Below, in pieces: positions 1 through 64,000 of a stretch of DNA of 64,000 nt. A model generated the notes under the pieces. That model made no database searches. It saw nothing but the letters and a program-made list of their open reading frames with translations, and was not told the DNA's origin. Origin of the DNA: Eledone cirrhosa (taxonomy: Eukaryota); the NCBI GenBank assembly GCA_964016885.1, contig OZ024745.1, positions 129,208,001-129,272,000 of the forward strand. The letters run 5' to 3'. Made by a program: the position numbers and the translations under genes. Position 1 is the first letter of the stretch. Each line of letters starts with the position of its first letter.

Positions 1-349
1 TTTTATGGCAAGTAAACGGCGTATGGTGACAATATAAGTTAACCCTTTAGTAAAATTCGGAGTAGTGACTCTATCTACTTATAGATGTTTCCATACTTGG
101 CTCCTAAACTCCACATAAGAGTATATAAGGGGAGGTGGTTGATGGTAATAGTAGTGACAATAGAAACTCTACTACTAAATACAGCGGAATATTAATATAA
201 TTTGATGGACTGAAATAAACAGCGACTACTACGTTTACTGTAGTTACTTTACTGGAATAATCCACGTATTTCGCCGTGCATGACACTCTATACATACACA
301 TATATGTAAACACACACGTACATACACCAAAACACACATACACACACAC

Positions 350-453
<104 letters not shown>

Positions 454-501
454 GTGTATGTATACGTACATACATATATGTATACATATATATATATATA
501 T

Positions 502-805
502 AAATATAAGTATGTATACGTACATACATATATGTATACAGACGTACACTATTATGTATATATATACATGCACACATATATATATATATATATGTACGTA
601 TGGATTTACCGAACATTTATTATAATGCTCGGTGTGTTTGTAAACAAACAGCCTGAATTAAGCCGTACAGTGTTTAGCAACCATCGTTGCCCTTTCGGTA
701 AATCCATACGTACATATATATATATGTGTGCATGTATGTATATATATACATACTACTGTACGTCTGTATACATATATGTATGTACGTATACATACTTATA
801 TTTAA
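502..805. mobile_element. Inverted-repeat non-autonomous element (PLE-tail family, same as 25908-26510)
   Basis: Arms ~502-612 and ~694-803 are reverse complements (AAATATAAGTATGTATACG...GGATTTACCGAA / TTCGGTAAATCC...CATACTTATATTT). Homologous to the HHR-bearing element at 25.9-26.5 kb. Confidence 0.75.
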
Positions 806-809
806 GTCA

Positions 810-1130
810 CGGGAAAAAAAGCAACCTTAACGGTTGGAGTTTCCTGGATAATGGAGATAATATTTTATTGAGGGTAATACAAAGTTATGAGTGAGTATGC
901 AAATTTACATACTCACTCATAACTTTGTATTACCCTCAATAAAATATTATCTCCATTATCCAGGAAACTCCAACCGTTAAGGTTCCCTTTTTTCCGGGTA
1001 TATCAATATTTATTTATAAAACAAATCTGTATTTTATCTGATGAAAGCGCACCATAATTTGCTTTGGTTGCCCTTGAAATATATATAATAAAATAAATAT
1101 GGTTTTATAAATATAGTTTCCATTTATTAA

Positions 1131-1140
<10 letters not shown>
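810..1140 (+). mobile_element. Fold-back PLE-derived element: palindrome plus hammerhead, ending in (TA)n
   Basis: Perfect 77-bp arms at 823-899 and 908-984, then an HHR at 1030-1095. The tail AAATAAATATGGTTTTATAAATATAGTTTCC is shared with 53572-53695. Confidence 0.8.
1030..1095 (+). ncRNA. Type I hammerhead ribozyme motif
   Basis: Stem I TATTTTAT/ATAAAATA; CTGATGA at 1038-1044; imperfect stem II AAGCGCACC...GGTTGCCCTT; GAAA at 1076-1079; palindromic stem III; predicted cleavage after AUA (1087). Confidence 0.8.
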
Positions 1141-1208
<68 letters not shown>

Positions 1209-1420
1209 GTTATTCCGGGTTGAATCGGAGGTAACCACAGTAAGTAAGGTACTAAATACATTGCAGAGTATAACAGTTTTAATATAGATGAGATTCTACA
1301 GGACTAGAACTGTTTCATTCTTTAGAAATCATCAGGAATCTCTTTATTTAATTTAGATATTCCTGATGATTTCTAAAGAATGAAACAATTCTAGTCCTGT
1401 AGAATCTCATCTATATTAAA

Positions 1421-1422
<2 letters not shown>
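1209..1422. mobile_element. Fold-back element with hammerheads on both strands, in (TA)n/(CA)n
   Basis: Inverted arms ~1276-1344 and 1355-1422. Same family at 20512-20698, 41505-41537, 50277-50332, 52571-52697 and 59914-60019. Confidence 0.85.
1290..1342 (-). ncRNA. Type I hammerhead ribozyme motif (inverted copy at 1356-1408, plus)
   Basis: Minus strand reads GAGATTC-CTGATGA-tTTCtaaaGAAt-GAA-ACAG ttctagtc CTGT-A-GAATCTC: 7-bp stem I, intact core, 4-bp stem III, GUA cleavage triplet. Confidence 0.9.
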
Positions 1423-1506
<84 letters not shown>

Positions 1507-1647
1507 AGTTTATGTTGGTTGTATACCAACACCCTAGTATGCAGGCTGGAGCACTCGACGAAGTGCGCAGGCTGGTTTGGTTACTCCGGAGTAGTGTAAA
1601 ATAAAGTTAAATAAAAGTCAAATGATTAAAATTTAGCTTCGTTTATT

Positions 1648-1702
1648 ACTGCTATATATATTTCAGTGACAGCCATCTTTGGCTGTGACCTCTTCAGGCA
1701 GT
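1648..1702 (-). ncRNA. Type I hammerhead ribozyme motif within a PLE-tail insert (1501-1817)
   Basis: ACTGC-CTGAAGA-GGTCACAGCCA aaga TGGCTGTCACT-GAAA-TATATA-TA-GCAGT. Homologous copy at 27979-28033. Confidence 0.85.
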
Positions 1703-1977
1703 TTGAATTAGTATGGTATAGACAAGTACATATGTTGTTTAGGTGTATAATATTGTCAATACTCTGATATGCCCAGTTCCTTGTTGGGTTGTTAATTCAC
1801 TGAGGAACTGGAGTCATATATATGTGTGTGTGTGTGTGTGTATTTATATATATATACACACACATGTATACATATATATGTATATATATATATATATGTG
1901 TGTGTGTATATATATATATATTTATGTGTGTATATATATATATACACATATGTATATATACATATACTTTCTATTCT

Positions 1978-2104
<127 letters not shown>

Positions 2105-2547
2105 TATATATACACATATGTGTGTTTATATATTACATACCTTTCCTGCATACGCATACGTGTTAATGCTATTTTGTACCATTGTATAGACTTTCAGAAA
2201 TGGATCTTCAACGCTCCTGCAGTATAGGCGCGAAATTAGAATTGAATTAAGCAGTGTCGTCATGCCAACTAACAGAACATATCTTTACACATTTTAGCTG
2301 ATTGCTTTGCGAACAATAGTACATTTTTTTCTGAATTATGTCAACATGGCGCTTTACTGCAACCACGCAAATACGCCCATACACACGCACATATACACAT
2401 ACACATAGCACACATTAATACAATATTATGGAGGTTTGTGTAGAGTTTACTATTATGTGTTTCTAATGGAAATAAGACCGTTAAAATCCATACTTTCTAT
2501 TTACTCAGATATTCTCGTTGATATTAGAAATGTATTAAGAGGTGTGT

Positions 2548-2640
<93 letters not shown>

Positions 2641-2737
2641 TGTGTGTTTGTTTTTCTCCAATACACATCGTTAATATTTGCATGAAACCTTAGAAAGTAT
2701 TTACTGCTATAGTCTTCTTTTAATATTACACACCATA

Positions 2738-3482
2738 GTGGATTAGCAGTATCCATGTAGATTCGGCCGCCATGCTTTCCAGCATAGAGTTACGTCACTT
2801 TACGGTCTGATTTCAAATCCAGCCGAGGTTAACTTTATTTGTGCAAAAAGTAGAAACCATTAATATTGGATTGGCAGTATCGGTAAAGAGCCGGACGGCA
2901 TGCTTTGCAGCATAGAGTTATCGCCCTTTATGTTCTGAGTTCAAATCCCGCCGAGGTTAACTTTGCCTTTCATCCTTATGGGTTCAATAAAATAAAGTAC
3001 CAGTAATGCACTGGGGTAATTGCTGGTCTTGTGCCAAAAGTAGAAACAATTATTATTGGAATGGTAGTATCGGTAAAGAGTCGAACGCCATGCTTTGCAG
3101 CATAGAGTTATTGCCCTTTACGTTATGAGTTCAAATCCCGCCGTGGTTAACTTTGCTTTTCATCCTTACGGGTTCAATAAAGTAAAGTACCAGTAATGCA
3201 CTGGGGTAATTGCTGGCCTTGTGCCAAAAGTAGAAACAATATTACACTCCATAAGGGCGGTAAATTGGCAGTATAGGTGGAGTGTCGGACGACACTCTTT
3301 ATGGCATTGGCATAGAGTTACGGCTCTTTACGATCTAAGTTCAAATCCCGCCGAGTTTAACTTTGCCTTTCATTGTTACGGCGTCGATAAAATAAACTAC
3401 CAGTAATGCACTGGGGTTGATATAATCGACTTTCCCCTCTCCCCCAAATGATTCACCTCGTGCCTAAATCAGAAACCAACAT
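2738..3482 (+). mobile_element. Four tandem copies of a tRNA-derived SINE (~190-230 bp, first copy truncated)
   Basis: A-box-like TGGCAGTATCGG, B-box GAGTTCAAATCC, conserved body GATAAAATAAAGTACCAGT and end GGCCTTGTGCCAAAAGTAGAAAC. Family repeated throughout the window. Confidence 0.9.
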
Positions 3483-3847
3483 TACACTCCATTTTCTTCT
3501 CATCAGTGTTGTAGAGTTTGAAAAATGGGCATTTTAAATCAAAATACAAGGAACACTGAAGCACAAAAATTAGCGAGATACTTTTAAAACGGTAAGGAGT
3601 GATTCGAAGAAATTTAGCTACTATTTCTTGCAGGTCAAGCAACTACGTAGAGGTTGCTTCCCTATATGAGATACGTTAGTGTGTAATTTGATGGTAATTT
3701 ATTGCAATGTCTAGTGGGTTGAGCGATCATGTAGAGGTTGCTCTTTGGTCATTTCTCTATGTATAAGGAATTGGAAATTATTTTCCTTGTTTATCAAATT
3801 CATAGATTTATCTTTTTCCTATTTTTTTATGATGGTTTCAATATTCA

Positions 3848-4046
3848 AGTAAAATTCCGTTATAACGAATGCCATTATAACGAATTTTTCAGTATAACGA
3901 TATTTCTTTCAATCCCCGATGTAATAAGATCAACCAAAACAAACGCTCAATATGTTTTGGTCGATCTCGTTATAAAGAATTTTTCGTTAAAAACAAGTTT
4001 TTTATGCCCCCCCCCCCCGTGAATTTCGTTATAACGGAATTTCACT
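3848..4046. mobile_element. MITE (Tc1/mariner-pogo-like)
   Basis: TIRs AGTAAAATTCCGTTATAACGAA / TTCGTTATAACGGAATTTCACT with internal TTATAACGAA sub-repeats. Confidence 0.75.
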
Positions 4047-4246
4047 CTATTCTACTGACTGTTTGATGGATTTTGATTTGTTGTGTAAGCCCAGGTCAGC
4101 TTTGATCCAACTTACCTATATTGGTGGAACATCTAGGTGTAATCTACAAATCCATAAATCTGGATATGTCATACCTTGTCTAGTTCTGAACAATAGTGCA
4201 TATTATAGCTTTGTACTTAGGGAAAAGATATGGCCATGTAATATGG

Positions 4247-4835
4247 TTCTTCTTCTTCTTCTTCTTCTTCTTTTTTCTTCTTCTTCTTCTTCTTCTTCTT
4301 CTTCTTCTTCTTCTTCTTCTTCTTCTTCTTCTTCTTCTTCTTCTTCTTCTTCTTCTTCTTCTTCTTCTTCTTCTTCTTCTTCTTCTTCTTCTTCTTCTTC
4401 TTCTTCCTGAATGGGTCTTGGGAGGCAGAGTCTTCAAACACCCGTTCAAGTAGGTCCGGTCAGAAGCAACCATCTCCAACGGATCAAGCTGGATCCCAAA
4501 GCGAGATCAACTGAGCTTATGGATATTATCCAACCATATTACTCGGGATTTACCTGTGGCTCTCCTCCTGGGTGGTTTTGTCTGTAAAACCTGTCCAGAG
4601 ACATTCTAACCATATGCCCGTAGTATCGGAACTGAGATCCATCAATTCGGAGAAGTAGTAGCTCGACATGGAATGACTTTCTGATCTCCGAGCTACGCAC
4701 TTTATCGAGTAACGCTACTCCAAAGACCCTTCGGTAGAACCTCATTTCAGAGGCTTGTATTCGCGATCGTATTCTTTCGCTCATTACCCAATATTCATGA
4801 CCATAGGTGAGGGTTGGCACGAATAAAGATTTGAA
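4247..4835 (-). mobile_element. RTE-clade LINE 3' fragment with (GAA)n tail
   Basis: ORF 4539-4820 PTLTYGHEYW...QASEMRFYRR..GVALLDKVRSSEIR...YYGHMVRM is typical of an RTE ORF2 C-terminus. The (TTC)n tract 4247-4406 lies at its 3' end. Confidence 0.85.
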
Positions 4836-5060
4836 GACTACACTATTAAATAAATGCTTCTTTCTATTTTTAAGGTGACTGGGGTATATTAGCAGACCAA
4901 ACGACTAAATTGAAATTTCCAAGATAAATGTTAAAACAACAAAGCCTAGACATTGAACAATGGCCGTACAGTTTAAACCATAAAATTGCTCGACATTGTT
5001 CAACTTTCTTAATCTCTGTTAGTTATGTTTTCAACACAATGTATATATACATACATATAT

Positions 5061-5114
<54 letters not shown>

Positions 5115-5148
5115 CACAGACAGACTGACAGATATGTATACATACAGA

Positions 5149-5299
<151 letters not shown>

Positions 5300-5393
5300 A
5301 TATAAAGAGAAGGAGAGATAGAGAAAGAGAGAGAGTCAAGAATAGCAGATAAAGTAATGAAAGTATAAACCAGCTAGACACAGGAACATACGT

Positions 5394-5500
<107 letters not shown>

Positions 5501-5605
5501 CATTATCTATCTGTCTATTTAACTGCCTGCTTGTCTATCTGTCTGTCTCTGTGTCTCTGTCTAACCATCACTATCTCTCACTTTCACTCTCTTTTTATCT
5601 ATCTA

Positions 5606-5672
<67 letters not shown>

Positions 5673-5702
5673 ATCTATCTATCTATCTATCTATCTATTA
5701 TT

Positions 5703-6472
5703 ACCAGTTCGAGACAAGCTCTACAGACATGGGCGCCCGGGCAGGCACCCTGCAAAAAAGATCTGTCCGAGGTGCGTGCGAGACGAACAAACCGTCGCGC
5801 ACTCATTCATACACTGCCCGGGCGTTACCGACCTGTGGGGCTATGTAGAACGACTATTGTCGCGGGTGGGACCAATCCGGTTGACCACCGAGTCCATTGT
5901 CATGATCAAACCACCACCCTCCTTCAAAAACGAAGGAGAGGCGGTTTTCCTTTGTGTGATAGCTATGGCGAAAGAGGTTGTATGGTGGACGAGGTTGAAA
6001 GGGCTGAGGTCAGACACCTTTCTCTCCGGCCGACAACTGATTCTTTTTTTCAAATACCACTTTGGAAGAAGAATCAGGATGGAGAGAGAGGTGCTGTACC
6101 CCAGGATGGAGAGAGAGGTGCTGTACCCCAGGATGGAGAGAGAGGTGCTGTACCCCAGCAAGTTTTATGAAAGGTGGGTGAAAGTGGCGAGAATGGCCCG
6201 AGTGAATGGGCCTTCTCTCTATATCAGCCTGTAGGTTGAGGAAAAAGAGGAGGAGAGGAAAGGAGTACAAACTCTTTGTACTCCTGGAGATGAGAGTTGC
6301 ACATTTTTTTTCGGGGGTATGTGCTACCCATATGTAATGTCTCCCCTATTGGGGAAAATCGACTAATTTTTAAATTGCATTTGTGATAATATTTTACACG
6401 TTTTTATTGTATGTAAACTTCCCCCTTTGTATTTGTCCCCTTCTTTTGTGCCCCTGTGGCTAATAAAGAAAC
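5703..6472 (+). mobile_element. Tx1/L1-clade LINE 3' fragment 1
   Basis: LPVRDKLYRHG...CPRC..ETVAHSFIHC matches the ORF2 C-terminus at 54.6-55.1 kb. Contains a 27-bp triplication at ~6077-6157 and ends GTGGCTAATAAAGAAA followed by TATC repeats. Confidence 0.9.
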
Positions 6473-6487
6473 ATATCTATTTATCTA

Positions 6488-7078
6488 TTATGTCGAACAG
6501 CTGCTGTCACGTGTGGGACGCATCCAGTTGTCAGCCGAGTCCATTGTGAGGATCACCCCGCCGCCTTCATTAAAGAATGAAGGAGAGGCTGTTTTCCTCT
6601 GTCTGGTGGCTATGGCGAAAGAGGTAATAGGGTGGACGAGGTTAAAAGGACTGAGGGCAAACACCTTTCTCTCCGGACAACAACTTATCCCCTTCTTTAA
6701 GTATCACTTCAGAAGGAAGGTGAGAGTGGAGAGAGAGGTGCTACACCCCAGTAAATTCGCTGAAAGGTGGGTGAATGTGGCGAAAATGGCCCGAGTGAAT
6801 GGGGTTTCTCTGTATATAAACCTGTAGGTTGAGGAAGATAAACAGAGGGAAGACAGGAACACCTACAAAACGTGTTCTTGGTGTTGAGGCTTGTTCTATC
6901 CACGGGGTGTAAAACAACCCTGCAGTAACGTTCCCCCCTACTGGGGATTTCAATTGTTATTTTATTATATATAGTTTATTGTTATTTATTAATGTTAAAG
7001 TTATTTTTATGTAAAACCCCCGCCGTCACGTCTTGTAATGTCCCTTTTTTGTACGCCCCTGTGGCAAATAAAGAAATA
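6488..7078 (+). mobile_element. Tx1/L1-clade LINE 3' fragment 2
   Basis: YVEQLLSRVGRIQLSAESIVRI...ARVNGVSLYINL, then a 3' UTR ending GTGGCAAATAAAGAAA followed by (TATC)n. Confidence 0.9.
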
Positions 7079-7094
7079 TATCTATCTATCTATC

Positions 7095-7345
7095 TAAACC
7101 TGTAGGTTAAAGAAGAGAGCAAAAGGAAGAAGGGAGAACTTGCACAACACGCTCCTGAAGTTGAAGGTTGTTCTATCAACGGGCTATTAAACAACCCATT
7201 TATGGCGCCTCCCCCCTATTGGGGATCTCGATTGTTATAATTGTTTGTTTTATATATTTTTTACACGACTGTATGTAAAATTCCCGGCATGTGTTTTTGT
7301 ATTGTCCCCTTTTCTTGTGCGCCCTTGTGGACTAATAAAGAAATA
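7095..7345 (+). mobile_element. Tx1/L1-clade LINE 3' UTR fragment 3
   Basis: Starts AACCTGTAGGTT (end of ORF2) and ends GTGGACTAATAAAGAAA followed by TATC repeats. Similar to the UTR of fragment 2. Confidence 0.8.
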
Positions 7346-7430
7346 TATCTATCTATATATCTGCCAATCTGTGTCTCTCCATATATCTCTATCTACCCAA
7401 CACTCTCTCTCTCTTCCTCTCTCTCTGAAT

Positions 7431-7482
<52 letters not shown>

Positions 7483-7740
7483 ATATCTATCTATCTATCC
7501 ATCCAATCACCCCATCCACCCATCCATCTACTGCTTTCAGATTTTTCTTCTATCCTTCTCTTTACACTGGGAAGTGTATTAATCAACTCCCACTCCAACC
7601 ATTTCCCACTCTATAGCTATCTCTTTCCTTCTTTTCCTTCATATTTATAGATACACATATGTATATATAACCACACAAACCTTGAAGGAGCACTCCGGTT
7701 CATTTATATAAATACATACAAGCACACACATATATATATT

Positions 7741-8080
7741 CACGTGACCTCTACCGACCAATCAAAATTGTTTTGACTACAAGAATTTTTGCAACACGAA
7801 TTGGCGCGAAATTTTAGTACTTATTCACGTGACATTCAACAATCAACCAAATCTTAATACCTCTGGAGCCACTTTTTTTACATAAAACAGGAAGAATTTC
7901 CAAAACTGAACAGATTAGAGCAAACATCACGAACGCTCTATCTCAAAATTATTTTTGAAAAGCATTAGAAATGCGCAACCGGTAAAAAGTTAAAACTAAA
8001 ACTGAATACTAACTAATACTTATTCCTAATTAAACTATTTTTCACTGGGAAAAATTTGTCAGCATTTTCTTTTCCTTTTA

Positions 8081-8083
<3 letters not shown>
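7741..8083 (+). mobile_element. PLE-tail-like insert in (TA)n with degenerate U3-A8 hammerhead (7952-7988)
   Basis: TTT-TTGAAAA-GCATTagaAATGC-GCAAC-CG-GTA-AAA, with GAAA mutated to GCAA. Confidence 0.6.
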
Positions 8084-8127
<44 letters not shown>

Positions 8128-8229
8128 ACATATATATCCACATATGTATATATATATATATGTATATATATATATGTGTGTGTGTGTGTGCGTATGTCTG
8201 TGTGTGTGAGTATATATATATGTCTGTAT

Positions 8230-8267
<38 letters not shown>

Positions 8268-8339
8268 CCACATATGTATGTATATATATATATATGTGTG
8301 TATGAGTATATATATATGTGTATGTACACACACAAATAA

Positions 8340-8375
<36 letters not shown>

Positions 8376-8407
8376 ATGACTGTGTGTGTGAGTATATATA
8401 TGTGTAT

Positions 8408-8466
<59 letters not shown>

Positions 8467-8511
8467 TATATATATATATATCCACATATATATATATATA
8501 TATATATTTAA

Positions 8512-8723
8512 AAGTTAAACAAGTTTCAATGAATACATCAAAGAATCAGTTTTACAATAGATTGGAAGGTTTTCCAGAGTTGTTAATATTAATTCAAAAT
8601 ATTAACAAAATAGATATTCTTGTGATCAAGTATATTTTATTATACATATTTCAGGGTTACTGAGTTAAAAATATACTTGATCACAAGAATATCTATTTTG
8701 TTAATATTTTGAATTAATATTTA
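8512..8723 (-). mobile_element. Fold-back element truncated inside hammerhead stem II
   Basis: Arms ~8585-8638 and 8668-8721. The minus-strand spacer reads GAAAT-ATGT-ATA-ATAAAATA, the 3' half of an HHR. Confidence 0.7.
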
Positions 8724-8748
8724 CATATATATATATATATATATATGT

Positions 8749-8792
<44 letters not shown>

Positions 8793-8794
<2 letters not shown>

Positions 8795-8998
8795 CAAAGG
8801 AATTGTGGTAAAGAACCAGATGGACCATAACGCACCAGAGTACTCAATACTTAGGGTAGTAGAGTGGGTAATAGGAAAAAGTATGACCGTGACGGCAGAG
8901 CTCAAGCCGTTTCGACGGCTCTATCTGGACTAAATTCAGTCCCAAAATAGCCGTCGAAACGGCTTGAGCTCTGCCGTCGGGGTCATACTTTTTCCTAT
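8793..8998. mobile_element. Fold-back element centred on hammerhead stem II
   Basis: Arms ~8871-8920 and 8950-8998, each reading GAAACGGC-ttgagctct-GCCGTC (stem III plus GUC). Homologue at 20718-20910. Confidence 0.8.
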
Positions 8999-9026
8999 AT
9001 ATATATATATATAAGCTCGTGTGTGA

Positions 9027-9065
<39 letters not shown>

Positions 9066-9076
9066 CTCGTGTGTGA

Positions 9077-9121
<45 letters not shown>

Positions 9122-9132
9122 CTCGTGTGTGA

Positions 9133-9189
<57 letters not shown>

Positions 9190-9200
9190 CTCGTGTGTGA

Positions 9201-9237
<37 letters not shown>

Positions 9238-9248
9238 CTCGTGTGTGA

Positions 9249-9317
<69 letters not shown>

Positions 9318-9328
9318 CTCGTGTGTGA

Positions 9329-9380
<52 letters not shown>
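8998..9380. repeat. Compound tandem repeat [AGCTCGTGTGTGAG(TA)n] x6
   Basis: Six identical 14-bp cores separated by variable-length TA tracts. Confidence 0.9.
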
Positions 9381-9383
<3 letters not shown>

Positions 9384-9681
9384 AATATATGTATATGGTT
9401 CATGACACCGCCCAGGTTGTTTGGCAGGGAGGGAGGAGGAGGTAACGATAGCTGTTTGGACAGAATAAACAATGAACAAGTCTGTGGATCTAGTTGGCAA
9501 TGTCTGAAACGTGTAACCGAGAAGTGGAGCTCGAGGCCACAAGGTCAGCCTTCCATACTAATTAGAGAGTCCATGACTGTAATACTTGTAGAGTTGCGGT
9601 GGTGCTATAGAGTAAGTATTGCAGAGAGAGAGAGAGAGAGATAATGAGAGAGTGAGAGAGAGAGAGAGGGAGAGAGAGAGA

Positions 9682-9761
<80 letters not shown>

Positions 9762-9863
9762 AGGGGCTTGTTCGCTACCATGACATTGCCAAGAACCCAT
9801 TCAATAAGGCCTGACATACAAACAAGCATATATGCAGGTAGATATAATCTGCACGCCAAAGGA

Positions 9864-10026
<163 letters not shown>

Positions 10027-10070
10027 CCTCTCTTACTCTCACTATATTCTGTATATATATATATATATAT

Positions 10071-10945
10071 AAATGAAGTATTTCCGTCGGAAAGGTACAG
10101 GAAAAAAGAGTGCTCTGTGTAGGCTACAGAGTTTATTAGTTATGTAATAAACAACATAAGATAATTATTTCATCATACACAATGGATTTGATATTACATT
10201 TACCCTGTAATGGGCATTCTTCCGGCTTCCTGCAACTGCATCCTGGACTATAGCGGATGGCAAGACTCTTTGTGTATATATCTTAAATTCTCGTTAGGTT
10301 TATGATAAGGTTTAAAAGAGGCGGTATGTAGATCAAGAAAGTTAGTATTAGTAAGATTCGTATCTATAGTAATTTTAAGGTTTAGGTTAGTAAAGGTATT
10401 GATTAAGTCGTTACGGAATTTATCAAGGTTATGGCCGTTGGTGGTATCAGAAACTGCCAAACCGTTGTCTCGTTATAAACCGATATTATGGCAAGGAAAT
10501 TTCTCTTTAAGGGTGTGAAGGAGGAATAATCCTACTAGGTCGCACACATCAGCATTATCATATAAACCCATCGCAACATCAAAAGAATTTTCAGGGCTTG
10601 ATTTTTTTAACCCAAGTACTTTCATTAGCAAAGAGTAGTGTTTTCCTAGCATGAAATATAACGTCTTCTTCTAATTTAGAAATATTAATAAAAGGTCTTG
10701 CAAAATCTAAGGCTTTTGTTAATAAGGATTCAGTGATAGAGGGGTAAAAATCAACAATATCAAATTGGGTAAATCTACACTTACTTTTTCCTTGTTTATT
10801 ATTAAACAAAGAAATAACAGAGGATGTATTTAACCATTGTGATAAGTCAGTCATAGTTCTTATTTGAAGTATTATTTTTCTTAAGATTTTTTTACTTGCA
10901 AGGCCAACATCAGATTTAGCAGGGTTGATTAGTCTACCCTAGGCC
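10071..10945 (-). mobile_element. Internally deleted Penelope-like retroelement (RT core, Cys linker, start of GIY-YIG, 3' tail)
   Basis: Minus-strand translation across frameshifts: GRLINPAKSDVG; QWLNTSSVI; FTQFDIVDFYPSI; FDVAMGLYDNADVCDLVGL; IGLYRDNGL; NFLDL..FKPYHKPNENLRYIHKESCHP; CSCRKPEECPLQGKCNIKSIVY. The tail matches 48801-48839 and 53056-53125. Confidence 0.85.
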
Positions 10946-11036
10946 GATTAGTAATTCATTTATACAGCTCCAGCCGGGAATGATCGATTTGATTGGCACC
11001 TTCCAGCCCGATAAGTTGAGCACTCTACAGTTTCAG

Positions 11037-11091
<55 letters not shown>

Positions 11092-11115
11092 GTGTGTATA
11101 CATATTTATACTGTA

Positions 11116-11214
11116 CTGGGTGTCCCCCCAAAATGTATAAACATTTCAACAACATTCTAATAAATATTGCCTGTACAGGTAATCAAAGTGTATATACATT
11201 TTTTGGACACCCTG
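11116..11214. mobile_element. Small mariner-like MITE
   Basis: TIRs CTGGGTGTCC...AAAATGTATA / TATACATTTT...GGACACCCTG, flanked by TA on both sides. Confidence 0.75.
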
Positions 11215-11317
11215 TATATATACACACACACACATATATATATCTATATATACACATATATATGACTCTGTACACCCGTTATCATATAATATAAACATAT
11301 ATTTATTATATGTATTC

Positions 11318-11363
<46 letters not shown>

Positions 11364-11594
11364 GTAAAAACATACACGCACGCACAAACACGCACATATA
11401 CACATTTGCAGTAGCACTTAAACAGTGATTTCTAATTGAGGTATATATAAAAGCATATACAGTATGTTTATGTATAATAAACTGAGATAAATCTCGCTGT
11501 GGGTATCTTCAGATGACATCATGCCACAGCTACCACATTAACCCTATGAAAACGCTATATACTATAGGGTTTCAGGATTTACTCGCTTGGTACT

Positions 11595-11735
11595 GGCGCA
11601 TGGCTTAGCGGTTAGAGCATTGGGCCTGCAATCGAAAGGTTGTCAGTTCAATTCTCGGACAGGGTGATGTGTTGTTTCCTTGAGCAAGACACTTTATTTC
11701 CCGTTGCTCCAGTTTACTCAACTTTAGAAATGAGG
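11595..11735 (+). mobile_element. tRNA-derived CORE-type SINE
   Basis: TGGCTTAGCGGTTAG A-box, AGTTCAATTC B-box and CORE-like CCTTGAGCAAGACACTT. Related copies at 17929-18157 and 43120-43400. Confidence 0.7.
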
Positions 11736-11864
11736 TGATAGGACTGGGGTCCCTATCATTAAATTACCGAAGACACCTCCAACGAGATATACCTTGGAGG
11801 AGGCCAGCTAAACCTGCATAGGTGTGAGCTGTCACACACACTGGGGCACATATATATGCTATCT

Positions 11865-12184
11865 ATTACATATCCTATTCATTGTTTTACGATCGTTTCA
11901 GAGGGTTGATCATCACGATATATTGACTGATCTATAGCAGTTATAGAACTGAATACTATCAGACATAATATATGGGTTCGATCATACCGTCTCCATCGGA
12001 TTTGATCGAACCCATATATGTCTGATAGTATTCAGTTCTATAACTGCTATAGATCAGTCAATATATCGATATGATCAACCATCTGAAACGATCGTAAAAC
12101 AATGAATAGGACATGTAAAATAATTTGCCTTTGTTATCATTGTTAAAAAAAAACTATATCAGACTCTGTATAAAAGACTAATAT

Positions 12185-12190
<6 letters not shown>
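11865..12190. mobile_element. Fold-back element with long-stem-II hammerhead remnants
   Basis: Arms ~11865-11981 and 12003-12118, each ending GAAAC-GATC-GTA. The 5' core is degenerate (ATGGAGA on minus). The plus-strand tail runs into (TA)n. Confidence 0.75.
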
Positions 12191-12222
<32 letters not shown>

Positions 12223-12776
12223 TATTTAAAGAAAATAATCTATTTGAAATGGCATCGACCAAAGCTATGCCATATACACTTCTATTCTAATCTATTACCC
12301 ATTTCATAATAATATTGATACGTCATGTGACGGAGACATACTAACCTTACTAGTGATATCTACAATATGTATATATAATGTCAAAAGATTAATCTCAGAC
12401 ACCATTCTCTGATATTTCTACTATCGCTACACCTTCTATTAAATCATTCATATTATTTCTATACCCACCTCCTCCTCTCTCTCCCCATCTCTCTCTTATG
12501 TTTTCCTGTTTGTCTTTCTTGTCCACTCTCTCTATGTCTCTCTCACTCTCACTCTCTCCCCCTCTCTCTCTATTCATGTGTTCTGTATAAAGCCATAGCT
12601 AACTATCCTCTTGAATATATGTCACTATGTTACAATGTCATTTATCAATGAAGTTTTAAATTTGTTTATAGATTAGACTCCGCCTTCTCCTCTCTTTCCT
12701 TCTTTGTCACCTCCTCTCCCTTCCTCTCTCACCTCTTTTGCCTCTCATCCTCTCTCATCATTATCACCATCGTACT

Positions 12777-12853
<77 letters not shown>

Positions 12854-13261
12854 TCATATATATATTTGTGTGTGTTTGTGAGTGTGCACCACGACCAACA
12901 ACAACAGTATCATCAACCCTCCCTCCGCCAGCACTAGCACCTGCACCACCACCAGCAATAATCAAATGTAAGTAGACCGCCATCGACAAAGACAAAATCT
13001 AAGAAAGATTGCTTCAGTAATATAATAGAGATATTTGTTGGATGTCTTGATAATTACAGTATTGTTGATATTACTGATGACAGCAATAACAGGGATTGAA
13101 CAAAATAACAGACAACTACATCAACGACGACAACAACAGCAACAACAACAACAACAATAACAATGATAAGAATGGATTGTTATTTAAGAAAAAGGCCAGC
13201 AATTTGGGAGGAGGAGAAAATCGATTAAATCGATCCCAGAGCCAATCCGCCACCCTCGACA

Positions 13262-13697
13262 TAATAATTGTTTCTACTTTTGTCACAAGGCCAGCAATTA
13301 CCCAGTGTATTACTGGTACTTTATTTTATCGACTCCGTCAGGATCAAAGGCAAAGCTAACACCTGCGGGATTTGAACTGAGATCATAAATGGCCATAACT
13401 CTATGCTGCAAAGCATGGCGTCTGACGCTCTACCGATACTGCCAATCCACCACACTCTGATATAATAATAATGATAATGGTTTCTGATTTAGGCACAAGG
13501 CCAGCAATTTTGGAGGAGGCGAAAGTCGATTAAATCGATATGAGTGCATTACTGATATTTTATTTTATCGACCCTGTAAGGATGAAAGGCAAAGTTAACC
13601 TCGGCGGGATTTGAACTCCGAACTCAAAGGGCCGTAACTATATGTTGCGAAGCAGGTTGTCAGACGTCCTACCAATAATGCCAATCCACCGCCCTAA
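13262..13697 (-). mobile_element. Two tandem tRNA-derived SINE copies
   Basis: Reverse complement of the 2738-3482 family. Confidence 0.9.
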
Positions 13698-13889
13698 AAA
13701 GATTAATGGGATACCCTACAAGTATCTCCTGACCAAGATTTGAACCCCAGAGACCAGGATCTCCACCATCTCTAATACCTCCCACACGGGCATCAGATGG
13801 AGGAGAGAGGTCACAACATTAAATACGGTGTCTTTCATAGAAATAAAAAGAAAAAGGTGTACAAGCTGGATATACACAGTCCCCCCCCC

Positions 13890-13925
13890 CCCTCCTCCTC
13901 CTCCTCCTCCTCATCATCATCATCC

Positions 13926-13959
<34 letters not shown>

Positions 13960-14275
13960 TATCATGTCGAGTTTCCTCGGACAACGTCGATAGTTACGCT
14001 TCTCCACTTGTCCCTATCCAGCATGGCTTCCGAGAGTTCATCGTTTCTAAGATTCATGTCTTTAAAAACCCACCCAAGAAACGTAACATGAGGCTGACCT
14101 CTTTTTCTTCTATGAAGTATGGGTTCCCATAGTATTAACTGGAGTAATGACTCTATCTGATCTCTTCGCCATACGTGACAAATGAAACTGAGTTTTTTAG
14201 CCTTTATGACGTCTGTAATAGCTCCCATGTCACCATATAGAGACATGTTTGTTCTGTGCTCTTTTCTTTTTGATA
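13890..14275 (-). mobile_element. RTE/RTEX-like LINE 3' fragment with (GAT)n tail
   Basis: SLYGDMGAITDVIKAKKLSFICHVWRR...LILWEP..RRKRGQP...AMLDRDKW. Confidence 0.75.
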
Positions 14276-14992
14276 TAGCTGATTTAATATAGAGATTTAA
14301 TATAGAGATTTAATATAGAGATTTGAGCAATATTTGTCTGCTATTTCTTGCAGTGCGAGTGACCTCTCGCACAGACCTTCGATAAGAGTAACACAACCTT
14401 TTTATGCTGACTGGATCAACACAGTAAGTTATTATTGACCGAATAGACACATTGTGTTAGTTTTAACTGGACAGACTCAATTCATTGTTTAGCGTTGAGT
14501 GTGTAGATATAGTTCATTAATTTTGAATGAATTGACACAGATTTTTAATGTTAAATGAGTAATCAGAGTTCATTAATATTACCTGGGTATGTACAATTTA
14601 TTAATATGGAATGGATAGGCATATTTGTTGAATGTCGAGTGGGTAAATAGTGCCAATGAAGGTTGAATAGAAGAATACAATCTGTCAATGACACTGAACG
14701 GTATAGACTCTCTGGAGGGACAGATTAATTACAGCTGCTGTTTGCGACTGGTACCCGCAGAAACAAAAGATAAGAATCTAATCACCCTCACACAAAAGAC
14801 TATATTTGCTGTATGCTAAACATTTGGTGGGTGTTTGTCGTACGTAAACTAACGAATTTTTAAACTGGAAACACTTTTGTCGATGAAATCTTAACGGCAC
14901 GAATTGGTGAGACATTGGGTTTTGTCAATAGGATAGAAGCCGTTTAATTGAAATGATTTGCAGTTTAACTCACATGGCTCTCATTTGATAAA

Positions 14993-15180
14993 TAATTGTT
15001 TCTACTTTTGGCACAAGGCCAGCAATTATCCCAGTGTATTATTGGTACTTTATTTTCTCCGTAAGGATGAAAGGCAAAGTTAACCTCGGTGGGATTTGAA
15101 CTCAGACCGTAAAGAGGCGTAACTCTATGCTGCAAAGCATGGCGTCCGACCCTCTACTGATACTGCCAATCCACCGCCCT
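14993..15180 (-). mobile_element. tRNA-derived SINE
   Basis: Full family consensus on the minus strand. Confidence 0.9.
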
Positions 15181-15604
15181 TTGATAAATAATGAGAAACC
15201 GATCTAACAGAGGAACATATTTATATTTGTATTGCAGGAGAATTACTCGTGCTACGTTTAATGTAAGGTCGCATTAAACGCAACACCTCAAGCAGAGCCC
15301 GTAAGACTGCTTCAGTACTCGATTGAAGCCATTTTCATATTTTATGCTGTTAAGGGATCTGAAAGGGGTACATGAACGTTACAACGTCTCAAAACCTTTT
15401 ATCGAATTCGTTGGAAATTCCCAGTGATCGAAAAAATAGATAGCCTCTGGGTGGTCGATGTGTTACGAATGATGCTGTTAACATGTAACAAGTGCTGTTG
15501 AACAGCACTTGTTACATTAAGCCAGTAATCAGAATCAGAGGCAGGATCCATTAGAACGCATCAAGGGGATAGACGAGTTTCATATTATGTCTACTATATT
15601 TTAC

Positions 15605-16195
15605 GATGATGGAAATATAAAAAAAAAGATAAAAACAAAATTAAGTAACGAAAAAGGGGGAAATGGGTAAAAAAAGGGCAGATCTGACTGTATAGGAAAG
15701 TAGAGGAACGGACTATAAATGCCATAAATGAGAAGAAAAAGAAGGAAGGAGCAAGAACTATTAGGTAACGGAAGAAAGAGAGGGGATAGGGAAGAGGGTG
15801 ACAGACTCTACACCTAGGCCGGGATTCTGTTTCGGCTGTGCCCCGCGGACAAAACTGCGAAGGCATTTCCGCGGACAATAACCAGTGACACCCACTGAAA
15901 CAGCCTCCCCACCTCGCGGAGCTCTTACCTCAGACGGGCTGCTGATGTCCCTATTTTACGGAGGAGATCAGCTGTACAGAGTGCGAGAACGCATGATGTC
16001 TCGACGGTGGCAGGTGCAAAGAGGCCCGGTATTCGTTTGTCTTCCTGCCCTCTACATTGCGGGCCGCGGTAACGGTGTTTATGGCAAGCACGGCTTAGTT
16101 AGAGGCGGAGAACGTCACCGGTTGATATAGTCCCTATGTCTGACAGTTCCCCTCTAAGTCAGGATTATGGTTCTGGTCAGGGTTAGTTCCATACA
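15605..16195. repeat. Unclassified interspersed repeat (GC-rich body with A-rich flank)
   Basis: Diverged similarity to 46985-47338 (CCAGTGACA..., CGCGGAGCTC/CGCGGGGCTC, CAGACGGGC, CGGAGGAG). Confidence 0.55.
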
Positions 16196-16614
16196 TTGAC
16201 TGAACCAAAACAGTAGTAAATACAACAACAACAAGGTGACACTCAACAACAAGGTCAACTCAATATTCCATATTCTCCATTATTTTCTACCCACTACAAT
16301 TACCAAACGAAATAATACATTAACTAAACAGATTTTTCAGCCATTTGGCTATCTATCAAACAGTTGAAATAACTATTATGATATACTTCATACCTACCTT
16401 TGAATTCTTCTGTTGCACTGTCTGATATTCAGGGATGCAAAACTGATCTTTATATAGTTTCCACATTTCATCAATTTCTATGCTTTATTTAACTCATTAA
16501 AACACCATTAATTTCGCATAAATCTAGGTGGAGTAGAGAAATGGAAAGTAGGGAACATCATAATTGAGACATAAAATTGTTTATATTTTATAATTGGAAA
16601 GAGTGCATACATAC

Positions 16615-16671
<57 letters not shown>

Positions 16672-16783
16672 TGTGTGTGTGTGACTGAATGTGCATGTTT
16701 CTTTGTGCTTGCATATATATGTGTGTGTGTATGTGTGTGTGTTTGTGTGTGTGTGTGTGTATTTGCATGTGTTTCTTTGTGTT

Positions 16784-16822
<39 letters not shown>

Positions 16823-17777
16823 TGTGCGTGTATTTTTTCAGAATTCAGTCAAAGAGATGAATGAACGAATAGATCAATATACATAAATAAATCCTGTTTA
16901 ATGTAACTGAATTAAATTAAAAATATATCAAATTAGAAATAATTAGATATATCTTATATACGTGGGACACGTACATGTCTCAGGTAGCAGAGTGTATAGT
17001 GAATACAAACATAACTCTCTTCAGCTGAAGGGAAAATCAATATATTTTATTTTCCCTTATTTATTTGCTTGCTTTCAATATACAACAGTCTACCAGAAAC
17101 AAGTTCCTATCCTGGAGACTTTGTTTATTATTTAGTAAAAGAAGGAAGATTGTCCTCATGACGCTTTCGCTTTTCAGAGATTCTGAGACTAATGCGAGGA
17201 AGGTAGGAAGGCCTCTTCCTAGCACTAATATTCGCAATAGAGTAAACAACCGTAAAAGCATCTAAGAGCAAGGTGGGCGTGTTAAACCTGGTAAAGAATT
17301 AAATATATCATATATGTATGCCCCAATGAGACTGGTGCGAAGGAGGTAGGAAGGCGTCTACCACCAGAAGGGCTAGCACAAATGCTTGAAATAAAGCAAA
17401 AGTCTTTAATAGCATCTAAGAGCAAGATGGGGGGGGGGGGGGGGGAGGTTTAAACCTGGAAAAGGATTAAATTTACCATATAAGTAGGCCCCAATGGAAT
17501 TTGAACTCAGAATAAAAAGAGCCGGAACAATTGTTACAAGGAATCTCGTCCAGTACTGTAGCAGTTCCTCAACATGGCGGTTCTGAATTAGAACACCATT
17601 TTATCAACCCGGGTAAGAATTGGCCAATACGACTAACTTGCGGTCTAAATCTAAGCTGGTCTCCCTTTCTATGCATAGATCTTATTATCTATTGAAAAAC
17701 ATCAAAAGGAGCCCAAAACGCTATTATTTAACAACGCACATAATAAATAATTAAAAATGGTAGTTAAATTCCAATCA

Positions 17778-17853
<76 letters not shown>

Positions 17854-17856
17854 GCG

Positions 17857-17922
<66 letters not shown>

Positions 17923-17928
17923 ACATGT

Positions 17929-18157
17929 GGAGGCACGTAGCCTAGTGGTAAGGGTGTTGGACTTATGATCATAATGTGCGTGGGTTCGATTCCTGGGTTG
18001 CGTGTTGTGTTCTTGAGCAAAACACTTCATTACACGTTGTTTCAATATACCCAACAAAAAATTAGTACCAGCAATAGCTGGGTGTTTAACCATGCGATGG
18101 ACTGGCGCCCTGTCTAGGGGGGAGTCTTGTACTCTGAAAAAATGGCATCTATGAAAC
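17929..18157 (+). mobile_element. CORE-type SINE
   Basis: TAGCCTAGTGGTAAG, GGTTCGATTCC and TCTTGAGCAAAACACTT. Confidence 0.7.
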
Positions 18158-20039
18158 AAAAAGCTCAGTGTGGAAAGATTTTAAGCTCACCTTGTGTATA
18201 TTATTGTACTCCCAATTATAAAGCACATCCACAGATAGATCTTCGTTAACGCAAATTCCTTGCTTAAAATCTCAATACAGACAATGAACACCCACAAAAC
18301 ATCTTTCTGTACACAAATAATTAGTTTTCGCATATTTGTGCGTTCATATTTCAATACGTGTGTCCTCACAAAGATATTTCATAGAACTTTTCTATAAAAA
18401 ATCCCAATATATAGTTGAAATCGAAGTTAAAATGTGCCTGAATTTGAGCCCGAGTCGTGGAGTAAGGTTGCAAGACACTCACGTCTTGGTTTATGTCACA
18501 TGTGTCACTTTATTTTCAAATATTTCTGACATGTTGATTTTTGTCTCCAACACAAAATTTATTACCACTTACTTATAACCATATACACTTTTTATATATG
18601 TGTATAGAACTTCACACTTCATTATAACACAATGACCAAGACTGTAACAAGCTTCAGGTTATCGAGTTAATCGGTTTCACTGAAATATGTAGTACTACAT
18701 TTGTGACATGAACACTTGTAATTTAGTCGACCCACAGCGTAGCCCATAAAGGTAAAGCTACTGAGATGGACGTTATCGTTGGAGAACTTGTAAATTTTAC
18801 ATTTTCGAGTGCGACAATTTCTATTACAGCTTGCAAGACTGGCTTAGATTGTCTGGCTACAGTTCAGCCAGCTTACATCATGCGCCCATTTCAATTCTAA
18901 GAGAATTTCTGCTTTTCAGTTATTAGGTCTGACGCTACTACAACAATACAAAATATAGTATTAGCACTGTTAAAGATCACTAAAATTATCTTAAGATGTA
19001 ACTTAAAAGTGTTAGCATAGAATAAGTGGATGAGAGCTGGTTAAAAGAAGTCCATTGAATTAAGCGTGAAACAGTTAACGTTAATAAAATATTCCTAACA
19101 AGGACTTAACATAATAGAATCAAATTCCTATTGTCACTGCCTCCGCCTCTCTCACCCTCCATATCTCTCAATATTATAAGCAAATGGGGGCCCATACGCT
19201 GATGTTAGTAAGCAATTGATTAATTCCCTATTTCTACAGCAGCATTAGCAATCACAAAAGTTGCAACAGCAATAAGTGAAACAATAGCAATAATAACTGA
19301 AGCAGTAGCAGTAACAACAGTAGTTGACAACGTGTGTGTGTGACTATGAATGAAAGCAAACGACCATAACAGGCAATAATTGCCACAAATACAACAAAAA
19401 CAATTCCAGGCATATTGTGATATTGATATAAGTAGATGTAATAAAAGTAGAAAGAAAGAAAAAAGAGAACGAAAGACGCAAACAAACAAGGAAAGTTCAC
19501 TCTATTTTAAACCGTTATGTTTACATAGCTATAAGTCAAACCCATAGATAATAGTTGCTGGGAGTTTTATGATAACTTTCCTCAAACTGCCAGTATGTCT
19601 ACGATTTGGCCTCCAAAAGCCACTTTCTCACACTGATTATTTTACTCAATTCACCGTTTTTACGTTCTGAACATGCTGACAAATATGTCTCCTCTTTGAC
19701 CTGCTAGAAATGACAGCAAAATTTCCTTTAATTCATACTCTAACTTCTTAATAGCTATTCCTAAATCTACATGGTAATATGAAGTACTTGATGAAAGAAA
19801 GGGAATTACGAGGTGGTCATTCCTGGAATGTATTTGATCTCATATCTACATATCTGGGCTGACTTGCAGCTACCTAACAACAAATCAATCATTACTGTTT
19901 CAATATTTAATGAGAAAATCATTATCTCTCAGTTCTAATCTTAACAGTCAAATCTTTGTTGTGACTCCTTCACTCTAGTTTTTATGTGTTATAAATGTCT
20001 TCTAATGCGTCTAGAGTGGCAATGATTATCTATAGATTG

Positions 20040-20460
20040 TCCGACTTTCCCAGCCCTAACGGAAAATAGTTCTATGAGAAACTGAGACCAGCCATCGAGG
20101 CTACTTACTGGTCGTAGAAGCTCAACATTCTTGGATTGCGAAGGCTAGGAATATGTGATGGGGAGACATGGCTTTGGTCAATGCAACAGCAAAGGGTATC
20201 TGTTACTTGACACTTGTGTGGCTTTCAACTCTTTAATCACTAACACCGACTTCCAGCTTCCACATAGTAAGAAGACGTCTTGAATACACCCTCTCTCTAA
20301 GCACGTCACCGTGAGGCACCGAGATAGACAAGATGTGTGGATCACTAAAGCAGTGGACCGAACATAGACTATTAGTCTTCAAGCTGGAACTTCACGGTCA
20401 ACATACGCTTACAAGGAAAGAAAATATCACAACACCTATCTGACTCCAAGCTGAGGCCTA
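20040..20460 (+). pseudogene. Degenerate RTE APE-endonuclease fragment
   Basis: GRHGFGQCNSKGYLLLDTCVAFNSLITNTDFQLPHSKKTS*IHPLSKH resembles an RTE/BovB endonuclease. Confidence 0.65.
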
Positions 20461-20511
20461 GTTTTCCGAGAGTCTTTCTAATATTCTTATATGTGTGTGT
20501 GTGTGTGTGTA

Positions 20512-20698
20512 TCCCGGGTTCAATCGGGGGTAACCACAGTAAGTAAGGTACTCAATACAGAGCAGAGTATAAATATTTAATATAGAAATGGCTTCTACAG
20601 GACAAGAAATATTTCATTCGAAGGAAATCACCAGGAAAGACCTGATGATTTCCTTTGAATGAAACAATTCTAACCCTGTAGAAGCAATTTCTATATTA
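20512..20698. mobile_element. Fold-back hammerhead element (1209-1422 family), both cores impaired
   Basis: Plus copy CTGATGA 20642-20648...GAAAC...GTA lacks the 5' side of stem I. The minus copy has CTGGTGA. Confidence 0.8.
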
Positions 20699-20717
20699 TA
20701 TATATATATATATACAT

Positions 20718-20910
20718 AACGAAGGAAATGTGGTAAAGAACCAGGTGGACCATAACGCACCAAAGTACTCAATACTTGAGGTAGTAGAGTGGGTAATAGG
20801 AACCAGTAAGACCCCGACAGCTGAGCTCAAGCCGTTTCGACGGCTAATTCTGGACTGAATTAGCCGTCGAAACGGCTTGAGCTCAGCTGTCGGGGTCTTA
20901 CTGGTTCCTA
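20718..20910. mobile_element. Fold-back element centred on hammerhead stem II (8793 family)
   Basis: Perfect palindrome around GACGGCTAATTC-tggact-GAATTAGCCGTC, flanked by (TA)n. Confidence 0.85.
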
Positions 20911-21039
20911 TATATATATATATCCAAAACTAAAATTAAGGGTTGTCATGTCTGAGAGATATGCGCCATATCCACTGTAGAATAAGCTCAAAGATTCCAA
21001 TGAATAGATCCGAGCATTACATATCAACTAGAAATAGAT

Positions 21040-21093
<54 letters not shown>

Positions 21094-21609
21094 GATTCAT
21101 TCCTTTATCTCAAATTAGAATACACCGCCTAAGCGGGGGTTACCTCCCTTCGGACAAAACCATGTGTTGGTGGCGACCTTTAAAGTCACAGCATACCCGC
21201 TTTGGCTAAGAACGAAAGACTTGCTGAAGAAGTAAATCCTATGTTCTGTCGTCAAAAACCATTATATTGCAGACTCCTGCAATAGGAATTTGTCGATCAT
21301 GGATTTGCAGAAACTTAACGCTGTCGCTGCGTGCGATTTTGCGATCAATATTGTGGAAACACCATGTTGATTGTATATTTTACACCAGCCTCAGCGTTAT
21401 GTCCTGGTCAGTAAAAAATCTTTACCTGGGTCCTGTATTTTCGTTGCTCTAGTGATGCGGTCGGACTGCCGACTGCTATATCTAATTTGCTAAGCTGTCT
21501 GAACATAATGTTATACTCTGGGGTCTTACCAGAGTGCTAAAGCTACAAACCGAATAAGCATACACGCTAGCTTGGCCGTATACTAGAGCTTTGTCTATGC
21601 TGTACTAAA

Positions 21610-21691
<82 letters not shown>

Positions 21692-22164
21692 TACTTAATC
21701 CATTCTATAAATTATAATTATAAAGCACTTTTAAACTCATCCAAATACAACAGTAAATAAATGTATCAAATTCTCTTAGATTTTTCTTTCCTTTCTAAGT
21801 TTCTATGTTGTCATACTATGCATACTGCAAATTAACTTGAAGCCTATTTAAAGAACTCTTCACTACTAAAGGTCGCGACCATAGGACAGAAACAATAAAA
21901 TATACGAACGATGTTTTTCAAGTTCCCACTTAACCCGAATATTTCATTGGCTGCTTGTTGTGACTTTGCTCAAAGTCCTTCATCTACAATGTAGTTGATC
22001 GATAGTTCTATGACGTTTACAAACAATATTAAAACATAGTACTAAATAAAAACTGTAATAGCAACGACCATATCAATAGCAACAGCATCGGCAAAATATA
22101 AGTAGTTATAATTCAAACGTTGAACAACAATAAATCTTATCGTGTCATTAATGGTAATTCATTA

Positions 22165-23015
22165 TAGTGGTGGTAGTGGTATTGGTAGCTGGTGCTGGTG
22201 GTAGTGGTGTTGGTGGTAGTGGTATGTGTTGGTAGTGGTGGTAGTGGTGGTAGTGGTAGTGGTAGCAGTGGTGTTGGTGGTAGTGGTGTTGGTGGTAGTG
22301 GTATGTGTTGGTAGTGGTGGTAGTGGTGGTAGTGGTATTGGTAGCAGTGGTGTTGGTGGTAGTGTTGTTGGTGGTAGTGGTATTGTGCTGGTAGTAGTGG
22401 TAGTGGTGGTAGTGGTGTTGGTGGTAGTGGTATGTGTTGGTAGTGGTGGTAGTGGTGGTAGTGGTATTGGTAGCAGTGGTGTTGGTGGTAGTGGTGTTGG
22501 TGGTAGTGGTATGTGTTGGTAGTGGTGGTAGTGGTGGTAGTGGTAGTGGTAGCAGTGGTGTTGGTGGTAGTGTTGTTGGTGGTAGTGGTATTGTGCTGGT
22601 AGTGGTGGTAGTGGTGGTAGTGGTAGTGATAGCAGTGGTGTTGGTGGTAGTGTTGTTGGTGGTAGTGGTATGTGTTGGTAGTGGTGGTAGTGGTGGTAGT
22701 GGTATTGGTGGTAGTGGTATTGTGTTGGTAGTAGTGGTAGTGGTGGTAGTGGTGTTGGTGGTAGTGGTATTGTGTTGGTAGTAGTGGTAGTGGTGGTAGT
22801 GGTGTTGGTGGTAGTGGTGTTGGTGGTAGTGGTATTGTGTTGGTAGTACTGGTAGTGGTGTTGTTAATTGTGATAATGGTGTTGCTAGTGTTGGTGTTGG
22901 TAGTAGTGATAGTGGTGTTGGTGGTGGTACTGGTGGTGGTAGCTATGGTGATAATGCTATCACAGGAAGTGACGGTAGTGTAACAATCGTGTTGTGGTCG
23001 GTGGCTCTAGTGCTG

Positions 23016-23047
<32 letters not shown>

Positions 23048-23270
23048 CGTGATGCTGGTGGTGTTGGTGGTGGTGGTGGTGGTTGGTGGTGATGATGATG
23101 CTGGTGCTGGCGGCGCTGGTGGTGGTGGTGGTGTTGCTGGTGGTGGTGCTGGTTGTGGTGGTGGTGTTGCTGGTGCTGGTGCTGGTTGGGGTGGTGGTGG
23201 TGGTGGTGCTGGTTGTGGTGCTGGTGCTGGTGTTGCGGATGATAATAGGGGTGGTGGTTGTGGTTGTTAT
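22165..23270. repeat. Complex (GGT/AGT)-rich satellite
   Basis: Reiterated GGTAGTGGT/GGTGTTGGT blocks. The Val/Gly ORFs here are artefacts. Confidence 0.9.
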
Positions 23271-23322
23271 GTTAATATTTAAACAGGCGATCTTTCTATT
23301 GTTTGTTGGTAGTGGGCGTGAT

Positions 23323-23384
<62 letters not shown>

Positions 23385-23451
23385 ATTGTGAGTGTGTGTG
23401 TGCATGAGTGTAATGCTATGTAGTTTAGTGGTGTAATGTCGTGCAATATAA

Positions 23452-23638
23452 TGGTTTCTTATATAGGCACAAGGCCAGCAATTTTGGGGGATGGGATATT
23501 CGATAAAATCGACCCCAGTGCTTGACTGGTACTTTATTTTATCGAGCCCGTAAGGATGAAAGGCAATTTGAACACAGATCATAAAGGGCCGTATCTCTAT
23601 GCTGCAAAGCATGGCATACGACTGCCAATCCACCGCCC
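23452..23638 (-). mobile_element. tRNA-derived SINE (internally deleted)
   Basis: Family consensus on the minus strand. Confidence 0.85.
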
Positions 23639-23689
23639 AAATGTCGTGCAATATAATGTAGTGTAGTAAATTTAACGTATAATGAGGGT

Positions 23690-24445
23690 TAATATAGTTC
23701 TTGATATCGTTTGGCGTGAGGAAACCCCACTGTATCTAGACGGTAGCATCTGATCTTCTGCGCTAGTTCTTGATCTTTACCTGTAAGGGTTGTAACGTAC
23801 CAGTATCTAATTATCAACCTTGTTCTCTTCCGGACTCCCACTGGGGTCTCGGGATACCAAACCTCTGTGCTTCCATCCCACACCTCCCGGGAGAGGTTGC
23901 AAGCTCATCGCTAATTTTTGCAGCGTTTGGTGGAGACTGCAATGAATTTTAGGAACTGGCCCCTCTACACAAGGCCTGAACGGGTCTCTTGTTATACCGC
24001 GTGAAAAAAGGGCGGGATAATATTGCTTTTGTTGTGTCTTGTGATATTGCAGCGTTTTGGTGGTCCCAATCACGAAAACACCAATTTATTGCTTTTCTGA
24101 GACCCGAGAAGATTTTGAATTTTTTTTAGAGAAGGCATTTTCTTGTCTCGTTGTAGCTACATCACTAGATTGTGAGAGTTGTCTTTGGAGCTTACAGTGT
24201 TACCCATGGCCCCATCTCCCATAGTAGTTTACACTATTCAGGTGTGGTCCCAGAAATGACTGCACAGGCGGGAGTGGCGATATTAACTAACAAAACCAAT
24301 CGGCAGCAGATCCAGGGTTAGTTCAAGAGAAAGATGGTTGGAAATCCACTCTGTTGAAGTGGAGACGGTTGCTTTTGGCAGGTCCTGCTGGAAAGAGTAC
24401 TTGATGGCTCTGCCCCTACCACGCTCTCAGGAGTAAGTGGACAAG
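23690..24445. mobile_element. Degenerate RTE remnants (5' region on minus, 3' end on plus with GAA-rich tail)
   Basis: WYVTTLTGKDQELAQKIRCYRLDTVG (APE N-terminus) on minus. 24320-24445 resembles the RTE 3' end at 4410-4500. Confidence 0.6.
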
Positions 24446-25432
24446 GAGGAAGAGGAAGGGGAGGAGGAGGAGAAGAAAAAGAAGAGGGAGGAGGAGGAGA
24501 AGAAGAATAATAAGAAGAAGAAGAGGGAGGAAGAGGAGGATGAGGAGGAGACGAAGAAGAAGAAGAAGAAGATGAGAGGAGGAGGAGGAATAATAATAAT
24601 AATAATAATAATAAGAAGAAGAAGAAGAAGAAAAAGAAGGAGGAGGTTCGGAGATATTCTAATAGTTCCATGCTTCAAGAGGTTATTGAATCATTCGACT
24701 ACAGATCTTGTTTTGTCTAGACACAAAACTCTTCTCAAAAGCAGCAAAGTAGATGATGCATTTGTTAAAAAGTCTTTACCACACCTGTGCACAACTGTAA
24801 TAGGGAACTGGCATAAAGATAGGGTTTGAGTTCACCAGTTTTATTGACGTTGTGTTGAATCAAGCTTCACGCGACAGTAAATTCATTGTGACTGTCATTT
24901 TATTGAGACAGGTACGACACTTTTATCACTAAAATTGTTCCCGTTGACACTGTTTGTGAGGCTACTGTTGTTGTTGTTGTTGTTGTTGGCGGTTCAGTCA
25001 TGGTTGTTGCTGTTGTTGTTATTGTTGTAGCTGTTTTGTTGCTGTTGTTTTTATTACTCTCAATTGACGAAGTACAGTAAATAAATTATACTATCTACTG
25101 CTGGATTAACTGAATAACTGTCAACTTACTGTTAAATATATGACTAGGTTTTTATATATACTATATATGGGTAACGAAACTAAGAATAGTCTACTTGAGG
25201 GAGAGAGGGAGAGAGAGACGAGGGGATAGAGAGGGCGAGAGAGAGAGGGAGAGAGAGACGAGGGGATAGAGAGGGCGAGAGAGAGAGGGAGAGAGAGACG
25301 AGGGGATAGAGAGGGCGAGAGAGAGAGGGAGAGAGAGAGGGATGGGGAGAGAGAGAGCGAGTGGAGGAGAGAGCGAGAGATTTAGAGAGATATAGAGAAA
25401 TAGTGATAGATAGATAGATAAAGACATATATA

Positions 25433-26545
<1,113 letters not shown>

Positions 26546-26947
26546 TTTGTATTGTGTGCGTGTGGGTGGGTGGGTGTGCGTATGCATATATGTGTGTAAG
26601 TATATCTATATTTTTACATGCATGTGTATATGTTATGAAGTATACATTAAATACTTACAAATTTATCTTTACGTCTAAGTGAGGAAATGGTAGTCCATAG
26701 CAATTCCAATATAATGGCGTCGATTTTTCTCATAGATGGTATAGGAACTATAATTGTTGCCCAAACATAGGATTCACAGAAGCCAGAAAAGTCTAATTGC
26801 AGCAAAGTAGTAATACTCTGTAGGAGATTGGAATAGTACCTGCAGGTATATGAATTCAATATGGTGCGGCTAATACCAGCAATTCTTTCCAATGGTTTGC
26901 ATTGAAATATTTAGTTGTTTGATGTTCCCTATTTAGGCTTAGGCCTG

Positions 26948-27049
<102 letters not shown>

Positions 27050-27078
27050 ATGTGTGTGTGTGTGTATGTATATATATG

Positions 27079-27191
<113 letters not shown>

Positions 27192-27216
27192 GTGTGTGTG
27201 TGTATGTATATATATG

Positions 27217-27284
<68 letters not shown>

Positions 27285-27327
27285 CACAAACACACACACA
27301 CACACACACAGACATATATATATATAT

Positions 27328-27863
27328 GTAGATAAATCTACCAAGAGTTTACGGTAGTGTCCAATCCGTATGAAGAACTCAATGTATTCCGGATATCATG
27401 GAAAGAAGAGATGTAATGAAAAATCACTTTCGGTGAAAGATAAACGGTATACAGAGTCAAGATAAAATATTAAACAAATAATGAATAAACAATTCCTTAT
27501 ATTAAACAAAAAAAGTTCATTATTTAACGATCGTTTCTAGGATATATATGTGTTAGAGTTGGCATGCATATTCAACAGATCTATGTACAAAATTATACAA
27601 AATTATACAAACTATCAAGATTAAATATACATACCAACACATATATACGCCGTCTTCAGAAATAATAATTATTTCTGAAGACGGCGTATATATGTGTTGG
27701 TATGTATATTTAATCTTGATAGTTTCTATAATTTTGTATAATTTTGTACATAGATCTGTTGAATATGCATGCCAACTCTAACACATATATATCCTAGAAA
27801 CGATCGTTAAATAATGAACTTTTTTTGTTTAATATAAGGAATTGTTTATTCATTATTTGTTTA

Positions 27864-27872
<9 letters not shown>
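27328..27872. mobile_element. 411-bp near-perfect palindrome with long-stem-II hammerheads on both strands
   Basis: Arms 27462-27666 and 27668-27872 (205 bp each, 1-nt spacer, one mismatch seen). The minus-strand tail continues to 27328. Confidence 0.9.
27668..27815 (+). ncRNA. Type I hammerhead with ~115-nt stem II (mirror copy 27519-27666, minus)
   Basis: ATTATTT-CTGAAGA-[cGGcgTATATATGTGTTGG...CTAACACATATATAtCCta]-GAAAC-GATC-GTT-AAATAAT. Confidence 0.85.
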
Positions 27873-27932
<60 letters not shown>

Positions 27933-27978
27933 GTCAAATATGTAATATTTGTCTTCGTTTATTACAAATTATAGATAT

Positions 27979-28033
27979 ACTGCTATATATATTTCGGTGA
28001 CACCCATCATTGGCTGTGACCTCTTCAGGCAGT
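27979..28033 (-). ncRNA. Type I hammerhead within insert 27927-28163
   Basis: ACTGC-CTGAAGA-stem II-GAAA-TATATA-TA-GCAGT. Homologue of 1648-1702. Confidence 0.85.
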
Positions 28034-28169
28034 CTGAATTGGTGTGGGAAGGACAGGTACACATGTTGTTGAAGTGTGTTTTACTCCGTCAATACATCGA
28101 TATGTCCAGATCCTGGTTGTGTTGTTATTCCTCTGAGGAATAACCAACATATACTCAAAATTTATATAT

Positions 28170-28692
28170 ACACACTCAACCTCCGGAATCCACACGCACC
28201 CTCACCCACCCACTGACCCCTCTCCTGCCACACGCACGCACACACCGACTTACACCCCACGCATACCCCTTTTACTGAACATGGAACCTCGTTCTTTCTC
28301 TCACATACACACGCACACACACTCACGTACACCTACACACCTACACAAACACCACCTTCATCCTTCCCCGCTTCGACCCCCCCCTCCCCCCGCCTCCCTC
28401 GCCCAACTTCACCCGTCACCACCCTTACACGCCTCACACCCTTCCACCACTTGTTCATCTTATTGTTTATTCTTATGTTTATTTTACATTTATTTTTATT
28501 TTTATTTGTTCTCCTTCCCCCTTTTTTCTAAATGTATTTCCACACACCCTCGGAATCCTCTTCCTAACCTATTTACTCCTGAAGAAGGGCTTATGCCCGA
28601 AACGTCGTTCCCCATCCCCCCACTCAAAGAGCGTGAACCTAATAAACGCTTATTTGTCTGCCTCTCTGTTTTGTTGCCGTCTAAATTTGCAC
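28170..28692 (+). mobile_element. PLE-tail-like element with minimal hammerhead core (28579-28606)
   Basis: CTGAAGA-aGGGCttatGCCC-GAAACGTC with weak stem I. The tail 28612-28692 matches the reverse complement of 53168-53250. Confidence 0.65.
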
Positions 28693-28832
28693 TATATATA
28701 TATATATATATATATAGAATGGAAAACGAAAAATCAGTGATGCATCGGAACTCAATTTATTGTGTATTACAATTGTTTCTCAGGCGAACAGCTCGAGGAA
28801 CGATCTGTGTGTGGATCGACCTGACTCCGGAT

Positions 28833-28893
<61 letters not shown>

Positions 28894-29154
28894 TATATAT
28901 ATATATATATATATTAAAATAACAGATTAAAGTTTAAGCAAAGAATCGCTGCTTTCACCCTTAACGGGATCTTCTGAGACTAAAAGAATCAATCTGTGAA
29001 CGCAGAAGTAAATATTTCGAAAAACGTTGCAACCGAAGGAAGACAGGAAGACGATACTTTGGTTCGTAGAAACGTACCTTGGCAAACAACGGAAAAAAAA
29101 CGAAGATAGTACCTCATTACTTAGGAGTATCATCATTATTCTGTCCACTGGATT

Positions 29155-29345
29155 AGTGGATTGGCAGTATAGGTAGAGGGTCGGATGCCATGCTTTTGAC
29201 GCATAGAGTTACGGCCCTTGCTATTCTCAGTTCGAATCCCGCCGAGGTTAACTTTGCCTTTCATCCTTACGGGGTCGATCAAATAAAGTACCAGTAATGC
29301 ACTGAATAATTTGCTGGCCTTGTGCCTAAAGTAGAAACAATTATT
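29155..29345 (+). mobile_element. tRNA-derived SINE
   Basis: Family consensus. Confidence 0.9.
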
Positions 29346-29706
29346 TAGGAGTAGAATTGAGACCTATTGATACCCATACTCTCCCACCCACGGCCGGCTG
29401 CCTCTAACAGGGTAGTTGATGGTTAACTTCGGACTTGCCCCTGCGCAGACCGGTGGGGGGGGGGTGAATTGGGACTCACAAGGGAACGGGCGAAGAACTC
29501 AAGAGAACACGCTTTGTCCGTTCCCATGTCGATTCAATTTGGATTGCCTCGGAAACATAACCTTATTATGTAACAAGCTGTCTGGTGATGTCACGGCGCT
29601 GGGCGCACCGAACCCTGTGTCTACTGTCGTCATTGAAATATGTATCACAGCATTATCATTAACGGACTTTAAAATCTGAAACTACTTCGCTTTTTCTTAT
29701 TCTCTC

Positions 29707-29849
<143 letters not shown>

Positions 29850-30474
29850 CTGTTTTTAGCCTAAGAAAATATCTATATGCGTGTGTAATTAATACACGCA
29901 TGCATTTATTTTTTTTATTTCAATTGAGTTCTTAACACGTTGGATTGATAATGTTTTGAAAAAACTAATTAACCCGCGTGAATATTATTTTTTCTTTTCT
30001 CGTGTATTGGTTGTCTCCCCTTCCCGCTTCGTGACGCTATAATACTTCCTCAGTCAAAAACTGCTGGATTTTCAAATTTGGCGGTCATTCGATGCGTGAA
30101 GGAGAAGCTTAGCAGACACGATTTTTAACTGCGGTAAGAATTCTTTCTTATATCAAAGTTTAATGGGCTTCCACTGATGATTTATAAGCGCCCACCTAAA
30201 TATATTCTTACATGAATATATGTTAGGCTTCTACATAAGCTGTAAACATTCTCCTAATTTGTAGAAAACTTATAATGAAACAATTGTTTGGAAAGAGAGA
30301 TATATTTTAACTTTAATTATATCTCATAAAATAATACAACTGGCTTTCCACATAATACATATAGTTAGCACCCCAAACACTTAAATTGGGTTTATACTAA
30401 CATATAACCTAATGTTTGTTGAGTGAGATGGTTGCCAGTCAGAGTTTAGCTTTAAGCTATCTCTGTTATTGTAT

Positions 30475-30560
<86 letters not shown>

Positions 30561-30751
30561 TATATATATACACACGTATATATGTAAATATATATAGATA
30601 TTTATATAAGGATCTGTTTCGGCTGTATTTGTATGTATATATGTATGTATATATGTATGTATGCATGTATGTACGTACGTACGTATGTATGAATGTATGT
30701 ACGTATGTCTATATTTATGCATGCGTACAAATATATATATATATATATACA

Positions 30752-31362
30752 ATTTGCTAAACCTTGATTATATATGTTCTGGCTCGTTAATTTATTAACC
30801 TGCCATAGAACCACATTGGCATACGGTTGGATAATACATGTGTCCCTATATGCATTTTGTAGGTATGGAAACATACTTTATTATTATTAATCTCCCCTGG
30901 TCGAGATAACATTTTGGTCGTTTTAACTGCTGCTATTTCTAGTGGCAGTACATTGACCTTTCCGCCCCTGCCTTCTATCTTTACACACGGCAGTAGACAA
31001 AATTGTTTCTTCATCATACACTCTCATCCTGGAACAGTTCTGTATGGCGCCTGTTCGTGATTTGAACTCGGGAATTTTATATTCTCCGAGTGAGAAGAAA
31101 CCTCTGACGAAAGTCTTCTTCTCAATGGATTTTCTGCATGGATTATTCATTTATTTTGAGACTTCAAACCGCGCGGTAAGGTTAAATATAGTAGGTACAG
31201 TGAACTTTTTCAAATTCATTTTAAAACTTTTTCTTATTTGCTAAACCTTGATTATATATGTTCTGGCTCGTTAATTTATTAACCTGCCATAGAACCACAT
31301 TGGCATACGGTTGGATAATACATGTGTCCCTATATGCATTTTGCATGTAGGGAAACATACTT

Positions 31363-31368
<6 letters not shown>
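30752..31368 (+). mobile_element. Terminally redundant 484-bp unit with one hammerhead (retrozyme-like or tandem pLTR)
   Basis: ~133-bp direct repeats at 30752-30885 and 31236-31368. AACCT-CTGACGA-AAGTCT...AGACTT-CAAAC-CGCGCG-GTA-AGGTT at 31099-31183. Confidence 0.75.
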
Positions 31369-31407
<39 letters not shown>

Positions 31408-31429
31408 AGTATGTATGTATTTTTATACG

Positions 31430-31710
31430 TCTGAATTTGTGCATTATTGGATAAACATGTTGTAAGTATCTTTAGAAGGATATCTGATGAACGTAACACT
31501 TTAACAGGCAGCTTGACATCAGTCGAAATCCTTTGTGACACAGTTGAAGTGACATTACCGAATGACATAGTGACGTGGGATTTAAAGATTATCAGCTCAC
31601 CATTTCCAATGCACCAATCTTCTTTGAGTTTACTTCCAAATTCTGAAATCGTCCGTTTTATTTCGGCTGTGGTTAAAAAAGTGAGGATACTTGTGAGGAA
31701 GCCGCGTGTG
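31430..31710 (-). pseudogene. Penelope/Poseidon-like RT N-terminal fragment
   Basis: FLTSILTFLTTAEIKRTISEFGSKLKEDWCIGNGELIIFKSHVTMSFGNVTS...SSDILLKILTTCLSNN resembles the PLE RT region around the DV.SLFTNV motif. Confidence 0.55.
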
Positions 31711-31797
31711 TGATTATATTTGTGCGTGTGTAAGAGAGTATTAATTCATGTGATGATATATATATGTGTGTGTTTGTGTGAGGCTGTGAGTGTGGAC

Positions 31798-31861
<64 letters not shown>

Positions 31862-31897
31862 CTCTATATATCTATTTATCTATCTATCTATCTACAC

Positions 31898-32016
<119 letters not shown>

Positions 32017-32118
32017 TATACATATATATACATATATACATATATATATATATATGTATGTAGATATACATATGTATACATACACACACACATATATATA
32101 TAAATATATAAATATATG

Positions 32119-32199
<81 letters not shown>

Positions 32200-33051
32200 G
32201 AGATCTTTATTCTTCCAGTCATGGGAAGAAGGAAAAATTCAGATTAAGCAAGCGGTAATTCAAAGAGACAATGGATCTTGGCAGATTTTGTCGAAATACC
32301 ATTTCAAAGAGTACAGTTGCGCCTTTGGAGAAAATCAGGTTTGGTGTCTGTCGGCTTCTTATGGCACCGTTTGGATGTTTGTTATTCAGATTGTAAGATT
32401 CAGATTTATGTTCGTCTTTTTCTCTTATTTTCCTTGCTGATGTTGTTGGTGTTGTTGAGGTTGTTGGTGTTGTTGTTGTTGTTGTTGGTGTTGTTGGTGT
32501 TGTTGTTGTTGTTATTGTTGCAGTTGTTGCTTGTTTTTGTTGTTGCAGTTATGATTTAATGTTGACGTGTTTGTGATTATTGCTACTCTAATAGAAGTGG
32601 TCATGTTTATGGTGAGTCTCAGCTGCTGTCTGTATTGTGTTGGTAGTAGTGTTAGTTGAGGGTTTATTTTGATAGCTCGTGAAGGGGTAGGGCTATATAT
32701 AGAACAGACACACACGCACATACACACATATACACACACATACACATTCACACTCACAGACACATACACACACACACACATACATACACATACACTCACA
32801 CTTACATACTCACACATACACATACACACAGTCACACTCACTGACACACACTCACATACACATACACACACACACACTCAGTCAGATACACCACCCACAC
32901 ACACAGTCACACACACTCACACGCACACTCACACTCACACACACAGTCACACATTCGCTTCCACACACGCACACTCACACACACACACGCACTCATACAT
33001 CGCAGACATACACAAGCTGTCACACTCACACACACACATTATATACATGCA

Positions 33052-33241
33052 GTGGATTGCCAGTATCGGTAGAGGGTCGAACACCATGCTTTAAAGCATA
33101 GAGTTACGGCCCTTTAGTGTCTGAGTTAAATTCCCGCAGAGGTTAACTTTACCTTTCATATCCATACGGGGTCGATAAAATAAAGTACCAGTAATGTACT
33201 GAGATAATTTGCCGAACTTGTGCCAAAAGTAGAAATAATTA
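33052..33241 (+). mobile_element. tRNA-derived SINE
   Basis: Family consensus. Confidence 0.9.
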
Positions 33242-33459
33242 CATACATATGTCAAACCCCACCAACTTCTATCTCTAATTAACCCCCTCCCACTTCACCC
33301 ATACCACCAAACACTCCATCCCCTACACCCAATTCCTACATGGCGGCTCTGAAGCCAGGACCTTGATTTCGTGATTCACTTCGAAAGCATTGCATATCTC
33401 TTCAACCAGCCTGGATATTCACCCCACGTTGATCCAAGCTGGTCTTACTCGCACCCTTA

Positions 33460-35045
33460 CTCAACACCAACACCACTACCACAACTACTACTACTATCAC
33501 CAACACACGAGACCACAACAGACAACCTTACCAACACCAACACCACTACCACCACTACCACAACTATCACCAACACACCAGACCACAACAGACAGCCTTA
33601 CCAACACTTCCACTGCCACCACTACCACAACTACTACTACTATCACCAACACACCAGACCACAACATACAACCTTACCAACACCAACACCACTACCACCA
33701 CTACCACAACTATCACCAACACACCAGACCACAACAGACAGCCTTACCAACACTTCCACTGCCACCACTACCACAACTACTACTACTATCACCAACACAC
33801 CAGACCACAACATACAACCTTACCAACAGCAACACCACTACCACAACTATCACCAACACACCAGACCACAACAGACAGCCTTACCAACACTTCCACTGCC
33901 ACCACTACCACAACTACTACTACTATCACCAACACACCAGACCACAACATACAACCTTACCAACACCAACACCACTACCACCACTACCACAACTATCACC
34001 AACACACCAGACCACAAAAGACAGCCTTACCAACACTTCCACTGCCACCACTACCACAACTACTACTACTATCACCAACACACCAGACCACAACATACAA
34101 CCTTACCAACAGCAACACCACTACCACAACTATCACCAACACACCAGACCACAACAGACAGCCTTACCAACACTTCCACTGCCACCACTACCACAACTAC
34201 TACTACTATCACCAACACACCAGACCACAACATACAACCTTACCAACACCAACACCACTACCACCACTACCACAACTATCACCAACACACCAGACCACAA
34301 AAGACAGCCTTACCAACACTTCCACTGCCACCACTACCACAACTACTACTACTATCACCAACACACCAGACCACAACATACAACCTTACCAACAGCAACA
34401 CCACTACCACAACTATCACCAACACACCAGACCACAACAGACAGCCTTACCAACACTTCCACTGCCACCACTACCACAACTACTACTACTATCACCAACA
34501 CACCAGACCACAACATACAACCTTACCAACACCAACACCACTACCACCACTACCACAACTATCACCAACACACGAGACCACAAAAGACAGCCTTACCAAC
34601 ACTTCCACTGCCACCACTACCACAACTACTACTACTATCACCAACACACCAGACCACAACATACAACCTTACCAACACCAACACCACTACCACCACTACC
34701 ACAACTATCACCAACACACGAGACCACAACAGACAGCCTTACCAACACTTCCACTGCCACCACTACCACAACTACTACTACTATCACCAACACACCAGAC
34801 CACAACAGACAACCTCACCAACACCAACACCACTACCACCACTACCACAACTATCACCAACACACGAGACCACAACAGACAGCCTTACCAACACTTCCAC
34901 TGCCACCACTACCACAACTACTACTACTATCACCAACACACCAGACCACAACAGACAACCTCACCAACACCAACACCACTACCACCACTACCACAACTAC
35001 TACTATTATCACCACCAACACCACCACCATCACCACCACCACCAA
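33460..35045. repeat. C/A-rich minisatellite with higher-order structure
   Basis: Alternating 76-bp and 70- or 61-bp units. A 283-bp period is visible at 33569, 33852, 34135 and 34418. Confidence 0.9.
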
Positions 35046-35199
35046 AACTACCTGTCCACCAGCCAGAACACAACTAAACACTCCATCCATCATCTCTAGC
35101 ACACCCTATTACTCGAGTCTGCCCCTTGCTAAATTAAATGTGTTACTCCTGTAAGCGACATGGTGTCGAATTATTGCCGACATTCAGACATTTTCGGGT

Positions 35200-37105
35200 G
35201 GGTGGTTATGGTGGTTGTAGTGGTGGTTGTAGTGGTAGTTATGGTGGTTGTAGTGGTGGTTGTAGTGGTGGTTGTAGTGGTGGTTGTAGTGGTGGTTGTA
35301 GTGGTAGTTATGGTGGTTGTAGTGGTGGTTGTAGTGGTGGTTGTAGTGGTAGTTATGGTGGTTGTAGTGGTGGTTGTAGTGGTGGTTGTAGTGGTGGTTG
35401 TAGTGGTGGTTGTAGTGGTGGTTATGGTCGTTGTAGTGGTGGTTGTAGTGGTGGTTGTAGTGGTGGTTATGGTGGTTGTTATGGTGGTTGTAGTGGTGGT
35501 TGTAGTTGGTTGTAGTGGTGGTTATGGTGGTTGTAGTGGTGGTTGTAGTGGTGGTTATGGTGGTTGTAGTGGTGGTTGTAGTGGTGGTTGTAGTGGTGGT
35601 TGTAGTGGTGGTTGTAGTGGTGGCTTTGTAAATGTTGCTAATTGTAGTTGTGGCTGTAGTTGTGTGGTTGCTGTTTATGGTGGATTTGATGGTGGGTGTG
35701 ATGGTGGGTGTGATGGTGGGTGTGATGGTGGGTATGATGGTGGGTGTGATGGTGGGTGTGATGGTGGGTGTGATGGTGGGTGTGATGGTGGGTGTGATAG
35801 TGGGTTTGGTTGTGGGTTTGATGGTGGGTGTGATGGTGGGTGTGATGGTGGGTGTGATGGTGGGTGTGATGGTGGGTGTGATGGTGGGTGTGATGGTGGG
35901 TGTGATGGTGGGTGTGATGGTGGGTTTGGTTGTGGGTTTGATGGTGGGTGTGATGGTGGGTGTGATGGTGGGTGTGATGGTGGGTGTGATGGTGGGTGTG
36001 ATGGTGGGTGTGATGGTGGATTTGATGGTGGGTGTGATGGTGGGTGTGATGGTGGGTGTGATGGTGGGTGTGATGGTGGGTGTGATGGTGGGTGTGATGG
36101 TGGGTGTGATGGTGGGTGTGATGGTGGGTTTGGTTGTGGGTTTGATGGTGGGTGTGATGGTGGGTTTGGTTGTGGGTTTGATGGTGGGTGTGATGGTGGG
36201 TGTGATGGTGGGTGTGATGGTGGGTGTGATGGTGTGTGTGATGGTGGGTGTGATGGTGGGTGTGATGGCGGGCGTGATGGTGGGTGTGATGGTGGGTGTG
36301 ATGGTGGGTGTGATGGTGGGTTTGGTTGTGGGTTTGATGGTGGGTGTGATGGTGGGTGTGATGGTGGGTGTGATGGTGGGTGTGATGGTGGGTGTGATGG
36401 TGTGTGTGATGGTGGGTGTGATGGTGGGTGTGATGGTGGGTGTGATGGTGGATTTGATGGTGGGTGTGATGGTGGGTGTGATGGTGGGTGTGATGGTGGG
36501 TGTGATGGTGGGTGTGATGGTGGGTGTGATGGTGGGTTTGGTTGTGGGTTTGATGGTGGGTGTGATGGTGGGTTTGGTTGTGGGTTTGATGGTGGGTGTG
36601 ATGGTTGGTGTGATGGTGGGTGTGATGGTGGGTGTGATGGTGTGTGTGATGGTGGGTGTGATGGTGGGTGTGATGGCGGGCGTGATGGTGGGTGTGATGG
36701 TGGGTGTGATGGTGGGTGTGATGGTGGGTGTGATGGTGGGTGTGATGGTGGGTGTGATGGTGGCTTTGGTGGTGGGTTTGATGGTGGGTGTGATGGTGGG
36801 TGTGATGGCGGGTTTGATGGTAGGTGTGATGGTGGGTGTGATGGTGGGTGTGATGGTGGGTGTGATGGTGGGTGTGATGGTGGGTGTGATGGTGGGTGTG
36901 ATGGTGGGTGTGATGGTGGGTGTGATGGTGGGTGTGATGGTGGGTGTGATGGTGGGTGTGATGGTGGGTGTGATGGTGGGTGTGATGGTGGCTTTGGTGG
37001 TGGGTTTGATGGTGGGTGTGATGGTGGGTGTGATGGTGGGTGTGATGATGGGTGTGATGGTGGGTGTGATGGTGGGTGTGATGGTGGGTGTGATGGTGGG
37101 TGTTA
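35200..37105. repeat. Two adjacent 12-bp satellites: (GGTGGTTGTAGT)n then (GATGGTGGGTGT)n
   Basis: Arrays at 35200-35625 and 35680-37105, with an inverted copy of the second at 37603-37753. Confidence 0.95.
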
Positions 37106-37235
37106 TGTATGTATTTGGGTAGAGGAGCCTGTTCGAAAAATATATTGCAGTCTTCACAGGGTAGGACTCAGTGGAGTTATAGGGCAAAGAGGTCAATTTC
37201 CTCGAACCCTCTGTAGTGGGAGGTCCCTTAGGCGT

Positions 37236-37528
37236 ACCGATAAAGTACCAGTAATACATTGGTGTCATTTTAATTGACTTTACCCTTCCGTAAAAACTGT
37301 TGGCCTTGTGCCTAAATATGAAACCATTTTTTCGTGTTTTTAAGAGCGTTGGATTGGCGGTATCGGTAGAACGTCTGTCAATATGCTTTGTGTCATACTA
37401 TTATGGCCCTTTACGTTCTGTGTTCAAATCCCGCCGAGGTTAACTTTGCATTTCATTTTTACGGGGTCGATAAATTAAAGTACACTGGGCTTATTGCTGG
37501 CCTTGTGCTCCAAGTAGAAACAATTATT
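37236..37528 (+). mobile_element. Partial plus full tRNA-derived SINE
   Basis: Family consensus. Confidence 0.85.
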
Positions 37529-37754
37529 ATTGCTATATTCACGGTTTTTGTTGAAATCCCCTTCTCTTTAGTTGATGCACATCCCACCCTTTACTGATTT
37601 TAAACCCACCATCAAACCCACCATCACACCCACTATCAAACCCGCCATCACACCCACCATCACACCCACCATCAAACCCACCACCAAACCCATCATCACA
37701 CCCACCATCACACCCACTATCAAACACGCCATCACACCCACCATCACACCCACA

Positions 37755-39795
37755 AGCTGGTGGAAAGAGAGAGGTGTGGGGTTGCATAGATCACCTACTA
37801 ACTAATAAAATGATTCAAGAAAAAAGAAGAAAGAATCGCAGAAACATGACTGTGGTGTGGCTGGACTATGAAAAAGAATTTCATAGTGTACCTCATGGGT
37901 GGATTGTTAAGGCTTTACAGTTAGCCAAAGTCCCACAACCACTGGTAGCTGCTGTTGAACGTCTGACCAAGAACTGGTGCACCAGTTTGATCCTTAGAGG
38001 TGAGAAGGAGCAAGTTAAGACTGATAGGATACATTACCAGAAGGGCATCTTTCAGGGTGATAGCTTGTCAGTGCTACTCTTCGTTCTCTCACTAAATCCA
38101 CTATCTTACCTACTCAGGAAACAAGGTGGACAAAGAAGTGGGTCAAGAAGTATCTCCCATCTTTTCTTTGTTGATGACCTGAAGTTGTATGGGCCAAATA
38201 TCAATGACATCACGAAACAATTGGACCTCATTACACAATTTTTAACAGACATCAAAATGAAATTTGGTGAGTCCAAATGTGCATATTTGGCAGTAAAACG
38301 TGGAAGAGCTGTGCCGTCCTCTAGAAATCTAGAGATGAACGTCCTGACAATACAACCTCTACAGTCAGGTGACAACTACAGATATCTTGGACAGGATGAG
38401 AATGTCAGATATGATGGACCCATAAATGAGGAGAGAACCAGAACTGAATACCTCAGAAGAGTAAAGAAAATATGTTCATCAGAACTGTCAGCGTACAACA
38501 AATACATTGCCCACAATACTTATGCTGTGCCAATTCTAACGCCAACTTTTGGTCAGCTGAACTGGTCATTGCAAGAACTAAGTGAGATGGATGTTAGAAC
38601 TCGCAAACTTCTCAGTGTTACTGGGAACTTTAACATCAATGGTGATGTGGATAGGCTATACTTCTCACGCAAGGAAGGTGGCCGGGGTCTAAAATCCATA
38701 TTAACATCATATGAGACCCGAATAGTAACACTGAAGCAACATCTTCAACATAGGAAAAAAGTTGGCAACCATCTTGCCCAGGTTTATGAGCATGAAAAAA
38801 ATATATCATTAGAATAGCCACTGATCTTGAGGAGAGATATGGAATAAAGCCTGATATAAATCTCTCACCCAGAGAAATCGGAAGATCCTATTCAATGTTC
38901 AAACAAGATGAAAAAATTGACCAATTTACAGAAAAAGTTGTGCATGGATACTTGAGACGTAAAACACAGACAAACACAGACGTAAAACATAGTGGATAAA
39001 CCACTCAAAAAGCCTGGCATGGAGTTTCGACAAGTTTATGACATCACACCTTGAAGAATATCTCTATGCAATGCAGGAACAAGAACTCCCTACCAAATAT
39101 CTGCTGCACAAAGGGGGAGGACCATCAGCTGACAATAAATGTAGGCTATGTAAAACAAAGATCGAGGATGTAAGCCACATTGTTGCCAGCTGCGAAAGAA
39201 TGTCATCTCGCTACTACCTCACCATAAGACACGATGGGATAGCTAGAACCATCTAGAACGCACTTTGGAAAACAAAATTAACAAAAAACGAGGAAGAATA
39301 TATTGAGACAGATGGCACTAAGCAATACTGGTGGAACCTGAAAATAAAAACTGCCACCAAATTAAAGCACAACCGGCCTGATATTGTTGTTTGGGACCAC
39401 ACATTGTAAACGTGTTCTGTTGTGGAGATCAGCTGCCCACTTGATGTAAACGTTGTCAGAAACATACAGGAGAAGGAGGACATCTAGGGACCATTGATGG
39501 GGAGTTTACAAATCCATTATCCAAGATACACCTTTAGCTTCATACCCATCATTATTGGAGCTACGGGTTATATACCCACCCGCTTGGACCAAAGTATCAC
39601 TGAACTTGGATTTGCGGACAAAGAACGCAGCTCCCTAATTCATAGTCTACAAATCGCTGCGATAGCTGGCACCTTCAAAATTTGCAAAACATTCTTGCGA
39701 TTCAAGGGATGACAATTTCTTTTCTTTTACAACCTTGCCACTAGGAAGGTGGCCGGTCAAAACATATATACTCGAAATTAAGAGAAATAGATAAC
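37755..39795 (+). mobile_element. 5'-truncated R4/Dong-like non-LTR retrotransposon (RT, CCHC, restriction-like endonuclease), disrupted
   Basis: WLDYEKEFHSVPH, GIFQGDSLS, HLFFVDDLKLY, YRYLG, EGGRGL; CRLC...SHIVASC, RHDGIA; NRPDIVVWD...VEISCP. Contains stops and frameshifts, and is followed by (TACA)n. Confidence 0.9.
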
Positions 39796-39825
39796 CTACA
39801 TACATACATTCATACATACATACAT

Positions 39826-39970
39826 AGACTACAAATGGCTGCGATAGCTGGCACCCTCAACATTTGCAAAACATTCTTGCAATACAATGGATGACAATTT
39901 CTTTTCTTTTACAACCTTGCCACCAGGAAGGTAGCCGGTCAAAAAGTACTAGAAATTAAGACAAAGTGAA
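39826..39970 (+). mobile_element. Second, diverged 3' end of the same R4-like family
   Basis: Diverged duplicate of ~39643-39790. Confidence 0.85.
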
Positions 39971-41152
39971 ACATATATGAAGGAGTCCCTTGTTGGTGGA
40001 CCCCAAAATACGACCCATCAAGCAAACCCGACGCAATGCCAAGGTATTTTGGTTTGGCAAAGGTTACCTTCCAGGTCGTAGTTTCATGTGAACTCTATAT
40101 GCAATGTTTTGTCAATATTTAAGTTTATCGTGTAAACGTTAACTTTGATTAAATCGCAGAACTTTCGTTAGCTGAAAGTGAGATGGACGCACATACACAC
40201 ACGCACACACACACACACATACACACTCAGACGTACACACAGACACGCACACACACTCACAAACACACAAACACACTCAGACACACACACAGACACGCAC
40301 ACACACACACTCAGACGTACACACTCAGACACACATACAGACACGCACACACACATACTCAGACGTACACACTCAGACACGCACACACACACACACACAC
40401 ATACTCAAACGTACACACTGAGACACACACACATACACGCACACGCACACAGACAGAGACACACACACATACACACATTCACACGCACATACACATGCGC
40501 GCACACTCAGAGGTACACACTCAGACAGAGACACAGACACGCATACACACACAAATATACGCACACGTACAGACACGCACACACACAAACATACGCACAA
40601 ACACTCGCACACGCACACGTACACATATACACGCATACTCAAACGCCCGCACACACATACGTTCACCCACATACACACACACGCACACATACACACATAG
40701 ACACAGACACACACAAATACACACGCACACACGTATGCACACACACACACACACGCACCCAAACACGTGCTAACAGATTCATAAGTATTCATCTATCAAC
40801 ATATTAAGAATCGTTACAATGGAATTTCTACGCGCTCGCTCAGTCTGCTAGAAATGACAGTCAAATCTCCCTCAAATCACACCATTCCGCCATAACAGAG
40901 GAAAGGAAGCAATAATTAATGTAGTCCATCATACATTTAAGAAACGACGAGATGTATATGGCTAATATATATATATTTTATAGTAAGACTGATCAACTAA
41001 AGATTGAGCTGGGACTGAACATCGTCATCATCATCATCGGCATCATCGGCATCATCGTCCATCATCGTCATCACCCCCTCTCCTCTTCCATTCTCCGCTT
41101 CATCATCATATGGTGTAGAATCACGTATTTAAATATATACAGGTGATATAAC

Positions 41153-41187
<35 letters not shown>

Positions 41188-41392
41188 GCATATATATACA
41201 TATAGAAAGTGATATTCCGTTATAACGAAATGCACGTTTTCAGTTTGTCTGGCTTCTATAATCTATGTTTATTGCTCTGGTCTTCTTTTAGTCCATTGAG
41301 CGCTTGCCGCATATCTCGAAAATTGCGTTTCGCTTTGTTTTTGACCACTGCCGAAATTCGATCTCACTGAAATTATATTTGTATGTATATAT

Positions 41393-41502
<110 letters not shown>

Positions 41503-41717
41503 CATGTTTAATATAGAAATGGCTTCTACAGGACTAGGACGCTTAGAAAAGATTCTCAGAAACATAGGCACGTGTACACTTAAAACACAATCAACTGATA
41601 CAAAATATAAACATTCATGCATACAGAGAAACATCTTCTCTTATCCTCACATAAACATTCATCGAGACACACATACACAATATCACACTAGAGAGGAGAG
41701 AGAGAGAGAGAGTGTGC

Positions 41718-41780
<63 letters not shown>

Positions 41781-41888
41781 GATAGATAGAGGGGGAGTGA
41801 GAGAGAGAGAGAAGGGAGAGATAGAGAGAGTGTGAGAGAGAGGGAGAGAGAGGGCAAGAGAGAGCAAGAGAGAGAGAGGGATGAAAGA

Positions 41889-41947
<59 letters not shown>

Positions 41948-42273
41948 ATTGAGAGATAGAGATGGAGAGAGAGAGAGAGAATGAGCGAGAGAGGGGGCAT
42001 ACACGGGTGAAAGTGGGAGAGATCTACAGTGAAGGAAAGAGTGATATACAGATAGTTAGGGAGCGAAACCTGTTACACCATACAAATAAGTCTGTAGTAT
42101 AACAAACACATTGTTACACATGAAGACATACCTGGCTATATATATATATATACTTACATACATACGTACGTACATACATGAACGCATATATACATATATA
42201 CATACATATATACATATATACATGAATACATATATATATATATATACATATATACATAATACATATATCATAC

Positions 42274-42306
<33 letters not shown>

Positions 42307-43119
42307 AATACATATATACATACATATATAAATAGATACATATATAAATACATACATATATACATATATACATAATACATACATCATACATATATACATA
42401 CATATATACATACATATATAAATACATATATACATCCATATATAAATACATACATATATACATCTATACATAATACATACATCATACATACATATATATA
42501 CATGCATACATATATATACATAATATATACATATATATATAAATAAATACATACATAAATACATATATACATGTATACATATACGTATCTGTACATACGT
42601 ATATACACATACATACATACCCTTATACACATAAATGCAGAGATCCACACTTGCAGTTATATAGACATTGCTTAACACGTACACACTCAGTCAAAACCAC
42701 CTCACTCACACACATACATTCATACACTCACGCACATACATTCATACACACACACACACACATACACATGCAGTCACACACCACGTCTCTCTTAGACAAG
42801 CATGTAATATAGCGTTAACAAGAGTTTTGAAAGATTCCAGTGTCAAAATCGTGTTGTTTCAATTTGCCTAAGACTCTACATAGTTTTCTATGTTGAGTCT
42901 TGACAGGCGACACAATAATCATTCGGTATTGTCATAAAGCAGCTTGGATTCTTGCAAAGTCACTAGTGATGGATGGGCGAAAGGGAGGGCATTTAGTCAG
43001 AGGGCCGAGTTACCGTGTATATATGTATGAACAAGCGTTTTGTTTCTCGTGTTCTATTTACCTCTTCAATCCAACCTGCTACTATCGAAATGAAAGGTCT
43101 TCCCGAATTTAAGTATACT

Positions 43120-43400
43120 TGCACCTGGCTTAGTGGTTAGAGTGTTCGGTTCATGATATTAAGGTAATAAGTTCGAATTTCGTTGTTGTGTTGCGTTTTT
43201 GAGTATCACACACTTTGCTCCAGTCTACTGGGGTGTATTTGTGATTCAAAAGATCAGCATTGTTTTACTTGTACACTGTGTCACGTTGAATCTCCCTGAG
43301 AATTATCTTTATATGACATATATATGTGGAGTATTCAGCTACTTGCACGTTAATTTCATGATTAGGCTGCTCTATTGATGAATCAACTGGAAACCTTGTT
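43120..43400 (+). mobile_element. Degenerate CORE-type SINE
   Basis: TGGCTTAGTGGTTAG and AGTTCGAAT boxes. Confidence 0.6.
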
Positions 43401-44098
43401 GTCGGAACCAACGGAGTTCGAGGCAAACATATTTTAGAAATATAAATAATTTAATTCAGTTCAGTCAACGAAGATTCAACGAGTTGGCATAGATTTCCTC
43501 CACATGAGATAAATATGGAAAGTTATTTCAGAGTTGTACATGTTTAGCAGGAAACTTTATTTCTGATAATGTATTATAAATCAATCAATTAATAGTTCAA
43601 ACAACAATTATACAACATACTCCCGGGTCCCAAATAATTGGGGAGAGTGTGTGTGGAATGAGTGGTGGGATTGGAAAATCGGTGATTTTGCAAGGTTCTC
43701 TCCGTTTATGTTTTTAAAAACCAGAATTAGTCGTCTAGTTTACATATTTACCCAATCCAACCTATTTATTTTATAATATATGAGATTTCTAGTGTAATGT
43801 CCTTCTTTTGGCCATGTATAATGTTTTTTTTAATATCTAAAGAAAACTAATTGTCGCAGGAATGCTACTACTTAAAATAAACTTTTACTGGAGATAGATT
43901 AGCAAAGTTTAATAAGCGGGGTTGGATGGGCGATTATTCAAGAGCCAAGAGTATTCATAAATCCAACAGTTCAACAAAGGAAAAATTACGAAGCCTATAA
44001 AAGCTTGCTGGTAAGGAATTTTCTAATGCTGCAGTGGAATTATGTCAGTAATTACGTTACTGTGTCGCGACGAAAGTTTTGAGACTTCACGAAATATA

Positions 44099-44263
44099 AT
44101 TATTTCTACTTTTGGCACAAGGCCAGCAATTACCTAGTACATTACTGGTACTTTATTTTATCGACCCCTTAAGGATGAAAGGCAAAATTAACCTCGGCGG
44201 GATTCGAACTCAGAATGACTCTATGCGTCAAAGCATGGTGTCCGACCCTCTACCGATACTGCC
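44099..44263 (-). mobile_element. tRNA-derived SINE
   Basis: Family consensus on the minus strand. Confidence 0.85.
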
Positions 44264-44876
44264 GGGGCAGCTTTTTGTGTTTTACGATGGTTAAAATGGT
44301 TCTTCCACAATGTAATTGCGATAATTCTGTTTATTGTTTGCTTGTTTATTTTTGCTGTTGTCGTTATTAAGAGCAGCCCAAGCATTGAGTCGCACATTCT
44401 TATAGATCTAAGTGTATTAGAAATAATAAACATAAGACCAACATAAGGTTATCAATAACAAATTTGACCTGTCAGAGCAGTCCTTTTCTATCCATGGCAC
44501 TGACCTTAGCATGGTTGAGGGCCAGGCGCTGTAATTTCAGTTCCTCTTCGATTTGTTCCACCAATGTCTTCTTCGGTGCGCTGCACTGGATTCCCCAGTG
44601 CAGGGTCAGTGACGTAACAAAAGTTAGTATGGTTTAGCTTGACACGGTTGATCTAGTGCTAAACAACAAAATCAACTAGAAATACCCTGAACAAATAAGT
44701 GACACTCTGCGAGGCAGCCTCATCTGCTAGAAAAAGCAACCAATTTCGCTGTAGTCTTAAATATAGACTTGAGTGTCACGGCTTGAATGCTATAGGTCAT
44801 ACATAGGTCTCGGTGAAGACTGACCAGGAATTAAACATGATTATCATTATCATCATTATCGTCATCTTCAGCAACA

Positions 44877-44931
<55 letters not shown>

Positions 44932-45352
44932 CAACAACAACAACAACAATCAGATGTAGCATCAATACTAATAGAGTCGGTATATTATTAATGTAGTCGC
45001 TCAACCTACTGGAAATACCAGTCAAATATAACTACTGTGTTAGGAATGAGAAAAATTGCATAATCCAATCCTACATAACTGTAAGAGACAAGATGTTCAT
45101 GACAGATGTCGGGCTAAAAGCTACAACAACAACAACGTAGCAAATGCCACGAGCAATCAATGGAACCTTCCATTTGTCGTTTTAGTTGCTAAAAATGGCT
45201 GCCAAATCTTTTTCAAGCCACAACTTGAAAAAAAAATGAAGCCAACAATGAATATTGAAATCTTAGACACATTTTGCATCAGAGAGAAATAGAATGTTAA
45301 CTGAAATTTCTTCGATGATAATCTTGCTCCGGGATAGCTGATCTAAGGCTTG

Positions 45353-45383
<31 letters not shown>

Positions 45384-45989
45384 CAGTAGCAACAGCAACA
45401 GTAATGTCAATACAGTAAAAATAACAGGCGCAACAAAACCAGATATATTAACAATATCACCATCACCAATGCCAATACCAACACGATTAACTATGCTATC
45501 GAAACAAACAAATGGTGGCTTTCCATTCTGCTAGAAATGGTGAACAAATATCCCTCAATTCTTACTCTACTATTTTAAAAAGGGGAAGAAATATTGGACA
45601 GTGAAGTCTGAAAAAAAAATGGATGATCACAGATGGAATATTTTTAGCTTACGTCTCTTCAGTGAAGTCTATCTTAGGGGTGAAACAAGACAGAAAAAAC
45701 AAATACACACTAACAACACACGATGTAGAACCAATACCATCAAGCAATGCCATCAACGCCACTAAACAATACAACCATTACCATTAAAAATCGCCATTCC
45801 TGCGAATACCATCGAAGAATACCAAGAATGCCACCAACATAAACAATAGCACAAACACCACTAAATAATACTAGTAATAGCACCAATACCAAGAATGCCA
45901 CTGTTGTACGAGAGTACGACCCCCCACACACACCTGGCGATAATGGACTGGACCACTACATATAAATAGTAGCGGCGTGAGTAAGTGAA

Positions 45990-46229
45990 AAAGTTGGTGC
46001 TAGTTCCACAGTTGGTGTGTTGATAGTCAAAGTTGGTACTAGTTCCATAGTTCGTGTGTTGATAGTCAAAGTTGGTACTAGTTCCATAGTTCGTGTGTTG
46101 ATAGTCAAAGTTGGTACTAGTTCCATAGTTCGTGTGTTGATAGTCAAAGTTGGTACTAGTTCCACAGTTGGTGTGTTGATACTCAAAGTTCGTACTAGTT
46201 CCACAGTTCGTGTGTTGATAGTCAAAGTT
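45990..46229. repeat. 39-bp minisatellite, ~6 copies
   Basis: Unit TGATAGTCAAAGTTGGTACTAGTTCCATAGTTCGTGTGT. Confidence 0.95.
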
Positions 46230-46896
46230 TGAGTTCAAGTTCACAGTTCAAGTTGTTGGATTGTTGGTTCTTAAAAGATTGTTGTTCTGTTACGTGTGGT
46301 TATTGCCGTTTGTTTCGATTATATTGTTATTATACTTTTGCAGTGTATTCGTTTATCCATAAGGACGTAACAGCTGCCAAAAACATCACCATTTCTGCCA
46401 ACATCACTAGCCATTGCCAGTAATACCAGCAATATCATCTACAACTCCAGCAATCCTGCTAAGACGACTAAACAATACCATCTACATCTCACAACAATAC
46501 TACCAATATCACAAAGCAATACATACCACCATCAGCAACAATACCTAATATAATACCACAGACACAACTTAACAATAACAAGAATACCATCACAACCACT
46601 ACACAGTACCATCAATACCTTCAACCCCCAAAACACCTAATACAATACCACACACACGCCACTTAATAATGTCAACAATACCACCACAACCACTACACAG
46701 TACCAACAATACCATCGGCACCATTAAGCCCAACCATCAACACCATCAACAGTATACAATATCAAATATACCACCAATACAACTATCACAACCAGCGCAC
46801 CAACAGTACAACTTGTAGTTCCAATATCACTAAATAATGATAAAAACTGTATAAACATGATATTATTTACAGTAACAATAATAATAATAATAGTAA

Positions 46897-47525
46897 TGCT
46901 TCTACTTTTGGCACAAGGCCAGTAATTATCCCAGTGCATTACTGGTACTTTATTTTATCGACGCCGTAAGGATGAAAGGCAAATGACAACTATAATGACG
47001 GCAATAATAAAAAAAGGAAAACAAAAGGAAAGAAAAAATAGGGAAATATAGAGAAAAAGGAGATAAAGAAAGAAGAAAAAGAACGGGAAGGGGGAGGGGA
47101 TTGCAAGAGCTCTGGTGTCGCAGAAGAGACCTAGAACCTAGATGCAGAAGTGATGGGCCTAGGGCAAGAGGGCAGAAGCGCTTCGCACCGCGGACAAGAC
47201 GGCAAAAGCATTCTCGTGGAAGATGGCCAGTGACAGCCACCCAGCCACGCGGGGCTCCCTCCCCAGACGGGCCGCCTACGTTCCGATCTTGCGGAGGAGC
47301 TCGGCAGTACGGGGTCCAAGTACGCCTGAGGTCTCGGACACAAGGCCAGCAATTTGAAGGGAAAAGTCAATTAAATCGACCCCAGTGCGTTACTGGTACT
47401 TTATTTTATCAACCCAGTAAGGATGAAAGGCAAAGCTAACCTCTCCGGGATTTGAACCCAGAACGTAAAGGACCGTAACTCTGTGCCACAAAAGATATTG
47501 TGCGCCGCTCTACCGATTACTGCAA
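46897..47525 (-). mobile_element. Two SINE pieces bracketing an unclassified repeat (46985-47338)
   Basis: SINE 3' half at 46897-46984 and SINE at 47339-47525. Confidence 0.75.
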
Positions 47526-48504
47526 ACACTAAATAATAACAAATGTACCGCCAGAATCAGTAACAACACTGTTATCACATATAACAAATAACACACCAGA
47601 CAATTGTTAAGAATTTATTCCATAACTGTACCTCCCACCCCAGTAAACAAGGTCACATTACCCACCTACCACTGTTACTCGCCAACCACTACCACTACCA
47701 CTACAACCATCAAATACCAATTTCGTACTAACACTATAAACAAAACCAGCTGTTGGCACCAAAACCAATAACGACACCATAAGTAACGGTAATGTTAACG
47801 GAAGAAGCTGTAATATATAACACTTCTACCCACCCCTCACTACCACAACCACCACCACCCTCAACACCACAACCACCACCACCCTCAACACCACCACCAC
47901 CACCACCACTACCACCAATAACACCACCACCACTCTCACCACCACCACCACCACTACCACTAATAACACCACCACCACTCTCACCACCCTCAACACCACC
48001 ACCACTACCACTACCACCAATAAACCCCCCCACACACACCCACCCACCCTCACCACCACCACCACCACCACCGCCACCACCCCCCTCACCACCCTCACCA
48101 CCACCACCACCACCACCACCACCACCACCACCACCACCACCACCACCACCACCACCCTCACCACCCTCACCACCACCACCACCACCACCACCACCACCAC
48201 CACCACCACCACCACCACCACCACCACCACCACCACCACCACCACCACAGATAACACTAACACCAACCACATTACTACACTGCCTTGTCAGTAGTTTAAA
48301 AGCAGTAATGAATTATGTTTTAACTGACATTTTAATCTCTTCTGGTGAATGATTACGTCTTTTGTGCATGAGGGTTGTGGGAGTATGGTTAAAAGAGAGT
48401 GGGGGGAGGTGGTCGTATTGGTGATGATAACAATTCATAGTTGGGGCCGTAATGGTAGGAGTTGAGTGCGAAGTCATTGGTAACAGCCGCCATATACATA
48501 TACA

Positions 48505-48678
48505 GATAATTGTTTCTACTTTTGACACGAGGCCAGCAATTATCTCAGCGTATTACTGGTACTTAATTTTATCAACCCCCGTAAGGATGAAAAGCAAAGT
48601 TAACCTCGGCGGGATTTGAACTCAGACCATAAAGGGCCATAACTCTTTGTTGCAAAGCATGGCATCCAACCCTCTACT

Positions 48679-48680
<2 letters not shown>
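48505..48680 (-). mobile_element. tRNA-derived SINE
   Basis: Family consensus on the minus strand. Confidence 0.9.
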
Positions 48681-48761
<81 letters not shown>

Positions 48762-48799
48762 TATATATATATATTATAATATATATATATATGTATATA

Positions 48800-49019
48800 T
48801 ATAGTTATGTAATAAACAACATAAGATAATTATTTCATTTACCAAAGGTTTCACGAAGACAGCGAGCTTGACACATACGTCTGCCTTCAATCATCAGAAT
48901 TAATTTTATTAAAATGGATGTGATATATCTCCCACAGACGTATGTGTCAAGCTAGTCTGTCTTCATGAAACCTTTGGTAAATGAAATAATTATCTTATGT
49001 TGTTTATTACATAACTATA
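48800..49019. mobile_element. Fold-back element with hammerhead (48837-48900, minus)
   Basis: Arms 48800-48883 and 48935-49019. ATT-CTGATGA-tTGAAGGCAG...CTGTCTTCGt-GAAACC-ttt-GGTA-AAT. The terminus is identical to the PLE tail at 10137-10173. Confidence 0.85.
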
Positions 49020-49087
49020 TATATACATATATATATATATGATATAATATATATATAATGTGTGTAGAAATGTTGTAGTTAATATTT

Positions 49088-49525
49088 TTGTCCTTTAAGG
49101 ACCATATGAGTTCTGATGCACTTTTTACTGTTTTAAATTGTAACTTAGTTAACCTTAATATTATTAAGAATAATATACTTGATCTATTTAAGCACCATAA
49201 CCTAAAAATTGAATTTGAAAACAATGTCAAACTAGCAAACTTCCTGGATATATCCCTTAATCTTGACACCGGCCTATATTAACCTTACCATAAAGACAAT
49301 GAGAATCTAAATTATGTTAATTTTAAATCTAACCACCCTATTAACGTTAAAAATGCTATAGTCAGTAATGTTGATTTAACACTTCATTGCTCGCAAGTGT
49401 TTTTGAAGCTTCACATCATGTCTCCCTATTTTATCTGATTAGAACGCAAACATCATCCTATGATGATATTTGTTTTTGAAATGCGCATAACAAAATACAT
49501 GGAACTCTTTTAACCATCTTTTCAT

Positions 49526-49530
<5 letters not shown>
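49088..49530 (+). mobile_element. Penelope-like RT C-terminal fragment fused to a hammerhead-bearing tail
   Basis: LFKHHNLKIEFENNVKLANFLDISLNLDTGLY*PYHKDNENLNYVNFKSNHP, followed on the same strand by an HHR at 49427-49497 (core CTGATTA, G8 mutated). Confidence 0.8.
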
Positions 49531-49595
<65 letters not shown>

Positions 49596-49665
49596 TACAT
49601 ACACATACATACATACATACATACATACATACATACATACATACATACATACATACATACATACA

Positions 49666-49704
<39 letters not shown>

Positions 49705-49895
49705 TCTTATTATTTTAGAAATTGTTTCCGTATGAAGCGTCGAAGCTTCCGGTTACGGTAGTGTAATTATAACGGAAATAAATCGAAGCTATGTAACAAA
49801 ACAGCATGGGCACAGAGAAAAATTTCCAGTTTTTCTTTTTCTTTGCATATCATAGTTGTAGGAATAACTAAGACGATTTTGTAATAATATTTTAG

Positions 49896-49944
<49 letters not shown>

Positions 49945-49951
49945 CACTCAC

Positions 49952-50053
49952 TATTTTGAAAATTTGGTCTGTGAACAACAATTATAATTGAGTGACTGCT
50001 ATTTGCAGTATAGCAATATAAGGTTGCACTTACCAATGAAACGGTCGTAAATA
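49952..50053 (+). ncRNA. Hammerhead, U3-A8 variant with long stem II
   Basis: TATT-TTGAAAA-tTTGGT...ACCAAt-GAAAC-GGTC-GTA-AATA. Confidence 0.65.
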
Positions 50054-50228
50054 CCTGGATAAAATCCTTCTCTTAATGCTTACCTGTGTTTTCTCTTTTA
50101 TACTTTCTACTCCAAGATTGAACGGAATTCTTACAAATTTGTGGAGTTACCCCTAACCGTACGTTGAAACCATCCATGAAACTGGCTTTCTTAACCAAGA
50201 ACTGGATCACAATAAGCAATTTTTTGCT

Positions 50229-50283
<55 letters not shown>

Positions 50284-50723
50284 GAAGAGCTGCTACACGA
50301 CTAGAACTGTTTCATTAGTGAGAAATCATCTCGTATATATATAAAGATATTATAATACTAAACTAGAAGAACTACCTGTGCGAATGGGCACTAGAGTAAA
50401 ATTTCATTCTATTTCCTGTATTCTATAAAAACAATTAGCGCGAATTCATTGTACTTCCAATATTGTTGAGCTAAACACATGCTACTGCCATCACTGCATA
50501 TCTTCGTATCTGTCTATCTATTTATCCTTTTCTTTAATTTAGTTTGCAATTCACAGTTAATCAAATAACTACGAGGTTTCTATAATATTTTAGGTGAAAA
50601 CGTATTTTTTATTGCTGCCTATCACATGAGGCCTGGTAAACATTTAAAGGCAACATACTGGTTTTGTATCGAATATTGTTGAGAAATACAATTGACCACG
50701 ACGTTTTTATAATAATATTTTAA

Positions 50724-50912
50724 GGGCGGTGGATTGGCAGTATCGGTAGAGGGTCGGACGCCATGCTTTGAAGCATAGAGTTGCGTCCCTTTATGATCTG
50801 AGTTCAAATTTCGCCGATGTTAACTTTCCCTTTCATCCTTACGGGGTCGATAAAATAAAGTACCAGTAATGTACTGGGTAGTTGCTGGCCTTGTGCCAAA
50901 AGTAGAAACATA
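50724..50912 (+). mobile_element. tRNA-derived SINE
   Basis: Family consensus. Confidence 0.9.
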
Positions 50913-51506
50913 TTTTAGATATAAAATTATCTTTGTATCACTTTTATATATCCTGTACTTCATTTCTCTATTCCATCTATCCTATCCCTCATATATATTC
51001 TGTACTTTTTTTAATCCATTTCTCCAGTCCATCTTATTAAATATTATTTAATCAGAAAATGATGGGTTATAAGGTGTAACCCTTCCTTTTTTTATTAAAT
51101 AATGTTCCATTCATTTTCTCTACAAAGAATCAAGAACGTAGAATCATTGTACTTCCAATAATGTAAGTATTGCAAGACAAATGACATGTCTTTCGGCATC
51201 CCGGCATACCTCAATTACTAAGTACTGCAGTGTCACTAGCTATCTCATCTCTTCACCGAAGCTACTATATCTCTATTACCAAATACTCATTGTCAGTAGC
51301 TATCTCTTCATCGCAGCAGCCATACCTCCATTCCCAAGTACTACAGTTGCTGTAGCTATTTCATTTCATTCACATTGCATTCATTCAACATTGTTCAATT
51401 TCTCTACTCCCTGAAGACAACAGTAATTCAATTAGAATTTCCTTGCACATATTCAGATGTTATTAATGGCGGACAACGTAAACAATATTATGTCAGCTTC
51501 TGAGAG

Positions 51507-51899
51507 ATACCGTAGAATGAAATACCGTAGAATGAAACGTACATTTCTAGAATGAAATACCGTAGAATGAAACGTATATTTCTAGAATGAAATACCGTAG
51601 AATGAAACGTACATTTCTAGAATGAAATACCGTAGAATGAAACGTACATTGCTAGAATGAAATACCGTAGAATGAAACGTACATTTCTAGAATGAAATAC
51701 CGTAGAATGAAACGTACATTTCTAGAATGAAATACCGTAGAATGAAACGTACATTGCTAGAATGAAATACCGTAGAATGAAACGTACATTTCTAGAATGA
51801 AATACCGTAGAATGAAACGTACATTTCTAGAATGAAATACCGTAGAATGAAACGTACATTTCTAGAATGAAATACCGTAGAATGAAACGTACATTGCTA
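51507..51899. repeat. 35-bp minisatellite, ~11 copies
   Basis: Unit CTAGAATGAAATACCGTAGAATGAAACGTACATTT, built from two TAGAATGAAA sub-units. Confidence 0.95.
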
Positions 51900-52570
51900 A
51901 CTTGAAAGCAAAGGCTACTATTACAGCAGGATGACAGAACTAGAAGAAGTTCTGCTAGATAACACTTACATGTAGAGCACGCACATGACAAAGAAACAGG
52001 AAAACCTTTCATCTTCAACAAGCAAAATGATGATTCCAAGAGAGAATCAAAAGTTCTTCAGAATATTTCAATACATCAAACAATTGACAATTTCGTAAGA
52101 AATGGGTTCTGAATAAACTACGCGGGGAAAAGGATCAGGAATGTCCGAGGTGCGGTGCTTCAACCTCGTTAAAGGGAAGGTTAATAGTAACCAGCATTAG
52201 AATTCGTGTTGTGAAAGACAGTTGCTACTACAAGTTGATATCACATGCGTGCTTTCATGTAACAATAAACAAATGCTGGCTAATAAACAAACACTACAAT
52301 TAGGAATATAATTATAATTATTATAGGTTTAACATGACTATTATAATTAAAACGTTTATTAACATTATCACAATAATTAATACAATTCTTCTTCTTCTTC
52401 TTCTTCTTCTTCTTCTTCTTCTTCTTCTTCTTCTTCTTCTTCTTCTTCTTCTTCTTCTTCTTCTTCTTCTTCTTCTTCTTCTTCTTCTTCTTCTTCTTCT
52501 TCTTCTTCTTCTTCTTCTTCTTCTTCTTCTTCCAAGCAAACTATAAATATTGAAGCTGACAAAATTTATT

Positions 52571-52697
52571 TGAATTTCCTGATGATTTCTTACGAATGAA
52601 ACAGTTCTAGTCCCGTAGAAGTCATTTTTATAATATATATGCATGCATATGCATATGTGATTATGTATAAAATGACTTCTACGGGACTAGAACTGTT
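52571..52697 (+). ncRNA. Hammerhead (52571-52624) followed by an inverted partial copy
   Basis: ATTTC-CTGATGA-tTTCttacGAAt-GAAACAGttctagtcCCGTA-GAAGT. Member of the 1209 family. Confidence 0.75.
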
Positions 52698-52727
52698 TAT
52701 ATATATATATAACCATATATATATAAC

Positions 52728-52832
<105 letters not shown>

Positions 52833-52852
52833 ATATATATATATATATATAA

Positions 52853-52889
<37 letters not shown>

Positions 52890-53128
52890 AATAACAGGAG
52901 GCTAAACTGGTGTTATTCCTTAAAAGGTTTATTATACTATGATCATTTCAGTGACTGAGGTTGACCATACGGAATGATCAGTTCTATCCAGTGGTGAACC
53001 AACAAACCTAAATATATATATATATATATATATATATTTAGTTATTAAGCTTATTAACTATTAAGCTCTGTTACCTACATAGAGCACTCTTTTTTCCTGG
53101 ACTTTTCCGACGGAATTACTTCATTCAC

Positions 53129-53167
<39 letters not shown>

Positions 53168-53417
53168 GTAAAAAATTGAACGGGAACAAAACAGAGAGGC
53201 AGTACGAACAAAGGTTTATTAGTTTCACGCTCTTAAGAGTGGGATGGTGGTTTCAGCGAGAATCGCATTTCGGCGGGTAGAAATAGCGAAACGCAAAGCA
53301 AATTTCGAGTCATGCTGGCAAGCGCTCTAAGGGCTAAAGAGACCAGAGCAATAAACATGTTATAAAGGTATAGGTTATAAGATTTATATATATATGTATA
53401 TATATATATAAAAAAAC

Positions 53418-53567
<150 letters not shown>

Positions 53568-53607
53568 GATATTAAACAAATGGAAACTATATTTATAAAA
53601 CCATATT

Positions 53608-53673
53608 TATTTCGTTATATATATTTCTGGGATATCATATTAAAAATATGGTATGCCTTCCTCAGACAAAATA
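53608..53673 (-). ncRNA. Type I hammerhead
   Basis: TATTTTGT-CTGAGGA-stem II-GAAA-TATATA-TA-ACGAAATA. Same family as 1030-1095, with a compensatory change in stem I. Confidence 0.8.
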
Positions 53674-53687
53674 CAATACATAAGCTG

Positions 53688-53771
<84 letters not shown>

Positions 53772-53801
53772 AAATCAAAAGATGGTTAAAAGAGTTCCAT
53801 G

Positions 53802-53872
53802 TATTTTATTATGCGCATTTCAAAAACAAATATCATCATGGGATGATATTTACGTTCTCATCAGATAAAATA
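53802..53872 (-). ncRNA. Type I hammerhead, intact
   Basis: TATTTTAT-CTGATGA-GAACGTAAATATCATC..GATGATATTTGTTTTT-GAAAT-GCGC-ATA-ATAAAATA. Homologue of 49427-49497. Confidence 0.9.
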
Positions 53873-54102
53873 GGGAGACATGAAATGAAGCTTAAAAAAC
53901 ACTTGGGTGCAGTGAAGTGTTAAATCAACATATGAAAAATAAAATAAGATGGATATATGAGATTGGGAAAAAAGGAGGAAGGGGAAAGGAAAAGGTAAGG
54001 AAGAGGAAGAAAGAAAATAAAGGATGACGGCGGAGGAGTATAAGTAGGAAGGATGAGAGACGAGGAGAAATGAATGAAAGAGAGAGAGAGGGAGAGATAG
54101 AG

Positions 54103-54188
<86 letters not shown>

Positions 54189-54292
54189 TTTAATACTGAG
54201 AAACACTGTCTCACAGGGAGAAATAAAAAAACCATTGTAAGATTATAATTTTAAAAACATTTTGAAATTAAAATTACAATAAAACTCACCTC

Positions 54293-54392
<100 letters not shown>

Positions 54393-54641
54393 TTTCTTTA
54401 TTAACCACAAGGGTTTACATAAAGTAGACATTAAGGACAGTGTAGTACAATACAGGACGGTACAAATGGGCATTTCTGCGTGTAAAAAAACAAAAACAGA
54501 GGATGTAACAAAAAATAACAATGAAAAATTCCCCAATAGGGGGGAGACTTCGGAGGGACATTTGTGGAGAAAGCCCAGTAAAAGGCCACAGTGACCCTGA
54601 CCACCAAGGCAAGTGCCCTCTCCCAGTTTTCCACTTTTAAT

Positions 54642-57600
54642 TTACAGATACGAACTCAGAGTAGGCCCATTCACTCGGGCCATACCTGCTTCTTTCACCC
54701 ATCTTTCAACAAAATGCTTGGAAGAGAGCACTTCCCTCTCTACTCTGATTTTCCTTTTCAAATGAAATTTGAAAAAGTCAATCAGGGCATCACCGAAGAG
54801 GTAAGTGCTCGTCTTCAGCCCTTTCAAACGTGTCCACCATACTATCTCTTTCGCCATGGCCACCAGACAGATAAAAACTGCATGCCCTTCCCGGCTAAAT
54901 GAAGAGGGCGGGGCAATCCTCACGATGGACTCAGATGATAGCCGGATCCGTCCTACACGCGACAGCAGGTGTTCGACATAAACCCACAAGTCAGCAATTT
55001 TCGGACACTGGACGAGTGCGTGCAGGACGGTTTCGTCGCCCTACGCGCATCTCGGACATGCCCGGCTGACGGTACCTCCATGCCTGTAGAGTTTATCCCG
55101 AACTGGCAAGGCTCCTCGGTAGCACTGCCAGGCCAGAGATTTCTGGAAGTTGTCCATAGGCCCCGGCCCGAAAGTTCTTCCGAAGAGATTGGCTAGTTGA
55201 TTTTCGTCGACGCCTAGAGTTTCCCCAAGTACGTCGTCGCTCTTCCCCTCCACTAATCTTCTATAGAACGCCGAGGTGGAGTTTCCATCGATCACATTGC
55301 CCGATTGGTCGAGGGCTGTGAGCGCCTGAAGACATTCCAGTCTCCAGGCGCTCCCTCTCGGCCTTCGCTTGACCCAGGACTGCAGCTCCGTCAAGGAGAC
55401 GAGCTGGGGAAATACGTGTCTAGCAAACGGCGACCACACCTGATCACCGTCGAGGAAGAGGTGGAGATGTCGTAGCCTGAGTACGTGTCTGCGCATCATC
55501 AGCCACGGCATGCCCAGCCCTCCACGTAGCGGGTGTTGACAGCAGATGGACCGCCTGACCATCGGAGCGCGTCCCTTCCACAAAAAGCGAAAGAGAAAAC
55601 GCTCCAGCGAGGTCAGGCGGAGCTTAGGACAAGGTACGACGGTCAGGCGGTAGCAGATGACAGACGCGATGTACGCGCTAGCCACCTCCGCCCGACCTTT
55701 CTGGGATAGCTTCCTCTCCGCCCATTTCTGGGTGAGAGAAGCCACCCTGCTCGTCACCTCGTCCCAGTTTTTGTCCGTCTGGAGGTCCGGACCGAACCAG
55801 ACCCCTAGCAATTTAACCGGCCCGTCCGTCCAGCGTCCGACGACGCTGTTGGACGGCATGGACCTGCCTCTCCAGGTGCCGAGCTGCAGGCCCACTGACT
55901 TTTCCTGGTTGATCATTGCTCCTGTCACCACTTCGTATTCTCTTAGTGTAGTGCCGATCACCTCGATGTGTTTGGCGTTCGACACCACTACGGTGACATC
56001 GTCCGCATATGCTGACACGGATCTTCCGCATCCTAGTTCGCGCGGGACGCCCCTCAACGTCTCCAGTTTGTGCAGTAATGGCTCGAGAGTCAATACGTAC
56101 AAGAGGGACGAGAGGGGACATCCTTGGCGGACCGAGCGCATGATGTTGAACGGTTCCGAAAGGTGACCGTTCACTCTCACCACAGAGAAGATGTTGCTGT
56201 GCATGGCAGCGATCCAGCCTCTGAAGACGGGCTCAAAGCCAGCCGCCCTCAGGACTGCCGCCAGGTAACGATGGTCGACCCTATCGAAAGCTTTCGACTG
56301 ATCTAAATTGATCAAGGACCCACCCGTGCCAGGTTCCCTAGCTACCCTCTCTACGATGTATCGCATGAGGTGGAGGTTGTCGTGGATGGATCTGTCGGGA
56401 ATGGCGCACGTCTGCGCCTCTCCCACCAGACCACCAACGACAAGCGCCAACCTCTTTACTAGCACCTTGGCCAAAATCTTGAACTCTGTGTTTAGCAGAG
56501 TTATGGGCCTGAAATTGTCTATGTTATCCCCCTTGTTCGGATCCTTTCTCAGCAGTGCCACCGCTCCTCGGCTCACAGAGCTGGGAATTTTCCCGTTCTG
56601 TTGCCAGTTGCAGTAGACGTCCGCCAAGAGGCCTCCGAAAAAGTTATGGCATCTGTACGTAAAGTTCATAGGGCAGACCATCCAAACTAGGCGATTTACC
56701 CCATGTGTAGCCAGTCATTGCCTTCCGTACTTCAGCGGCTGTTATCGGCTTTTCGCAACACTCCGCCTCAGTGGCCGAGAGCCGCGGCAGTCCGTCGAGG
56801 TAGACACTAAAGTCCATCCCTCGACCCGGCCCACCGCTGCCCCCGAACAGCTGAGCGAAGTGTCGCTGAAAAGCTTCACACATTTGCCCGGGATCGAGTA
56901 GCATGCGCTCGTCGTGGTCCACCAAAGACCGGATCGTGGCTTTGTTGCCACGACGCGCCTCCGCCACTCGGGCCCATTGAACTGCTTTTGTCCCCTCGTC
57001 TATGAGAGCACGCACCCTAGCTCTGACAACGCAACCTTCGTGCTTTGCATTGAAGAATTGGTCAAGGGCCAATTTCGCCGCAAGCACGTCGGTCGCGATG
57101 CCTTTGCTAAGCGTCTCGTCTAATTTTCTAACTAGTTCTCCCTCTGCTCTATTATTTTCTATTGCTAAAGCCTTACTAAACCTAATGGACTCTATTCTAA
57201 TCGCTCTTTTCAGAGCAAACCACCACTTGTTGTTGACGATGGCCCCCGTCAACGCCCGCTTAACTAGTTCGCTAATCCGGTCTCTGTAGGCCTTGCGCGC
57301 TGGTAAGGACGCGTTTAGCTTCCAGTAGCCGGGTCCTCGTCTATCAAGCCTATCTAAGTCAAGCACACAGATCACGAATTTGTGGTCCGTGTAGCTGACT
57401 ATCTTGAATTGTGGACAGCCTATGCTAGACCTATCTATTTCCCTACAAAATACTCTATCTAGATATGATCTGGATGACCCTATCGATTTGTCCAAGTCCA
57501 CATTGGCACATTCGGGAAATCCAATCGGTACCTGTCAGACAGTTCAAAACGCCTGAGCAGGTTGGTGAGGATCTTGCACCCTCCACCCCTATCCGCTAAT

Positions 57601-58061
57601 CCCACACAGTCCCAGCGTGCATCTAAGATCCCGTTCCAGTCGCCCACTAACACTAAAGAGCGGGACGTTCCAAGAAAGGTCTCCAGACGCCGGAAGAAAT
57701 CAGGCCGCCCTGCTCCTGTCGGCGCATAGACGGCCACTAGCCTGAAAGCTTGCCCGTCTCCGCTGGTCACGTCCAGCACCACGAACTTACCCTCTGGGTA
57801 CAGGAAGATGGCCCGTATGGCGAGATCCAAACCTCTCCGAAAAAGCACAGCAACTCCTCCCCCCGATCCAAGACGGCTGGGAGATGCGTACACATCGTAG
57901 CCGCCGAAGATCGGTGCGAAGGCCCGTGCTTCGGAGATTTTGGTCTCGCTGATGGCCACTACATCTATGTTTAGTGACCTGAGGTCGTTGAGTAGTTGAC
58001 CCTTATACCATGACGACCCCAAGCCACGTGCATTTATGCTCCCTATTCTGAGTGAGGTCAT
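54642..58061 (-). pseudogene. LINE ORF2 (APE endonuclease, reverse transcriptase, zinc finger) with two frameshifts and one nonsense codon
   Basis: SINARGL, ISETK, VYAP, VGDWN, LDRVF, YTDHK; RPITLLN, LDQSKAFDRVDH, VRQGCPLS, AYADDV; CPRCA*GDETVLHALVQC. Frameshifts near 57490 and 56660, TAG at 55041-55043. Confidence 0.92.
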
Positions 58062-58096
58062 GTTTAAAATGGAGTGGGAAAGATGGGAAAGACCAC

Positions 58097-59146
58097 TTAC
58101 CGTACTTTTCGTAGAGGAAGGATGGTTTCTCCATCCCTTTTCACTTGATCGTCTGGTGAAGCGACCGTTGAATCGTCCCTTCGGCTGGTCGTTGACTCTT
58201 CTATGAGTATGTCCGAATATACTCTCCGGTTGAGAGTCCCTCCTAGGTCTCTGAAATCACCAACTGCGTTGGGGAATTTCGTTTTAATGTTTGTGTAATG
58301 TTTCTGTGCTGTTTTTACCAGTCTTATGTTCGTTGGCGTTTTGATTGGTGGTGGTATTATATAGTCGTGCTGTGAAATGTCTGTGTGTTCAATTATGTAG
58401 GTCATTAGTTTCTTGTTGTGTGTATTTATTGCTGTGCATTTGTTTTTCTGGGGGTGCGGTGTGGTTCTGCTATTTTCTTGTCGTTATTGCTGGGTGTGTG
58501 TGTTTTGTTGTTGTGTTTGCGATGTTGGTGCTTGTGGTGGTGGTGTTGAAGGTGTTGTTGTTGTTGGCGGTGGGGTTGTCGCCGGTGGTGATGGTGGTGC
58601 TAGTGTGGGTGGTGATGGTGTTCGTGGTGTTGCTGCTGTGAGTCTCTTTGCAGTAGCCTTTACCCTTTTTTCATTTCTTTCCTCCCTTTTCGAAGGCGAC
58701 GATGCGCTGCTTCTGCGTTTGTGCCTTCTTACGACCTTTTGCCATCCCTCTCCCACCTCACACTCCATGTCTGATTCTGTGAGGTCGGGGAGGGGTACCA
58801 GCTCCACTCTTTCACTTGTTGTTGTTGGTGATGTTTGCAGTGGAGTCTCTGTTGCAGCTGCATTTGGTATTACTGTTGTCGTTAATACTTCCACTGCTGC
58901 TGCTGTTCTTGATTTCCGTGGCGTGGGTATGGGTGCCACGGACCTATCGTTCCTGGTTGCCGCTTGTCCTGTTGCTGGTAGCCGAGGAGCCGGTTTCGGA
59001 AGGAGGGGGGTTTTCTCCTTTCTCAGGGTCTTCTCGTTGCAGAAGGCCCTGAGGTGAGTCTTCGATCCACAGCGAAAGCATTTCGGACGTTTGCCCTCAA
59101 CGCTTATGGGCTGTTGCTGTGGTTGTTGTTGTTGTTGTTGTTGTTT

Positions 59147-59178
<32 letters not shown>

Positions 59179-59544
59179 AATGCTGTTGTTGTTTATGCTG
59201 CTGCTGATGCTGTTTCAGCTGCTACTGTTGTTTTCCTTGTCACTGTTGCTGCTGCTGCTGTTATTACGGCTGCTACTGCTATTATTCATGACGTCAGACG
59301 AATGAAATGCGTTTTCGTATTTACTGCACACCTTTTTCGTCATTGTCGTCGTCGTGGAGAAATGTTCCATGATTTTCACGTGATTTTTCTTGACTGGCGT
59401 CGCTTGCGAAAGAGAAAGGAGGGAGAGAGACACATTTAGAGAAGGGAGGGAGAGAGACAATCTTCTCTCTGCTGTAGTGACGATTGAGGAAGAAGAAGAC
59501 GGAATAAGTGGGAGTGACCTATGAAAATTCTTTTTCGTGGTCAT
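58097..59544 (-). pseudogene. LINE ORF1 remnant with CCHC zinc knuckle
   Basis: The reverse complement of ~59030-59110 gives PISVEGKRPKCFRCGSKTHLRAFC (CX2CX4HX4C), with low-complexity flanks. Confidence 0.7.
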
Positions 59545-59759
59545 GTTTTTTTTTTGTTTAAAATAAATATTGGGCACAATACCCCAATAAGCGGTTATTT
59601 AACCCCGAAGGGCCAAATAACGGACAGAAAGACCCCTCTCACGAGGAGGAGGGTGTTTTTGTCTACAATTTGGTTAAAGTTTTAAACAATTTACAATTGT
59701 TATAGCGGTCAAAATTTACAATACCTTACAGAGCCGAGCCTCCGTCAACCATGCCATTC

Positions 59760-59818
<59 letters not shown>

Positions 59819-60029
59819 GGAAAACTTTTCCATAGGGGATCGAGAAGGAACCACATCAAAGTTAAATAAGATACTGAATACATTAGTAGAGAAGATACAT
59901 ATTTATTTCAAAGAGAAATGACTTCTACGAGACTAGAACTGTTTCCTTTGTTTGAAATCAAGGCCATCCTGCTGGTTTGAAACGGATGAAAGAGTTCTGT
60001 CTCTATAGAAGTCGTTTCTATATTATATA

Positions 60030-60925
60030 TTGAAAACGAGTCGCTGGTGGCGGAGAGCAATACGGCCACCAGATATGATGGGTTTTTTACGATATAAGCG
60101 GGTTCTTGCCAGACGAATAAGGAAATCCGGACGTACAGTAGTAAACTATTAGGGGATATGGAGCAATGAGTGATACTGTTTGGTCTCAAGAAAACTCTCA
60201 CCACCCAGTGATGTAGCTACGTCGAGGCGAGTAAAGGCTACTTCTATATAAACCTAAACTTCGCCGATCTGAAAAAAGTACCGAATAGGTGACTGGCGCT
60301 AATAGGACCACCAAAACACTGCATTGTGTTAACAAAGGGTATGAAAGGGAGTAAACCTTGACAATTGATAACTGGAACCTTACAAACCTTACATGTAAGG
60401 AGATGGAACAGGTGGAGGAGGCCAGATGCTACCGGAATGATACAGTCAGGTTTTTCTCAACGAAGATTTACGGCTCTTGTACTGTAGATTTGAATAAAGG
60501 ATGGAAACCCCACTATTCTTGTGTGGTGCCAGAAATGGCTGCATAAGCGGGAGAACTCACAAGCCCTCGGCTGTCAGAATGCATTATGGATTGGATCCCA
60601 TTGGAAATGAGGATTTGCCTCTTGAAACTTAGGCTGAATGAAGGGTCTCTGTGTGCGTTGCAACTATATGCGCCAAACAGAGTCCGAATATATTCTTCCT
60701 TGAAGAAGTTACTGCAGTGTTAGATGTAGTTAAGACTGACTGAATTATATATATAGTTGGGAGACCTCAATGCACATGTTGGAACTGACACCCCGTCATG
60801 GAATGAAGTGATCGGAAAAACGGTGATCCCGATCTAAATATGAATGGAGATGCATTATTAGACTTCTGTTTTAGTAATGGGCTCTCTAAAATGAACACCT
60901 TCTGACACAAATACATCTATACATA
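60030..60925 (+). mobile_element. Degenerate RTE 5' UTR and APE endonuclease
   Basis: WNLTNLTCKEMEQVEEA..., YAPN, GDLNAHVG, NGDALLDFC motifs across broken frames. Confidence 0.7.
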
Positions 60926-61164
60926 TTGATGGTCTGAGGTGAGAAGGGGAAAGGGATCAACACTTGATAAGGAAGCTTACAAAGCCTAGCTTGAAAATAA
61001 GTCTTCTTCCTTGCATAGTCTAGGGCCCATTGATAACTACTAGAAATCCCTGTCCTGATAGTGCTACTTCGGAGCATTGCCAATTCCAGATGAAATCTAA
61101 AGGCATGGAAGTGCCGTCAGCCGGGTCTGTCCGAGATGCGTGCAGGACGACGAAACCGTAACCA

Positions 61165-61508
61165 TGAAATGCAAAGCTAACTGACACTCACTGAATGTGT
61201 TAGCTTTGCGTTTCATCCTTACTGGGTCGATAAAATAAAGTACCAGTAATGTACTGGAGTCAATTCAATCGATTTTTTTCTCTCCTTCAAATTTCTGGCC
61301 TTGTGCCTAAATCAGAAAGCATTACTATCGTAGATTGGCAGTATCGGTAGAGGGTCGGACGCCATGCTTTGAGTTACGGCCCTTGCCATTCTGAGTTCAA
61401 ATCCCGCCGAGGTTAACTTTGCCTTTCATCTTTACGGGGTCGATAAAATAAAGTACCAGTAATGCACTGGGTATTTGCTGGCCTTGTGCCAAACGTCGAA
61501 ACAATTAT
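61165..61508 (+). mobile_element. 5'-inverted partial SINE plus full SINE
   Basis: Hairpin ATGAAATGCAAAGCTAAC / GTTAGCTTTGCGTTTCAT at the truncated SINE start, then a second copy at 61330-61508. Confidence 0.8.
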
Positions 61509-61869
61509 TAATAATGGCTTTTCTCCGCCATCATCGTTCTTCTTCATGATAGGACATTATTGCTATGAGAAAGAATTCCAGAAACAGATGCTGCCACAAT
61601 TGGTACCGCTGGAGTGGGAGTGTGGGGGGTGGCTGCCGGATTAGGCGGTACAGATGCTGCCACACTTGCTACCGCCGGAGTGGGATGTGTGGGGGTGTCG
61701 GATTAGGCGGTTATCCACTCACCATCCGACAATCTACTTTTCTTTATTACACATAATGAAGACATTTGCCTTTGAACAAAGAACACCATTGTTGATTATC
61801 AACTGTAGTAGTAGTAGTAGTAGCAGCAGTAGTAGTAGTAGTAGTAGTAGTAGCAGTAGCAGCAGCAGC

Positions 61870-61906
<37 letters not shown>

Positions 61907-61941
61907 AAACTGTTGCTGTTTTCTACATATTCTGATACTGA

Positions 61942-62655
61942 GGTGGTGGTGGTGGTGGTGGTGGTGGTGGTGGTGGTGATGGTGGTGGTGGTGGTGGTGG
62001 TGGTGGTGGTGGTGGTGGTGGTGGTGGTAATGATAACGTTGATGATGTTAGTAATTAGTAGTGTTGACAGTGATGTTAATGATGATGAAGGGTGAGGTGG
62101 AATCGATGGTGGTGGTGGTGGTGGTGTTGGTGGTGGTGTTGGTGGTAGTGGTGTTGGTGGTGGTGTTGGTGGTGATGGTGGTGGTGGCGGTGGTGATGGT
62201 GGTGGTGGTGGTGGTGATGGTGGTGGTGGCGGTGGTGGTGGTGGTGGTGGTGGTGGTGGTGGTGGTGATGCTGTTTATGGTGGTGGTGGAGGTGGTGGTG
62301 GTGGTGGTGGTGGTGGTGTTGGTGGTGGTGTTGGTGGTGGTGGTGTTGGTGGTGATGGTGGTGGTGGCGGTGGTGATGGTGGTGGTGGCGGCGGCGGTGG
62401 TGGTGGTGGTGGTGGTGGTGGTGGTGGTGGTGGTGGTGGTGGTGGTGGTGGTGGTGGTGGTGGTGATGCTGTTTATGGTGGTGGTGGAGGTGGTGGTGGT
62501 GATGCTGTTTATGGTGGTGGTGGTGGTGATGGTGGTGGTGATGTTGTTTATGGTGGTGGTGATGGTGGTGATGTTGTTTATGGTGATTGTGATGGTGGTG
62601 GTGGTGATGTTTGTGCTAGTGGTGGTGGTGATGTTGTTTGTAGTGATGAGGGTGG
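61942..62655. repeat. (GGT)n-rich microsatellite
   Basis: Degenerate GGT array. Complementary (ACC)n array at 47840-48250. Confidence 0.95.
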
Positions 62656-63497
62656 GGTAGAAATCCTACCGGCGAAGGAAGGAGATGATAAGACAGACCA
62701 TTGCTGGCTGCTTTTATAAGTTAAGGGGTGGGGCTTGTTGCATTTAATGGGTACTTGTGACACTTTTGGGTGTCTGGAGGTATATGTTTGGTCCTAGCTA
62801 ATGAGACCAAATGAGTATGTATCCACACGCATGCGCACACACATACGTAGACACCCAGATGCACACATATACTCATACCTATGTACACACGTGCATAACA
62901 CACACACGCCCACACAACACATGTACAAGACACCCACTACATATAGTACACACAGTACAGACACACAGACACACAGACACACAGACACGCACATACACAT
63001 ATATATACTCATACTTATGTACACACACGTGCATAATACACACAGCCACACAACACACATACATTTACCATAAACACTCACAAAACACACACTACACACA
63101 GTATACACAGTACACACACACAGACACACAAAAGCACACACATACTTCTACCTATGTACACACACCCACTACACACACTACACACCAATACACGCAGTAC
63201 ACATACATAGACATACAAAAGCGCACACTTACTTCTACCTATGTACACACACAGGACACCCACTACACGCAGTACAAACAGTTCACATACATACACACAA
63301 ATACCCACATATACATTCACCATAAACGCACACAACACACCCCCACATAACGACACACACACACAAACGCACTAGAACATACACTATCATAAATGTAACA
63401 TAAGTGTACACATGTAATACGTTCTTTAAAGTATCTGACTTCATTTATGTCGATAAAAATACACGAGGTTAAGATGATAACTTAAACCGTGGAGTTG

Positions 63498-63785
63498 CAG
63501 ATCTGTCCTGACACACCAGATCTGTTGACACACCAGATCTGTTGACACACCAGATCTGTCCTGACACACCAGATCTGTCCTGACACACCAGATCTGTTGA
63601 CACACCAGATCTGTTGACACACCAGATCTGTCCTGACACACCAGATCTGTCCTGACACACCAGATCTGTTGACACACCAGATCTGTCCTGACACACCAGA
63701 TCTGTCCTGACACACCAGATCTGTTGACACACCAGATCTGTTGACACACCAGATCTGTTGACACACCAGATCTGTTGACACACCA
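63498..63785. repeat. 17/19-bp minisatellite
   Basis: Units GACACACCAGATCTGTT and GACACACCAGATCTGTCCT, ~16 copies. Confidence 0.95.
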
Positions 63786-63817
63786 TTAATGAGGTTCCAT
63801 TAATGAGGTTCCATTAA

Positions 63818-64000
63818 TGGGGCGGTAGATTGGCACTATCTGTAGAGGGTCTGACGCCATGCTCTGCAGCAAGGAGTTACGGCCCTTTATGGTTTGATTT
63901 CAAATCCCGCCGAGGTTAGCTTTGCTTTCACCCTTACGGGGTCGATGAAATAAAGTACCAGTAATGCACTGGGTAATTGCTGGCCTTGTGCCTAAAGTAG
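63818..64000 (+). mobile_element. tRNA-derived SINE (runs to window end)
   Basis: Family consensus. Confidence 0.9.

Follow-up and report, generated by a model that had tools for sequence, protein, structure and literature searches.

The palindrome at positions 27328..27872 of the window (the whole 64,000-nucleotide stretch of DNA analysed here) is real, and it is likely the leftover of a Penelope-like element (PLE) with two mirror-image ribozyme-bearing ends, most likely a young, 5'-truncated head-to-head end pair. We tentatively propose, with a probability of roughly 0.4, that this pair was made by twin priming at a (TA)n target from one uncleaved RNA and two fixed start sites; the evidence slightly favours priming on both target strands over snap-back of a single cDNA.

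As the sequence-only reading of this DNA had described, the palindrome consists of two inverted arms of 205 nt each (27462-27666 and 27668-27872) around a 1-nt spacer (A27667), and the arms match at 204 of 205 positions, the sole mismatch being 27608/27726. The left arm, which lies on the minus strand, extends 133 nt beyond the shared part (27462..27666) to 27329, and this tail (27329..27461), whose outer end recurs beside (TA)n in the family, is found on one arm only. The untailed arm (27668..27872), on the plus strand, carries a second hammerhead and stops at the family's fixed untailed site. TA-rich microsatellite adjoins both outer ends, namely a (TA)n/(CA)n tract at 26952..27328 on the tailed side, which is the likely insertion target, and a (TA)n tract at 27873..27929 on the untailed side, which overlaps the arm by 3 nt (TAT). 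Both arms lack a 9-nt insertion found near 27486 in other family members, and they agree with each other at 27558, 27648 and 27651, where at least half of the family depth differs.

A type I hammerhead was found in each arm using a descriptor and constrained folds. In the tailed arm (27516..27666, minus strand), the 5' strand of stem I at 27666-27660 (7 visible bp, with 3 bp more in the family) is followed by the core CUGAAGA (27659-27653), a stem II of ~115 nt (27652-27538), GAAA (27537-27534), a GUU triplet (27528-27526) with the predicted cut at 27526/27525, and the 3' strand of stem I (27525-27516). In the untailed arm, the core, GAAA and GUU lie at 27675-27681, 27797-27800 and 27806-27808 on the plus strand. 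Stem III has 2 bp with a palindromic GAUC loop. The hammerhead descriptor was satisfied by none of 2000 dinucleotide shuffles of the arm. Note that the call comes from a looser descriptor together with constrained folds and not from Rfam, given that the strict descriptor missed this copy through a mismatch near the stem II base, and that Rfam gave no hammerhead at the gathering score and none in the best 150 of 355 E-value matches, nearly all of which were generic miRNA-like hairpins. The constrained hammerhead fold (-39.4 kcal/mol) is 6.3 kcal/mol higher than the free fold (-45.7 kcal/mol) and is therefore not the lowest-energy structure. The whole ribozyme is present in both arms, and for this pair a 5' end lying where the ribozyme would cleave was therefore rejected. 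About 20 hammerhead-related pieces were found within the 64-kb window, and end pieces bearing a hammerhead without fold-back lie at 1647-1807, 27978-28140, 49368-49601, 53697-53931, 28579, 31484, 53665 and 30174. In the unpaired copy at 27978-28140, TTCAG, which resembles a 3' splice site, stands immediately 5' of helix I; this recalls the intron end of D. virilis, which maps to the helix I 5' end according to the available part of PMC4209133.

We examined the family in two raw RAD runs (X21 and X22), which come from other individuals and another study than the two contig sets of one sample (X1 and X2). Reads of 150 nt were aligned to a single long arm, and fold-backs appear as strand changes. 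The family is abundant, with 5131 and 4960 reads aligned in X21 and X22. Fold-back joints at 27665-27667 were present in 5 reads of X21 and 7 reads of X22, so that a palindrome is seen in raw reads of two other individuals, these 12 reads deriving from the 27328 locus or from sister copies. The symmetric joints were 27666/27666 (2+7 reads in X21+X22), 27665/27667 (3+0) and 27657/27658 (1+3). All three fall within 27657-27667, a strip with ~3% of the read depth, in agreement with the earlier view that centres are not uniformly placed; note that two of the three share one turn, which may include the 27328 locus, and count as two positions together with the third, and that the strip sits at the edge of the alignment reference. 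None of the joints listed in the reads had arms separated by up to 40 letters. The X1 and X2 contigs showed no joints and none spanned the locus, their pieces (~60-170 nt) being too short to bridge it.

In addition, three asymmetric head-to-head joints with a tail-only arm were found, namely 27461/27587 (72+26 reads from one start, in both individuals), of which 27461 is the exact tail boundary, 27367/27666 (5 reads, X22) and 27376/27652 (1+3 reads), with overlaps of 1, 0 and 6 nt, respectively. These joints were oriented head-to-head through the lengths on the shorter side, and reads of 150 nt are too short to show whether the partner of the tail-only arm is untailed. Because its orientation was ambiguous, 27382/27553 (48+55 reads, one start) was excluded from the head-to-head count of joints, and one further read joint is a same-strand skip. 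Five of the seven inverted joints have an end in 27652-27667. The 9-nt insertion near 27486 was present in 488 of 950 and 593 of 1046 family reads, and many reads over 27486-27624 also have a variant stem II, indicating that the family comprises several subfamilies.

The reads also bear on where the palindrome turns. The sequence upstream of 27666, which is common to family reads, adds 3 bp to stem I, making 10 bp in all, and reads G at 27667. The turn is thus 3 bp inside a 10-bp stem I and not exactly at the stem I 5' edge, where it had been placed before, and the spacer A does not come from a family template, A27667 being likely a non-templated base or a later change. The further suggestion that reverse transcriptase (RT) stalled at the uncleaved ribozyme does not hold, because RT travelling 3' to 5' meets the 3' side of the ribozyme first, yet the whole motif was copied, and the copy turned only after passing stems I, III and II as well as the core. 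Moreover, 624 and 505 reads pass upstream of 27666 versus 6 and 10 that fold back, so that ~98% continue; hairpins are probably under-sampled in such read libraries.

The 27328 pair is one of 12 head-to-head pairs in the window. At all eight sites named in the sequence-only reading a head-to-head pair with one longer arm was confirmed, and the tail was one-sided in 8/8 (~56-78 nt, and 133 nt at 27328). The arms match at 66/68 (1209), 57/58 (8512), 57/64 (8793), 112/119 (11865), 58/68 (20512), 55/55 (20718), 140/141 (25471) and 204/205 (27328) positions, which gives an arm identity of 85-100% across these sites. Four further pairs lie at 812-995, 25959/26517 (arms), ~48800-49020 and 59914-60019. 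Specifically, three pairs belong to family A: the pair at 1209..1422, with the tailed arm on the left, a tail of ~67 nt, an 11-nt loop and an intact GUA hammerhead; the pair at 20512..20708, which turns 2-7 nt upstream of the core; and an old, previously unlisted pair at 59825..60031, which turns at a decayed core. Two pairs belong to family C, one at 8793..8998 with its centre in stem II, no core and a tail of ~78 nt, and one at 20718..20911 with a 6-nt loop in tailed orientation, no core and the same untailed end as at 8793. The pair at 8512..8725 has a 29-nt loop with GAAA and stem III in tailed orientation and no core, the pair at 11866..12186, a relative of the 27328 family, has as its loop a decayed core in untailed-arm orientation, and the pair at 25471..25813 has a 0-nt spacer, a U3-A8 core variant, a turn 31 nt upstream of the core and a tail of ~61 nt. 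Among the other unlisted pairs, that at 812..1137 is centred ~135 nt upstream of a hammerhead core at 1038, that at 48800..49020 has equal outer ends, no tail and a 51-nt loop with the core and 37 nt upstream of it, and the inverted pair at 25959..26517 has its arms 250 nt apart, the hammerhead-like motif that lies between them at 26266 being oriented like the arm whose outer end is slightly shorter. Separately, the family A pair at 52599-52698 is inverted tail-to-tail, its 30-nt arms enclosing a TA-like spacer and its polarity being opposite to that of all other pairs, and short palindromes without a recognisable hammerhead lie at 15483-15517, 51040-51106 and 61158-61222.

It had been stated that the turning point is at, inside or just upstream of the hammerhead. 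This stands for 9 of the 12 pairs, which turn in the hammerhead or at most 31 nt upstream. As corrections to it, the catalytic core is absent at 8512, 8793 and 20718 (3/8 listed sites), the turn at 25471 is 31 nt upstream of the core, and three of the four unlisted pairs extend 37, ~130 and ~135 nt upstream of the core. A start within 31 nt upstream of the core was counted in 9/12 fold-back pairs versus 2/8 unpaired hammerhead copies (Fisher p = 0.065), where the counts were set by hand and the copies are not independent; an excess of near-core starts in fold-back pairs over unpaired copies is thus suggestive only.

The arms of a pair mostly resemble each other more than they resemble sister copies. 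Within-copy arm identity exceeded that between sister copies in four of five comparable copies (51/52 and 44/52 versus 37-39/52 in one family, and 49/52 and 52/52 versus 43-46/52 in another), the exception being 59895 at 36/50. This supports the earlier assignment to the PLE-type inverted copy at a truncated end. Given this excess, and given that the 27328 arms share letters missing from at least half of the family, both arms appear to come from one template in most copies. The shared letters at 27558, 27648 and 27651 fit twin priming and snap-back equally.

The outer ends follow a regular pattern. Tailed ends adjoin a TA, CA or TTA repeat in 10/10 pairs examined and untailed ends in 7/10; in most pairs the untailed arm shares a few bases with the (TA)n, and any target-site duplication is hidden by the microsatellite flanks. 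Family reads ending at 27462 in (AT)n numbered 387 in X21 and 408 in X22, at local depths of ~1020 and ~1140, so that the untailed end 27462 is a fixed family site, and both outer ends of the pair (27329 tailed, 27462 untailed) are fixed across the family. Likewise, the unpaired family A copies 50330, 52579 and 41504 stop within ~10 nt of the short-arm ends, and both family C short arms finish at the same base. As to motifs, the hexamer ACTCTG was found in 6/9 long arms, with near variants in 3 more, often a few bases from the tail boundary, and several tails from families that are unrelated contain a motif resembling TATTGAGT, the tails examined including those at 1209, 8512, 8793, 11865, 20512 and 27328. 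These motifs may represent a common initiation or nicking signal.

Judged by non-coding features, the pairs are likely PLE end pieces with an inverted copy. When 85 of 167 candidate frames in the window were compared with Pfam, no GIY-YIG and no PLE protein was found, and all matches were LINE-type (RVT_1, zf-RVT, Exo_endo_phos) and distant from the elements. A protein search with one frame of the 27328 arm (X at stops) returned 0/21 candidates at E<=1 and no longer relative; an ORF is not expected, as the unit is only a 340-nt end piece. Scans with a 22-letter family motif gave one match in metagenomes, a chance hit within bacterial-looking coding DNA, and none in viruses. A MITE or TIR DNA transposon was ruled out by the one-sided tail at 8/8 listed sites and by inner ends that vary among sister copies; equal outer ends were found in only one pair, the unlisted one at 48800. 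A non-LTR retrozyme was ruled out as well, the units being head-to-head and not head-to-tail tandem. The window as a whole is microsatellite-rich, animal-type DNA. It also holds an abundant SINE-like dispersed repeat of ~190 bp (2867-3054), with copies 78-89% alike at 13263, 14990, 29156, 33049, 37340, 44096, 48506, 50729, 61330 and 63820, and two broken LINE ORFs, at 55041-58256 (minus strand, endonuclease and RT) and 37576-39253 (plus strand, RT and zf-RVT), neither of which is PLE-type by its Pfam matches.

The layout is known from PLEs. In the available parts of the respective papers, insertions of endonuclease-bearing (EN+) PLEs are described as having an inverted 5'-truncated copy, a tail at one end, a repeat-borne hammerhead and a (TA)n target (Craig 2021, PMC8557442), palindromic inverted junctions with a tail on one inverted pLTR are reported in Arkhipova 2013 (PMC3846280), where self-priming was inferred on an antisense template, and a curation guide names inverted pLTRs and short 3' extensions as known PLE peculiarities (PMC8969392). 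The units found here share with EN+ PLE insertions the head-to-head inverted 5'-truncated copy, palindromic junction, one-end tail, hammerhead and (TA)n, whereas the tails described in these parts are 30-40 bp, against ~56-78 nt and, at 27328, 133 nt here, no ORF is attached here, and the published self-priming uses antisense RNA. Cervera and de la Pena 2014 (PMC4209133, in its accessible part) reported hammerhead pairs 100-700 bp apart on opposite strands, with a palindromic helix III. The motifs here are likewise type I, with a short palindromic helix III and, at 25471, the U3-A8 variant, and mostly single motifs from truncated PLEs, but the predicted ribozyme at 27328 differs by its ~115-nt stem II and GUU triplet. 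Animal non-LTR retrozymes, as far as described in the accessible text of bioRxiv 2026.07.22.740005, are also short, non-coding, PLE-derived and of type I hammerhead, but form head-to-tail tandem arrays and not head-to-head pairs. The structure and the self-priming reading are therefore already in print, and the clustering of junctions and twin priming offer a modest new angle; in the literature searched, which covered few subscription papers, we found no report of PLE junctions at the hammerhead, nor of twin priming for PLEs.

According to the twin priming proposal, the element's enzyme would nick both strands of the (TA)n target, and two cDNAs would be started on the same uncleaved RNA, one from its tail end and one from 27462. 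Whether by reaching a shared RNA 5' end or by stopping, both cDNAs would terminate next to stem I or just within it, and their 3' ends would be joined via 0-1 added bases or a short self-complementary stretch, each being filled in on the other. If the tail-primed cDNA stopped early, the outcome would be an inversion resembling those of L1, in which one arm is tail only. The enzyme would not be blocked by the ribozyme, which would instead mark the template end; as guesses, the marking could come from a promoter or intron boundary or from exonuclease trimming up to the folded RNA.

Several observations favour this reading. The untailed end is a fixed site that is also used by unpaired copies, and the three head-to-head read joints carry a tail-only arm, one of them exactly at 27461. 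The 11865 loop matches the 27328 core region at 8/9 bases in the untailed-arm orientation only, and the 1209 loop points weakly the same way, matching the upstream sequence of copy 52579 at 7/10 in untailed orientation versus 1/10, by eye. The in vitro behaviour of the Poseidon PLE is also in line with twin priming: the accessible part of PMC11167929 describes a purified enzyme, a predicted dimer, that nicks each of the two target strands and extends both, initiates at two internal sites delimiting the tail and works mainly from uncleaved RNA. Like the pairs here, the Poseidon PAc system has two fixed 3' ends that bound the tail, a target rich in AT and a template whose ribozyme is uncleaved, but its initiation needs no target homology, and no head-to-head products are described in that part. 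L1 twin priming, as covered in part by PMC4245944 and bioRxiv 2024.12.14.628481, likewise involves RT from both nicked target strands and head-to-head junctions, and the joint 27461/27587 has an L1-like form; in L1, however, the inversion duplicates little sequence and the internal priming site varies, whereas the site here is fixed and 55-205 nt are duplicated.

Other observations speak against twin priming. A symmetric centre of 0-1 nt requires both cDNAs to end at the same base, which snap-back gives free, and the loops at 8512, 20718 and weakly 20512 are in tailed orientation, as snap-back predicts. A later asymmetric central deletion could have reversed the 11865 loop, where the arms are only 94% alike. 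The ~0.06 chance of all three tail-only arms stopping inside the tail was also counted against it. The Poseidon data come from a different PLE clade and the authors propose no twin priming in the available part of PMC11167929, the untailed arms mostly overlap (TA)n whereas initiation in vitro needed no homology, and no PLE protein was found in the 85 of 167 frames scanned in the window.

Snap-back of the cDNA without a stall is a close alternative, only slightly less probable than twin priming. A tail-primed cDNA would pass the ribozyme, end on its 5' side, fold back via ribozyme helices or a few added bases and be copied to 27462, after which a site-specific nick or TA microhomology would join it to the target. 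This would account for the perfect centres with 0-1-nt spacers (27328, 25471 and the joints at 27657-27667) and the near-identical arms, and natural helices could prime, given that the 8793 and 20718 centres lie in stem II and the inner ends at 8512 are stem I-like. The parts of the literature available provide precedents, in that self-priming was proposed from such junctions (PMC3846280), the PLE tail was ascribed to endonuclease resolution of an intermediate (PMC8557442), and 2-bp hairpins prime inverted duplications at L1 breaks (bioRxiv 2024.12.14.628481). However, the family sequence upstream of 27666 holds no templated hairpin seed, a second event fixed at 27462, the site also used by unpaired copies, is required, the 11865 loop belongs to the untailed arm, and for the three asymmetric joints the model calls for 126-300-nt loops closed on 0-6 nt of homology. 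The earlier proposal of snap-back followed by opening and joining is thus not favoured, as it leaves the fixed 27462 end, the tail-only arms and the 11865 loop unexplained.

That a hairpin formed once in RNA, by self-priming on antisense RNA (Arkhipova 2013) or as a palindromic non-autonomous master, and was then copied as a unit has a small probability. Outer ends are common within families, and reads with as many as 5 start sites show the turn at 27666, which speaks for such copying, but centres vary among sister copies (1209 versus 20512, 8793 versus 20718, and joints 27657 versus 27666), in 4/5 cases the two arms of one copy are more alike than arms of different copies, and most family reads pass upstream without fold-back. 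Still less probable is an inverted arm added after insertion by host replication or repair (a template switch or fold-back at an AT-rich break), with intrastrand repair keeping the arms alike. The flanking (TA)n is itself palindromic, and the tail-to-tail pair at 52599-52698 and the short hammerhead-less palindromes at 15483 and 61158 would suit such a process, but the inverted arm stays within the element and stops at an element-defined site, the turn is in the hammerhead or at most 31 nt upstream in 9/12 pairs, and PLEs across animals characteristically show this layout (PMC8557442, available part). Fold-back artefacts of library preparation, sequencing or assembly are very improbable, for although X1 and X2 gave no joint or spanning contig and fold-backs make up 1-2% of edge reads, the same turn occurs in raw reads of two individuals from a study other than that of X1/X2 with no overlap at the joint, arm identity spans 72% to 100%, and both outer ends lie in microsatellite at family-specific sites.

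The origin of PLE inverted repeats and tails, and the role of the hammerhead, are called open in the available parts of PMC8557442 and PMC11167929. To this question the window contributes 12 short pairs within 64 kb, a dense set of which part is very young, and read evidence that junctions cluster on the 5' side of the ribozyme, and the loop orientation, the tail-only arms and the fixed untailed end provide signatures that could separate twin priming from snap-back. Should it be transcribed, the near-perfect hairpin of 205 bp would offer a substrate to editing or small-RNA pathways. A wider, rather unlikely generalisation is that twin priming is programmed in PLEs, with a dimeric RT-endonuclease, two fixed RNA sites and a folded hammerhead that serves as the 5' boundary of the template and not as scissors; if this were true, a single reaction would produce both the inverted pLTR and the one-sided tail and would fix the junctions at the ribozyme 5' edge.
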